Numbered from the whole stretch's first letter, positions 1-55,739 are shown. The stretch is DNA of 55,739 nucleotides, filler included, from Basidioascus undulatus (GCA_000826855.1; 3 parts of 3 records of this genome joined end to end with filler, not necessarily neighbours in it); one strand, 5' to 3'. Translations and numbers: made by a program. The notes: generated by a model not told the origin, from the sequence alone.

Positions 1-650
1 TCGTGCTCGCTACAACTGCTATCGGACCTGGCGCGGATCCTGCTCCCGCCTGCGCTGCCGCTGCTGTTGCTGGCAATGACGACCGGTAAAGGCTGGGAGT
101 ATGACGGATGTGCGTTGCTGTTCGTCGTTGTGGCCGTTGTCGTCGCTATGGAAGGTGAGGGGATGGTCGTGGTCGATGGCGAGGGCGAGTTGTGCGGTGA
201 AAGTGACGTTCGACTTCGTTGAGCCGAACCGGCCCTGCCGCCGCGACTCAGGCTGAGGTGCTCCTGTCCCGAAATGGTGACTCGCCTAGATTGTAAGCTC
301 GATGTGGACGAGTATTTGGGGCGTTATCGCCGCTGTGATGCAGTGGACGTCGGTACAGAAGATGAGTGGGCGCCGCCGGGGGTTTTGCGGTTGGGGACCG
401 TGGCTCAGACCGGGCGTCCAAGGATTTTTCAAGCGGTGGCAGTCGGCAGTCACCGCAAGAGGACTGTACTGCGTGAACAGCCCGATCTTGCCAACCTCAG
501 CAGATATTTGTATCAAGCACGAAATACATGGTAAAGGAGCGTTGCGCGTTCAGATATACATTTGCGCTCAAAGGGTCCAGCGGAGAGGTGAAGTTCTCCC
601 GGACGTCTGCACCGACCAGCAGTGCAGTCTCCTAATCCTCCGAAGGAACT

Positions 651-1221
651 TCACTCGTCCTCGGTATGGTGGTGCTTTCCGGACCCGTGAGATTCCAGGT
701 AGTCCTGCGCACCACCAGCATCGAACTCGCGCTTGGTCTGCCTCCACAGCTATCTGTCAACCCCCGACTTATATTGCAACACACCTGGCACACTTACGTT
801 CGTGTCCGAGACGTCATAGGCGTTCCCAAGCTCTTCGAAGAAGTCTCCGGCGGTCATCAACTCCCGTTTCTAAACCCTATAGCTCAGCATTCGTTCGCTG
901 CGTTGCCGGCACACTGCGGAGGCCCACCTGCTTGCCCGACACGATGCTCTCGACATCCTCCACAGGCGTCGCCACTTTGCCGAAGATTTCATCCAACTCG
1001 ACATCCCTCTGCAAAGTGCCTGTTCAGCTAGAGGTCCGTTAGACTACACGGTTCGCGCTCACCTCAGCGGGATGCGAGTTAACCCAATCCCTCATGACCG
1101 CCGTGTACCCGCCAACAGCCGCCCCATCCGGATGCCGTGCCTTCAGGCTCGCGGGGACACGGACGATCTGCGCAGTAGAAGCTGCGGCGAGAGCAAGGAG
1201 CGTGGTCAAGCGAGTGAGCAT
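651..1221 (-). CDS. Small secreted protein, putative Kex2-processed multi-peptide precursor (132 aa, 4 exons)
   Basis: Exons 1221-1063, 1008-928, 869-798, 737-651 joined by three GT..AG phase-0 introns (54, 58, 60 nt). Translation: MLTRLTTLLALAAASTAQIVRVPASLKARHPDGAAVGGYTAVMRDWVNSHPAE|RDVELDEIFGKVATPVEDVESIVSGKQ|KRELMTAGDFFEELGNAYDVSDTN|TKREFDAGGAQDYLESHGSGKHHHTEDE*. Hydrophobic signal-peptide-like N-terminus. Confidence 0.8.
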
Positions 1222-1835
1222 GGTCGAATGAAGGTCGCGTTGTGTACGTTGGAGGATGATGGATGGAGGACGGCAACGCAGCTGCATCCACCCCCTTGAC
1301 CCTTCGACCTGTACCCCATCAGGGGACTCGCTAAAGTGCATCTTTTTGATACAGCTGGAGAAGTGCACAGCCAGTCGTTCCACTACGCGAGTGCTGCGGG
1401 ACTATGCAAGGGTCTGCGTCTTCGATCACGTGAGGAAGAAGAGAAAGAGTACACAATGCCAAACGTGACTTGAATGTCGCCATGCCTGGCGTTACAGCAT
1501 CTTTTTGGAAGGTATGCCACAAGAACCAAATGGAGCGCGATGAGCAGAGCGAGGCTGGGGAAATGTGAGGATTGACTGACAACGCCTGTGGAAGCAGGCA
1601 AGGACGACATGCACAGGCCTACGTCGTTAGCTTAGATTGGTTTTCATGGAAACCACCGCTGAACCCTGGCTGGACCATCGCCAGCATCCACTGAGTCTTT
1701 CGAATTGCTTCTATATTTGACAAATACGAGTCAAAGTGACTATTGAGGTGACTGAAATATCCTTGCTGCGTAGCCCTGCACTGCACACTCTCCGTTGCGG
1801 GGCGACAGCCAGTTGCAATTGCAGCACGAAACTAT

Positions 1836-4223
1836 TCATTTCGCCCCAGGCAGCGCATAACGCATCGAGTATCTGGCAATAGGAAACAGCGGCCTGCCCG
1901 TCGCGACGTGACCCAAGAGCCTGAGCGGCGAGTAGTGAGCGGCCAGTCTCGCCCACAGCGCGACTGTGTACGAAATTTAACGGGTTAGTGCAAGATCATC
2001 CGGGACGCATAGAGGAAAGAAGACATGCTATACTGATAGAATATCCGTGAAAGCGTGATAGGCACGCTCTCGCAGACTAGGCAGCCTCTTCGTGCGTCCG
2101 GCATGATGCGAATACCGCCTGCGTGGGCGCGGTACAGTAAGATAACAGCGACAAAGGCACGAACGATTGAGCACGGACCGGGCAAACGCCGTGCATCTTT
2201 CACTCGCAGCATCAGCGCAAAGAGAGGAAAGTGGTTAAGCAGCGCCAGGACAGTCTCAAGGCCGGCGTGGATGGCCAGGATGGCGAGGCGACACTGGCGG
2301 TGATATCCGATTAAGCGCAGCAAAAGGCACAGAAGTGACGATACTGACCAGCGCGAAGAAGAAGTAATCTAAAGAAAGCCTGTCGTTAGCAGGATATCGC
2401 ATATGGCAGAAAGGACGCAAACGCACAAGTCATGACTGTCGGAAACAGGAAGACGTTGAGGGTGAACAGGACGGTTCCGAGCAGGAGCGTATCGCTATCG
2501 TACTGCGCTGGCTCGACGCGCTTCCGGAGAGCATTGTACCGCTTACCTGAGAAAAGGGGGTTAATTTCAGAGTGAGGTTCATCAGCCCAGCCTCCGAGCT
2601 ACGAACGCACCCCGGAACAACCTGAACAGGGAGATGAGGATCGACAGCTGCCAGCTGAACGCATACGTGAGGGCGATGTAGGCGCCGAAGAGATGCGCGG
2701 TTAAGAGGGCCAGAAAGTCGGAAGCGAGGGAGAGGATGAATGTCGACCCGAGAATACCGGCGTAGCCGAGGCAGGCGAGAATGATGGGGAAATGGGGAGC
2801 GAGTGCAAGGAGGTAGACTGGTTTCGCCGAATGTCAGCTCGAATAATGCGGTGGCAGGTGTGGTAGATTACTGACCTTCAACCATGTGCATTGTCGAAAT
2901 GAGACTGTTCGTGATGGCCGCGGATAGCTCCGAATGCAGCTTCAAACCCGCCGGCCAGGCGTTCAGCCACAGGATGGAGGAGCGAATGTTGGTGAACGCG
3001 TGTGTCTACAACCGTAGAGCGTCAGGTACTGATCGGAGACCCGCGTAAGCACCGACCAGACCACTCACCTGAACAAACGAGAAGACCACCCGAGAGAGCG
3101 GAACAGCATTATCCCGAAGGAATAAGCCGAGGGCGTAGCCTGCCGATAGTTCAGCACTCAGTGTTTAACGCCCTTTCGTCAGAACAGGTGTACGCACCTA
3201 TGATCGCATCGTTTGCGACGAGCCACAAGCAGTTGTTGAAGCTGGATGCCTCGCTGGGATTAGCCGCAGCGCTTCGTGAACGTTCACTACGGCCCATCTC
3301 ACTTGACATAAAGCGCCCACCCCCGAGCGACGTCACCATCCTCACGCCTGACGTCCTGCGTCGACCAGAACGAAATCTGTTCGAGACGGACATCCAGCTG
3401 CGCGCACGTTGCAGAGACGTCCTTGAGCGCGGGTGCACGTAATTGCGGGAGAAGAGGCAAGGACAGGAGGGCGCGGAGAGGATGAATAATGCGGGACAGT
3501 GAGCTGTTAGTTTTCGTTTGGCCGATTGTCGTTCGGATCCGGCCACGTCCGCGCGGATGGTTGACTGCGTGTGCCGCATTGATCTGCGAGGACCAATTGT
3601 CAGCGAGGACCGGCAGGCAGACACCTGAATCGACGGACAAAGCGAATGATGTGTTCCATTTCACCTTCCGCAGGCGGAGGAAGAGGATTTCGAGCAGAGG
3701 AGGTCAGGTCGAGCTGAATAGGCACGAGCGATAGGTATTGATGCTTGGGAACATTGGGTCGCCGGTACAGAATCACTTGAACAGGACCGGAGCCCCTGGC
3801 CGATTAGGATATAAAAGTTAGTGGAATTACGGATGAAGTTGAATTCGAAAACGGACTGGAACACTTGCGGTGACTTGCGACCGCGAATATGAGCGTGAAG
3901 CGGTGCGGATGAAGGAGTGGATTGGGGAGCAGCGTCGGTCGAGCAAGCACCGAGCAAGCGAAGGGACTCGATGAGGAGTGAAGGTGCTGCTACATCCTTC
4001 AAGCGGTCGACGGGTGTGGACTTTGAGCCCTGACGAACAATCCACGGCATGAGTTCCGACGCTGAGTGAACAGATCGATGGGACGCACTGCGACGTCCGG
4101 GGAGGTAAGCGCAACACAAGCGCTGGAACCGCTCGGCGTGACCCAGCCATAAATAAGGCCAGGTGAGTGAGGTTTAAAATCAATCGGCCAGAACACCCTT
4201 TGTATAGGCGAGGGCGTGCACAT
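1836..4223 (-). CDS. GPI1: GPI-GlcNAc transferase subunit Gpi1/PIG-Q (multi-exon)
   Basis: Motifs RVFWP..PGLIYGW (N-terminus), DVSATCAQLDVRLEQISFW, WLNAWPAGLKLHSEL, GKRYNALRKRVEPAQYDSDTLLLGTVLFTL, ETVLALLNHFPLFALMLRVKDARRLPG, and C-terminal LWARLAAHYSPLRLL...RYALPGAK*. Internal exon boundaries only partly resolved. Confidence 0.88.
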
Positions 4224-4361
4224 GGTGGTGGTCGGAAGGCAAGTCGCAAGCGGCGAATCGCCATGACGACTCGGGCGAAGACTTCGGCCCGTCAAGCCGC
4301 GTACTTGTCTTCTCCCTTCATCCTCACGCTCGCTTCCTCACGCCTCTGCTCTTCAGCGACG

Positions 4362-6275
4362 ATGTCGACTTCGTACGCGGAGCGCATATCAGACTACATC
4401 GCTTCCCGAAGTACTGCGACCAAGCTCGTCGCGGCCGCGGCGGTGGGCTCCGCGCTCACCGCCTCGTCCATCCTCGGGTACCAGGCCCTCAATCGGCGCC
4501 GGCGCCGGCGAGACCTTTCCGCAGAGATCGAGGAGGCGCTCCTTGAGAGCACTGCAAAGACGCCGCGGACAGGGACACTCACGCCTGCGGGCGTCCCTGA
4601 GCGGCGGACGGGAAAGGAGCTCAAGCGACCGTGGAATGAGGATCTGGTGCGGGAGCAGCTGAGCAGGAACATCGCCTTCTTCGGCGAGGAGGGGGTGGAA
4701 AAGATCCGGAATGGCTTCGTGATCATTGTGGGCATGGGTGGCGTGGGGAGCTGGGCGGCAACTATGCTTGTCCGTAGGTGCGTCTTCGTCTCCCCCTCGT
4801 CTCACCCCTCCCGCGCACTCACATTGCACTGCAGCGGCGTGTCACGCGTGCGCTTGATCGACTTCGACCAGGTCACTCTGTCCTCCCTGAACCGCCATGC
4901 GACTGCGCGTCTCGAAGACGTCGGCATGCCGAAGGTGTACTCCGTTCAGAAGTTCCTCGAGGGTGTCGCGCCTTGGGCGGAGATCGACCCGAGGGTCGAG
5001 CTTTGGAGAGGCGATAAGGACGGGGAGGAACTCCTCAGCGGGGATCCCGACTGGGTGCTGGGTACGTGAAACACTGCTTGTTCGCTGGGTCTGCCTGGCT
5101 GATGTCCAGAACGCAGACTGCATCGACCACATCCCGACGAAGGTTGAGCTGCTCAAGACCTGTCACGACAAGGGCATCAAGGTGGGCCCAATTCCACTCA
5201 TGCGGCTCTATGAGCAAGGGGTTGCTAAACGGGGTTCGCACCAGGTCTTCTCAAGCATGGGTGCTGGCGCCAAGGCTGATCCTTCGCGCATTGTGAGCTG
5301 CTTCTTTATCTTTGATGCCGCTGCATCTGAAACCAAACTTTGCTCGCTTCTTTGCAGCAAATCAGGTATAACAGTGCACTACAGCAGAAGCGCAGCGTAG
5401 GCGTTACTGATTCTCTTGCTGTCGTAGCGACATCTCCAACACGCTCGAGGACCCGCTTGCGCGCTCCATCCGTCGCCGCTTGAAGCAACTCGGCGTTACC
5501 GAGGGCATCCCGTGAGTCAATTGTACGGCAATCGCAAGTGCAGTCGCTCATGAGCCCCTCTGCAGCGTTGTCTACTCGACCGAGAAGCCTTCCGACATCA
5601 AACTTCTCCCTCTGCCCGAGGAAGAGTTCCAGAAGGGCAAGGTGCACGAGCTGTCCGCAATCGACGACTTCCGCGTCCGCCTCTTGCCGGTCCTCGGTAA
5701 GCTGTACCGCACCTCCATACCTTCATCTGATGCGCTCATCATCCTCTCGCAGGTCCGCTGCCCGCCATGTTCGGCCTTGCCGCCGCTACCTACGTCCTGC
5801 TCAAGCTTGCCGGGCGTGACTTTCAGCCGCTTGCTATCAAGAACCGGCCGAAGCTCTACGAGAAGCTGCATCGGGACCTGTTCGTCCGCGAGGGCCGCCG
5901 GACTGGCGAGGGCAACTTCTAGTGCATGCTTGTCTTCCTGCTTCTCTTCCAAAGCACGTCTGACTGTACCTTCCGTGTAGCCAAATGCCCTTGTCCGAGC
6001 CGGAGGTCGGTTACATCTTCGACGACCTCTTCGGCGCGAAGTCGGTCATCCCTCCGCACGCGTACCTCACGCGGCCGGCGCTCGTGCGCTGGGACGTGAA
6101 CGAGCCGCTCACGACCGACAACGTGGTTGTGATGCGGAGGGAGGACGCCGAGAAGCACGAGGCGGAGTGCAACGTGAAGGGGAGGAGCCCGGAGGAGGTC
6201 TGGGGCGAGGATGTCGTGCAGGCTGCGGAGAAGAAGACGGGAGAGGCAAGGGCGGTGAAGGACTGGAACTTTTGA
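4362..6275 (+). CDS. TCD1/TCD2: ThiF/E1-like tRNA threonylcarbamoyladenosine dehydratase (TcdA/Tcd1-Tcd2 family)
   Basis: N-terminal hydrophobic anchor, then REQLSRNIAFFGEEG, IVGMGGVGSW, RLIDFDQVTLSSLNRHA, DCIDHIPTKVELL, SSMGAGAKADPSRI, EDPLARSIRRRL, FRVRLLPVLGPLPAMFG. Includes an 8-nt micro-exon near 5358-5365. Confidence 0.92.
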
Positions 6276-7295
6276 AGTGCTGTTGCGCTTTTTCCACGTC
6301 CCCGTGTCTGTTTCCTCGGCTGCTTGTCTGCTGTGATTGTGTTGACGTCTGCGACCAACAAGCGTGCAAGCCTGAAAGGACTGACAAATTGTGCTTAGCC
6401 GACTGGACCGCCATTGTTCTCGAGCGCAATCGAATTATCTTGAGTTTCGCTTCGCTCAAGAATGTTTATGGCCTTGTTCGTCTGTAAACGCACATCTGCA
6501 TTCGGGCGTCCTTATCGCGTCTCTAGTCGTCGGACTGCCTAACTCCGTCTAAGATTCTAGCTCGAGCATGGGTAGCCTGCCCTCGGATTCCAAAGAAACC
6601 AACCTGGGCCCACCTCATCTGGGAATTGTCCAGCGCGTACCCATCGCGTGAACAAGCGTGACCGAAAGCCACTGGCAGCCCGGAGCCTATCGCAGCCATG
6701 GCGGGCTCTCACGGGCCCTGCGCCTCTGGTTGAGCGGCCAACTTTCTCAGAACCCGTTTCGAGAGTTCTCCTCAGCTCGGCGTATTGACCCGACACCGAG
6801 AGGTGCAAAGCACAACGAGGTCCAGCCTGAATCGATGCACCATGGAGACGGATTGTGGCAAAGACCCACCGAAGATTCGAGACTCACTACTGGAAGCCTC
6901 TTCAGTCTTGTTTAACTGGCGACACATTTGCACAGCGACTTCTCGGAGTTGAAGACTCATATGAGCATAGAAATTTTTTTGGGCCGCATATCGCTGGTCT
7001 TGGGATAGGAGGGGCGATTACATAGTTCAACTAGTTCAAAACAGGTGTAATAGTGCACTGTGCTTTGAACAGCGACGCTGGGGTAACACACTGCTACGAC
7101 CGACCTACAGCTGTGATCCTGCCAGACCAGCTTCGTAAAACATCCGACGAGGCATATTTTAGAAATTAACGGGGTGTGTCCATGGTAAAGAGGTAAAGCT
7201 CGTATAGAAGCCGTGACAATCGTGAAGCCTAAGTGGACGGAAGTGTAGATAAAAAGCAGCCCTTATCACAACGGTCTCGTGGTCCGTGCAAGTCC

Positions 7296-8412
7296 TCAGA
7301 GAGTGATGTCCTTCCCGTCGAGCCATTCCACAATTTTCTCATAGAGCTCGTCGTGAGCGGGGCCGTAGCGCTCAGGCAGGCCCTGCAAAATCGGGTAACC
7401 AAGCTTGGCCTGGCCGTACGAGAGGTATCTGGCCCTCGCAGGACAATTTAGTTGACTGTTGCAACACTTCTTGAAAGGCGAAGGCTCTTACCTGTAGCCC
7501 TCTGGGTACTTCTTAAGCTCCTCCTGGTCGATCTTCGGCACTTGGCTGGGGTCAACCGGAATGACCTTGTCCTTCTCATAGAATCTGCAGACCACACGTC
7601 AGTGTCGGACTGGCGACAGCGGTAGAAAAAGTGACCCTACAGCTTGACCCAGCGCGCCTTCCATTCGCCATCTTCCTTCAGAACAAACCAGACGAAGCGG
7701 CAATCGTTCTCGATGCTTCGGGCAGGGTGAATATGAGCAGACGTAGTGCAGCCCCGACATTTGCAGTGGCTTACTCGACCCAAACCCCATCAAGATTGAA
7801 GCGTTGGGTGATCTGAATGACATATAGACGTTAGAAGCGGAGAGATACTCGAGATGACTAGGACGCACTGTGGCCTTGATCTTCGCTACGCCTCGCTTGC
7901 CTGCCGCTGGGCCACGAGCAAGGTCCACCGTCACTCCATTTGCGCGGTGCATGATGAAATCCTGTACATCGGATGTGAGTATTTCTCTCTGAAGAGCAGA
8001 ATAAAGAGTAAATTCTCACTCCTTGGTAGAAACCCTTCTTAGAGGTCTCGATAAAGTCATCGATGTGCTTCCCTCCCGCCCAAGTGGTGAAGACCACTGC
8101 GTCGTCGGTGAAGAGGGCGCGGTACTTCTCCCACTCGCAGCTGCTAGACGAAGTTACTCGTTATTTTCACCGTACAATTTAAACAAAGAAAGGACAAGAA
8201 GGCCGTACGCATCGCGATGGCACATCCAGCCTTGTGCTATCTCGCTGATCTTGAAGCGCTCAATCGCTTCTGTCAATGTTGGGGAGAGGAGCTGCCTTTA
8301 GCCGCCATCCAAGTCCCGTTGCTATGACTGACCACTCACCTTCGAGCGTTCCGTTGATGGACACTGAGTTCTTGGGAAGCGGAGGTTGGTCACCAATCTC
8401 GACGGGAGCCAT
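7296..8412 (-). CDS. SnoaL/NTF2-like protein of the PEP2 (pea pathogenicity protein 2) family
   Basis: Spliced translation: EAIERFKISEIAQGWMCHRDA, EWEKYRALFTDDAVVFTTWAGGKHIDDFIETSKKG, DFIMHRANG, ITQRF, CRFVWF, FYEKDKVIPVDPSQVP, YPEGYRYLSYGQAKLGYPI...WLDGKDITL*. Confidence 0.8.
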
Positions 8413-10575
8413 CGTTGCAGGGATACAGGTGCGTGGGGAAATGAACGGCGTTGAAAAGATTCTCGCAGTGCACAGGTGGACTTTTTAGTGGACTTGGGTG
8501 TTTTCAAGCGGCAGCATCAGTTCCCTCTTTATACGGCTGCTCAGCCTCAGCTTCCGCAGGACGTCAGGCGCCCTCCGCGCCACAGCTCCGATGTACGGGC
8601 GGAAGAGAAGAGGTCGTCTTCTGGCTGAACTATTCCTCGATCGGTACTGTCCGATCCTGGTTACATATTTAGAACCAAAGTGTAGTGGCAGTGACGAGTT
8701 GCAGTGCGTCGGGAGACGGCGGAACGGATTCGGAGCTTTCCCGAAGTTCAGGTCGTCAGAGCTGTCTGCTTGCTCCACCTGTTCTGGCTCGCCCATCGGC
8801 CCATCAGGAAAAGGGACACGGCCGTACAATTGGATATAACTGCAAAATGTAACATGTACTGGCGTTGTCTGGTTGCAAAATTCACAAGCTCCCTTCGCTC
8901 AGCAAGCTACGTCTGAGCTCCTGTTCTACACTCACTGTGAAGACGCGGACCGCCCGAGAGAAAAACCTCTTTGAGATCATGCATACTCCGTTTCTATGCC
9001 GTCGACCGTTACCGAGAACTTGGCAGTCCGGCGGGAGAGGTCCTGTTTCCTGGCGCTAGATCGAACGTCCTGCCCGAGTTCGCACACATTGGTATGCCCA
9101 TTTGTTATTCAAGGCACAAGAGCTTCTAAGCGCTACTGTCGACACTTTTTCTCCTTAGCTACGAACTACGCGCCGGGGTTGTTCGCGCTCAGGAAGGTCC
9201 ATCCATCCAAAGATGAGCTGCCTTTCCAAGGCGTCGCAGCCTTGGAGGTGGTAGGTAATGTGAACATTGTATCTTCAAGTACCCCTCGTCACTGGTGCGC
9301 TCCAGAAGACGGCCGATACCCTTCTAGCATCATTGCCAACTGGTCTGATCGAACTGGGACTGACGGACCTCAAAATGAAAAGCCGCTTCGATGCACTGCG
9401 GGGTCCGACAATATTGCACTTTCCTACTATCCTGCTAGCCACAAGACACCCCAAGACGATTTTGTCAGCGTTGGGATTGCCTGCTCGGGGGAGTTCCATC
9501 TCAGATTCTGCTGCCAGCGACCGGGGACTGGTGGCATTGTTGCGTAATATTACTCCTGAGCCGCCTACCATCATGATACAGCCGCAGCTTTGCATCGCCC
9601 CACTTCGCCCGTCCATCTTGGTCCATGCCCATCAAGCCAAGCACCGTCCAACGTGCCGCTGCAGATAGAACAAGGGGTGCTGCAACTTGCACGCCCGCGT
9701 CGTGCGCCACAGTGTTCGCGCACTGTACGTGTGATGACTTTAGCGTTGCAAAGCCTGTGAGCCTTGAAGACGGCCCTGAATCCCACACGCGTGCATGTAC
9801 CGCAAGTCTGACTGAATCACAACGTGCACTCCCTTTGTACAGTTGCCACGTCGTCGAACACTTGGGAATGTCCGCAAAGCCTTGTCGCGCTGTCGACGTT
9901 GAGTCTTAGTGGTCGCGTGGCCGGTTTGGCATGGCGAATCAGCGCAGGCCACGCTCGCGCGCGTGCGCATGATGGACGCATGTTTCTGCGCTGTAGTGCA
10001 AACAGGCTGTGCGCTACGCGGGTCGTGTGTAACGCTTTTTTGAAGGATGAACCGTACGGCACCCGACCTTGATCGTTACCAGAGAACAAGTACGAGAGTA
10101 GCAGACGGACGAGGCTTGCAGTCCACGCAGTCCACAGTGCTTTCCAATGTTTTCAAATGTCATTTTGCTTCATTGTTTCTTCTTCACTTGTGCGGTTGTG
10201 CTGTTGAGTGTCGATGCTAGTACATACTCGTTGGAGCAAGGATGCAAGCAGGGCAAGGCAACAAAGGAGGGGTAGGGGGGGCCTGCGTGGTTCGAAGAGG
10301 TGGCATACGCCCAAGAAGAAGGGGGGGAAAGATGCTGCTGCTGTTGAAGGCAAGAAGAAGATGGGGGGTGTGCAGACTTGGTATGATGCGGTGATTGAGT
10401 GGTTGAACAATTTTGCGAAATGTCTTTTCAAATAGCTAATAATGAGGGGTGGGGATGGAATGGAGGGGCGAGAACGAAGGATGCTGAGGGGGGAGAGCAA
10501 TGCACTGCGATAACGAAGAAATCGAGTCAGTAAAGGAAACGATGACAGCAGATGAGGAACAAGGAAGACGAACCT

Positions 10576-11879
10576 CTATGATCCGAATGCGAAAGGTGAG
10601 AAAGCCCTCAGACCGCGCTCGAGCTCGTGCGAGATCGCGTCTGCCTTACTAGACGGACTCAGCGGGGCGAAGGAGGGCATGGAGGGGAAGCGCTTGGACA
10701 CTGCGCGTCCGCGGCTCCGGTCATCGATCTCGAAGCTCGGCCGACTCCGCCCCCGCTCCTCCTCCTCCTCCAAGTCCGTCTCCGAGGGTGCGGCATCCTC
10801 CTCGCCGTCCTCCTCGTACAAGGTGGACGTCGGCGAGCGCGCCTCGCGCGTCCAGGAGCCCGGAGAGCGCGGCGAGCGAGGTGAGCGTGAGCGTGGCCGG
10901 CTCTTGCTTCGATCGGGCGAGCGCGACCGCTGCACGGCGCCCTCGCCGCGGCGTGATGAGCGGCCGCGGATCGTGGACTGGGACGCCTCGCGCGAGATGG
11001 GCGGGAAGGCGTAATCAAACGCGGGCGCGACCTTGGGCATGGGGGTGGTGGGAGAGACGGTGGAGAAGGAGGCGGGGTTGGAGATGGGAGCGGTGGGGAG
11101 GTCGGGAGCGGCGGACGCGCGGCGACCCATGGGGGCTGCGACGGGGTTGGCGGAGTTGGAGAAGGGGTGCATGAAGGAGCCGAGGTAAGCCGCGAAGGCC
11201 GAGTGCGAATGGGACGACCCGACCGACGACCCCGCTGATGATGCGCAACCCGCACGCTCGCACGTCTGCGCAGCACGGCGGAGCGTCGCGGCTGCGGGGG
11301 ACGAGGCCGGATCGGAGTCGGAGGAGACCCGACGCGGGACGGACACGGACATGTCCGACACCGTGGCGCGCGGGGGTGAGGGCGCGCGCTGGCCCGCCGG
11401 GTAGGAGCGGCGGCGGGACTGGTACGGTGTTGAGGGGCCGAAGACGGGCGTAGGCGCGTTCGTCGAGGACGGCTTGCGGCTGTACTTGAGCTCGGACGTC
11501 GACGCGCCCGGTACAGCCACGGGCTCGCTGCGCGGTGGCTTGTCGTACGCGCCCGCTGCACCGGCTGCGGTTGGGGGCAGAGCGAGGATGGGGATCGCCG
11601 GGCTCTCGACGGCCGCTGAGGAGACGGCGGGGGAGGGGTAGACGGAGGAGGGAGGGGAAGAGGCGCAGATGGAGGGCGAGTAGAAGGATGTTGGTCGCGC
11701 CGAGTAGACGAGGGAGGGCACGGCGCTGAGCGCTGGCGAAGGCGCCTCGGCGACCTCGGGCTCGAGAGCGAAGGCAGACTGCGAGGAGGGGGCATCCACT
11801 TCAGTGCCCCGTCCATCGAGCTTGACTCATCCCAACTACGCCAGCCAAAATGAATTAGGATGCTCACCTCGTCAAACAT
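10576..11879 (-). CDS. Hypothetical Ser/Pro/Arg-rich disordered protein
   Basis: 407-aa open frame with strong GC3 bias. Probable 4-codon first exon ATGTTTGACGAG|gtgagc at 11879. No recognisable domain. Confidence 0.7.
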
Positions 11880-14800
11880 GCTGATCGCGCCTACGAAAGC
11901 AACGAGGGTGGATGGGGTGGATGCAAGGGGATCCTTTTGGGCGGGCTGGCTGAGCAGGCTCGAGCGGCTTGTGCTAGTCGCAGGAGGCTGGCGGGGTGGC
12001 CGGATAGAGGGCGATCGGCGGATGGCTAGCCAACTGGTGGTGTAGTCTGTTGGGGATGGGCGGAAGTGAAAAAATAGGAATTGGGCAGAGGTCAGGAGGA
12101 AGGTCAGGTGTATTTGCGAAAACGGCAGAGTGGGGGTGATAGGCGAAAGGGCGAATAGACTCACAAAGGGGCAGCGGATTGGCGCCGGGGGCGGGGGTCC
12201 CTCGTACGTAATCGCGGGCCGAGAGCGTCGGAAGCAGGCCTTAACCCTCGCGCACGAAAAGGAGGTTGCTGGAGCTCACTGCGGGCGTGGAGCCGCGTAT
12301 GATTTTGAGGAGGAGGAGGAGGTGATGGTGGTCGAGAACCAAAAGACGCGGCGACTGCTCGACTGATGGAGAGTCGGGGGTGCAAAAGCTAGCAGAACGT
12401 GTTGCGCGGTCGCCTCATCCAAGACGTGCTGCTCTGGTCCCCGCGTCCGGATCGCAAGTTCTCTGTATGCATGGCCTCTCGGCACGTGTGCGCATGACTC
12501 GCCGCCCCCCCGCATTTTTCTCCTTGTCGGCCGATGACAGCCTGACACCTTGGTTGGCTTTCCTTTCATTTTCGCCGCCAGCGTCAAGCACGCAAAAAAT
12601 TGCAAAGTGACGTATCTGCTTTGTATATAGACTTTTCCGTTGATAAGATTATTTTTTGTTTGGACGCACTCGAGAGTGATTCGCCAGCTGCAGGCCAGTC
12701 ATGCCCAGTCGTGAAAATTTCTCACCTCTCGATATCAGAACTGGCGCCCGCGCGGCTGCAGCAGCAGAGATCACTGCCCAGTCACAGACCGCCAGCCCCA
12801 GTTGAGCCTCATCTTGCTCACGCCAGCACGGTTCTGAGCCCAGCGAGACTGTAGAGAAGGTCAGGCAACAGGAGCTGAGCTCGCACCCCCGGGCGGGGCA
12901 TGATCGCCCTCGACCCGGGCTCACTCGCTCACACCCTGCACTCAATCGCTCACTCTTCCCTCTCGACTGCTAGCTGACCGGTCAGATGCCGAAGAGGCGT
13001 CGAGCAAAGCACGTATTAACATGAAAATGCTTGTACGTCCTGATCTCAAAAAGAACGAGGAATACCGTGGCAGGCGCACCGCACCAGCCACACCGGTGGA
13101 GCTTCGCGTGCGCATTTGCCAGCGTAGCGTGCTTCTGGACCGGAACGTTTCCGCTGATAGCAGAATACCGCTATAATTAATGGCATGTAGTGCTTTCATT
13201 TTTTGCCTCCTGAATATCGACTGTTGGTCTGCGTACATGTGTACACTCGTGCTGAACGAGCAAATTCCCCGAAGAAGACGCTCGAAGCTTGCTCTTATCG
13301 CTACCTTCACCGAGTCACCGGCCGAACTGTGCGTATGCATGCACGTTGCCGAGCTTCGACCTCCCGCGCGTATCTTCCATTCCTTTCCATCCCCAGCCCA
13401 TCCATCTTGCAGAGAATCTTCCAGAGCAGGCCGACACAGTTCCGGTCGAACCTTCGACGTCGTCGTCGATCCTTTGAGCAGTTGCACCTTCGTGAGCCAA
13501 CAGCGACCGACCCCGACGCCCTGCAGATCTTATTGCTGTCGCTCCACGTGGGCGAGCGAGCTCCACAATTGTCTTGTGGGGACTCCGCAAACGTGACAGA
13601 AGGGCGTTTTGCTGCCCTCTCTCGACTCGCCCGAGCGCTCCCATCGGCTATCCTCTGCTCGCATCGAGTTCGGTGGCTCGCTCGAAATACCCCCTGAGGG
13701 CTCTATTGATTTCTTCCGTGTAATGGAGACTTTCAGGAGAATACGGACTTTCTATGTCGATCAGCACGACCCTCAAAGAGGCCTGATGAATTCTACACAG
13801 CCGTCAAAGGCTGAGACGGTCGCTCGGGCCCGGCTCGCAGCGTTTCACGCACACGTAAATTTGACAGACTTTCTTTCTCCCTTCGTGCTGTTCTTATCAG
13901 TGTTGCAGTGTCGGATCGGCCGAACGTACACACCAAAGCTAATGACTGATAAGAAAATATTCTGAGCCAATGTGGCCAGCATCAGTCAGTCGCACGTCGG
14001 GCGAAGCGACCGAAAGCGACTCGCGCTGCGGCCGATCGGGCAACTGCGCTGCGCTCGCCGGCCTTGCTCCTCTTGTTGCTGGCCAGGCCTCGAAGGGCCG
14101 CCAACTTGAGCTGATGTTTACGTTGAGGGTGTTGAGCACGGAAGCTTTTCTGCAAGGGAGCTGGAGGTGGGAGGTGAGTCATTGGGAGTTGAAGGCGATG
14201 CACGGCGCTGAGGTGATCGTCTACCAGTCATCGTAACTTCAGCAGCAGCGGCTGTATGCGGACGGTCTGACGAGTGTTTTCGAGCGGGCGGCGATACTGA
14301 TGTCCGTTCAAGGTAATGATGAACTACTGAGTGCTTGTAATACTTGTCACGAGCTCGAAGGCAGTTAAGCCGAAGATCGATGTTGTCGAATGCCCGCCCA
14401 TCATGAGGTCCTCCTGAGGACGTTCGTGGTCCATTCGCGGTCTTGATGAGGTGTTCGTAATCGTAATTCATCTTGAGAGTTCGAAGGAAAGCACAGCCGA
14501 AGATCATCGTCAGCAAATGTCCGTGTATGATAGAGCCTGTCCTGAGGACATTCATTTCCAGGCAATGATGCAGCAGCATACGCGGGCCCGCCCATTCCGG
14601 TTCGGATTCAGATAATTTGTTCAGACGAGGGGCTATACCACTTATATGACATAAAGTCATTTCGACGAAACCGTATAAAATGTGCATGGACGAGAATCAA
14701 GCTGTGAGGCGGCCCGAAAGACTGCTTGACGAAACATTACTGAGCATGCATAGGCTTCCTTCCACTGTGGGGCACACAAGGCACTTGAAGAAACAGAGAC

Positions 14801-15879
14801 CTGAAACTAGATGCCCAGCTTTGAGAAAGACCATTCTCTGAAAACGAACGTGATGCTACGATCGTTGCAAATCATTGCCAGTCAGGCTCGACGTGTACCA
14901 ACTGTACCAACATCTGCCTGATTTGCTGTTGACCCACTGTTAATGCCTAAAAGTGAAGGTTCAGCTCTTCGAGAAGTTTAAAGCATACCCAACAATGGCT
15001 ACCAGAATCGAGGATTTCATGGTCCATCCTTCGTCATGGGGCGTAGATGCAGGGCGCCCAAGTTTGGGACGTTCTGTTGGCGATGAACAGGATGCGATGC
15101 GAACAGGATGCTGTAAGGGAGCTCAAGTAACAACTGTAAGTTAAAGTCAGTCCATGGGTACACATGTAGAGAGAAGGTAGGGGTTATCAAGGTAACGGGC
15201 TTGCCAATGCAACGCAGACTTCCAAGGACACGAGGCGTAGAGAGGGGCTTCCCAGTAGGCATACAGCCCAAAATAGGAAAGTATCAAAGGGGTTCCCCGA
15301 GATCTGTATAGAATGCTTTGTCACCTGCTGCAAAGCATATTCCGAACATGCCGGTACAAAGGCCAGGAGCTTTGCGTGACGATGGGAACTTGCATCTTGA
15401 TAAATGTCGGTCGCCGTGGTGGTCGCGTCCGCGCTGACTCTTTCTCCACAAAAATGGTTAAGCGTATAGGACAAGCAAACGTTCACAAAAGGAAGTGCTG
15501 ACTGCGGCAAGGGGCGTACCTTAGGTAGACCCTTGTTACAGCCGGCTGACAGGCCTGACCAGGCAGTGCCGTGGCCTCCTCAAATTCATCAATGTGACTT
15601 GTGTGCAATAGAAGGTAATACCGCTGCCCAGACAGAGATACTGTAGCACTGATGTCCGCTTGTCCATGCAAGAGTCTCACCCCTTCGAAGACTTCAGGCC
15701 TAAAGACTTGCTGCCGACGACCTCGATGTGGCTTTGCAGTGTGTGTGTTGCAGAACCCCTGACGCGCCCTTTTGAGAACGACTGGGCCCCGCTAGTGGAC
15801 AAAATTAAAAAATAACTGTCAGCAGCACGACGAAACATTGTCCAGCAACCGCACTGTCAAGCAAAGCCCGTCACCCCGC

Positions 15880-16225
15880 CTCGGAGTCTGTCTACACGCC
15901 CATCGTAAAAGCGTCCCAACTCCCGCAGAAACCTCGATCTGATGCTCCAACCACGCCCCCACGTCTTGCACGGCGCCCTCCGGATCGTGTTTGTGGATCT
16001 GGAAGAAGTTTTGAGCTGCAAAGTGCGACCAGTCGCCTCAATAACCGTTTGGAGTTGTGCAAAGGAAGGGAAACTTCACTCAGTACTCATCCGAGCGACG
16101 CTCAGTTTGCATTCAGGAATTGCAGAAGCGAATTCGGTAGCGAGGTCGTCACGCTCGCTGTATTCCGCGCCGAAGAGCGCGGCGGCTTGATACCGACTTG
16201 CGAGGACCGCCCGGTCCTTCACAGG
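15880..16225 (-). pseudogene. Fragment resembling the C-terminal lid of BCS1-type AAA ATPases
   Basis: Segments LASRYQAAALF, DDLATEFASAIPE, SFAQLQ and FFQIHKHDPEGAVQDVGAWLE resemble BCS1 C-termini. No Walker A/B visible upstream. Boundaries approximate. Confidence 0.4.
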
Positions 16226-17245
16226 CTGTTTGTCCTTTCCTTCCTCTCAGTCTTCAAGATTCCCATCTCAAAATAAACAAAACCTCTCACCTCCGCGCCC
16301 CACCCGAGCTGCCCCTCCGCGCCCTCAGGGCCATCCCCACGCCCACCTTCGCGCACGCATCGAGCAGCGCCTGCGCGACTACGTGCGCGAGCGCGAGCCG
16401 CAGCGTATCGAGGACGAACCGGTTCTTGGCTGCGAGGGCGAGGGCGAGGGCCAGCGGGTTGCCACACGAGCGGAGGAGGAAGCGGCGCAGGGCGGCAGTG
16501 GTCGACCGGATGCGGAGGACGTGCAGCGGCGGGGCGGGATACATGGTGGTGTTCGTGATCTAGGCGGTTGTGGAAGCGGGGAAAGAGCGCTGTCTTTATT
16601 TTACTTTAATATAGCTAGCCAACTTCCTTAATCTGGTCGGTTCCGGAAGGGCAGCGTATCGCGGCGCGGCATTGGAGAGCACGGCGGTGAGACGGCCTTG
16701 GACGGCCTGACCAGTGGTTTCAATAATGTCGTCGTCGCGTGCGACGCACAGCGGCCATACAAGCCATAGGCTCCGATGGCCGGGACGGCTGTCGTCCGTA
16801 TATTATACAAGGGAATAGAACTATTTATTGATTTATTGGTGAAAATTCTAGATTCAGATGAGCGATGAGGAACATGCGCGCACTCTAGCGTGTACCTGGA
16901 AGATCGAAGTGCGGCCTCTGTCCGACTGCAGCGGCGCATCGCGGGACGGCACGTTCGACGACCACTCGCACAACGAGCATTGAGCCGGTGGGCAGACTTA
17001 GGGTCGACTGCTTCTACAAAGTCTTGGACGGCAAGCGTACGGAACCGAAAACCCTATGTAATGCCCGTGGCGGCTGATCTGCCGCGGCGAGTGTGTTCGA
17101 AGAAGAGGAAAGGTTCTCCAGCGGCGAGGGCGTCTCCCCTGGGCAGCCCGACTACATGCTCACTGAGGGTACTGAAAAGGGGTGCAGCACTACATCGGCG
17201 CACCGCTGCACAGAAAAGACAACGTCCATCCATCTCCCATCCCCC

Positions 17246-18533
17246 TCAGCTGCCCGCTCTCGCGCCCTCCAACCCCAATAACCCCTCCTCAACCTTGACT
17301 TCCACCTCCCTCTCCCCTTTCCCTCCTCCTTGCACATCCTCCTCCCGCACGCCCCAAAACCGTCCCGGATCCCTCCTCTCCTCCTCCTCCAACCGCCCTC
17401 CAACCTCCTCGATCCACCTCTCCCTCCTCTCGAGCGCCCTGCGGACCCCCTCGCCTACCTCCCCGGCCCCGCCGCCCTCGAGCCGCCCGCCGTTCTTCTT
17501 CTTGATGCGCGCAATCTGCTTCTGCCGCTTCATCCACCCGGCCTCAATCACCTTCTCCAGGTCCGTCAGCGCCGAGGTGTACTCCTGCGCGGCGAGCCGG
17601 TCGCGCGCGAGCGAGAGGAGTCTGGAGCGCCGGGAGGTGTTGATTTCGGATTGCGCGCGCAGGAGGTGCTGCAGCTGCGAGAGCTGGTGCGAGATCGCGT
17701 CGTCGGGGGGGTGGGTTGGTGTCTGTGCGGGGGGAATGTCAGCAGCAGTCAGGCAGACACAGCAAAGCGAGCAGGAAAGAAGAGAGGGGATCGAAATGCA
17801 CCTCCTCGCTCTCGCCCAGCACGCCAATGAACCTGAGCTCCCTCTTGATGCGAACTTCCAAGTCCTCCACGTCCATCCGCTCCTGCTGGATACCCTCCCA
17901 CCCGAGCCCATCCCACGGGTCCGCGTCCGCCGCGCCAGGCGCGGCAAACGCCGCGACGAGGCGCTCCGACACGGGGCCGAGGTGCGCCTCCTCGCCCGCG
18001 AGCTGGTCCTCCGTCAGCTCCTGCGGCGCGAACCGCGGGAGCGCCGGCGGCCGCGCCGTCGTCGCGGGCGGGATCGGCTGCGGCGTGAGGCCCACGTCTT
18101 CGTCTTCCCAGACGGAGAGATACGGCCGCCCGAGAGGTGGGTGGATGTACGGCGTTATGTCGTCGCCCTGAAACCAAGACACTGATGAGAGATTAGCGTA
18201 GAGCATCGGATGCAGTGCGAGAGGCAGAAAACGCACCTTAGCGGACAGGAACATCAGGTCGTCTTCCCCCAGCGGACGCAGGTATCCCTCCACAGCAGCA
18301 TAGAAGCTCGTGATCTGGATCTGGTTCCCCGGCTTGCGGTCCGTGAAGTCCTCGTCCACGTCGGCCTGGTTCTTGGCTGTCGCGGGGAGGGGGACGCTGT
18401 GCGGGGCAGCGGGGAGGGGCGGTTCGGTGGGGAGGTCGAAGACGGTTGCGCGGCGGGGCTGGGGGAGCGGGGGAGGTGAGATGCAGGGGGGAAGAGAGGG
18501 CTGTCTGGAGCACGGAAGAGGGGTGAATGCAGG
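17246..18533 (-). CDS. NGG1: SAGA/ADA complex subunit Ada3/Ngg1, 5' end lost in gap
   Basis: DEDFTDRKPGNQIQITSFY..VEGYLRPLGEDDLMFL, PYIHPPLGRPY..VW, LGPVSERLVAAF, DLEVRIKRELRFIG, DDAISHQLSQLQ..LR, LAAQEY...DLEK: Ada3 domain motifs across at least 2 introns. Confidence 0.88.
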
Positions 18534-18633
18534 NNNNNNNNNNNNNNNNNNNNNNNNNNNNNNNNNNNNNNNNNNNNTTAATTAATTAANNNNNNNNNNN
18601 NNNNNNNNNNNNNNNNNNNNNNNNNNNNNNNNN
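18534..18633. other. Assembly gap with artificial six-frame stop linker
   Basis: 100-nt block of N with TTAATTAATTAA at 18578-18589. Confidence 0.97.
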
Positions 18634-19133
18634 GATCTCCCCACCCTAATCAGCCTTCCTCCCCTCCTCTCTCCTTCTTCCCGCACACTCACCGGCACTT
18701 TCACACCCGCACTCCTCCCGCTCCGTTCCCGCACCCTCTCCGGCACCCCAACACTCTCCCCATTGATCCTCACCCCCTCCACCCCTCCTCCCTCGGTCCA
18801 GAGCACCTCGAACTCAGCGCCAGGACATAATTGTCCCGGTACACCTCCCCCCGCCCGTCCCAGGTGTCTTCATAGCGCAGGACGCGGAAAAACGGTTTGT
18901 GTGCGTCGAGGAGGCGCTGTGAGCGGGCGAGGTCGGCGCGGGGGGTGATAGGGAGGTGCGGGAGCAGGAGTAGGGAGGTGCGGGAGCAGGAGGAGGGAGG
19001 GCAGGAGGAGGAGGACAGCGCCTTGATTAGGGGGAGGCGGAGTTAGAGGGGAGAGGGACGGGGGAGGAAGGAGAGAAGTACCGAGGAGAGGAAGGAGAAC
19101 GCGCTTGATTAGGCGCGGGATGCGGATGGACAT
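18634..19133 (-). CDS. 5' part of an uncharacterised gene with signal-anchor-like N-terminus, apparently frameshifted and truncated by the gap
   Basis: ATG at 19133: MSIRIPRLIKRVLLPLLG|AVLLLLPSLLLLPHLP. Coding-like sequence continues in other frames after a 22-nt duplication. Confidence 0.35.
18949..18992 (+). repeat. Exact 22-nt tandem duplication
   Basis: TAGGGAGGTGCGGGAGCAGGAG x2. Confidence 0.9.
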
Positions 19134-19399
19134 CGGAGCATTGGGTTCACGCGTGTTCACGCGATGAGATTGCGGGTTAAGAGGGAGAAAACAGATGGGG
19201 TGATAGTTGGGTGTCAGGACGAAGAGAGTAAGTATAGGCCCAGCGACGTACGGACGGCGGACAGGCGGATTGATGCCGCAGGGGGCCGTTGACCGAGGAA
19301 GACGTCTTCGTTTGCGAGAACGCTGACCGCTGCCATCAGCCATGGGGTGAGAGTCGTTGTTGTCGTGGAAGCTTTACGTGCAACAAAGAAGAGATTCGT

Positions 19400-19493
19400 G
19401 GGCTCAGTTGGGATGATGTGATCAAAGATTGGCTAAAAGACAGCAGTGGGAGGCCGGACGGTCCTTCCCGCTCAGTAGACCATCATCGCGGCG
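19400..19493 (-). ncRNA. Putative intronic box C/D snoRNA (possible snR73/U35-like D' guide)
   Basis: C-like GCGATGA (19489-19483), internal CTGA (19475-19472) preceded by GATGGTCTA, which can pair with LSU UAGACCGUC using one G-U. Terminal CTGA at 19407-19404. Lies inside a gtgcgc..gctgat..cag intron. Confidence 0.5.
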
Positions 19494-19759
19494 GAGAGGC
19501 AATCAGTGGCAAGCGCATGGTAACCAAGTTCGGGAATCAGGACAGATACTTCGGAACGCAGGACAGATGGCCAACAGACGCAGACGGGGACGGGGACAAA
19601 TCCGACAAAAGGCAATGGATGGATTGGAAGAGCGGACCACGAAGACCATCAACAAGAGCGCACGGTGCACTGTAAGAACACCAGCAAAGGAAGACGGGGT
19701 CAACGTTCCGTAGTCGACACAAGGATGTGATGAGGTGCAAGCTGCGGCGTCGTCCAGTA

Positions 19760-19845
19760 AGGCTCAGATAAAAAGTACCACGTTAAAAGTTCTCGACAGG
19801 GGAGATTAAGACAGGGATAACTGAAAATGTTGTATCATCCTTGGG
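19760..19845 (-). ncRNA. snR38: Box C/D snoRNA, snR38-like (guide for LSU Gm2815, yeast numbering)
   Basis: C box AGGATGA. 13-nt guide CAGTTATCCCTGT is complementary to the peptidyl-transferase-centre sequence ACAGGGAUAACUG. D' CTTA places the +5 position on G2815. D box CTGA at 19767-19764. Inside a gtgagt intron. Confidence 0.88.
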
Positions 19846-20026
19846 ATGCTGGGCGGGCGGTGCGGACCATTCCCAAAATCCTTGACGGAAGGAAGACTCA
19901 CGATGACGGAAAGGCCGGAGGGGAAGAGGCTGAGGGGTGTCTGTGGAAGGTCTTCGTGCAACACGGGTTAGCCGCAGCTCGTGGGAACAGCAGTGCATTA
20001 AATAGGATGAGGTCGAAGGAGCGCAA

Positions 20027-20151
20027 AGGTTCAGCGGTTGATAGACTCGTGCGTCTCGGCATGGATGGGAGTCACACACCCCATGTGGGGCGGGCCAGCC
20101 ATCGCGTACGTGGATTGACAGACTATTGGTTTCAAGAGACTCATCACGTAT
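20027..20151 (-). ncRNA. Box C/D snoRNA, SNORD110/snoR14-like (SSU U1231 yeast-equivalent)
   Basis: Perfect C box GTGATGA (20147-20141). 11-nt guide TCTGTCAATCC is complementary to SSU GGAUUGACAGA. D box CTGA at 20034-20031. Flanking GGAGC/GCTCC stem. Inside a gtgagt..gctaac..ag intron. Confidence 0.82.
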
Positions 20152-20296
20152 GTGCTCCCCTCCTTCCTTCCTCCATCACACAAGAAAGTAACTCACCAGT
20201 TCAAGGGGATTGAAAAAGGGACGAGGGGAAGATCTGCGGAGAGGTCTACGCATGTCGTGGGTTAGTAAAGGGTGTGGGACAGTGAGGTGCGTGAGG

Positions 20297-20376
20297 GGAT
20301 CAGCGAAAGGTTTTCCGCAGACAGCGAGGAGCTTGCTCGACGCGTGTCGGAGACAATAAATAACAGCATCACGTTG
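20297..20376 (-). ncRNA. Box C/D snoRNA, U56/SNORD56-like (SSU C469/A470 region, yeast numbering)
   Basis: C box GTGATGC. Guide GTTATTTATTGTC is complementary to SSU GACAAUAAAUAAC. D box CTGA at 20303-20300. Inside a gtgagt..actaac..ag intron. Confidence 0.82.
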
Positions 20377-21152
20377 GGGCGTGCCCATGTGCCAGGGTGG
20401 GCTCAGATGGAACGTTGAGGGGGATGGGGACTCACGAGTAACAGGAGCGGTAGGAGGGTTGAAATACAAAAGGCAGTTGCTCAAATAGTGCGATGGACAC
20501 TTCGATAAGAGAAGAACAGCAAGACGAAGGGACGAAGACAAGAGGGAAGGAGGAGAGAAGAAGACGAAGACGAGAGAGGCGCGCACGCCCAAGTCCCGCG
20601 CCTTCAAATCTCGCTTGTCGGGTATCGGTTTTACGCAATTCACATCGGCGAAACTTTGGGGAGGGGAAGGGGGGAAGGATTCCCTCGCCCTCTCGCTCTC
20701 AAGGGAACCCGGGAAGACCGACCGTCAAGGTGAGGCTGATTGCGCTACAAGTGGTCCATCTCGCCGTGCCAGACGACGTCGACGACCTTTGACGAGGTGC
20801 ATACGACCGTGCTGGACAGGCGTGGGGCGCGGGGAAGCCGCGCGAGGGTTGGATTTCGGTGCGAGGGGGAGATGGAGCTGGGCGGGCGGGCGGAAGACTT
20901 GGGGTCGGAATGGGCTGCAGGGGCACTTTGGCGGTCTCGTGAGGGTTGGGAACGGAATACTGACGAATACCCTGCCCCTTCCCCCTCACGATTCTCACTC
21001 TCTTCGTCGCCGCTCGAATCCGCCTTCTACGACCCAAAACCGACTTCTCGCCCTCGCGCGCGCACCCGACCTTCCCTCCTCCCATCTGTCTCTCACTCTT
21101 GCCGTCTCGCCCTCGCCCTCTCGCTCGGTCGCCCCGACTTCGCGCGCACAGT

Positions 21153-22006
21153 ATGCCGACCCGTTTCTCCAACACCCGCAAGCACCGCGGTCACGTCTCG
21201 GCCGGCCACGGTCGTGTCGGCAAGCACCGCAAGCACCCCGGTGGTCGCGGTCTGGCCGGTGGTCAGCACCACCACCGCACCGTGCGTGCCCTCCTCCCCC
21301 CGCCTCCGGGTCTCTGGGGGGCAGTCGCTGATGGACGGAATGGGCTTTGTGGGGCATTGGACGGGGGTAACAGAACTTCGACAAGTACCACCCCGGTTAC
21401 TTCGGTAAGGTTGGGTGAGTGCATTTTCATTCCCTCCAGCCTTGCGGGAGCGATGAGTGGCTGATGCGTGGTGATGTTTGCGCTGTTGTCCAGTATGCGC
21501 CACTTCCACCTCAAGCGCAACCCCTACTGGCGCCCGGTCGTGAACGTCGACAAGCTGTGGACCCTCGTGTCCGTCTCCCCTCCCCCTCCCCCTGCTCCTT
21601 TCCCTGGTTTGGAATCTCACATTGGATGGTGGTGCGGACAGCCCGGCTGCGGAGAAGGAGGGCCTGAAGGAGGACTCGGAGGTTGTCCCCGTGATCAACA
21701 CGCTCGAGCACGGCTACGGCAAGGTCCTCGGCAAGGGCCGCCTCCCCAAGGTCCCCTTCATCGTCAAGGCGCGCTTCGTCTCGCGCAAGGCCGAGTGCGT
21801 CATCCCTTTCCTCTTCTCCCCCATCCTCCACCATGTCCCCCCTCCTTCCATTGCACCCTTTTCTCCTCACGCTCCCGACTGACAACTTGAATGCACCAGG
21901 CGCAAGATCAAGGAGGCCGGCGGTGTCGTCTCGCTCGTTGCGTGTACGTTGTCATCCTCGCTCTCCCCTCATCCCTTCTCCTTTCCTGACCCTCCCTCTT
22001 GCAGAA
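21153..22006 (+). CDS. RPL28: 60S ribosomal protein uL15 (yeast L28/CYH2, mammalian L27a)
   Basis: [62 protein letters not shown]...[12 protein letters not shown]...[23 protein letters not shown]. Five introns; the last splits the stop codon. Confidence 0.97.
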
Positions 22007-23159
22007 ACGCGCGTCTTCCCGCTTCCTCTGCCCCGATCCTGCCACCCCACCCTATTCCTTCCCTCGGTTCTTACTGCCATGTACAAGCCATGCACCCTCC
22101 ACGCAAACCTATAAAAATAAAAAACAGCCTATGTTCCGGCTGCCGCTGCATATCGCTTGTCGTTCTCATTGGTCCGACTTCCAGGCTCCTAGCGCGTTGC
22201 AAATTTGCTCGTTGCCCACTCGATCGATCGTTCGCTCGCTCGCATCTTCGCGCGCTCACCGACTTGTCAATTTGGAATTGGCTCATCCCTGTCGAAGCGT
22301 TCGTTGTTCTTGTCTTCGTTTGTCTCGCTACTTGCACCCTTGAATGCCGCCAGACCGACCGCCGCGCTCGTGCTCGCGTTCCTCCTGCCTATCAATTTGG
22401 TATTTGATCTGCCTCAGCCTGGCAATATGTGCGTTCGGACATGCCACTGAACGAGTGGCACCTCTACTAACATCTTACGAAGCCGTCGACACATGAAGGA
22501 CGTAGCGGCGCTTTTCCACTCTCGCTAGCACATTACGCGGTTCACTTACCCGCTTGACGCGGCGCTTCGCCCACCCCCTCCCCCCCTCCCTTCCCCCCAT
22601 CTTTTCCTTTATTTTCCTCGGCGCATCACGCACTTTTTTATTTTATTTTTTGCGTCAATGTGATTTTACTGCGCGGCTGGACCAGTCCGTCGAGAGGTGC
22701 GGATGGACAAACCATGCTAGCCGGGCCCGGTGCTGACGCCTCACTTGCTTCCGTTGCTTCCTTCCCCTGGGCGCCGCTTTCCCTTGCCTCGCTCGCCTGC
22801 CACGTCCATCTCGCATTCCTCATCGCCCGCTTTGCCATTTCACGCGCTCATGCCTACCGCTTTAGCACAGACGTTTCGGCGGCGAACAGGCGCGGCTAGT
22901 GCCATTCCCGCCATGCGCACCTCGAAGCGTTGCATCCGCTCGTACCGTGCCATGGGGCACGCTTAGCGGAAGGTGGGAGGGCCGGATGCAGGATATAAGA
23001 GCGGCGGAGGAGCAGGTGAGTTTCCCTCTTCTCATCCGAGCGTTTCATCGTGCCGCTCAACCAGGCTTAGCCACAGCAGTGAACCGCACGACCTCGCCAC
23101 CGGACACTGCTCTCTTATTCCATTCCCTCTGCCTCTCCCTTGCACCCACCGCATCCGCA

Positions 23160-23924
23160 ATGCCGTCCGCCGAAGAACTCGACCTCGAGCTCGACGAGGT
23201 CCGCTCCGCCTCCCCCGCGTCCCCCGTGGCCCTGCCCAAGTCTGACGCGTGCACCACGCCCTCACCCCACGCATCCCAGTACGCCTCCGCGCGGGAACGC
23301 GACGTCGACTCGCGCTCCCCCTCCCGCTCGGGCTCTCCCTCGCCAAGCAAGCGCAGACGCGACGACCGGTCGGCCTCCGCGCCCCCGCGCCCTCGCGTGC
23401 GCTCCCCGCCGCGCGGACCGCGTGGGTACGCGAACTCGAACGGCTCGCCCGCGTGTATTGCTCCCCATAGGAGGGACAACTACCGCGACCGCTCGCCTGT
23501 TAGGTTCGGGACGTCGTCGGCCCAGCGACACGCCGGTGGGAGACGAGGCGACTGGCACCCCGAGCGCCGGGGGCCGGGAATGACCACCAAGAGTGCGTTT
23601 CCCTTCCTCCTTCCATCTCCTTTCGTGCCACCTTCCCATCTCCCTCTTAGCGTTCAGCGTTCAGACACTGACAGACGAATGAACGGCTTGGCAGTCCGCA
23701 TCTCCAACCTCCCGCAGGACGACAAGCGCGTATATTCGAAGCTTTCCGCGGAGATTGAGGACGAGTGCGGCGGCTACAAGGACCTCGAGCTGCGGTACAA
23801 GGGCCGCGGAGTCTTCCTAGGCCAGGCGCTCGTCACATTTGAGACGCCCGACGAGGCGAAGGCGGGACGGGACAAGATGCGCAGGAAGAGGCCGGATCTG
23901 AACATCGGGTTCTGGTTCGGTTGA
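23160..23924 (+). CDS. RS/P-rich protein with C-terminal RRM-like domain
   Basis: MPSAEELDLELDE start, an SR-rich segment, then VRISNLP (RNP2-like) and GVFLGQALVTF (RNP1-like). Probable introns near 23199-23279 and 23593-23694. Confidence 0.7.
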   Translation: MPSAEELDLELDEVRSASPASPVALPKSDACTTPSPHASQYASARERDVDSRSPSRSGSPSPSKRRRDDRSASAPPRPRVRSPPRGPRGYANSNGSPACIAPHRRDNYRDRSPVRFGTSSAQRHAGGRRGDWHPERRGPGMTTKSAFPFLLPSPFVPPSHLPLSVQRSDTDRRMNGLAVRISNLPQDDKRVYSKLSAEIEDECGGYKDLELRYKGRGVFLGQALVTFETPDEAKAGRDKMRRKRPDLNIGFWFG

Positions 23925-24926
23925 GGGGGCTGCTTTGGGGTGAGGATAGATGGTCTTGCTCTGCGTTTGTTGGTTAATGTTGGACTGTCTGGGCGGCGCG
24001 AGTCGAGTTGATGCAATGCCGGCTGCGAACATGAAACGGCGTCCCTTTCGTGCGCTGGTTCCCCTGCAAGTGCCATCTGAACTTCTTTGGTTTACATGCC
24101 TCTGTCCTTTACGTGACCTTACGTGCTCCTGACGGCTTAGGAGAACGTAACAGGTCAAGCAAGAAGGTGTTGTGGCGTTGGCCTACTTCCCACGGGGCAG
24201 CGTCGTGGCGGTCCGCACGGTTTTCGGACAGGCAACAAGCAGTCAAAGGCTCAGAACCCACAAGAGCCTTCCTACTTTCAGAGAAATTCATTTCGACCGT
24301 TAGAATGGTACAGTAATGTACATGCCATGCAGTCGTCTTTCGGGCGCTGCTGCACATGTAGCGGTACTCGAGCTTGCTTGCCTGACACCGCGCCTGTTTC
24401 CCCACTGCTGTGTGCGCTCAACAGTGATTGCATCTGCTGAATTCCTCCTGACGCCCGACTGACCTCGCAAAGCTGTCGAGCTGCCGAACCAGTGGTGGCC
24501 TCCCTACGTCCTCAGCGGCCCTACGGCGAGAAAAAATTGTCCCAGGTCAGAGTTTCAGACTGCTGTCGCTGTCAACTCGGAGCTCCAGGTCGCAGTGTGC
24601 CGGGGCATTCGAAGCTCGCATCTCATATATACCGCGTCGTACAATCAGCTACAAACAAGATCGAACCAGCCTGTTATTCACTACTCCCACACCGAGCACC
24701 CACGAGCATCCCACAGCGTGCTGTCCTTCGCAACGCCCATAATCGTCCTCGACATCCCAAGCATATCACACAACTTCCAGTCGAGGTGTGCGACTTAAAT
24801 CTCAGCTGCAGTACTTGGCTTGAGCGGTCGGCGGCTTGGATACCCCTTGTCGGGCAGCCGCGATTTCCGAATGTCTGGAATCGGCGCGTGGCCGTCCTGT
24901 ATTGTCATACGCAGGCGAGCGGAGCG

Positions 24927-25565
24927 TCACCCGTTCCATCGCAGAGGCAGCCGAGGCAAATTCAAGGAGATGCCGTCCAAGTGGATCGGCATTTTCGACG
25001 CCATACACGCACGCAATGAAAAGGTGCTCGACTCAGGAGATGTTGGCCAAGGCGTGGGCCGAACGACGATCAACCGGAAACAGAAAGCCAGCGATGCACA
25101 GCCTGTGCAGGGAGGTTGCATGCCGGGCCTGATGTGAGTGCCCCCCTGGGAGCAACAAGCATGGTGAAGTGTACAGGCTGCCGAGATATGAGGCCGAAAT
25201 ACATGTCGCAAAGGCGTTTGAGGGTGCCGCTCACCGCTCTGAGGACATCGTCGTGCGCGATTCGGTGCTTTGGGCTGTCCCTCACAGACTGCAGCTATGC
25301 TGACGCAGAGCGAGTGAACCATTTGGGCGAAGTCCGCGCGGGACTTGAGAGTGCTCGATAGTTTGAAAATCCCTTTGGATGTTTTGATTGTGATCGACGA
25401 GTAGAGCTGCCGCGAGGCTTCCGGGTAGAGCGAGCGAGAGACGAGGCAGAGGACAGCGAGCATTGCTGTGTCCCGCTTGTACGAGAGCGGATGTGCGGGG
25501 CGAGAGGCGTGTTTAATGATATAAACCAGGACCTCGAACAGTAGCGATGTCGGTCGAGTAGACAT
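24927..25565 (-). pseudogene. F-box-like/LRR-type basidiomycete gene, probably decayed
   Basis: MSTRPTSLLFEVLVYII...LAVLCLVSRSLYPEASRQLYSSITI...LSSTLKSRADFAQMVHSL is typical of F-box-like N-termini. The downstream frame is not coherent and the 3' end is undetermined. Confidence 0.5.
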
Positions 25566-27217
25566 TATGAACAGCCGTGCGGTGTTGAGAGCGCGATGTT
25601 GTGAATGCGATGGTGGTTGATGATGAGCCGAGTTGAAGGTTGAATGTGGGAGCACTTGTCCGTATTTGAGTTGCCAACACGATGGCCTCACAGTGACGTA
25701 GGTTATAGAAAGTTTAAGATTGAATAAAAGGCCGGTCATAAAATAAAAGGGAAACGAAGGAGAACAAGCCTGCCGAAAGTGTGGGAAAATGCTTGACCCG
25801 TGAATCGAACACGGGGCGGGTCGACTTCAAATGGCAACGACCCAGGTTACCACTACCCCAGCCAAGCTATGAGAGTTGGGACAATAATATTTAATCAGCA
25901 ATCAGCAACATGGCACGTCCGGTTGGGCTTCACCCGAACCGGGAGCTCGACGTGTCTTCCTTCTGACCTCCATCTACGCCGTCGAACTCCACCCGATTCT
26001 CACTGACTTCGCACTCGCAAATCTTCCGCCACTTTGTCCATTTTCAGTCGAGCATGTCGAATCCATCAAAGATGATGTAAACACACTTCGATCAGGCCTC
26101 TCGGCCTCGCACCTCTGATTGGATGTTGTCACAGGAAGCAGTTCGCCGTCCTACTGGGCTTGGGCGGCGTGACACTTTACTATGTCAAGTCGAATATCGA
26201 TGATAAGCGTGCAACACTGGTACATCTGTGCTCTAGCGCTGTTCGTGTCGCGGACGAGGGACGAGGCTGACCCAGGCACTGCGACGGGGCATAGCACGAG
26301 GAGCGGAAACGGAAGATGGATCAGGAAGGTGCGTGGAGCGCTCGCTGCGCATTTGCGATACGAATATGAGAGCATGTGGAGATGCCGCGAATAGAGCTGG
26401 ATGGATTGAATCTTTGCTGCACCCATCGCGTTATTCCTGAAGAGCCGCCCGAGGCCCCTTGCGTCTCTTTGCCCTCCATCTCCCACTTGACTCACACAAT
26501 TCTCTGCTCGATTCTTTCGAAGCCTCTGCTTACCTTCTTCCCACCGATCAGGCGGCGTCACATCCATCTCCTCTTACGCTCAATCAACCTCTACACCTTC
26601 CACCGCGCCCCTCCCGCAATCACCGCTCTCTGATCACTCGACGGCCACTCCGCCATCCCGCTCGTGATTATATCGACTTCGTTGTATTTTATGGACATGT
26701 CCAGTACTTTCAGGCTGCATTTCCTCGTTCAACCCAGCACTGCCGTCGCCAGTCCCGAAACGCCTCTATATTATTGCTTCCCACTCGCATTCATTCGCAA
26801 GTGCATGCGGATTATATGCCTTAGTTGCACCTTTTGAAACTCAGGCATTGCTCACACTCTCTGTACGCAGTCTTGCCCGAGCCGATCGTTTCGCCCTACT
26901 CTCACGAGACCGGCAGCCTCGGCCGCTCTCACGTACTCCCCAAACTTCGTCACGCCCGCCTTCTGAAAGATGGGCCAGGTAAACACCTGGGTGCCCCATG
27001 TAATACGCAGCGATGCTGAAGAAATGCTTCCTGCGCCCCGTGAGAGCGTCGAGCTCCTGCAGCGCGATAAGCAGCTCCTGAAAGTCCGGCGGACGACTGT
27101 TGGAATGCTGGAGCGAAGCTGACGGCAGGAATGGGGCTGCGTGGATCGCCAATGCTGGGAAAGCTGGGTTGGTTGGCGGTGCGCGTGCCGGCGAGGACGG
27201 AGGGCTGGCGAGATCGA

Positions 27218-27830
27218 TCAGCGCGCCATTATCGCCGCAGTCGTGCGCGGGCCAGAACCACGTCCTCCGTCCAGCAGTGAGTCTCGCTGCCTAGACGTCG
27301 GAAGCTTTGGCTTGTGCCACCAGGCGGAAACAGCGTAAGCGAAATTGCGGTCGCCGGAGACGAGGACGATGGTGGATGGCCGCGCGTGGTCGGCAACGAA
27401 CAGCAGCATGTCCAATTCCAAGAGGCAGGAGTATCGGCGTATAGCTTCGTCAACCACCACGCCTAAAGATCAGATACCCAAGATGGTTTTGTCCGCAACC
27501 TGGACATCAGCTCGAGGGTCAGCTGTCGGAGGCGCTTGACTGTTGCCAGCGGTGAGAAGGAAATGGCTCACGTCTGTATAGGAGCACCCATCGGAACGTC
27601 CCAGCTTTGGACACTCAACGAGAGTTACCCTGGCCGCATGTAGGGCGTGGCAGACATTGTGCGGAGGTCCAGGCTTCATTCGGCTCCTTTCGAAGTAGGC
27701 TTGGAATGATACGAGCGGGCCGTGAGCAGTCCCGATGTTGCGAAGGCGCTCGACGACACTGTGAAGGGCGGGATTCGGCGAGGGGCCAGTTCTTACGAGA
27801 GGGCGAGATGTCAGGGAGTAAGAGGCTGCC
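27218..27830 (-). pseudogene. NYN (LabA/DUF537, PIN-like) domain gene, likely degenerate
   Basis: RVTLVECPKLGRSD, VADKTIL and DMLLFVADHARPSTIVLVSGDRNFAYAVS match NYN motifs. The N-terminal FWDYENC motif is not intact. Confidence 0.6.
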
Positions 27831-29138
27831 GTCCGGCCGAGACGATGAGGGAAGAGAACGAACTTCGAAGTCCCCGAAGCTGTAAACACTTCTTTCTCAG
27901 CGTTGCACCGCCACTCCAAGCTTGACGAGACACTCACACCGCAACATGACTTCTACCTCCTGCTCCATCAGAGGCCACAACGGTCTCCGGCAGCGGAAGG
28001 CCTTCCTCCCGAGTAGTGGGCAGCTTTACTTTTTCACGGCGAGGAACGACCCAATGGAAGACCTTGAGAACAAGCTCGAAAGCTCTGGAGACCAGTGCTT
28101 GTAGAAGACGAGGCATTGCATGAGCACGGGAAGTACTGGTCGTGGTTCAATGGCAAGGACCTTGAAGCACCTTGGCAAGGCACGCACCGTGGCGAAGACA
28201 AATAAGCACCCATACAACTATTGATAACCAAGCAAACCTAGACCCATCTAAAAGACAAGTGAAGCAGGGCTATGCCAAAGTTCGTCGCGGTGTCTGGTTC
28301 CCTCGATACATGATCGTTGGTATGGAGGACCCATTCGGCTCATTTTGGGGAGGGTGGTTATAACTTAGGAGATATTAAGTAAATATTTGGCCCCCTTTTT
28401 TATTCGGCGCAATGGAGCTGTAGATCTATTTACTTGCTGGATATACGTGTTGAGGAGCTTTGCATGCTGTGTTGATTCATACGGTGGCCCCGTTCTGACC
28501 TCGAAGATTTACGGGTGCTCGACGATGCGCTGTCGGCACTTAATGAGGTTGCTTCTTCCTGTTGTCCTTCCTTCACACGCGCACTCATCCACGCACCACA
28601 CATCTCACTTCGAGCGCTCATCTCCTCACTTTCCCTAACCGTCTAATGGCCACGTTTACGTGCTTCGCGGTCGCTGATGTGCGGTGCGGAGCTCCGTCCC
28701 ACTCTGGGTGATGTATAAAGCCAGAGCCTCCACCAACGGATAACAGTTGACGTCTGTCCACCTATGCACCCTGGAGACGTCTTGAGTGACGCTGCCTACC
28801 GTGCGAAGCGTGGGCGGTGTTGGCGGTCCCGTGTCTTCACAAAAACAACTGTCACGGCCTCGACACAGCACCTTGTCTTGACCTTCTTCCAAGCAAAGCC
28901 TAGACGATCTACCTGCTCACATGTCCGTTCTGCACTGCATTGGTCCGGCTGTCGACGGCATTTGAGCAGCCAGAGCCGCAACAGCGTTTGCCAAGCTCAC
29001 GTGTATACCCGCCCCTTCGCCCAGGTCAGCAATCGAGCCGTCTGGCAGCCAGACCAGTCGTATAATGCGGCGAAGTCGACTGCTTTGCGAGGTTTCCCCC
29101 TATCTTCCATTACTGCAAAACCACGTATAAGAAGAGAA

Positions 29139-32100
29139 ATGAACGAAAAGAGCCGGGACGACCTCAAGGCCGAGTCGCCGACTCACCTGGAGCACACCGG
29201 CGTCGTAATAACGGAGGATGGTATCAGCAATGAGCGGAGGAAGTATCTCGAGAAAAAGATCAAGCGACGTCTCGATAGTGAGTCCGTCCTTGTTGGGTGA
29301 TGGTTGTTCAACGCTGAATACAACGGGTTGGTGGCGCCGACAGCCTGGCTGTGAGTGCTTGTTTTGCTGTGCCCCCATGCCGAGAGGGCCGAGCAAGCGC
29401 TGACTTCCTTTCCAGCATGCCAACCTTGATTGTTGTCTTCATTATGAACTACAGTGAGATTGAACATTTGCATTTGAGTCTGCATGCGGTGTTCAGCCAA
29501 CACTCTTCACAGTCGATCGCAACAATGTTTCGGCGGCCCGCTTGCGAGGATTGGAGGAGGACCTGAGTCTCACGACTGTGCAATATGAATCGTACGCTAT
29601 CCCTATATTATATGTTTCATGAAATTTTGAACTGAACTCAACCGGTGACTAGGACGATATCCATCCTTTACGCCTCGTAAGTGCCTCCGCAAGCTACATC
29701 AAGCCCGTTGACGGAGGGCTAACAACCCTTCTGCTAGCTACATCGTTTGCCAGGTCCGTGAGAGAAGAATATAGAGTGAAGCCTTAAGTACTAACAACGG
29801 TACTGTGTGCGTCAGGTGCCATCCAACGTCAGTAAGTCTGACGACGACGTCACGCCGCGGAGGTGTGCAATGATAAGCCGCCTTGCTGATAGCTGAGTTA
29901 TACCTACAGTTCTGAACTACGTTTCACGGTGAGTTCAGGAGCTCTATCAATCTCCCGAGAAACTGTCAGAACCCATCTCTCACGCTTGCGAGGCAGTCCC
30001 GGCATTTATATGGGCTGCGCGGTGCGTAGCAATCGACAGTTGTGCATTAGTCAGGCAGCTTTGCTGAGCCCTGCATCCTCAGATTGTCTGCTGGGGTACT
30101 ATCAGCGCGCAAGTCGTGGGGATGGACGAACTGAACTGGATTGAATGCAAACTTACCAGTGTAATTCCATTCGCAGTCTGACTGGCGCTACCCACAATTT
30201 CTGGCAGATCGCACTTTGTCGGATCGCCATTGGTATCCCTGAGGCCGCGTGAGCGCATCGTCAATACATCAGAATGAAACAAGGAAGAGCGTTTTACATG
30301 CTTCTAAACAGATTTTATCCTGGAGCTGTCTACATCCTTTCGAGGTGGTACACTAAGAAGGTACCGTGTATCCCAAACTTTTGTTGGTGACGTTGTGCTT
30401 ATGGAGGCTCATCTACAGGAACTGGCATTCCGCTCAGCTTTGCTGTGAGAGATCCTTCCTGTCTTTCTTCGGTGTAATGGTACATGTCTAATGGGCTCCC
30501 CATCCAGCTACGTTGGTTTGCTGTGAGCGTGTCTTTTTGACCAGTCGGTGGAATACGTCAACTTACGGTGCAATTGTCGTTCAGGATAAGCAATGCGTTT
30601 GGAAGTTTGATGGCTGTAAAGAACATTCACATTCACTCATAAAGTACCGTACTTATTTGGGGAGGGAGCGCACAGGCTGGAATCCTCGACCAAATGGAGG
30701 GCAAGTTGGGGGTTCGTGCTTGGAGATGGGTGAGCCTTCCAATAGTTTTCCATACGCCTCTGAAATAATTTAACAATGTCTTGGGTGGGTTGCGGAAGCT
30801 CTTCTATATCGAAGGTATGTGAACGTGACGGATACTCTGGCAACGTGTATGGAGCTTGGCTAAGCGCATGCATCAGGCGCCATTACTATCGCCATTGGAT
30901 TCATTGCCATGTATGTGGTGAAATATTCCTGATAAATTGTAGGAGTCTGACTTTGAGCTGTAGGTACACCATGCCGGATTACCCACACAACTGCCGGTGG
31001 TTCACTCTGGAGGAACGTCTGGTCGCTCAGCAGCGTCTGGCGGAGGACGGTGGTGAGGCGGACGTGGATGGTGAGTATTTAAATTGCCAGACTTGACTAA
31101 TTAACTAACCTGGAGCTTTATGCAGGCGCCACTGACACGGCTCTCAGGGGACTAAAGATGGCGTGGACAGATCGCAAAGGTGCATTATCTGCGTTGGTGA
31201 CGGAAGTGACAAACGTGCTGACCTCTTAACTTTCCAATTCGTAGTTCTACTTCTTATGACGATGAACTTCGGTAAGCATGAGCTCCGGTATCGACGGCTT
31301 AGAAAGCCAGCTCCATCGCCGTGCCAATCGCTAACACTGCGTCGGGGCAGGGCAACTCTTGGCACTGTCTCACGTCAACTTCTTCCCGACCCTCACTCGT
31401 AAGCAGAATACAGTGAGGAGGTAACAAGAGAAAGTCAAAATTGACTGACTATACCGTTGTTCTCCAGAAACCCTGGGCTACTCGAGGACCGTCACGCTCC
31501 TCCTCTGTGCTCCGCCGTGGATCTTCGCTTCCCTCGTGAGTTGGTCGGAACCACCAGGTGCATGGAGAGACACTAAAAATTCCCCAAAGGTCTGCGTTCT
31601 CAATGCATTGCACTCAGACTTCAAGCAGGAAAGGTTCTTCCATATCTCGTGGAACTGGTACGTGGGCTGCCCTTCTCTGCGCTCGCCCATGTGCTGACCA
31701 GTCTGTTACAGGTGGGCTGTCATGATTGGATACGTGATCGCCATGAGTTCCCAGGCGATTGGGGCCCGATACGTGTCCCTCTTCCTGCTGGCCAATGGGT
31801 ACAGCGGCTTCGCTCTTACGGCTGTGTAGGTCGAGTTCGGCGGCTGGTGAAGAGCTGGTTGGCTAAATCCTTCGTATTTCCAGTTGGGTATCAAGCACAA
31901 TCCATCGCCCGACTGTTAAGCGCGCGGCCGCAATCGGTAACAATGCAATTTCAGTGTGCATACTTGAGCTCACACTGTCCTGATCTGGCCGCAGGGAGCG
32001 TCAAGTAAGCAAACCGTTGTAGTGGGCAACTTGCAGTGTGCATGCGAGAGCTCACGCCTGTTCTCCTTTCCCACAGTGCCATCGGAAACCTGGTTCGTGA

Positions 32101-32621
32101 TGAGCAGTAAAATATTCAAGATATCTCACTGACATGGAAACCTTTAATCAGGGTAACCTTGTTGGCGTGCGTCCCTTCATTCAGCCACCTTAGAAACACT
32201 CCCTAACGCTTCTTATCATCCTACCAGAGCTACGTCTGGAACGTCCGTTGGGGACCGACATACCGCAACTCGATGGCGATAGGTATAGCGGGCATTTCCG
32301 TGGCCATGGTCCTGGGTTTCAGTGAGTGACCTCGTTCTACAGCATCGCAAGACGCAGCGGTCTGAAAACGCGCACAGTTATCCGTCGCGACCTCGACCGC
32401 CTCAACAGGAAGCTGGACGGGGCAGAGGCGACCGAGCCTGCTGAGAATGCTGTCGCGAACGCGGGCACGCAGGAGCGCGTCGAGACCGCTGCGAAGCTCG
32501 AGGGCGTCAGTGTGGAGGAGGCCATTGCGAGGAAGCGCGGTGAGCACCTTCCCCGACCGGGTCTCGCTCGACGCCTCTCTCATACTCTCTTGGGACCTCA
32601 GGCTTCCGCTACGTACTGTGA
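29139..32621 (+). CDS. MFS transporter, anion:cation symporter (DAL5/TNA1-like) family, highly intron-fragmented
   Basis: Spliced: KIKRRLDTWLMPTLIVVFIMNYIDRNNVSAARLRGLEEDL..ISILYASYIVCQVPSN, FYPGAVYILSRWYTKKEL, GWRW..IEG, MPDYPHNCRWFTLEER, NFFPTL, APPW, ending GFRYVL*. Confidence 0.9.
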
Positions 32622-32987
32622 AATTTTATGCGGTATCAAGCTCGATTTTAGGGAGATGCTGGCGGTCATTGAGCGGGGAGGGAGAAAGGGAAACGCGACC
32701 GGAACGACAGAACGGGGACTGCTGAAGTGTTTGTTTGATTTTCGAGTCTGAAGTATACAATGAGCTTAGGTGCAGCAGATGATTCTTTCTGAAGAGTCCT
32801 ACCTCGTTGCTCAATTGGACATAATCGATGGAGCCAACCGCCAAAGCTTGTGCTGCAGACTGCAGCGGGACGTCGCTGGCCGGCACTTAAGGAACCAAGC
32901 CCGACACACTCACGAATGAGCAGTTTGACAGCAAACTGCGACAGAGAATAACGCAAAGGTATGATGCAACACCTCAGGCCGAAACGT

Positions 32988-35900
32988 CTACATCCATCGC
33001 CGACTGCGTCTCCGCCTTCGCGGACTGGTCCAGCAAGTACTGGAGCGTGAACGTGTTGTCCTCCGTTCTGCGCACATGCTCGATGTCAACAACGAGTCCC
33101 TAGATGCACGAAAGAGAGAAACAAGTTCTCGACTCACATCCTGGCCACGTCCCTCTGCCACTCTCCCAAGCCCTTCTGCACCGCCCGGAGTGGGGCGGCG
33201 AACTCGCCCTGGCGGTCCCTCAGCACGCGGCCGTGCGCGCTGAGGAGCGCGCCGACCCAGAGAAGGTCGTACTCGAGGTGCACGCTGCGCTCCATGTGCT
33301 TCCCCAAAAACCCAAGAAGGCGGTCGAGGTACACGACGGGGAGCTGGCGCGCGACGAGGCGGACGTCGGAGGGGGGCACGGCAACATAGCACGCCTCGAT
33401 GAGCTGGGGGTCGTTCAGCCGGAAGGCGAGCACGAGCGCGGGGAGGTACTCCCTCTTCGCGAGGGTGTCGCGCACCGCCGCGGGCGTGAGGTCGATGTCG
33501 AGGTCGAACGGATCGAAGAGGACGGACTCGTCGAGCGAGTAGATGAGCAGGCCCTCCGTGCTCGCTGCCGCCCAGGCGCGGCCAGTCGGCGCAAAGCGCA
33601 CGCACTTCGTCCGCGCATCCGGGCGGTACTTGCGGCGGGAGAGGTCGCCCTTCTGCGCGCCGGGGAGGGTGACGTCGAGCCGGTCCTCGAGGTCCGACTC
33701 GTCGCCCATCGGCGCACCGCCGTCGAGCGGCGTCCCGTCCTCGCCCACCATCCGCGAGTCCAGCATCTCCTGCGTCCCGTCCAGGGCGAGGTTCTGAGAG
33801 ATCTCAAACTTCTTGACCGCCACGCCCTCGCGTACGTCGTACAGCAGGACATACTTGCTGTTCCCGCCCGCGAGGATGCACGACCCGTCCGCCGTGTACG
33901 TGAGGGAATTGAAGCTCTTGCCCGAACCGCTGTTGGCCGCAGTCGTGCGGTCGTCGAAGCGCCGCCCGCCAGAGACGTCCTTCCGCCCCTCGATCAGCCC
34001 CGTCTGCTTCCCGAGGTCGACGTCCCAGAACGAGATCTGCCCGTCCAGCGTCGACGCCGCGACCTGCTTCCCGTCCGGACGGAACGCGATCGCGAGCACG
34101 TCCGAGTTAAGCGCGAACGGCTCGACCGCGCGCGACCGCCCGTACACGTCCCAGACCCGGATCGTCCGGTCCCACGAGGCGGAGGCGAGGCGGTTGCCCG
34201 AGGGGGAGAAGGCGAGGCCGGAGACGGGCCCCTCGTGCCCGGTGAGGACGTCGAGGAGCTTGCCCGTCTGCACGGACCACATGAAGATCTCGAACGAGTC
34301 CGTGGAGCCCGCGGCAACGACATCCCCGGACGGGTCGACGGCGAGGGACGAAAACTGGACGGGGCTGGGCGACGTGAAGGTGCGGAAGTTGCGGTACCTG
34401 ACGAGGTCGAACGCGCGCACGGTCCCGTCCAGGGACGCGGAGAAGAGGACGCGGCCCTGCTTGGCGAACTCGACGGTGGACACGGCGGAGGAGTGCTCCC
34501 CGAACGTGACGGAGCAGAAGCCGGTGGTGGTGTTCCAGACCTTGACCTTGCCGTCGTCCCCGCCGGTCGCGACGACCTGCCCGTCGGGGGCGAACGCCAG
34601 GGCGTTCATGTCGTAGAAGTGGCCCTGCTGCTTGAGGACGTAGCTCTCGGACTGCCACTCCCAGACGAGGAGCTGGCCGAGCTTGCGCGCGCCGAACGCG
34701 AGCCACTCGCCAGACGCGTTCACCGCCACGCTCTCGATCTTCTCCTGCGAGATCGACAGCGTGTGCACGTTCGTGAACGACGGCAGTTCCCACAGCCCGA
34801 AGACGCCCGAGGAGAACCCGACGACGAGGAGCGAGCTCCGCGGGTGGAACGTCGTGCATACTACGCGCGTCGCGGGCAGGTTGAAGTAGTGCCGGGAGGA
34901 GATCCCCCACCGTGTGTAAGCGATCGCGTTCGGCCCCGTGGGCGCGGAGGGGCCCGGCGCGGACGCGTCGCTGTCGTCCGAGTCTTCGGCTGACGCATCC
35001 AGCTTCGCAGTCCAGGTGAAGACCGCGCCGTCACGGCTGACGGTATAGATCTGTGGGAGAAGTTCTCAACATTGAGCGGTAGGAAAGTAAAGGCAGGAAG
35101 GGAACACGAACCGTCTTGCTATCCTCCGAGAAATACGCATTGACCACCCGGTCGCGGTGACCCGCGAACGTCTTCGGGCGGTAGCCCTCGAGCGGGTCGA
35201 GCGTGAACAAGCGCGCTGTCATGTCGCGCGAGGTGGTGAGGAAGAATCTGCCGAGGGAACCACGATGAGCCAACTTGTCCTGCACCTGCGACCGCCCGAG
35301 GGGACACGCACTTGGAGCAGGGCGACCACCGGATGCTGAGGACCTCGTCAAAGTGCGAGGTGTACGTGCGGTGGAGGACCATGGGCGCGAACTCGCGGAT
35401 GAGGTACGACGGCGTACGCCACACTTGGACGTGGTTCCCGTGCGTTACGGCGATGTATCTGCAGGAGAGGTCAGTATGAGCTGTGGGAGAGGCGAAGAGG
35501 ACGAGAGGACGAGACGCGCTTTCCGTCGGCTGAGAACTGGATGTCCCGCACGGGCTTGCCGAAGGTGTGGTGGTGCAGGACGGTGCGGCGGCGGTAGTTG
35601 ACGAGGAGGGCGCGGCCATCTGGGATGCGGGGTGTGTGGATCGCTCAGCTACGCCCTTTCGCCTCCCAGAACAGCAAGCACTCACCGTCATCCACGCTGA
35701 TCAGCACCCGCCCATCAGGACTCAACGCAATGCGCGCGATGTTCTTGCGGTTCTGAAACGGGAACGTGAAGCTCTTGTTGCTGTTTACGCATCCCTCTCA
35801 TCCCGTCAGCCTCGCCTCCCTCCCGTCCTCGCTGACGCTAGGGGTGGAAGACGCACTTGACGAGATCGAACACCGACACCCTGTTTCCCACGGGGCTGAG

Positions 35901-36048
35901 GACGGAGTTGCCGTCCGCGGTGAAGACGACGTTGCCCTGGCGGTAGACTGTCCCGCACAGGTTCGAGAACTGCGGGAGAGGAGCGGATGAGCATGATGGC
36001 GAGGGGAGGTTGGGAAGGCGAGGGGCGGACTTGGAAGTTGGACTTCAT
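32988..36048 (-). CDS. PWP2: Periodic tryptophan protein 2 (Utp1), WD40 SSU-processome subunit
   Basis: MKSNFQFSNLCGTVYRQGNVVFT..LSPVGNRV, LGQLLVWEWQSESYVLKQQGH, DGTVRAFDLVRYRNFRTF, WAAASTEGLLIYSLD, FDPFDLDIDLTP. Confidence 0.97.
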
Positions 36049-36534
36049 CGCTACGGCGAGATACGCGGGGAGCGATCCGCGATGAGTTCGAAAGCGATTA
36101 TTGAGTGGGTTCGAATCGAAAGGTGAGCGTGAGTGGGTTCGTGAGAGCGTTGCGAGAGACGAAAGTGAGGTTCAAGCTGGACGGGCGAGGAAGACGTCCA
36201 AAATTCCCCCTTGGTCGCGCGCTACTGATCTGTCAAGAAGCGCCAAACTACGCAGGGCTCGCTTGCTGTCTCCGTTTCACCCGGCTTTCCGCAAAGCTTG
36301 ATATATGTTGATTATGCAGAAAAATTAAGATCGCAAGTGCGTAGTGAGGAACACACTGTGTTTGAGCCTGAAATCCTCGCCCACCTCGACAGCAGCAGCG
36401 ACACGTGAAAGGCAAGCGCGCCTGCTCTTGCGACCGACAGGGGCTCGGGCCCTCCTCTGGTCCGTGCGGTCTGCCTCTCCTGCTTGCTGTTCAACCCACA
36501 CAACCCACCATCCTCTCCATCACTCCCACCTCCC

Positions 36535-37158
36535 ATGGCGATCCCCGCCCCGGCGTCCCTGCGCCAGCCGCGCCCCGCCCCGCCCCCCAAGCCAAAGCAC
36601 CTCTCCCTCCGCTCCTTCCCCGACAACCTCTCCTTCTCCCGCCCGCCCTCGGTTGCGACCGAGGACGCCGTAACGCAGGCGTGGGAGGCTGAGCTGCGCG
36701 CGCACTTTGGGCGGCCTGTCAGCGTCGTGAGGCATGAGCCGTCGGAGGAGGCACCGCAGGGAAAGGCGCGACAGGACGAAGCACAGGAGGAGGAAGAGGA
36801 GGTGGAGGTGCTTGATGGGGAGGCGGATGCGGGGGCGGAGGGAGTGGGAGAGGGAAGAGAGGCACGCGCGCTGTTCGATTTCCAGGGAGAGGCGCAGTGG
36901 AGAGAACTGTGAGCGCTGTCCCGAGCCTCCGAGCTGTCCAGTTGAAGCTGACGGGATTGGGAGTGAAACGCAGGACCGTCTCCGCCGGCGAGTCGTTCCA
37001 CATCCTTACCGAGGACGTCGCCGAAGGGTGGTCCCTGGCGGTCACCTCCTCCACGATCGGCCTCATCCCGCGGACCTACTACACCTTTATAACCGACTTC
37101 TCCCTCAGTGGGAACCGTTACATTCTCACCTTCATCGATGACCATTCATGGAAGCTCT
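36535..37158 (+). CDS. SH3-domain protein (possibly SNX9-like sorting nexin), 3' truncated by gap
   Basis: ARALFDFQGEAQWREL|TVSAGESFHILTEDVAEGWSLA...GLIPRTYY matches the SH3 consensus (ALYDF..EL..GW..G.IP..Y). One intron near 36910-36973. Confidence 0.78.
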
Positions 37159-37258
37159 NNNNNNNNNNNNNNNNNNNNNNNNNNNNNNNNNNNNNNNNNN
37201 NNTTAATTAATTAANNNNNNNNNNNNNNNNNNNNNNNNNNNNNNNNNNNNNNNNNNNN
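37159..37258. other. Assembly gap with artificial six-frame stop linker
   Basis: 100-nt block of N with TTAATTAATTAA at 37203-37214. Confidence 0.97.
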
Positions 37259-37974
37259 GGGCGGGGGGGGGGGGGGGGGTGTACTCCCCAAGTTCTCCTC
37301 GACTTCGTCATCCTATGCCCTAACAGTCTCCACCCAAACAAGCAAAAGCGCGAATGCAATTCGTACACCCAGACCATCAGCCCCCTTTCCCCGGAACCCT
37401 AAAGCAATTCAAGGCCCGAGCATGGCGAGGATGACGCTCGTCGACTCCTCCTCAGCATTCACGTCACCGACATAGCCAAGCCAGCCGTTACCAATCTGGC
37501 TAAACAAGACCGTGTCCCTATCCAAGCTCGGCTGGCAAACCCCGACTGGAAAGCTGCAGCCGCTGCCCTGCAACTCGCGGCTTGCCCGGCACAAGCGATG
37601 CCACCTCGCTGACGCTGACTTCTGAACGAGTCACCTTCCACGCTTACAAAAGGTTGTATAAGACAACAAAATGAGGCAGAGTGCTTTTCGCATCTATGGC
37701 AGCGGTTTCGACTCCCCTGCCATGTTGTACGCCAAAAACGCACTGTATCGACGCTGTCTTAAGCCGCAGGGTATTCATCATCTAAGGGGCTTCTTAAAAG
37801 CACTTTCGGAGGCCGGGTTATTCCTCCCTATCAAAAAGCTCTTGCTCCACCTGTCCAAATTGTCTTCCAGGTGACTCCGAATGTCAATTCTGTGGTGCAC
37901 ACTGCACTGCGCTGTCGTAGCGCATCGTCATGAGCCACCAAGCCCCATACAACATTTTGGCAATGTACGCCAAT

Positions 37975-39914
37975 TTACAGCTCGTCGTGAGCGGCCTTGC
38001 TGCCGGAAGGCTTGAAGCCCGGGGAGCTCGTGAGGAGCTGGAGCTGGAGCGTTGCAATGCAGTAAGCAGTGTTTTCACTGTAGAACTCTGGAAAGAAGTG
38101 AAGAAACCTACCAGCTCATAACCAATGTCAGCAGCCAGCATCTGCGTCTGCTCAGCGTTCGTGTCGAACGGCGGGGAGACCTCGACGATGTCCGCGCCGA
38201 CAAAGTTCAAGCCTTTGAGGTCACTATTGAATTGGACATTTAGAATCCCCGATGAAACTCTTGAGGGCCAGATCACGTACCGAAGCACGCGCTTCACCTC
38301 GCGAGAAGACCAGCCGCCGGTTTCGGGAGTGCCAGCTGTGCAGCAAACGTTTGTAAGCCAGTTTCGCAAGGGGAGAGAGACACGAAACATACTGGCTGGA
38401 GCGGCGCTCGGGTCAACAACGTCAATGTCGAAGCTGAAAGTCAAGCGTGAGTAGACGGTTAGTGTTGAGGGACTGGAGCCCTTGATGATAACGCACGTCA
38501 GGTAAACCGGACCGTCGCCGACGCGCTTGCGGATGGCGGCAGCGACGCCCTTCGGGCCAAGCTCGTCGATGTCGTCGGCTGCGTTTAGGTGCGCGTTTTT
38601 GCGTTAGCTAACAGGACTATAGGGTACGGCTCTTCACTGTCGTACCGGTGATAACCTGGAAGCCGCACGCCTCGTCGTCCTTGAGGTCTTGCTCGTCCTG
38701 TTGAAGGAGACCGAGACAGTGTGAGTCAGGAATGCCACTGCAGCCAGTTTGAGAACCTTGTCAGTTGAGACGTACCACAAGGCGGGTCCGGATTCCAGCC
38801 TGCACGCTCCGCTGCGAAAGGATGCCCTCGTTCGCGGCGTGGAAGTTCATGTTGCCGTGCGTAACAGGCCTGCGGCAGAGGTGCAAGCGATGAGATTCGG
38901 TCTTGTTTGAAATCAACCCAAATACGCACGCTTGCTTGGGGTCGCCGCTGAAACCGTACTTGGTCTGTAACGACAACGTGATCAGTCAACTCAAAGCTTG
39001 TAAAGTGGTTTGCGGAAAGCCTACTGCCGAGCCCCAGCAGTCGTGGTGGGAGTCAAGCTGGATCAGAGTGATGGGGCCGTGGATCTTGGAGAGGGCGCGC
39101 AGGATGGGGAGACTGCATGCCGGACAGGTTCAGCTCGCCGCGAAGGAGATGAAAGTTGCACGACGCACAGGATCGAGTGGTCACCGCCAAAGGTGAGGAG
39201 GCGAGGGTGAAGGATGCCCTCGCTTGCAGAAGGTCGAGAGATCAGCGTGTCGTAAGCAGCCTCCATCTGCTTGACGGCCAACTTGTTGTCCACAGAGATG
39301 ATGGGCGCGTCGCCGCAGTCGACCATCTTGTAGCCTTCTGATCAACATTTGCGACCACCCGTAAGCTTCCAAAAAGTGTATGAGATTTGCTCGGATAACT
39401 TACCGCTGTAAGGGTTCCGCTTCCACCAGTGGCTGTAAGCAGCCGTTGGGTCCTGACGCCGGCTGCCCATGCGGATGCCTTGCGGGCCCTGTATGTTGAC
39501 GGCGGTTACAGCTTGCGCGAGCATGAAGGAGAGGGGATCAGGCTTACGAAACGGGTGCCAGTGCGGTAGGATGCAGCGGTGTCAAATGGAAGGCCCAACA
39601 CGCCGATGTCGAAGCGAGTGTCCGGCTCGACTGATGGACGAGCCTCGAGTCAGTGCAACATAACTAGATAACGGGCGCTCGAAGGCGACGGACTCAGACA
39701 TTGCTCCCAAGGCAAGTGAGCGAAAGTAACGATGCCCGAAAACATGGGAGCTTTGATCGCCTTGTATGTATCTAACGGCGTCTTCTGGTATCAGCACAGT
39801 TCGAGAACCACCTCCAATAACGAACACAAACGAACCCCATGCCTCCGCAGGACGCTCGTCCGCAGCGGCAGCACCGCAGACTACTAGAGCAGCAATGACA
39901 AGAGGAGTGAGCAT
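37975..39914 (-). CDS. Ureohydrolase (agmatinase/guanidinobutyrase-like) with signal peptide and C-terminal HDEL
   Basis: [93 protein letters not shown]; last exon [22 protein letters not shown]. Confidence 0.9.
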
Positions 39915-40390
39915 GTGGGCGACGATTTGGTATAGTAATGATAGGAGATTGAATGAGCCCGTTCTGAGGGGAGTGGCTTTGGGACAAGGAGGACGAGAAG
40001 ACATTGTGGGAGCATCACCGCCCTCGCCGGTGCTTTCGAGCCGACGCTTAATTGGCGTCATAAACCCATACATTTTGGAATACAATGATACGTAGTACGA
40101 TACTTTCAAGGCACAGGGATGCCTGGACACGCGTACCGCCACTCAGCTGCCCGGCTTATCTACCCGCGCGCGTGACCCGGCGAACGAGCTGCAGGCCCGG
40201 AGGAATCACTGAGCAGGTACTATCTCGCCGCCGGCCTTTCGCTTGGCCACTCAAAGTCGGGCATCACATCGAACAAACAGAACAGCCTCCACCCACAAGT
40301 TCTTTCTCCCCAGGCGACGCTTGCGACTCACTGCGACACGCTCTTATCTGACTGAATGCCCACGGGGGAAGACGGCAGCAGCACTCACAG

Positions 40391-40396
40391 TATAAG
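40391..40396 (+). promoter_or_regulatory. TATA-like box upstream of the permease
   Basis: TATAAG about 95 nt before ATG 40489, followed by a pyrimidine-rich leader. Confidence 0.4.
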
Positions 40397-40488
40397 GGGA
40401 GCTGGGCCTCTGTCCTCTTCTCAAACTCCCATTTACCTGCTGCTCAAACTACACATCCTCCCATAACCTCTTATTGTCTTCTTGCAAC

Positions 40489-43116
40489 ATGGGCTCAAAA
40501 CCTTACGCCGAGCCTGAGAAGGGTGCCGTGCCCATCGATGTCGCGTCGTTCCAGGCGCCCTCGCGCACCCCAGCGCAATTCACCACCAAGCGGGTGCTCA
40601 GTCGAAGACAAGTGCAAATGTACTCCATTGGTGAGTGGCAATTTACGGTGATGGGGGGCCTTGAAACTGAACTGTCATCGTGACTTGCAGGCGGAGTGAT
40701 CGGGACTGCTGTTTTCGTCAGCATCGGAGAAGCATTGAGTGCGTCTCATGCTCGCTTTCCCCCTGTATAAAGAAGTAGGAGCTGAAAGATATTTAACAGC
40801 CAAAGGCGGGCCGCTCTCTTTGCTACTGGCGTATATCGTGTGGTGTGCGGTGATTTACTGGTGCGCCTCTATCACATCCGGATGCACTGCTGGGTAACTG
40901 ATTTCTGAAGCGATCCCAGCGTCAACGAGTGTCAAGCGGAGATGGTCAACTTCTTGCCAATTGATAGTTCCTTCAACCGCTTCGCGACGCGCTGGGTGGA
41001 CGATGCCTTCGGTGCAGCGGTACGCCGTTTTGACTTCGCGTGACTGCCGACCGGGCTGACAGCTCTGCCCCCCTCTCTCTGATTTTTCTCCGGTTTCTTA
41101 CATTAAAGACTGGATGGAATTATCTACTTGCCATGGCGAGCTTGTTGTGCTTCGAGGTAACGGCTTTGCATACGGTGCTCGGCTTCTGGTCCGATGTGGG
41201 TATCTTCGGCTGGTCGTTGGCGTGGCTACGAGACTGACTGCTACGGCCTTACAGGCAATCCACCCCGCTATCATTCCTGCTGTCATGCTGACATCCTACG
41301 GCATTCTGCACTTGTGGTCCTCCCGCTGGTTCGGTGAATCCGAGTTCTGGATCGTGCTATGTACGCCAATTTGTCTAGGGTGCATGGGGGTCGCAGAAAA
41401 TACCACTAACAGCTATTGCAGGCAAAATTATCCTGATGCTCGGGCTTTTTATGATGACATTGGTGACAATGTGTGGTGGGAACCCTATCAAGGTGCGTTG
41501 CTTTGGCGGGTTTGGGCAAGCAACAGCGCTCAGCAGCTGATGACGGTGTCTCCTCACAGGACGCCTTCGGCTTCCGATCCTGGCGCGAGCCCGGCCCCGT
41601 TGCCGAGTACAGGGCGACGGGCTCCAGCGGGTACTTTCAAGGCTTCTGGGCATGCTTGCTCAACGCGGGTTTGTGCGTACTTCTCCCTTCATGCTCATGG
41701 GGGCGTGAGCGGGCCTTGCTGACGTTATTTGTTCAAAACATCAGTGCTGTCGCCGGACCCGACATGCTTAGTCTCATTGTGAGGAGAGTATCGAGTCTTG
41801 CAAAAGAGGGGTTTTTAACGTGAAATCTGGTTTACAGGCTGCCGAGACCATCAACCCACGAAAAGTCATGCCGACTGCCTTCAAGACGGTTTTCATCCGT
41901 CTGATCATTTTGTAGGTGGCTTTTGCACTCCATATCCCCAGAGGTCCTTGACTGACGTTTACAATCTTTTAGCTTCGTTCTTTCCGCCCTCGCGGTCGGT
42001 ATTCTCGTGCCCTACAACGACCCAACCCTGCTGGCTGCGATTGAGAGCGGGCGTCCGGGCGGTACGTATCAGTTCAACCTTGATTAAATGCAATTGCCAC
42101 AAATCTGATCATGGAACTAGGGATTGACAGCCGGCCGTTCCCCTTACGTTGCCGCCATGACGCGCCTCAAGATCCCGGTCTTGCCGCACATCGTTAACGC
42201 GGGTATCGGTACGCGTATATTCCTGATCACCAAAGCGGAGTGCTTCTGAAAGTTTAAACACCACTCTTTGAATTGCAGCCACTTCCATCTACTCGGCCGG
42301 CAGCGCCTTCTTCTTCAACGGCTCTCGAACTCTGCAGTGCGTGCTTGCATCACGACATACTGCAAGACCATAGTCTGATCATTTTCTTCGCGATTGAATT
42401 GGCAGTGGCCTTGCTTTGGACGGATATGCTCCACGATTCTTGCGCCCTACCAACCGCAACGGTGTACCCTGGGTTGCATGCCTTGTTACGCTCGGCATCG
42501 GCTGCCTGAGTTTCCTGCAAGTTTCGTCGGGGACCAACAAGGTTTTGAACTGGTGCATTTCTTTTTATCTCCTGCTGGGATGAAGAGCGCAAAAACTGAA
42601 GTCACCTTTCTGGACAGGTTCATCAACGTCGCCACCGCCGCGCAGATTGTAACGTGGATCGCCATGTGCATCACGTACCTCCGCTGGCGCAAGGCCATCC
42701 AGGCCCAGGGAATTCCGCGCGAGTCGTTGCCCTATTGCTCGTGGTGCCAGCCGTACGCGGCGTGGTTCGGCCTGTTCGGGTCCGTCATCGTCACGCTCTC
42801 GAACGGGTACCCTGTCTTCCTCAAGGGCGGCTGGGTCACTGCCGACTTGTGAGTCTTGACTTTGCCTTGCTTTGAGAAACATTGGAACTGACCCATTGCT
42901 TTGGTTGCTCTTAGCATCTTCGCCTACGGCTCGCCCATCTTCTTCGTCTTTGTCTTCCTCGTCCGCAAGGTCATCCATCGCACGCTATTCGTTCGTGCCG
43001 CCCACGCGGACCTCGTCAGCGGCATGGAGGAGGTGGAGGAGCACGAGGCGAGCCTGGCTTCCGAGGAGTCGTCGGGCAAGAGCCCATGGAAGAGGGCCTG
43101 CAGCTGGGTCTTGTGA
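40489..43116 (+). CDS. APC-superfamily amino-acid permease, AGP2-like
   Basis: KRVLSRRQVQMYSIGGVIGTAVFVSIG, GGPLSLLLAY, RWFGESEFW, DAFGFRSWREPG, AETINPRKVMPTAFK.VF.RL, SPYVAAM..LKIPVLPHIVNA, QPYAAWFG, ADLVSG. Confidence 0.9.
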
Positions 43117-43233
43117 TGGACATCGTTGTGATTGATAGAGGATTCGACTTGCATGTTGTTATTTGTTGTTCTACGCCATATACCCATTGACGGCTCTCTC
43201 AAATGTGTATGTGGCCTGCAAAAAAAGACTCAA

Positions 43234-43352
43234 GATCGCAGGCGAAGCGGTACCAAACCTTTAGTTCTGACAGGGATATTCACGCCTGGCGGGTGGGAGA
43301 ACGAATCAGTTGCGATGTGAATTTTTGATATACTTTATGCTTGCATATAAAC
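43234..43352 (+). ncRNA. Candidate Sm-class snRNA-like element (U5-like layout)
   Basis: ATCGCA (43235-43240) pairs with TGCGAT (43311-43316) and is followed by Sm-site consensus AATTTTTG (43320-43327) and a short 3' hairpin. The canonical U5 loop GCCUUUUAC is absent. Confidence 0.3.
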
Positions 43353-43910
43353 CGAAAAAAAAACGTTTCTATGTCTTCTTCTGCTTCTCCTGTCCCAGGG
43401 AAGCTCAGCTGCTAGCCTTTCGCGGGCGGGCGATGGACTGTTAGTCGACTGGTCCACGCGGGCAGGTCTTGGAAAGGTTGTTGTTATACGGGGTTTATTT
43501 CATTGGACAACCTATGAAGGGGCACAATTGTCCTTCTGAGGTGCGGTCAGACGAGTTCCGCGACGGCGGCCTCAAAAATCGCGCAGAAGGGTTAGGGCAG
43601 GCGCGACGATTGTCGGCATGATTTCTAAGTGAAAGCCAGGGGAACGTAGGACGGCGTTGAGGTTCCAATACATGACAGGCTCGACATTCCATGTATAGAA
43701 GACACGAGACGCTGATTGGAGCATTCGAGTGTTCAGAGACTGAGGCTCCATTCCTGTCCGACACATATTCAACCAGACAGCGCTCCTAATCTTCGGCAAG
43801 CAATGAAGAATAACGACAGTACAACAGATCCTAAACAGAATCGCAACAAGCCAACCAATAAAGACCCAAGGAAAGACGAGTTAAACCAGGGAGACCCTTC
43901 AGGCGCAGTA

Positions 43911-44655
43911 TCACGAACAACCGAGTCGGCGACGGGGGCGGGGTGAGCGGCCCCTTCCCAGTCGGGGACGGCGAGCGCGAGAGGAAGCGGCGGAGCTTGC
44001 TGGGCGAGGGTGGCGGCGTGAGGGGGAGGGGAAGGTCGAGCGTCGAATCGGAGAAGCGCGACGGTGAGTGGTCGTACAGGTGCGCCGGGCAGCGCGTGCA
44101 GTTGATCGAAAAGGGATCGATATCCGCGTAAGGGTCGGGCGACGAGACGTCGTACTCGAACGTCGGGCGGTAGGAGTCTTCGCTTTAGATGGACGCGGAG
44201 TCCGCACTCGAGAGCGAGCAGTGTCCGATTCGTAGAACTCGAACGCGACGTGCTTCGAGGCGACGTGCTTCGAGGCGACGGACTGGCGGCGACGGTCGGG
44301 AGTAAGGAGGTCCTCGACGTTGTCGAAGCCGGTCTCGGCCAGGAGCGTCGCCCACTCCTCGTCCATCGTCTTGAACGGCGGCGTCGCTGCAGCAAGAGCC
44401 GGAGTGGTGGGTAGGGCACTACAGAGCGAGAAGAAAGTCGCAAGTCAGCCTCGACCTTGGAACAGCGTATGCGTAGGTTGAGCAGGACGTACCGACTCGA
44501 AGCTGCAGCGGTGCAACGCCTCGACCGAGAGGGGCTGCGCACATGAACGGCTCGATGGGCGACAGCGGGCGGGGAACGTAGACGGGGCCGGACGTCGGGG
44601 TGGCGTCGGCGGAGCGGGTGCGGCGGAGGCGGGGGAGGAACGTGAAGGAGCTCAT
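43911..44655 (-). CDS. Hypothetical low-complexity Arg/Ser/Pro-rich protein
   Basis: ATG 44655 (MSSFTFLPRLRR), one probable intron near 44491-44420, then MDEEWATLLAETGFDNVEDLL with an in-frame 15-nt repeat (VASKH x2). Confidence 0.5.
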
Positions 44656-47600
44656 CGTGGGTGAGGGTGGGGGGATGGGCGAAGGTGCGAGGGGTGCGAG
44701 GGACAGTGTGCGGGTGAGTGCGAGTGGGTGTGAGTGCGACTCAGGGCGTGCAAGTTTGGAGTGAGGAGGGTATGGAGAGAGAAGGATCCCAGGAAGCCCG
44801 CCTTTTATCCCCATCCCTCCCTCCCCCCGAATCCTTATCTGTGCGTTCCTTAAGCATGACCAGGGCCCCAGCGCACCGAGGCATGCGATAGCGAGCAGTC
44901 GCGGAAGCGAGCGAGTGGGGGTCGGTCGAGGAAGGCAAGGCGGATGGTAATCCGCGCGCCTCGGTCGATGACCGGGCTGGCCAGTCCATTTCGAAAGCGG
45001 CGAGATTCTACGCCTTTGGAGCCGTTGAAAAGGGAGTGAGTAGAGCGAGAATTGCAGCAGCGATCAGTAGAGGATGTTGCTGGAGCGAAGGGCGGGCGTG
45101 GGAGAAATAGGCAGTTCGTTGAGCAAGAGAGAACAGACGGTCGAAGGGGCGGTGCCTCAACCTGAATCTGCTCGCGCCGGACCTCTCGCGGCTCACCCTT
45201 CGCTAGCCCTGCTTATCAGCCAGCTTGTCTCGGTAATGAATCGAATGAAGTGTTTCGTATCGCCCGGGCCGAATAGGGTCTCTCACGACGGGACATTCCG
45301 GGGCTTCGAGGGGACCAAGGCTTCGAGGGGATTTCGAAGGGACAAAGAAGCAAGGCTGAGTTGCCGGCGTGAATTACCATTGCCAGGGCGAAGGAGCTCG
45401 AGAATAGCTTATTGATAGATCGGAAAAGACGACCATAGAGAAGATCCTTAGATGAACTTGAACGGAGTGCGATCGAAGGGAAGTCGACGCGGAGGTACAG
45501 CGCGAGCGCATCGCCGCTTGTGTTCAATGTATCGAACAGCTTGATCGAGAAGATCCACGAGACTGTGCGTTATCCGTGATATTGGTGTACCGCGGTCCAG
45601 GGACGCCGGCGCAGTTGAGAACGAGAAGCGAAGGGTGAGCGTCTCCGGTTTCGAATTACGCTGGCGGACGCCGGACGCCAGAGGCCCCTAATTCGATGCT
45701 CCAGGATGTGGTTTAACCCTTGACTGCAGCGAAGACCCGAATATGGAGGTTGATGATGGCTGCGAGAAGACGTGATGGAGCGTTCGCACGCACGACGAGG
45801 CGACGCTCCCACACGTAACCTCAGCTCAACGACTTGTGACTTCAACGCATTCAGAAGTAAGTTTTCTATAAAATCCACAAGCCTGAGAACAGAAAGTAGC
45901 AGCGGGGCCCTAAACTTTCCCCAACACCCATTGCTCAACGCCCTGTCCCCAGATGATGGATCATGGCATACTCCTGTGCCTCTTGCGACTGTGTGAAGTC
46001 TACAATTCATTCAACCTGGTCCGAACAGGTAGGCGAACTTACTAGTCGGCAGAGAAAGGGGTGTTCAACTCCACACGCTGCTGCACACCCTGCGTCCCCA
46101 GCCTTCCTTCAGCGAAACGCTGACGGCCGGTGTTCAAGTTGAATGCCTATCAGTTTGAGCGGGAAATTCAATATAAGCATTAAAGACCACACTTGGGTGA
46201 CAAGGGGAATCGGTTTCCCATGTCACTGCAAAGCCTTGAGCCCACTCGGCCCAAGCAGAGCGTTTCGTTTGGCCCTCACGCCCCATTTGCAGTGCTGTTA
46301 TCATTCTTTAAATTAGCGATAATTAACCCTCAAGAAATAACTCTTTGTAGCTTTATAATATAGTGGAACGACTACTGGGAGCGCGTGTACCGTCTGCAGA
46401 ACTCTGCATCGCCGGTTGGCTGCACAACATTGCAGTTCGCGCTGTGAGAAAATTTCGAGAATTTGAATCCAGGAGGCTACCGACTTCGGACGGACGAGTT
46501 CACGATGTCAGTTGTTGTGCTTCGGCCTTGCACCCGGACCTCCCGTTAAGGCTGTCCCTCTGTTCGGGAGCTACAAAAACACCTACGGAAGACCCGTCCA
46601 ACTCTACCAAATGAACTGTAAAGTCTCACGGAGAGCAAGGTTTTCACCCAACTGCGTCGCTTCGTGACCGTGCAACAGGAGACTGGATAGCTTCTTCAGC
46701 TCTCTCTCACCAGCAGGTCCACAACCACTTCAGCGCTGAGGTACAAAGCAAACCAGCTAACGGCCCATTAGACTGGTTCTTTTCCCGTTGCCTTCTCTCA
46801 CAAGAGTCTCTCTCCTTCCAATGATCCCGCTTATCCTCAACCTTCATGGCCAGGCAGCTCGCTACGGGCGTTCCCACTCCCTCCTTCCTCATGGGAAAAG
46901 GTCATTTGAAAACAAATTTGCAGGAGATTCAACTAGGTCTCCTCAGCTCGCCAAATGCACTCAATGCTCAACCCACCCGTAGGCAAAAACTCACTCCAGC
47001 TTCATCGATCACCGGACACCTCGTGTTTTCCAGCCATTCCCAAATCTGCAGTGCAAAGCCCGGCGTTTGACCTGTAGCGCACTGCAGCACGTTGGGCAGT
47101 TGACTGTGCAGGTGCAGACCGTGAAAGGCTGGGAGTGAACAACTTGCCACGGGAGTAACTCAGGCGGGTTTTCAGCGCGAATTGCCGCATTCCTAGCGCA
47201 CGTCCCTTTGTGGAGCGTCCAGTCGAGCTTCTGGTATCTCTCGGAGCAGGAAGAGACTGCAAAGGGGGGATATTGGATTCAGGGCCTGTCTCTCCTTCCC
47301 ACTGTGGACACATCGCCCAACGCACCTTCCCGGCAACGTCCGCACACACGATGTCTCAGGCCATCTGGCTGCACCGGTGTCCCTATCAATTAGAAGTGAT
47401 GCTCACTTAGTTTTACTGGTTCTGCAAATCTGCCCGCTGTACAGAGAGATGAAGTCGTCCGGCTCGGCTGCCGCACGCTTCGCGAGGCTGTCTTCCAGGG
47501 CGTCCCAGTCGCCACGGTCGACGAGGTCCTTCTCTGAATGTAGCCTGAGTGGGGCCACTCAGCATAACATCCTTGGAAAGGGTTTGGGGAGATATGCTGG

Positions 47601-48705
47601 AGTGCGACAAACCAGTCCCTCATCTCCACGGTCCAACACTTGCGACCGCGTCCGAACTGTGGCTGTGCAACTTGGCCGGCCCAGCCTGACCAGGTCAGCC
47701 AGCCGCCCTCCTCCAGAAAAGTAAAAAAGGACCTACATTCGACTTTCTCCTTCTGCCTTCTGGCCCTCGGCTGCTGCTGCCCGACCTGCAAGTCTGCGTC
47801 TCCGCCGCTCCCGAGCTCCCCTTCCTCCTCCTCCTCCTCCTCCAGCAGATCTCCCTCAACCACGAGGAGAGTGGAATGCCCTGCAGGAAGGGTGTGATGA
47901 TCGTTGGAAGCCGTAGTATGTGTTGAATACGGGGTTCGAGCCCTGTGGACAGGCATTGAAGGGTCACTGATGCCTTACAACACAGGCATCCAAAGCTTGC
48001 AGAGAACTGTTTGAAGGAGAATTAATCCAATTGGAATTATCCTACCTTGAAGAACTTGTAAACAGTCTGTTCAGGTATAGTGAAACTGCTCAGTGAAGTT
48101 GAGGTGTAAGCGTTCAGGTCCAAAGGAGGAAGGTCTCGAAGCGGAAGCTGAGAGGGAGCCCTGAATAAGAGTCAATCAAACATGTAATTCAACCTATGGT
48201 GCAGCTGTGTGTGCTCGTGGAGCTCCGCCAGGTTGGCTCCTGAGCTACAGCGTGTAAGCGGAGCAGAAGGGCATGAACGGCGTACCGAGAATGCAGCGGC
48301 TTTGCCACGCTGCCGGGCACCATGATGTTGGACTTTTCATACGCGTTTCATCAAGACACTTCAAGTTTTACACACTCACAGTACACGTTTTGATGGTCCA
48401 AATCTTCAAGCAGCTATGAAGGAAACACTGACCTGGGCAGACGGCTGCAGGCGGCTATACTAAATTGACCATGGAACCGCCATGTCGGTAGTTGCAGTAA
48501 ATTTGCCTCTCTGGCAGTATCAATGCGGTGCTGCAGCTTTCCCAACAGAAGCGCATATCTTGTGCGAAGCACTCGCTTTCATGGGGATTCACCAACAGCT
48601 ACGCATAAAAAAGACATTTCGGCAAGCAACTATCATTCCTGCATATAGTGCCCCGTCCGCCCCAACAGCTTCCTCTTCCCAAGCAAGTGTAAACCCCCGT
48701 GCATC

Positions 48706-51471
48706 TCAGACCTTGGAGCCAATGTGGATCACAACGGCGTCGCGCGACGGAATAGTGGCGGAGAAAGTACCGCCCGTGTTGACCACGATACTGCAAGACC
48801 AAAATTTTGTCAGTCCTCTCAACACATTGGGATGGGTACGTATTGAACAGGCTCACCGCGAACCGGTGCAAGCTCCGTTAGATGTGCCGGAGATAACCTC
48901 GCAGTAGGTCCCCGCCGGCAAGCTGGTGGTGAAAGTACCGGTCCACGCCTCGTTCTGGTTGTTTATCGCGACGAAGCCAGCGGATCCCCGTCCGTAAGCA
49001 ATGCGTTGAAGCGTCGGCGCGACCCAGTTCGTGACGGCGGCGGTGCCGACGGTGTTGCGGAAACCGACCATCCCCGAGATTGCCAGCCAGCGGTGCTGGC
49101 ACAACCTGTAGAAGTGGAATGTTTAGACTCGTACGAATGAGAAGATAGGTGAGAGACTTGCCAACCGCCAGAACCGCCGTTGCCAGAGCAGGAGCCACCT
49201 GCGCCGTTGGGTGCTCCGGCATCCGTAGACGAGAACGAGTAAGACGAAAGGACAGTAGGCGTCCCGTAGGGCCAGGACCTACAATGCAAGGCAAGGTGCA
49301 ATCCGTGAGAACCTGAAGGGCAAAGGGTTCTAGGCGCTCGACTCACAGGCTGAAAACGTGCGCAAGAACGTATGCATTGTTGGGCGAGTTGTAGTTAAGG
49401 GACGCCCCGTTCTGATCAAAATGCATAGTTAGATATTCAGATAAGGAATGAGACTTCGTAAGTACACGTACACGCTCCTACAAGCACATGAAGAAAATTC
49501 AGCGCACATTGGGTAGAAAAAAAGGTATGAGCACTCAACGGTATCATGGTTAGCGACGAAGACGTTTGCCGCATTCGAAGGAACGTACCCTGCATGTCCG
49601 GTGGTCAGCATGGCATCATCGGCACCTTCTGGAAGAAGTCGCTCACCCCAGCTTTCACCGAAGTTCTGCAGGTATTGAATACCGTCGGACGTGAACATGC
49701 GCTTGAGGTCGTACGTGTATCGGAACTCTTGGACATCGCCTGCGTATGTGCACGGCTTTAACAAGCGGCATGAGGAGGCCAAATCCTGTCGCATTGAACT
49801 CACCGTTCGCCGTATACTCCGAGGGCTGAACTGCCTCTCCCGCACCGTAAATGACCTGAGGGATACCTTTTGAGGCTGCGGACATCTGATGGTGTACATT
49901 AGAGGGACGGGCACCAGCCTACCTCCTGGGTGATGTATGGGGATCCAGACAGACGGCTGTAATAGGGAAGGATGTATAAGCTGAGTACGGAAGATCTGCC
50001 AGGATGCAAAACGCGACGGACGAAATAATGTTGGAGATATCGCCCGTCGCGATGTGCTTCGCCGCGTCCAGGCGCAGACCGTCAACGCCCAGGGAGAGAA
50101 GGCTAGAAGGCAGAAAAAATCAGTCCTGAGTTCTTCACGAACAACTGCGGATCGTTCACTCGTTGCCATAATGTGCGAGTCGACCGCGCACATAGTCCGA
50201 GCCGGTGTTCTGACCGGAACGGCGATAAGCATGCTCTCAACAACGAGAGAAGAGGAAAGAGTCTCTCACAAGGTCCGCCAGGTTTACGAGCTCGCACTTC
50301 GTACAAGGACGAACTCGTGTCAGCCCGAGCAGTTCATGGTCAACAAGAAGCACGCACACTTTGGACCTGCGCCCGGCTAGCGTAGTTCTCAATGTCGTCG
50401 CCCGAAGTAAGGCCTGTGCTTCAGAGTGAGCGTTGCTTCTTTTCACTCACTCAATCATCAAGGATATGGGGCGAACCGCAGTGATGGAAGTCCTGATCCT
50501 GGTAAATCCCCGGGTAGTTGAAGTGCGTAAAGGCGCTGGCCACTACGCCGGTACCGCTGTCCAAGCCAGCCATGTCTAGTTCGAACAAAGCTTAATCGTA
50601 AACGATCAAACAGTAGAAAGGACATGTTTTCAAGACGCGTACGGTTCCAAATCGTGTCGGCAATGACCTTCACGCCCGCCCTGTGACAAGTCTGGATCAT
50701 GTTCGCGAACTGGCTGCGGTTCCCCCGCTTGCTGGTGAGGATGTACGAGACCTATAAGAAAATTTTGAGCGCTTTCTCATGGAAGGGCAGAGGTTTAGTA
50801 ATGCAAGCAGCTTACGGGTTGATAGTCGGTCCACCATTGCGAGCTGAGAAGGCGATGTCAGCCAGCTTCACTACATTTGAGAAGATGGAGGGGCGACGGA
50901 ATGTACCCCTGAACGAAAGAAGATGGTCAGAATATACGGTAATGGGGAAATCAGCCCAGCTTTTGCGTACCTGGATGTGTTCCTGAGGAGGTGACACTGC
51001 GAGATGGTAGAAGGTCAGTCAACGTCTATCTCAGCCCGGCGCAGGACTTCGAGCGCCTGGAAATCGCCGTTGTGGTACCTTGGACGTATCCGTAGCCTGT
51101 TATCGTTGTTAAAGAGCTTCAATATAGCTCGTATAATCTGATGTAGAAGGAACATCGTACCAGCCGGTCCCAAGAACGCCGTGCACTCAGCCGCGACGGC
51201 GTCCCACGACCTGGACGCACTTATCAGTCCACTTGCCTTGCCAGACATACCCGACACATGCACAGAAAGTGTACCATTCGAAGGCTTGGACAATCACCCC
51301 TGTTGTCCATCAAGTTTAAGCGGGGTCGGCGGGCAAGCGAGACGCAGTAAGCGAGAGCAACGCACCCTTGCTCGAGGGGGGAGCCCGCTTGCAACGGAGA
51401 AGAGGCGAAGCCGCTGCCAGGCCGGCCAGAACCAAGGGTGCAAATGAAGACAACTGGGAGAAGTAACGCAT
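48706..51471 (-). CDS. Secreted GH13 alpha-amylase (GH13_32-like), no CBM20 seen
   Basis: Signal peptide; VIVQAFEWSWDAVAAEC..FLGPAGYGYVQVSPPQEHI; WWTDYQPVSY; DYVRGRLAHYGND; LGVDGLRLDAAKHI; ITQEV; FVANHDT; CQHRW; IAYGRGSAGFVAIN; LPAGTYC; ending HIGSKV*. Confidence 0.93.
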
Positions 51472-52839
51472 GGTGCTGATGGGGTATGCGCTATGTGTCC
51501 GTGGTAGAAGGAAGAAGACGAAAAAAGGGGGAGCGACGCCGGCGCCGGTGAGGTTGAATAAATACGTCCAGGCGAGGAGACTGAAATAAGAAAACAATGC
51601 ACAAGCTCGTGGCCTGCTACGAGAATGCGATGGGGGGAAGTGGGAAGCGGCAAGAGAGGGCGGAGCGGAGACAGCGGAGAGGATGAAGACGGGAGGAAGG
51701 ACAAGCAGTGCACGATGATCGCTTGGCTGGTTAGGCTTCAACTTTGGCACCCACACTGCTTCGCATTTCATCTTGCTTCCCCGGCGGTACCAGCAGATAA
51801 ATATGGATGTATAAAGATTCACTGAAGCGATAATCCAATGTCCACGAGTGGTCGCCGCCAGCAAGTTGCTGTAGATGAGTTTACGAACTACTCGAAGAAT
51901 ATTACAACAAGATCCTAATAAAGAAGGGGCCAGCACTATGAACGCGTAAAGCTGCTTCATATGGTGGGCATCAGATGTTCACATGTTCAGGAAAGGGTCG
52001 CTGATCTTGAAGCTTGAGGAGCGGAAAGGCAAGCATATGCATTGAGATTGAGGAAGGGGTTGTGCCGTATGCACGGACAGGAAAATCCAGTCTATCGTCT
52101 GGTGCGCATGCAGTATATTTTGACCATCACACCAGAGCGCCGAAAAGTCGTTGTTCTTGAAGGCGCAGACGTGTCACGAGGCACGGGAGATATCCATACC
52201 CACGATATGGGTGCCTCATGACCTTTTCAGGGAAACAGGGCAGCCTGTGAGCAAGGCCTGGCATTGCCTACCTGGAACTATTAGGGTTAAGATTTACCAT
52301 GAGAACCAGGAAGCCAACCCGAGCTTCTGAGAGCAAGTTCGGTACCAAAGCGAATGTGCAAATGGCGCAATGCACGCGGAGTTGTGCAACAGATACACAC
52401 GTACATCCCATTATTTTGGTGTACAGTACTTAGTGGTCCCACGTTGCTTGATAGTACAGCAAATGTAATCTACCAGAAGGGTTCGCCAGGAAGCATAGGA
52501 CTCGGGAGTCGGGCAGTGGCCTATCACAAACCAGAGCCTGTGCGTTTCTGGCCCAAAAACGGGCTTCAAACCGAACACCTTCACCTAACACCTTCACCTA
52601 ACAATGCCCTAACTCGGAATTCAATAGGACTATACTTTACCCCTCAAACTTTCCAAGTCTCCCAAGTCTCGCCGGCTGACATTCCCCTGCCGCCCCGTCC
52701 ATCTGCTGCGGGGTGCAGATCAGGGTGGGGTGGTCCTCGTGTGGTCCGGGTGCCAGATCGCCTCTTTGATATTTTTACTTTCAAAACTCATTTGGCTGAG
52801 GCGTGCGACCCCTTGCAGAAGACCAATTGCGTTGCTTCG

Positions 52840-54200
52840 ATGGCTACGTTAGCGCAGGCCCCTTTCAAGCGCCCTTCCTTGTCTTCTCCCCTCATCTCTC
52901 GGTCCAACTCGACTCGACGCCATGGAGCGCCTTCTGATGAGGTCGTGTACCGGATACTGGAACTCGCTACAGCGGGAGAGCGGTTGGACTGGCTCAGGCA
53001 ATGAGGGTACGCCGGTGCCCATGCGGAGGACGCTTCCTTTTGTGTGTTGACGGCTGAACGTGAGTACGACAAAAAAATTCCCCTTCACATCTCCGAAACT
53101 CCATACGCTGACCACCCACATATCAGGCCCTGTCCACCCCCTACCTCTACCGCGACGTCCTAGTCACTTCCGAGCACCTCCCGTCCTTCACCTCCTTCGC
53201 GGCGCGGCACGCCCGGACAGGGCGCCCCCTCCGCATCGAGTCCCTCGAGATCTCGATCGAGGCATACCCGGCCTTCCCGCGCGTGCATGACCTCAACTTC
53301 AAGCTCCTCGCGCCCCTGCAGCTCCTCGAGGGCCTGGAAACCCTATTTGTCCGCGCGCTATGACGACCACCCCCCACTTCGTCGCGGCCCTGCCGCTCGT
53401 GCCCGCCCGGGCACACCTGCGCGACCTCCAAATGACCATGAAGGTGTCCGCGCACCGAGTCTTTCCATGCCTTGGGAGGCTGTGAACCCTCGAGCGATTA
53501 TGGCTCGACTTGCATGCCTCGGGGGAGACTGGCCCTCACGTCAGCGGGCTGGACCTCCCCCGTCTTCGCGCGCTCACGCTGGCGTCGTTCCTGGGCGCGT
53601 TTGACCCAGCGCAGCACGCCGCGCCCATCCATCCTCCGCGACCTCACGCTCCGCCTCGGGCACTTCCCACCCGATATCCTCCGCGCCGCCCTCGCTTCCA
53701 CAGGCGCACACCTCACGTGCCTCGGCCTCTCCGCCACATCCTTCAGGCACTCCAACTTCACCAGCCCCACGATGGTGGACTTCCTCCACCTCACCTGCCC
53801 ACGTCTAACGACCTACGCGCCCCACGCGTGCGCACCCGTTACGCCCCTCGCGCACCCCACCATCGAAACTATCGAGCTCTCGCACATGTTCGCGCTGCAT
53901 GAACCGGCAGTCTTCACCGACGAGCACTTCGACGGACTGTGGGTGTTCTTTGGACGGCTGGGAAGGGACAGGCTCTGGCGCTTCAGAGGGTTGTGTGCGT
54001 GTGCGCGCCTTGGAAGGAGCTGGAGGGAGAGAAGGCGGAGCGGGTCGCGCGGGGGCGGATGGAGAGGCTGCGGGACCTGTTGAGGGATGAGCCGCTGGGA
54101 GTCGTGCGGGACCTGTTGAGGGATGAGCCGCTGGGAGTCGAGCTGGTCGACCGGGATGGGCGCCGCTGTGATGGGCTTGGCATCCCAGATGCAGTCGCAG
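52840..54200 (+). pseudogene. Degenerate F-box-like/LRR gene
   Basis: PSDEVVYRILELA followed by an in-frame TGA at 53002-53004. LRR-like pieces (LDLPRLRALTL, LRDLTLRL, CPRLTTY, HPTIETIEL, VELVDRDG) are spread over several frames. Confidence 0.5.
54069..54140 (+). repeat. Exact 36-nt tandem duplication
   Basis: TGCGGGACCTGTTGAGGGATGAGCCGCTGGGAGTCG x2. Confidence 0.9.
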
Positions 54201-55739
54201 GCCTTGCTGATCCGTCTGCCGGCGCAGTGTGGCTATCGTGCCCGCGCAGGAACATCCCTGCGGTGCCTGGTCTTTGGTGTACCGGTGTATCCTCTTTGGT
54301 GTACTGGATAGGGCTGGAAACACCGCCAAAACACCGCAGACTACTGTGGCTGCGAGTTGCCGCGGTTTACCCCCAACCTTTCCACAACAGACTGACGGTA
54401 AACGGTTCGGTGAGGTTCCCGGATGAAACAATGACTGCGTTCCTTTTTCTTAGCATGAGTTACCGTGGGCCGACTCTCGTCGCGAGTTTCTGCCTGCTGG
54501 ACCGTAGCACATACAGAGGCAACCTTTTCCCAGTGCCTACGCCTAGTGCCCGAGAGACGACAGGCCGAAGAATTCGGGTCTCCTCCAACTTAAAAGCCTA
54601 ACATTGTTTTGTGTATTATTTGCAGTCGGCGTAACCTGCCCTCACTTCAAGCTTCGAGCGTCATTCGCAGAGTTACAAATCCGAAGAAGTCGAGCGTCCG
54701 TACGCCATGGACGTTCGTGGACAGCATCTGGCCGGATATTCTGGATCGGGTGCCCATGACTTTATATATTCTTGAATTCATTCCAAAATGATTGTGTTCA
54801 AATCCAGGAGGAAGCGGCGGATCAATAGTAATTCTTCTGTTGGCGGTGACACGACTGCTTTGAACTGTGGCCGGTCTACGGATGTGAGAAAAATGGTACC
54901 TTGGTACCCCGCCGCCATGCACTGTAGGAATGTTTGTTTCTTAGCCACATGAATAGCGAAAGTGTGTGTTTGAAAGCCGAAGTCGGTGGGAAGGGAGATG
55001 CAAGCAGCTCGCGTGTAGATCTTGAAAGGTCACGATTAACTGCTGCCTTTCTTCCTTTTATCTCTTGTTTTACATCTTTATTATTCTATGGAGTCAATAT
55101 TATATTGTGCGCAACCCTTTGCAATGCTTTTACATGTAACGACGGCCCACAGTCCCGTGGACTTTCCGCGGAAAGCCACACCCATCTCTCGCCTCTCGCC
55201 GCCGAGCCCCTTCCCCCGCATCTGGAACCCAGCCCGCCAGCCGCACCGGCTCGTTGAAAGGCACTGCACGCAGTCGGCAGTCCCTGCAGCAGGTGCGCAC
55301 CAGTTCCAGTCCTCCTCGCGCTCCATTCCGCGCGCATAATGAACCCCTGACGCCTTCTTTCAGTCGCGCACGACCTATCGAATACGCCGCCCCTCCACCG
55401 CCGACGAGCTCGGAGCGGACCCGGTCGCTCGCTCGCACTGTGTGGGTTCTGTGCGTTTCTTTGGGTGTTTTTTCTGGGTGTATGGGGTAAGGGCGGGATT
55501 ATTCCGCCGGGGGAATGGGAGGAGGGTGCTGGTGGTGGACCGGGAGCGAGGAGCCACGTGCGAGCGAGCCTATCCGGCACCGCCCTTGGTGTGGACGCGC
55601 CAAGGGAACGCGTACGGGACGCGTCGAGGGCGCTCCTCCCGGTCCTCCAGACGAGGGAAGGCGGGGGCCAGAGAGCGAGCCTGTCCCTGTGGGTTTCGTT
55701 ACGGCGGGCGGTCGCCGCGTCGCGCTTCATATCGAGCTC

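Follow-up and report, generated by a model that had tools for sequence, protein, structure and literature searches.

Polycistronic clusters of intronic box C/D snoRNAs are known in fungi as clusters I–III (snR78-72, snR57-55-61 and snR41-70-51; Luo et al. 2013, PMC3596301). As described in the parts of that study on which we draw, their hosts encode no protein, each intron holds a single C/D RNA and the internal exons are very small; such clusters have been found in Basidiomycota, and their members move between loci. Hosts of this kind, non-coding and with tiny exons between introns that each carry a single C/D RNA, have also been reported from N. crassa (PMC2780460), and the Cryptococcus lncRNA CNAG_12489 contains three intronic snoRNAs, with support from RNA reads, and has poorly conserved exons (bioRxiv 10.1101/2023.12.08.570810).

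The locus analysed here, from Basidioascus undulatus (GCA_000826855.1), is encoded on the minus strand of a window of 55,739 nucleotides, by which we mean the whole stretch of DNA that was analysed. Like clusters I–III, it combines a predicted non-coding host with one C/D-type unit per intron and very small internal exons, and we propose that its members, too, have moved between loci. It differs from these clusters, as far as their published make-up was compared, in the set of members: a predicted guide for SSU rRNA position A470, a snR82-like RNA, snR38 and a snR73-like unit, of which only snR73 belongs to one of the known clusters; the intact snR73 of this genome is found at another locus (L027), not in the present host. 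Like CNAG_12489, the gene would be a basidiomycete non-coding snoRNA host, known in this case from its sequence alone. An initial annotation of the region had presented the host as an unannotated polycistronic snoRNA gene; multi-snoRNA hosts of this type have already been described in Basidiomycota (PMC3596301). What is new is the composition of the set and the predicted methylation Am470; the architecture has precedents in fungi, as do two of the three clear guides. We consider it likely, on the sequence features set out below, that the cluster is real and probably functional, with a known architecture and a new make-up. The gene seems to lack a protein product and would carry three clear guide RNAs and one doubtful one.

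Organisation of the locus

Four introns are predicted between 20435 and 19323 from donor, branch and acceptor motifs, with donors at 20435, 20196, 19901 and 19663, as initially annotated. They are separated by internal exons of 49, 50 and 6 nt, and the exon of about 6 nt proposed earlier is recovered by splice motifs at 19669-19664. The features are as follows.

20436..20580, minus strand: putative first exon, rich in pyrimidines and lacking ATG; its 5' end is a guess
20246..20435, minus strand: intron 1, predicted from motifs; donor GTGAGT, branch-like motif at 20266, acceptor TAG at 20246 (alternatively CAG at 20234)
20300..20372, minus strand: box C/D RNA 1; C box 20372-20366, guide 20365-20352, D' box CCGA 20350-20347, C' box 20319-20314, D box CTGA 20303-20300
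20197..20245, minus strand: predicted non-coding exon 2, 49 nt, or 37 nt if the alternative acceptor is used
19952..20196, minus strand: intron 2, predicted from motifs; donor GTGAGT, branch-like motif at 19972, acceptor AAG at 19952 or CAG at 19941
20031..20147, minus strand: box C/D RNA 2 (snR82/Nc CD44/snoR14/SNORD110-like); C box 20147-20141, guide 20125-20112, D' box CGTA 20110-20107
20061-20056 and 20034-20031, minus strand: further boxes of RNA 2, C' and D (CTGA) respectively, with a weak second guide at 20045-20037 to LSU U1899
19902..19951, minus strand: predicted non-coding exon 3, 50 nt, or 39 nt if the alternative acceptor is used
19670..19901, minus strand: intron 3, predicted from motifs; donor GTGAGT, branch-like motif at 19703, acceptor CAG at 19670
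19764..19840, minus strand: snR38 copy (RNA 3); C box 19840-19834, guide 19823-19811, D' box CTTA 19810-19807, C' box 19798-19793, D box CTGA 19767-19764
19664..19669, minus strand: putative 6-nt microexon between CAG 19670 and GTGCGC 19663, placed from motifs only
19323..19663, minus strand: intron 4, predicted from motifs; donor GTGCGC, branch-like motif at 19340, acceptor CAG at 19330 or 19323
19404..19486, minus strand: unit 4, doubtful; 19486-19476 can be taken for a C box as well as for a guide, followed by CTGA 19475-19472; D-like boxes at 19425 and 19407
21153..21281, plus strand: first coding stretch of the uL15 (RPL28/L27a) gene, E 2e-20 to 60S L28 chains; context only

Each intron contains one snoRNA-type unit, with 54–94 nt from D box to acceptor. 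The earlier statement that every intron holds one C..D unit stands for introns 1–3 but is uncertain for intron 4, whose C box may instead be a guide. When the small exons were compared for a common origin, the similarities were not significant (42, 306 and 788 of 1000 shuffles).

The SSU and LSU rRNAs of the same genome served as antisense reference, with positions numbered from the start of the Rfam match. Perfect complementarity extends over 14 nt in intron 1 (20365-20352 to SSU 467-480), 11 nt in intron 2 (20122-20112 to SSU 1229-1239) and 13 nt in intron 3 (19823-19811 to LSU 2816-2828), so that the three perfect runs annotated initially are all present, the one in intron 1 being slightly longer than the 11–13 nt given for them. 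Within 18700-21200 these runs in introns 1 and 3 are the only ones of at least 13 nt. Two perfect runs of 11 nt occur there: that of intron 2 follows a C box, and the other, at 19892-19882, has no C box before it and was treated as chance. RNAs 1–3 all have at least 10 bp of rRNA antisense beside a D or D' box. For a chance control, a unit was defined as a C-like box, at least 11 nt of perfect antisense within 25 nt of it, and a downstream CTGA. The stretch 19320-20440 contains three such units; of 2000 dinucleotide shuffles, 1974 contained none, 25 one, a single one two, and none three. In the whole window, both strands included, five distinct places fit the definition, three of them in these introns. 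The remaining two, 35718-35804 (minus strand) and 3646 (plus strand), were treated as chance, the former resembling coding or splice-flank sequence.

In a search with Rfam models, nothing in the whole window reached a gathering score; the only sub-threshold match of the locus was snoR38 in intron 3 (35.9 bits against a cut-off of 45, E 0.0032), and no snoRNA family matched introns 1, 2 or 4 at E<=10. Folding was no more stable than in shuffles for any unit (z -0.9 to +1.0). Degenerate D' boxes are seen in RNAs 1, 2 and 3 (CCGA, CGTA and CTTA). According to the part of van Nues et al. consulted, GA is the most conserved element of the D' box and D' boxes can diverge strongly; the boxes of RNAs 2 and 3, which lack GA, depart from that rule. 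Certain internal boxes recur in the window, at L027 and in a metagenome contig, L107, discussed below: D' CCGA, and C' in the forms TGCGGA, TGCCGA and TGTCGA. These variants may explain why the Rfam models miss such units.

The predicted spliced product contains no ATG from 20600 down to 19141. This and the splice motifs around each unit agree with the polycistronic intronic box C/D host of the initial annotation. Because an 87-codon ORF beginning at 19133 and then an Ada3-like gene follow downstream on the host strand, the snoRNA introns could alternatively belong to the 5' leader of one of these protein-coding genes, the host then being an mRNA with its first ATG at 19141/19133. UTR hosts of snoRNAs exist, as the introns around the RNA 1 homologue described below begin 2 nt past a calcipressin stop codon, and a Cryptococcus snoRNA has been placed in a 5'UTR intron (bioRxiv 10.1101/2023.12.08.570810). 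We nevertheless regard a leader as unlikely here: the ORFs at 18773-19133 have no Pfam match and the 90-codon one has no usable protein-atlas match, although the latter is weak evidence, and a separate transcript might begin at a pyrimidine-rich patch near 19230-19170.

As to the neighbours themselves, 18773-19133 (minus strand) comprises two overlapping ORFs of low complexity, 87 and 90 codons long, which may together form a single small spliced gene, and 17742-18530 (minus strand) is coding sequence of Ada3-like type (Pfam E 0.039), truncated by an assembly gap, 18534-18633, that conceals the start of the gene. On the other side, the intron-rich uL15 (RPL28) gene occupies 21153-21950 (plus strand), head to head with the host and with about 600 nt between the putative starts.

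Predicted guides for SSU U1232 and LSU G2820

RNA 2 pairs with SSU rRNA over 11 bp perfectly, or over 14 bp with two G-U pairs (-21.2 kcal/mol), and its D' box CGTA would direct methylation to U1232, the equivalent of human 1288. The sequence context of U1232 is that of S. pombe Um1248, which is 98% methylated (mass-spectrometry table, PMC4605285 supplement), and the earlier assignment of this guide to the SNORD110/snoR14 target is borne out. In N. crassa, 18S Um1227 is served by CD44, whose listed homologues are S. pombe snR82, snoR14 and HBII-55 (PMC2780460, Table 1). RNA 2 resembles this family (snR82/CD44/snoR14/SNORD110) in having a D' guide to the same SSU uridine. Since the site is methylated in S. 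pombe as Um1248 and is served by guides in N. crassa (CD44) and S. pombe (snR82), methylation of U1232 is not new to fungi; the contrast that the initial annotation drew with S. cerevisiae is true, but the novelty does not extend to fungi as a whole.

Unlike CD44, as tabulated in that source, RNA 2 is 117 rather than 85 nt long and has a possible second guide to LSU U1899 where CD44 has one for Cm776; it also has no Rfam match (RF00610 and RF01280, E<=10). The second guide (9 bp, -11.7 kcal/mol) was not accepted: by our own estimate about one such match is expected per 15–20 boxes, and S. pombe has no 2'-O-methylation at the U1899 equivalent among the 30 of 79 rows compared (PMC4605285). A pattern search of the genome for RNA 2 gave 14 matches, with a clear C box, judged by eye, in RNA 2 only. 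The degenerate D' box, without the usual GA, is a weakness of the assignment.

RNA 3 forms a perfect 13-bp duplex with LSU rRNA, and the fifth nucleotide from its D' box is G2820, the G of the snR38 site, as had been assigned. A second copy of snR38 is present in the genome within an intron of the EF1-gamma gene (L009:1420-1701, G000:C2438), 88% identical to RNA 3 over 88 nt, and the snR38 guide occurs in these two copies and the rDNA and nowhere else. An exon of this EF1-gamma gene matches 17 proteins at 44–57% identity, of which the nine with species names all belong to Basidiomycota, in keeping with a basidiomycete only distantly related to the sampled species. EF1-gamma is presumably the product of yeast TEF4. 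In S. cerevisiae, snR38 is located in TEF4 (PMC9351541), so the EF1-gamma copy has the position seen in that yeast. The spacing of the sites agrees as well: G2820 lies 144 nt from C2964, the possible site of the doubtful unit 4, and the snR38 and snR73 sites are likewise 144 nt apart in N. crassa (2773 and 2917; PMC2780460) and S. cerevisiae (2812 and 2956; PMC3511168).

RNA 3 shares its guide and target G with snR38/snoR38Y/SNORD38 (RF00213) and differs from that family in scoring below its gathering threshold, in its D' box CTTA and in its predicted non-coding host. The EF1-gamma copy also scores low (30.8 bits), which indicates that the RF00213 model suits this lineage poorly. We take the EF1-gamma copy to be the ancestral one and the copy in intron 3, which keeps its guide and boxes intact, to be derived. 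The flanks of the two introns are unrelated on the 5' side (527 of 1000 shuffles) and weakly alike on the 3' side (33 of 1000); as they are not clearly related, movement of a whole intron is not supported.

RNA 1 and the predicted site at SSU A470

RNA 1 pairs perfectly with SSU 467-480 over 14 bp (-17.0 kcal/mol). One unpaired base separates the guide from the D' box CCGA, and the D'+5 rule accordingly points to A470. The U56 site is Cm471 in Arabidopsis and Cm517 in human (PMC3511168 table), and since U466 of this genome aligns with the pseudouridine 466 of yeast, C469 here is its equivalent. RNA 1 is like U56/SNORD56 (RF00275) in that its D' guide covers the same part of the SSU 5' domain. 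Its register is one base off, however, D'+5 falling on A470, one base 3' of C469, both here and in L107, and no Rfam match to RF00275 was found at E<=10. The U56/SNORD56 identity proposed initially therefore applies to the paired region and not to the target nucleotide. A pattern search of the genome, whose assembly may be incomplete, gave six matches and no further copy of RNA 1.

A single metagenome pattern scan was made for RNA 1 only, not RNAs 2–4, with both D' spacings allowed. It gave 76 loci, 23 with a downstream CTGA and three (L100, L107 and L110) with donor and branch motifs in addition; 71 of the 76 are treated as chance or unresolved. L100 and L107 are identical at 679 of 681 bases and so represent one organism. 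They have in common with RNA 1 ten letters around the D' box and the same A470 register, and the similarity beyond the search pattern, after the D' box, was reached by 0 of 1000 shuffles. The conservation check thus covers RNA 1 only, in one other organism; a sequence-only model of RNA 1 yielded nothing more than partial, guide-level matches in 16 other loci.

The homologue lies inside a motif-predicted intron, the middle one of a series of three snoRNA-type introns starting 2 nt past the calcipressin stop codon. These three introns, in the calcipressin 3' UTR, span L107:620-1292 (minus strand) and are likewise present in L100. The units neighbouring the homologue in L107 have guides to LSU A2679 (12 bp) and, weakly, to 5.8S rRNA (9 bp), without counterpart in the published site lists compared, and the A2679 guide has no match in the incomplete assembly of our genome. 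Separately, L110:1730-1810, L048:1768-1872 and L044:654-730 are putative C/D RNAs of U56 type with the C469 spacing, the latter two chosen by eye; Rfam gave no confirmation for these candidates.

RNA 1 could also be a plain U56 that methylates C469 through a different or slipped D' box, in which case there would be no new site. Its duplex falls exactly on the U56 target region (C469 being Cm471 of Arabidopsis and Cm517 of human in the PMC3511168 table), D' boxes may diverge greatly according to van Nues et al., and no paper found by search mentions 'Am470'. Yet the C469 register would need a D' box CGAC here and CGAG in L107, neither conserved nor containing GA at the usual place of the box, and the base pairing with U466 that it implies is missing in both RNAs, whereas CCGA is identical in the two and is also the D' box of the snR73 of this genome and of the two other L107 units. 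The search, moreover, was able to detect C469-type spacing, as L110 has it. We consider a plain U56 improbable.

The A470 reading was also compared with published sites. In S. pombe, 2'-O-methylation is absent between SSU 439 and 544 (PMC4605285 supplement), N. crassa has none listed between SSU 417 and 538 (PMC2780460), and methylation of A470 is absent from the S. pombe, N. crassa, S. cerevisiae, Arabidopsis and human lists, in the portions compared. 'Am470' did not occur in the literature searched, a provisional result, since a fungal snoRNAome supplement (PMC5824354) or the Cryptococcus supplements could list an A470 guide; a search on fungal U56 found no paper on it by title or abstract start. 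We put the chance that the predicted Am470 is both real and undescribed a little below even. RNA 1 may descend from U56, as its target would suggest, but a shared target could be convergent.

The presence of a U56-like and a SNORD110-like guide side by side had been taken as a possible trace of an old linkage. Human NOP56 does host both SNORD56 and SNORD110, as had been stated (PMC9454646). The U1232, snR38 and snR73 guides are absent from both L100 and L107, which are short contigs; the sole homologous locus, from one organism, thus places RNA 1 in another host and lacks the U1232 and snR38 guides, a result that speaks against an old linkage. Hoeppner and Poole, in the part of their work consulted, describe intronic snoRNA positions as unstable at such evolutionary depth.

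Intron 4 and the proposed assembly of the set

In unit 4, the stretch 19486-19476 pairs with LSU 2960-2970 over 11 bp with two G-U pairs, its position 5 falling on C2964, the target of the intact snR73 at L027. The unit has no perfect antisense run of at least 11 nt. It is like snR73/U35 in addressing the same LSU site ahead of a CTGA, and unlike snR73 in having two G-U pairs in place of G-C, a weaker duplex (-15.6 against -21.4 kcal/mol) and no good upstream C box. Both differences from the snR73 guide are CpG-to-TpG changes. The tail resembles that of the L027 snR73 at a level reached by 3–8 of 1000 shuffles, in a comparison picked post hoc, with 82–230 of 500 for four control tails. Similarity to the snR73 intron was not significant for the whole second half of intron 4 (183 and 194 of 1000) and varied with gap costs for the first half (26 and 259 of 1000); a tandem duplication within intron 4 was not significant either (216 and 312 of 1000). 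The unit 4 duplex scores 10 in our guide-duplex scan against rRNA, U2 and U6 (threshold 8.5), which is within noise, three of the six duplexes scoring at least 10 looking like chance.

The unit might instead be a genuine fourth snoRNA with its C box at 19486 and D box at 19407, as initially drawn: the C-like box is good and the D box perfect, they span 83 nt, the distance to the acceptor (74–81 nt) is as in the other units, and L107 intron C opens with the same nine letters, though not significantly so (35 of 500). Against it, the scan found no guide ahead of the 19407 box at threshold 8.5, and the supposed C box doubles as a snR73-type guide with a snR73-like tail. We hold a genuine fourth snoRNA to be rather doubtful and give somewhat better than even chances to a diverged or decayed snR73 copy. 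An H/ACA or other structured RNA in intron 4 was rejected, its folding being no better than that of shuffles (z +1.2).

The intact snR73 is part of a second intronic snoRNA cluster of the same build in this genome (L027:843-1575, G000:C1522). One unit there has guides to LSU U2428 and A810 and is presumably snR78-like; a further unit is, by its motif, presumably snR77-like. That cluster has no Rfam match at E<=1.

With one, and probably two, of its four units being duplicates of genes found elsewhere, the present locus might be thought a silent relic, a set of duplicated snoRNA introns in an untranscribed region. This is highly improbable in our view: the possibly incomplete assembly contains no second copy of either RNA 1 or RNA 2, donors, branch points and acceptors are kept in all four introns, and the snR38 copy has retained its guide and boxes.

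Under the active host that we favour, a UHG/GAS5-like non-coding transcript would begin at about 20.55 kb, in divergent orientation to the neighbouring uL15 gene, with which it may share control, and would be spliced, the exons acting as a splicing scaffold only. After debranching, trimming of each lariat would leave a box C/D RNA bound by Snu13, Nop56, Nop58 and fibrillarin, with 2'-O-methylation predicted five bases from D' at SSU A470 (intron 1), SSU U1232 (intron 2) and LSU G2820 (intron 3). The set would have been assembled by snoRNA mobility rather than inherited as an ancient block: the snR38 of intron 3 would be copied from that in the EF1-gamma intron, and intron 4 would probably hold what is left of a snR73 copy.

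The cluster chiefly improves annotation, as no part of it reaches Rfam thresholds. Both Hoeppner and Poole and Luo et al. (PMC3596301) have suggested that snoRNAs are mobile, and the locus offers a direct view of this, with one duplicate that is 88% identical and another, probable and decayed, next to guides present in single copy. Tentatively, with the odds slightly against us, we suggest that some basidiomycetes keep a U56-like guide slipped by one base relative to D', with A470 in place of the C469 of plants and animals; that this guide moves between hosts, non-coding here and a calcipressin 3' UTR in L107; and that the present host serves as a landing site, with one copy intact and one decaying. 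If true, a one-base shift of register retained by two fungi would illustrate cleanly how a methylation site can move through an alteration between guide and D' box.
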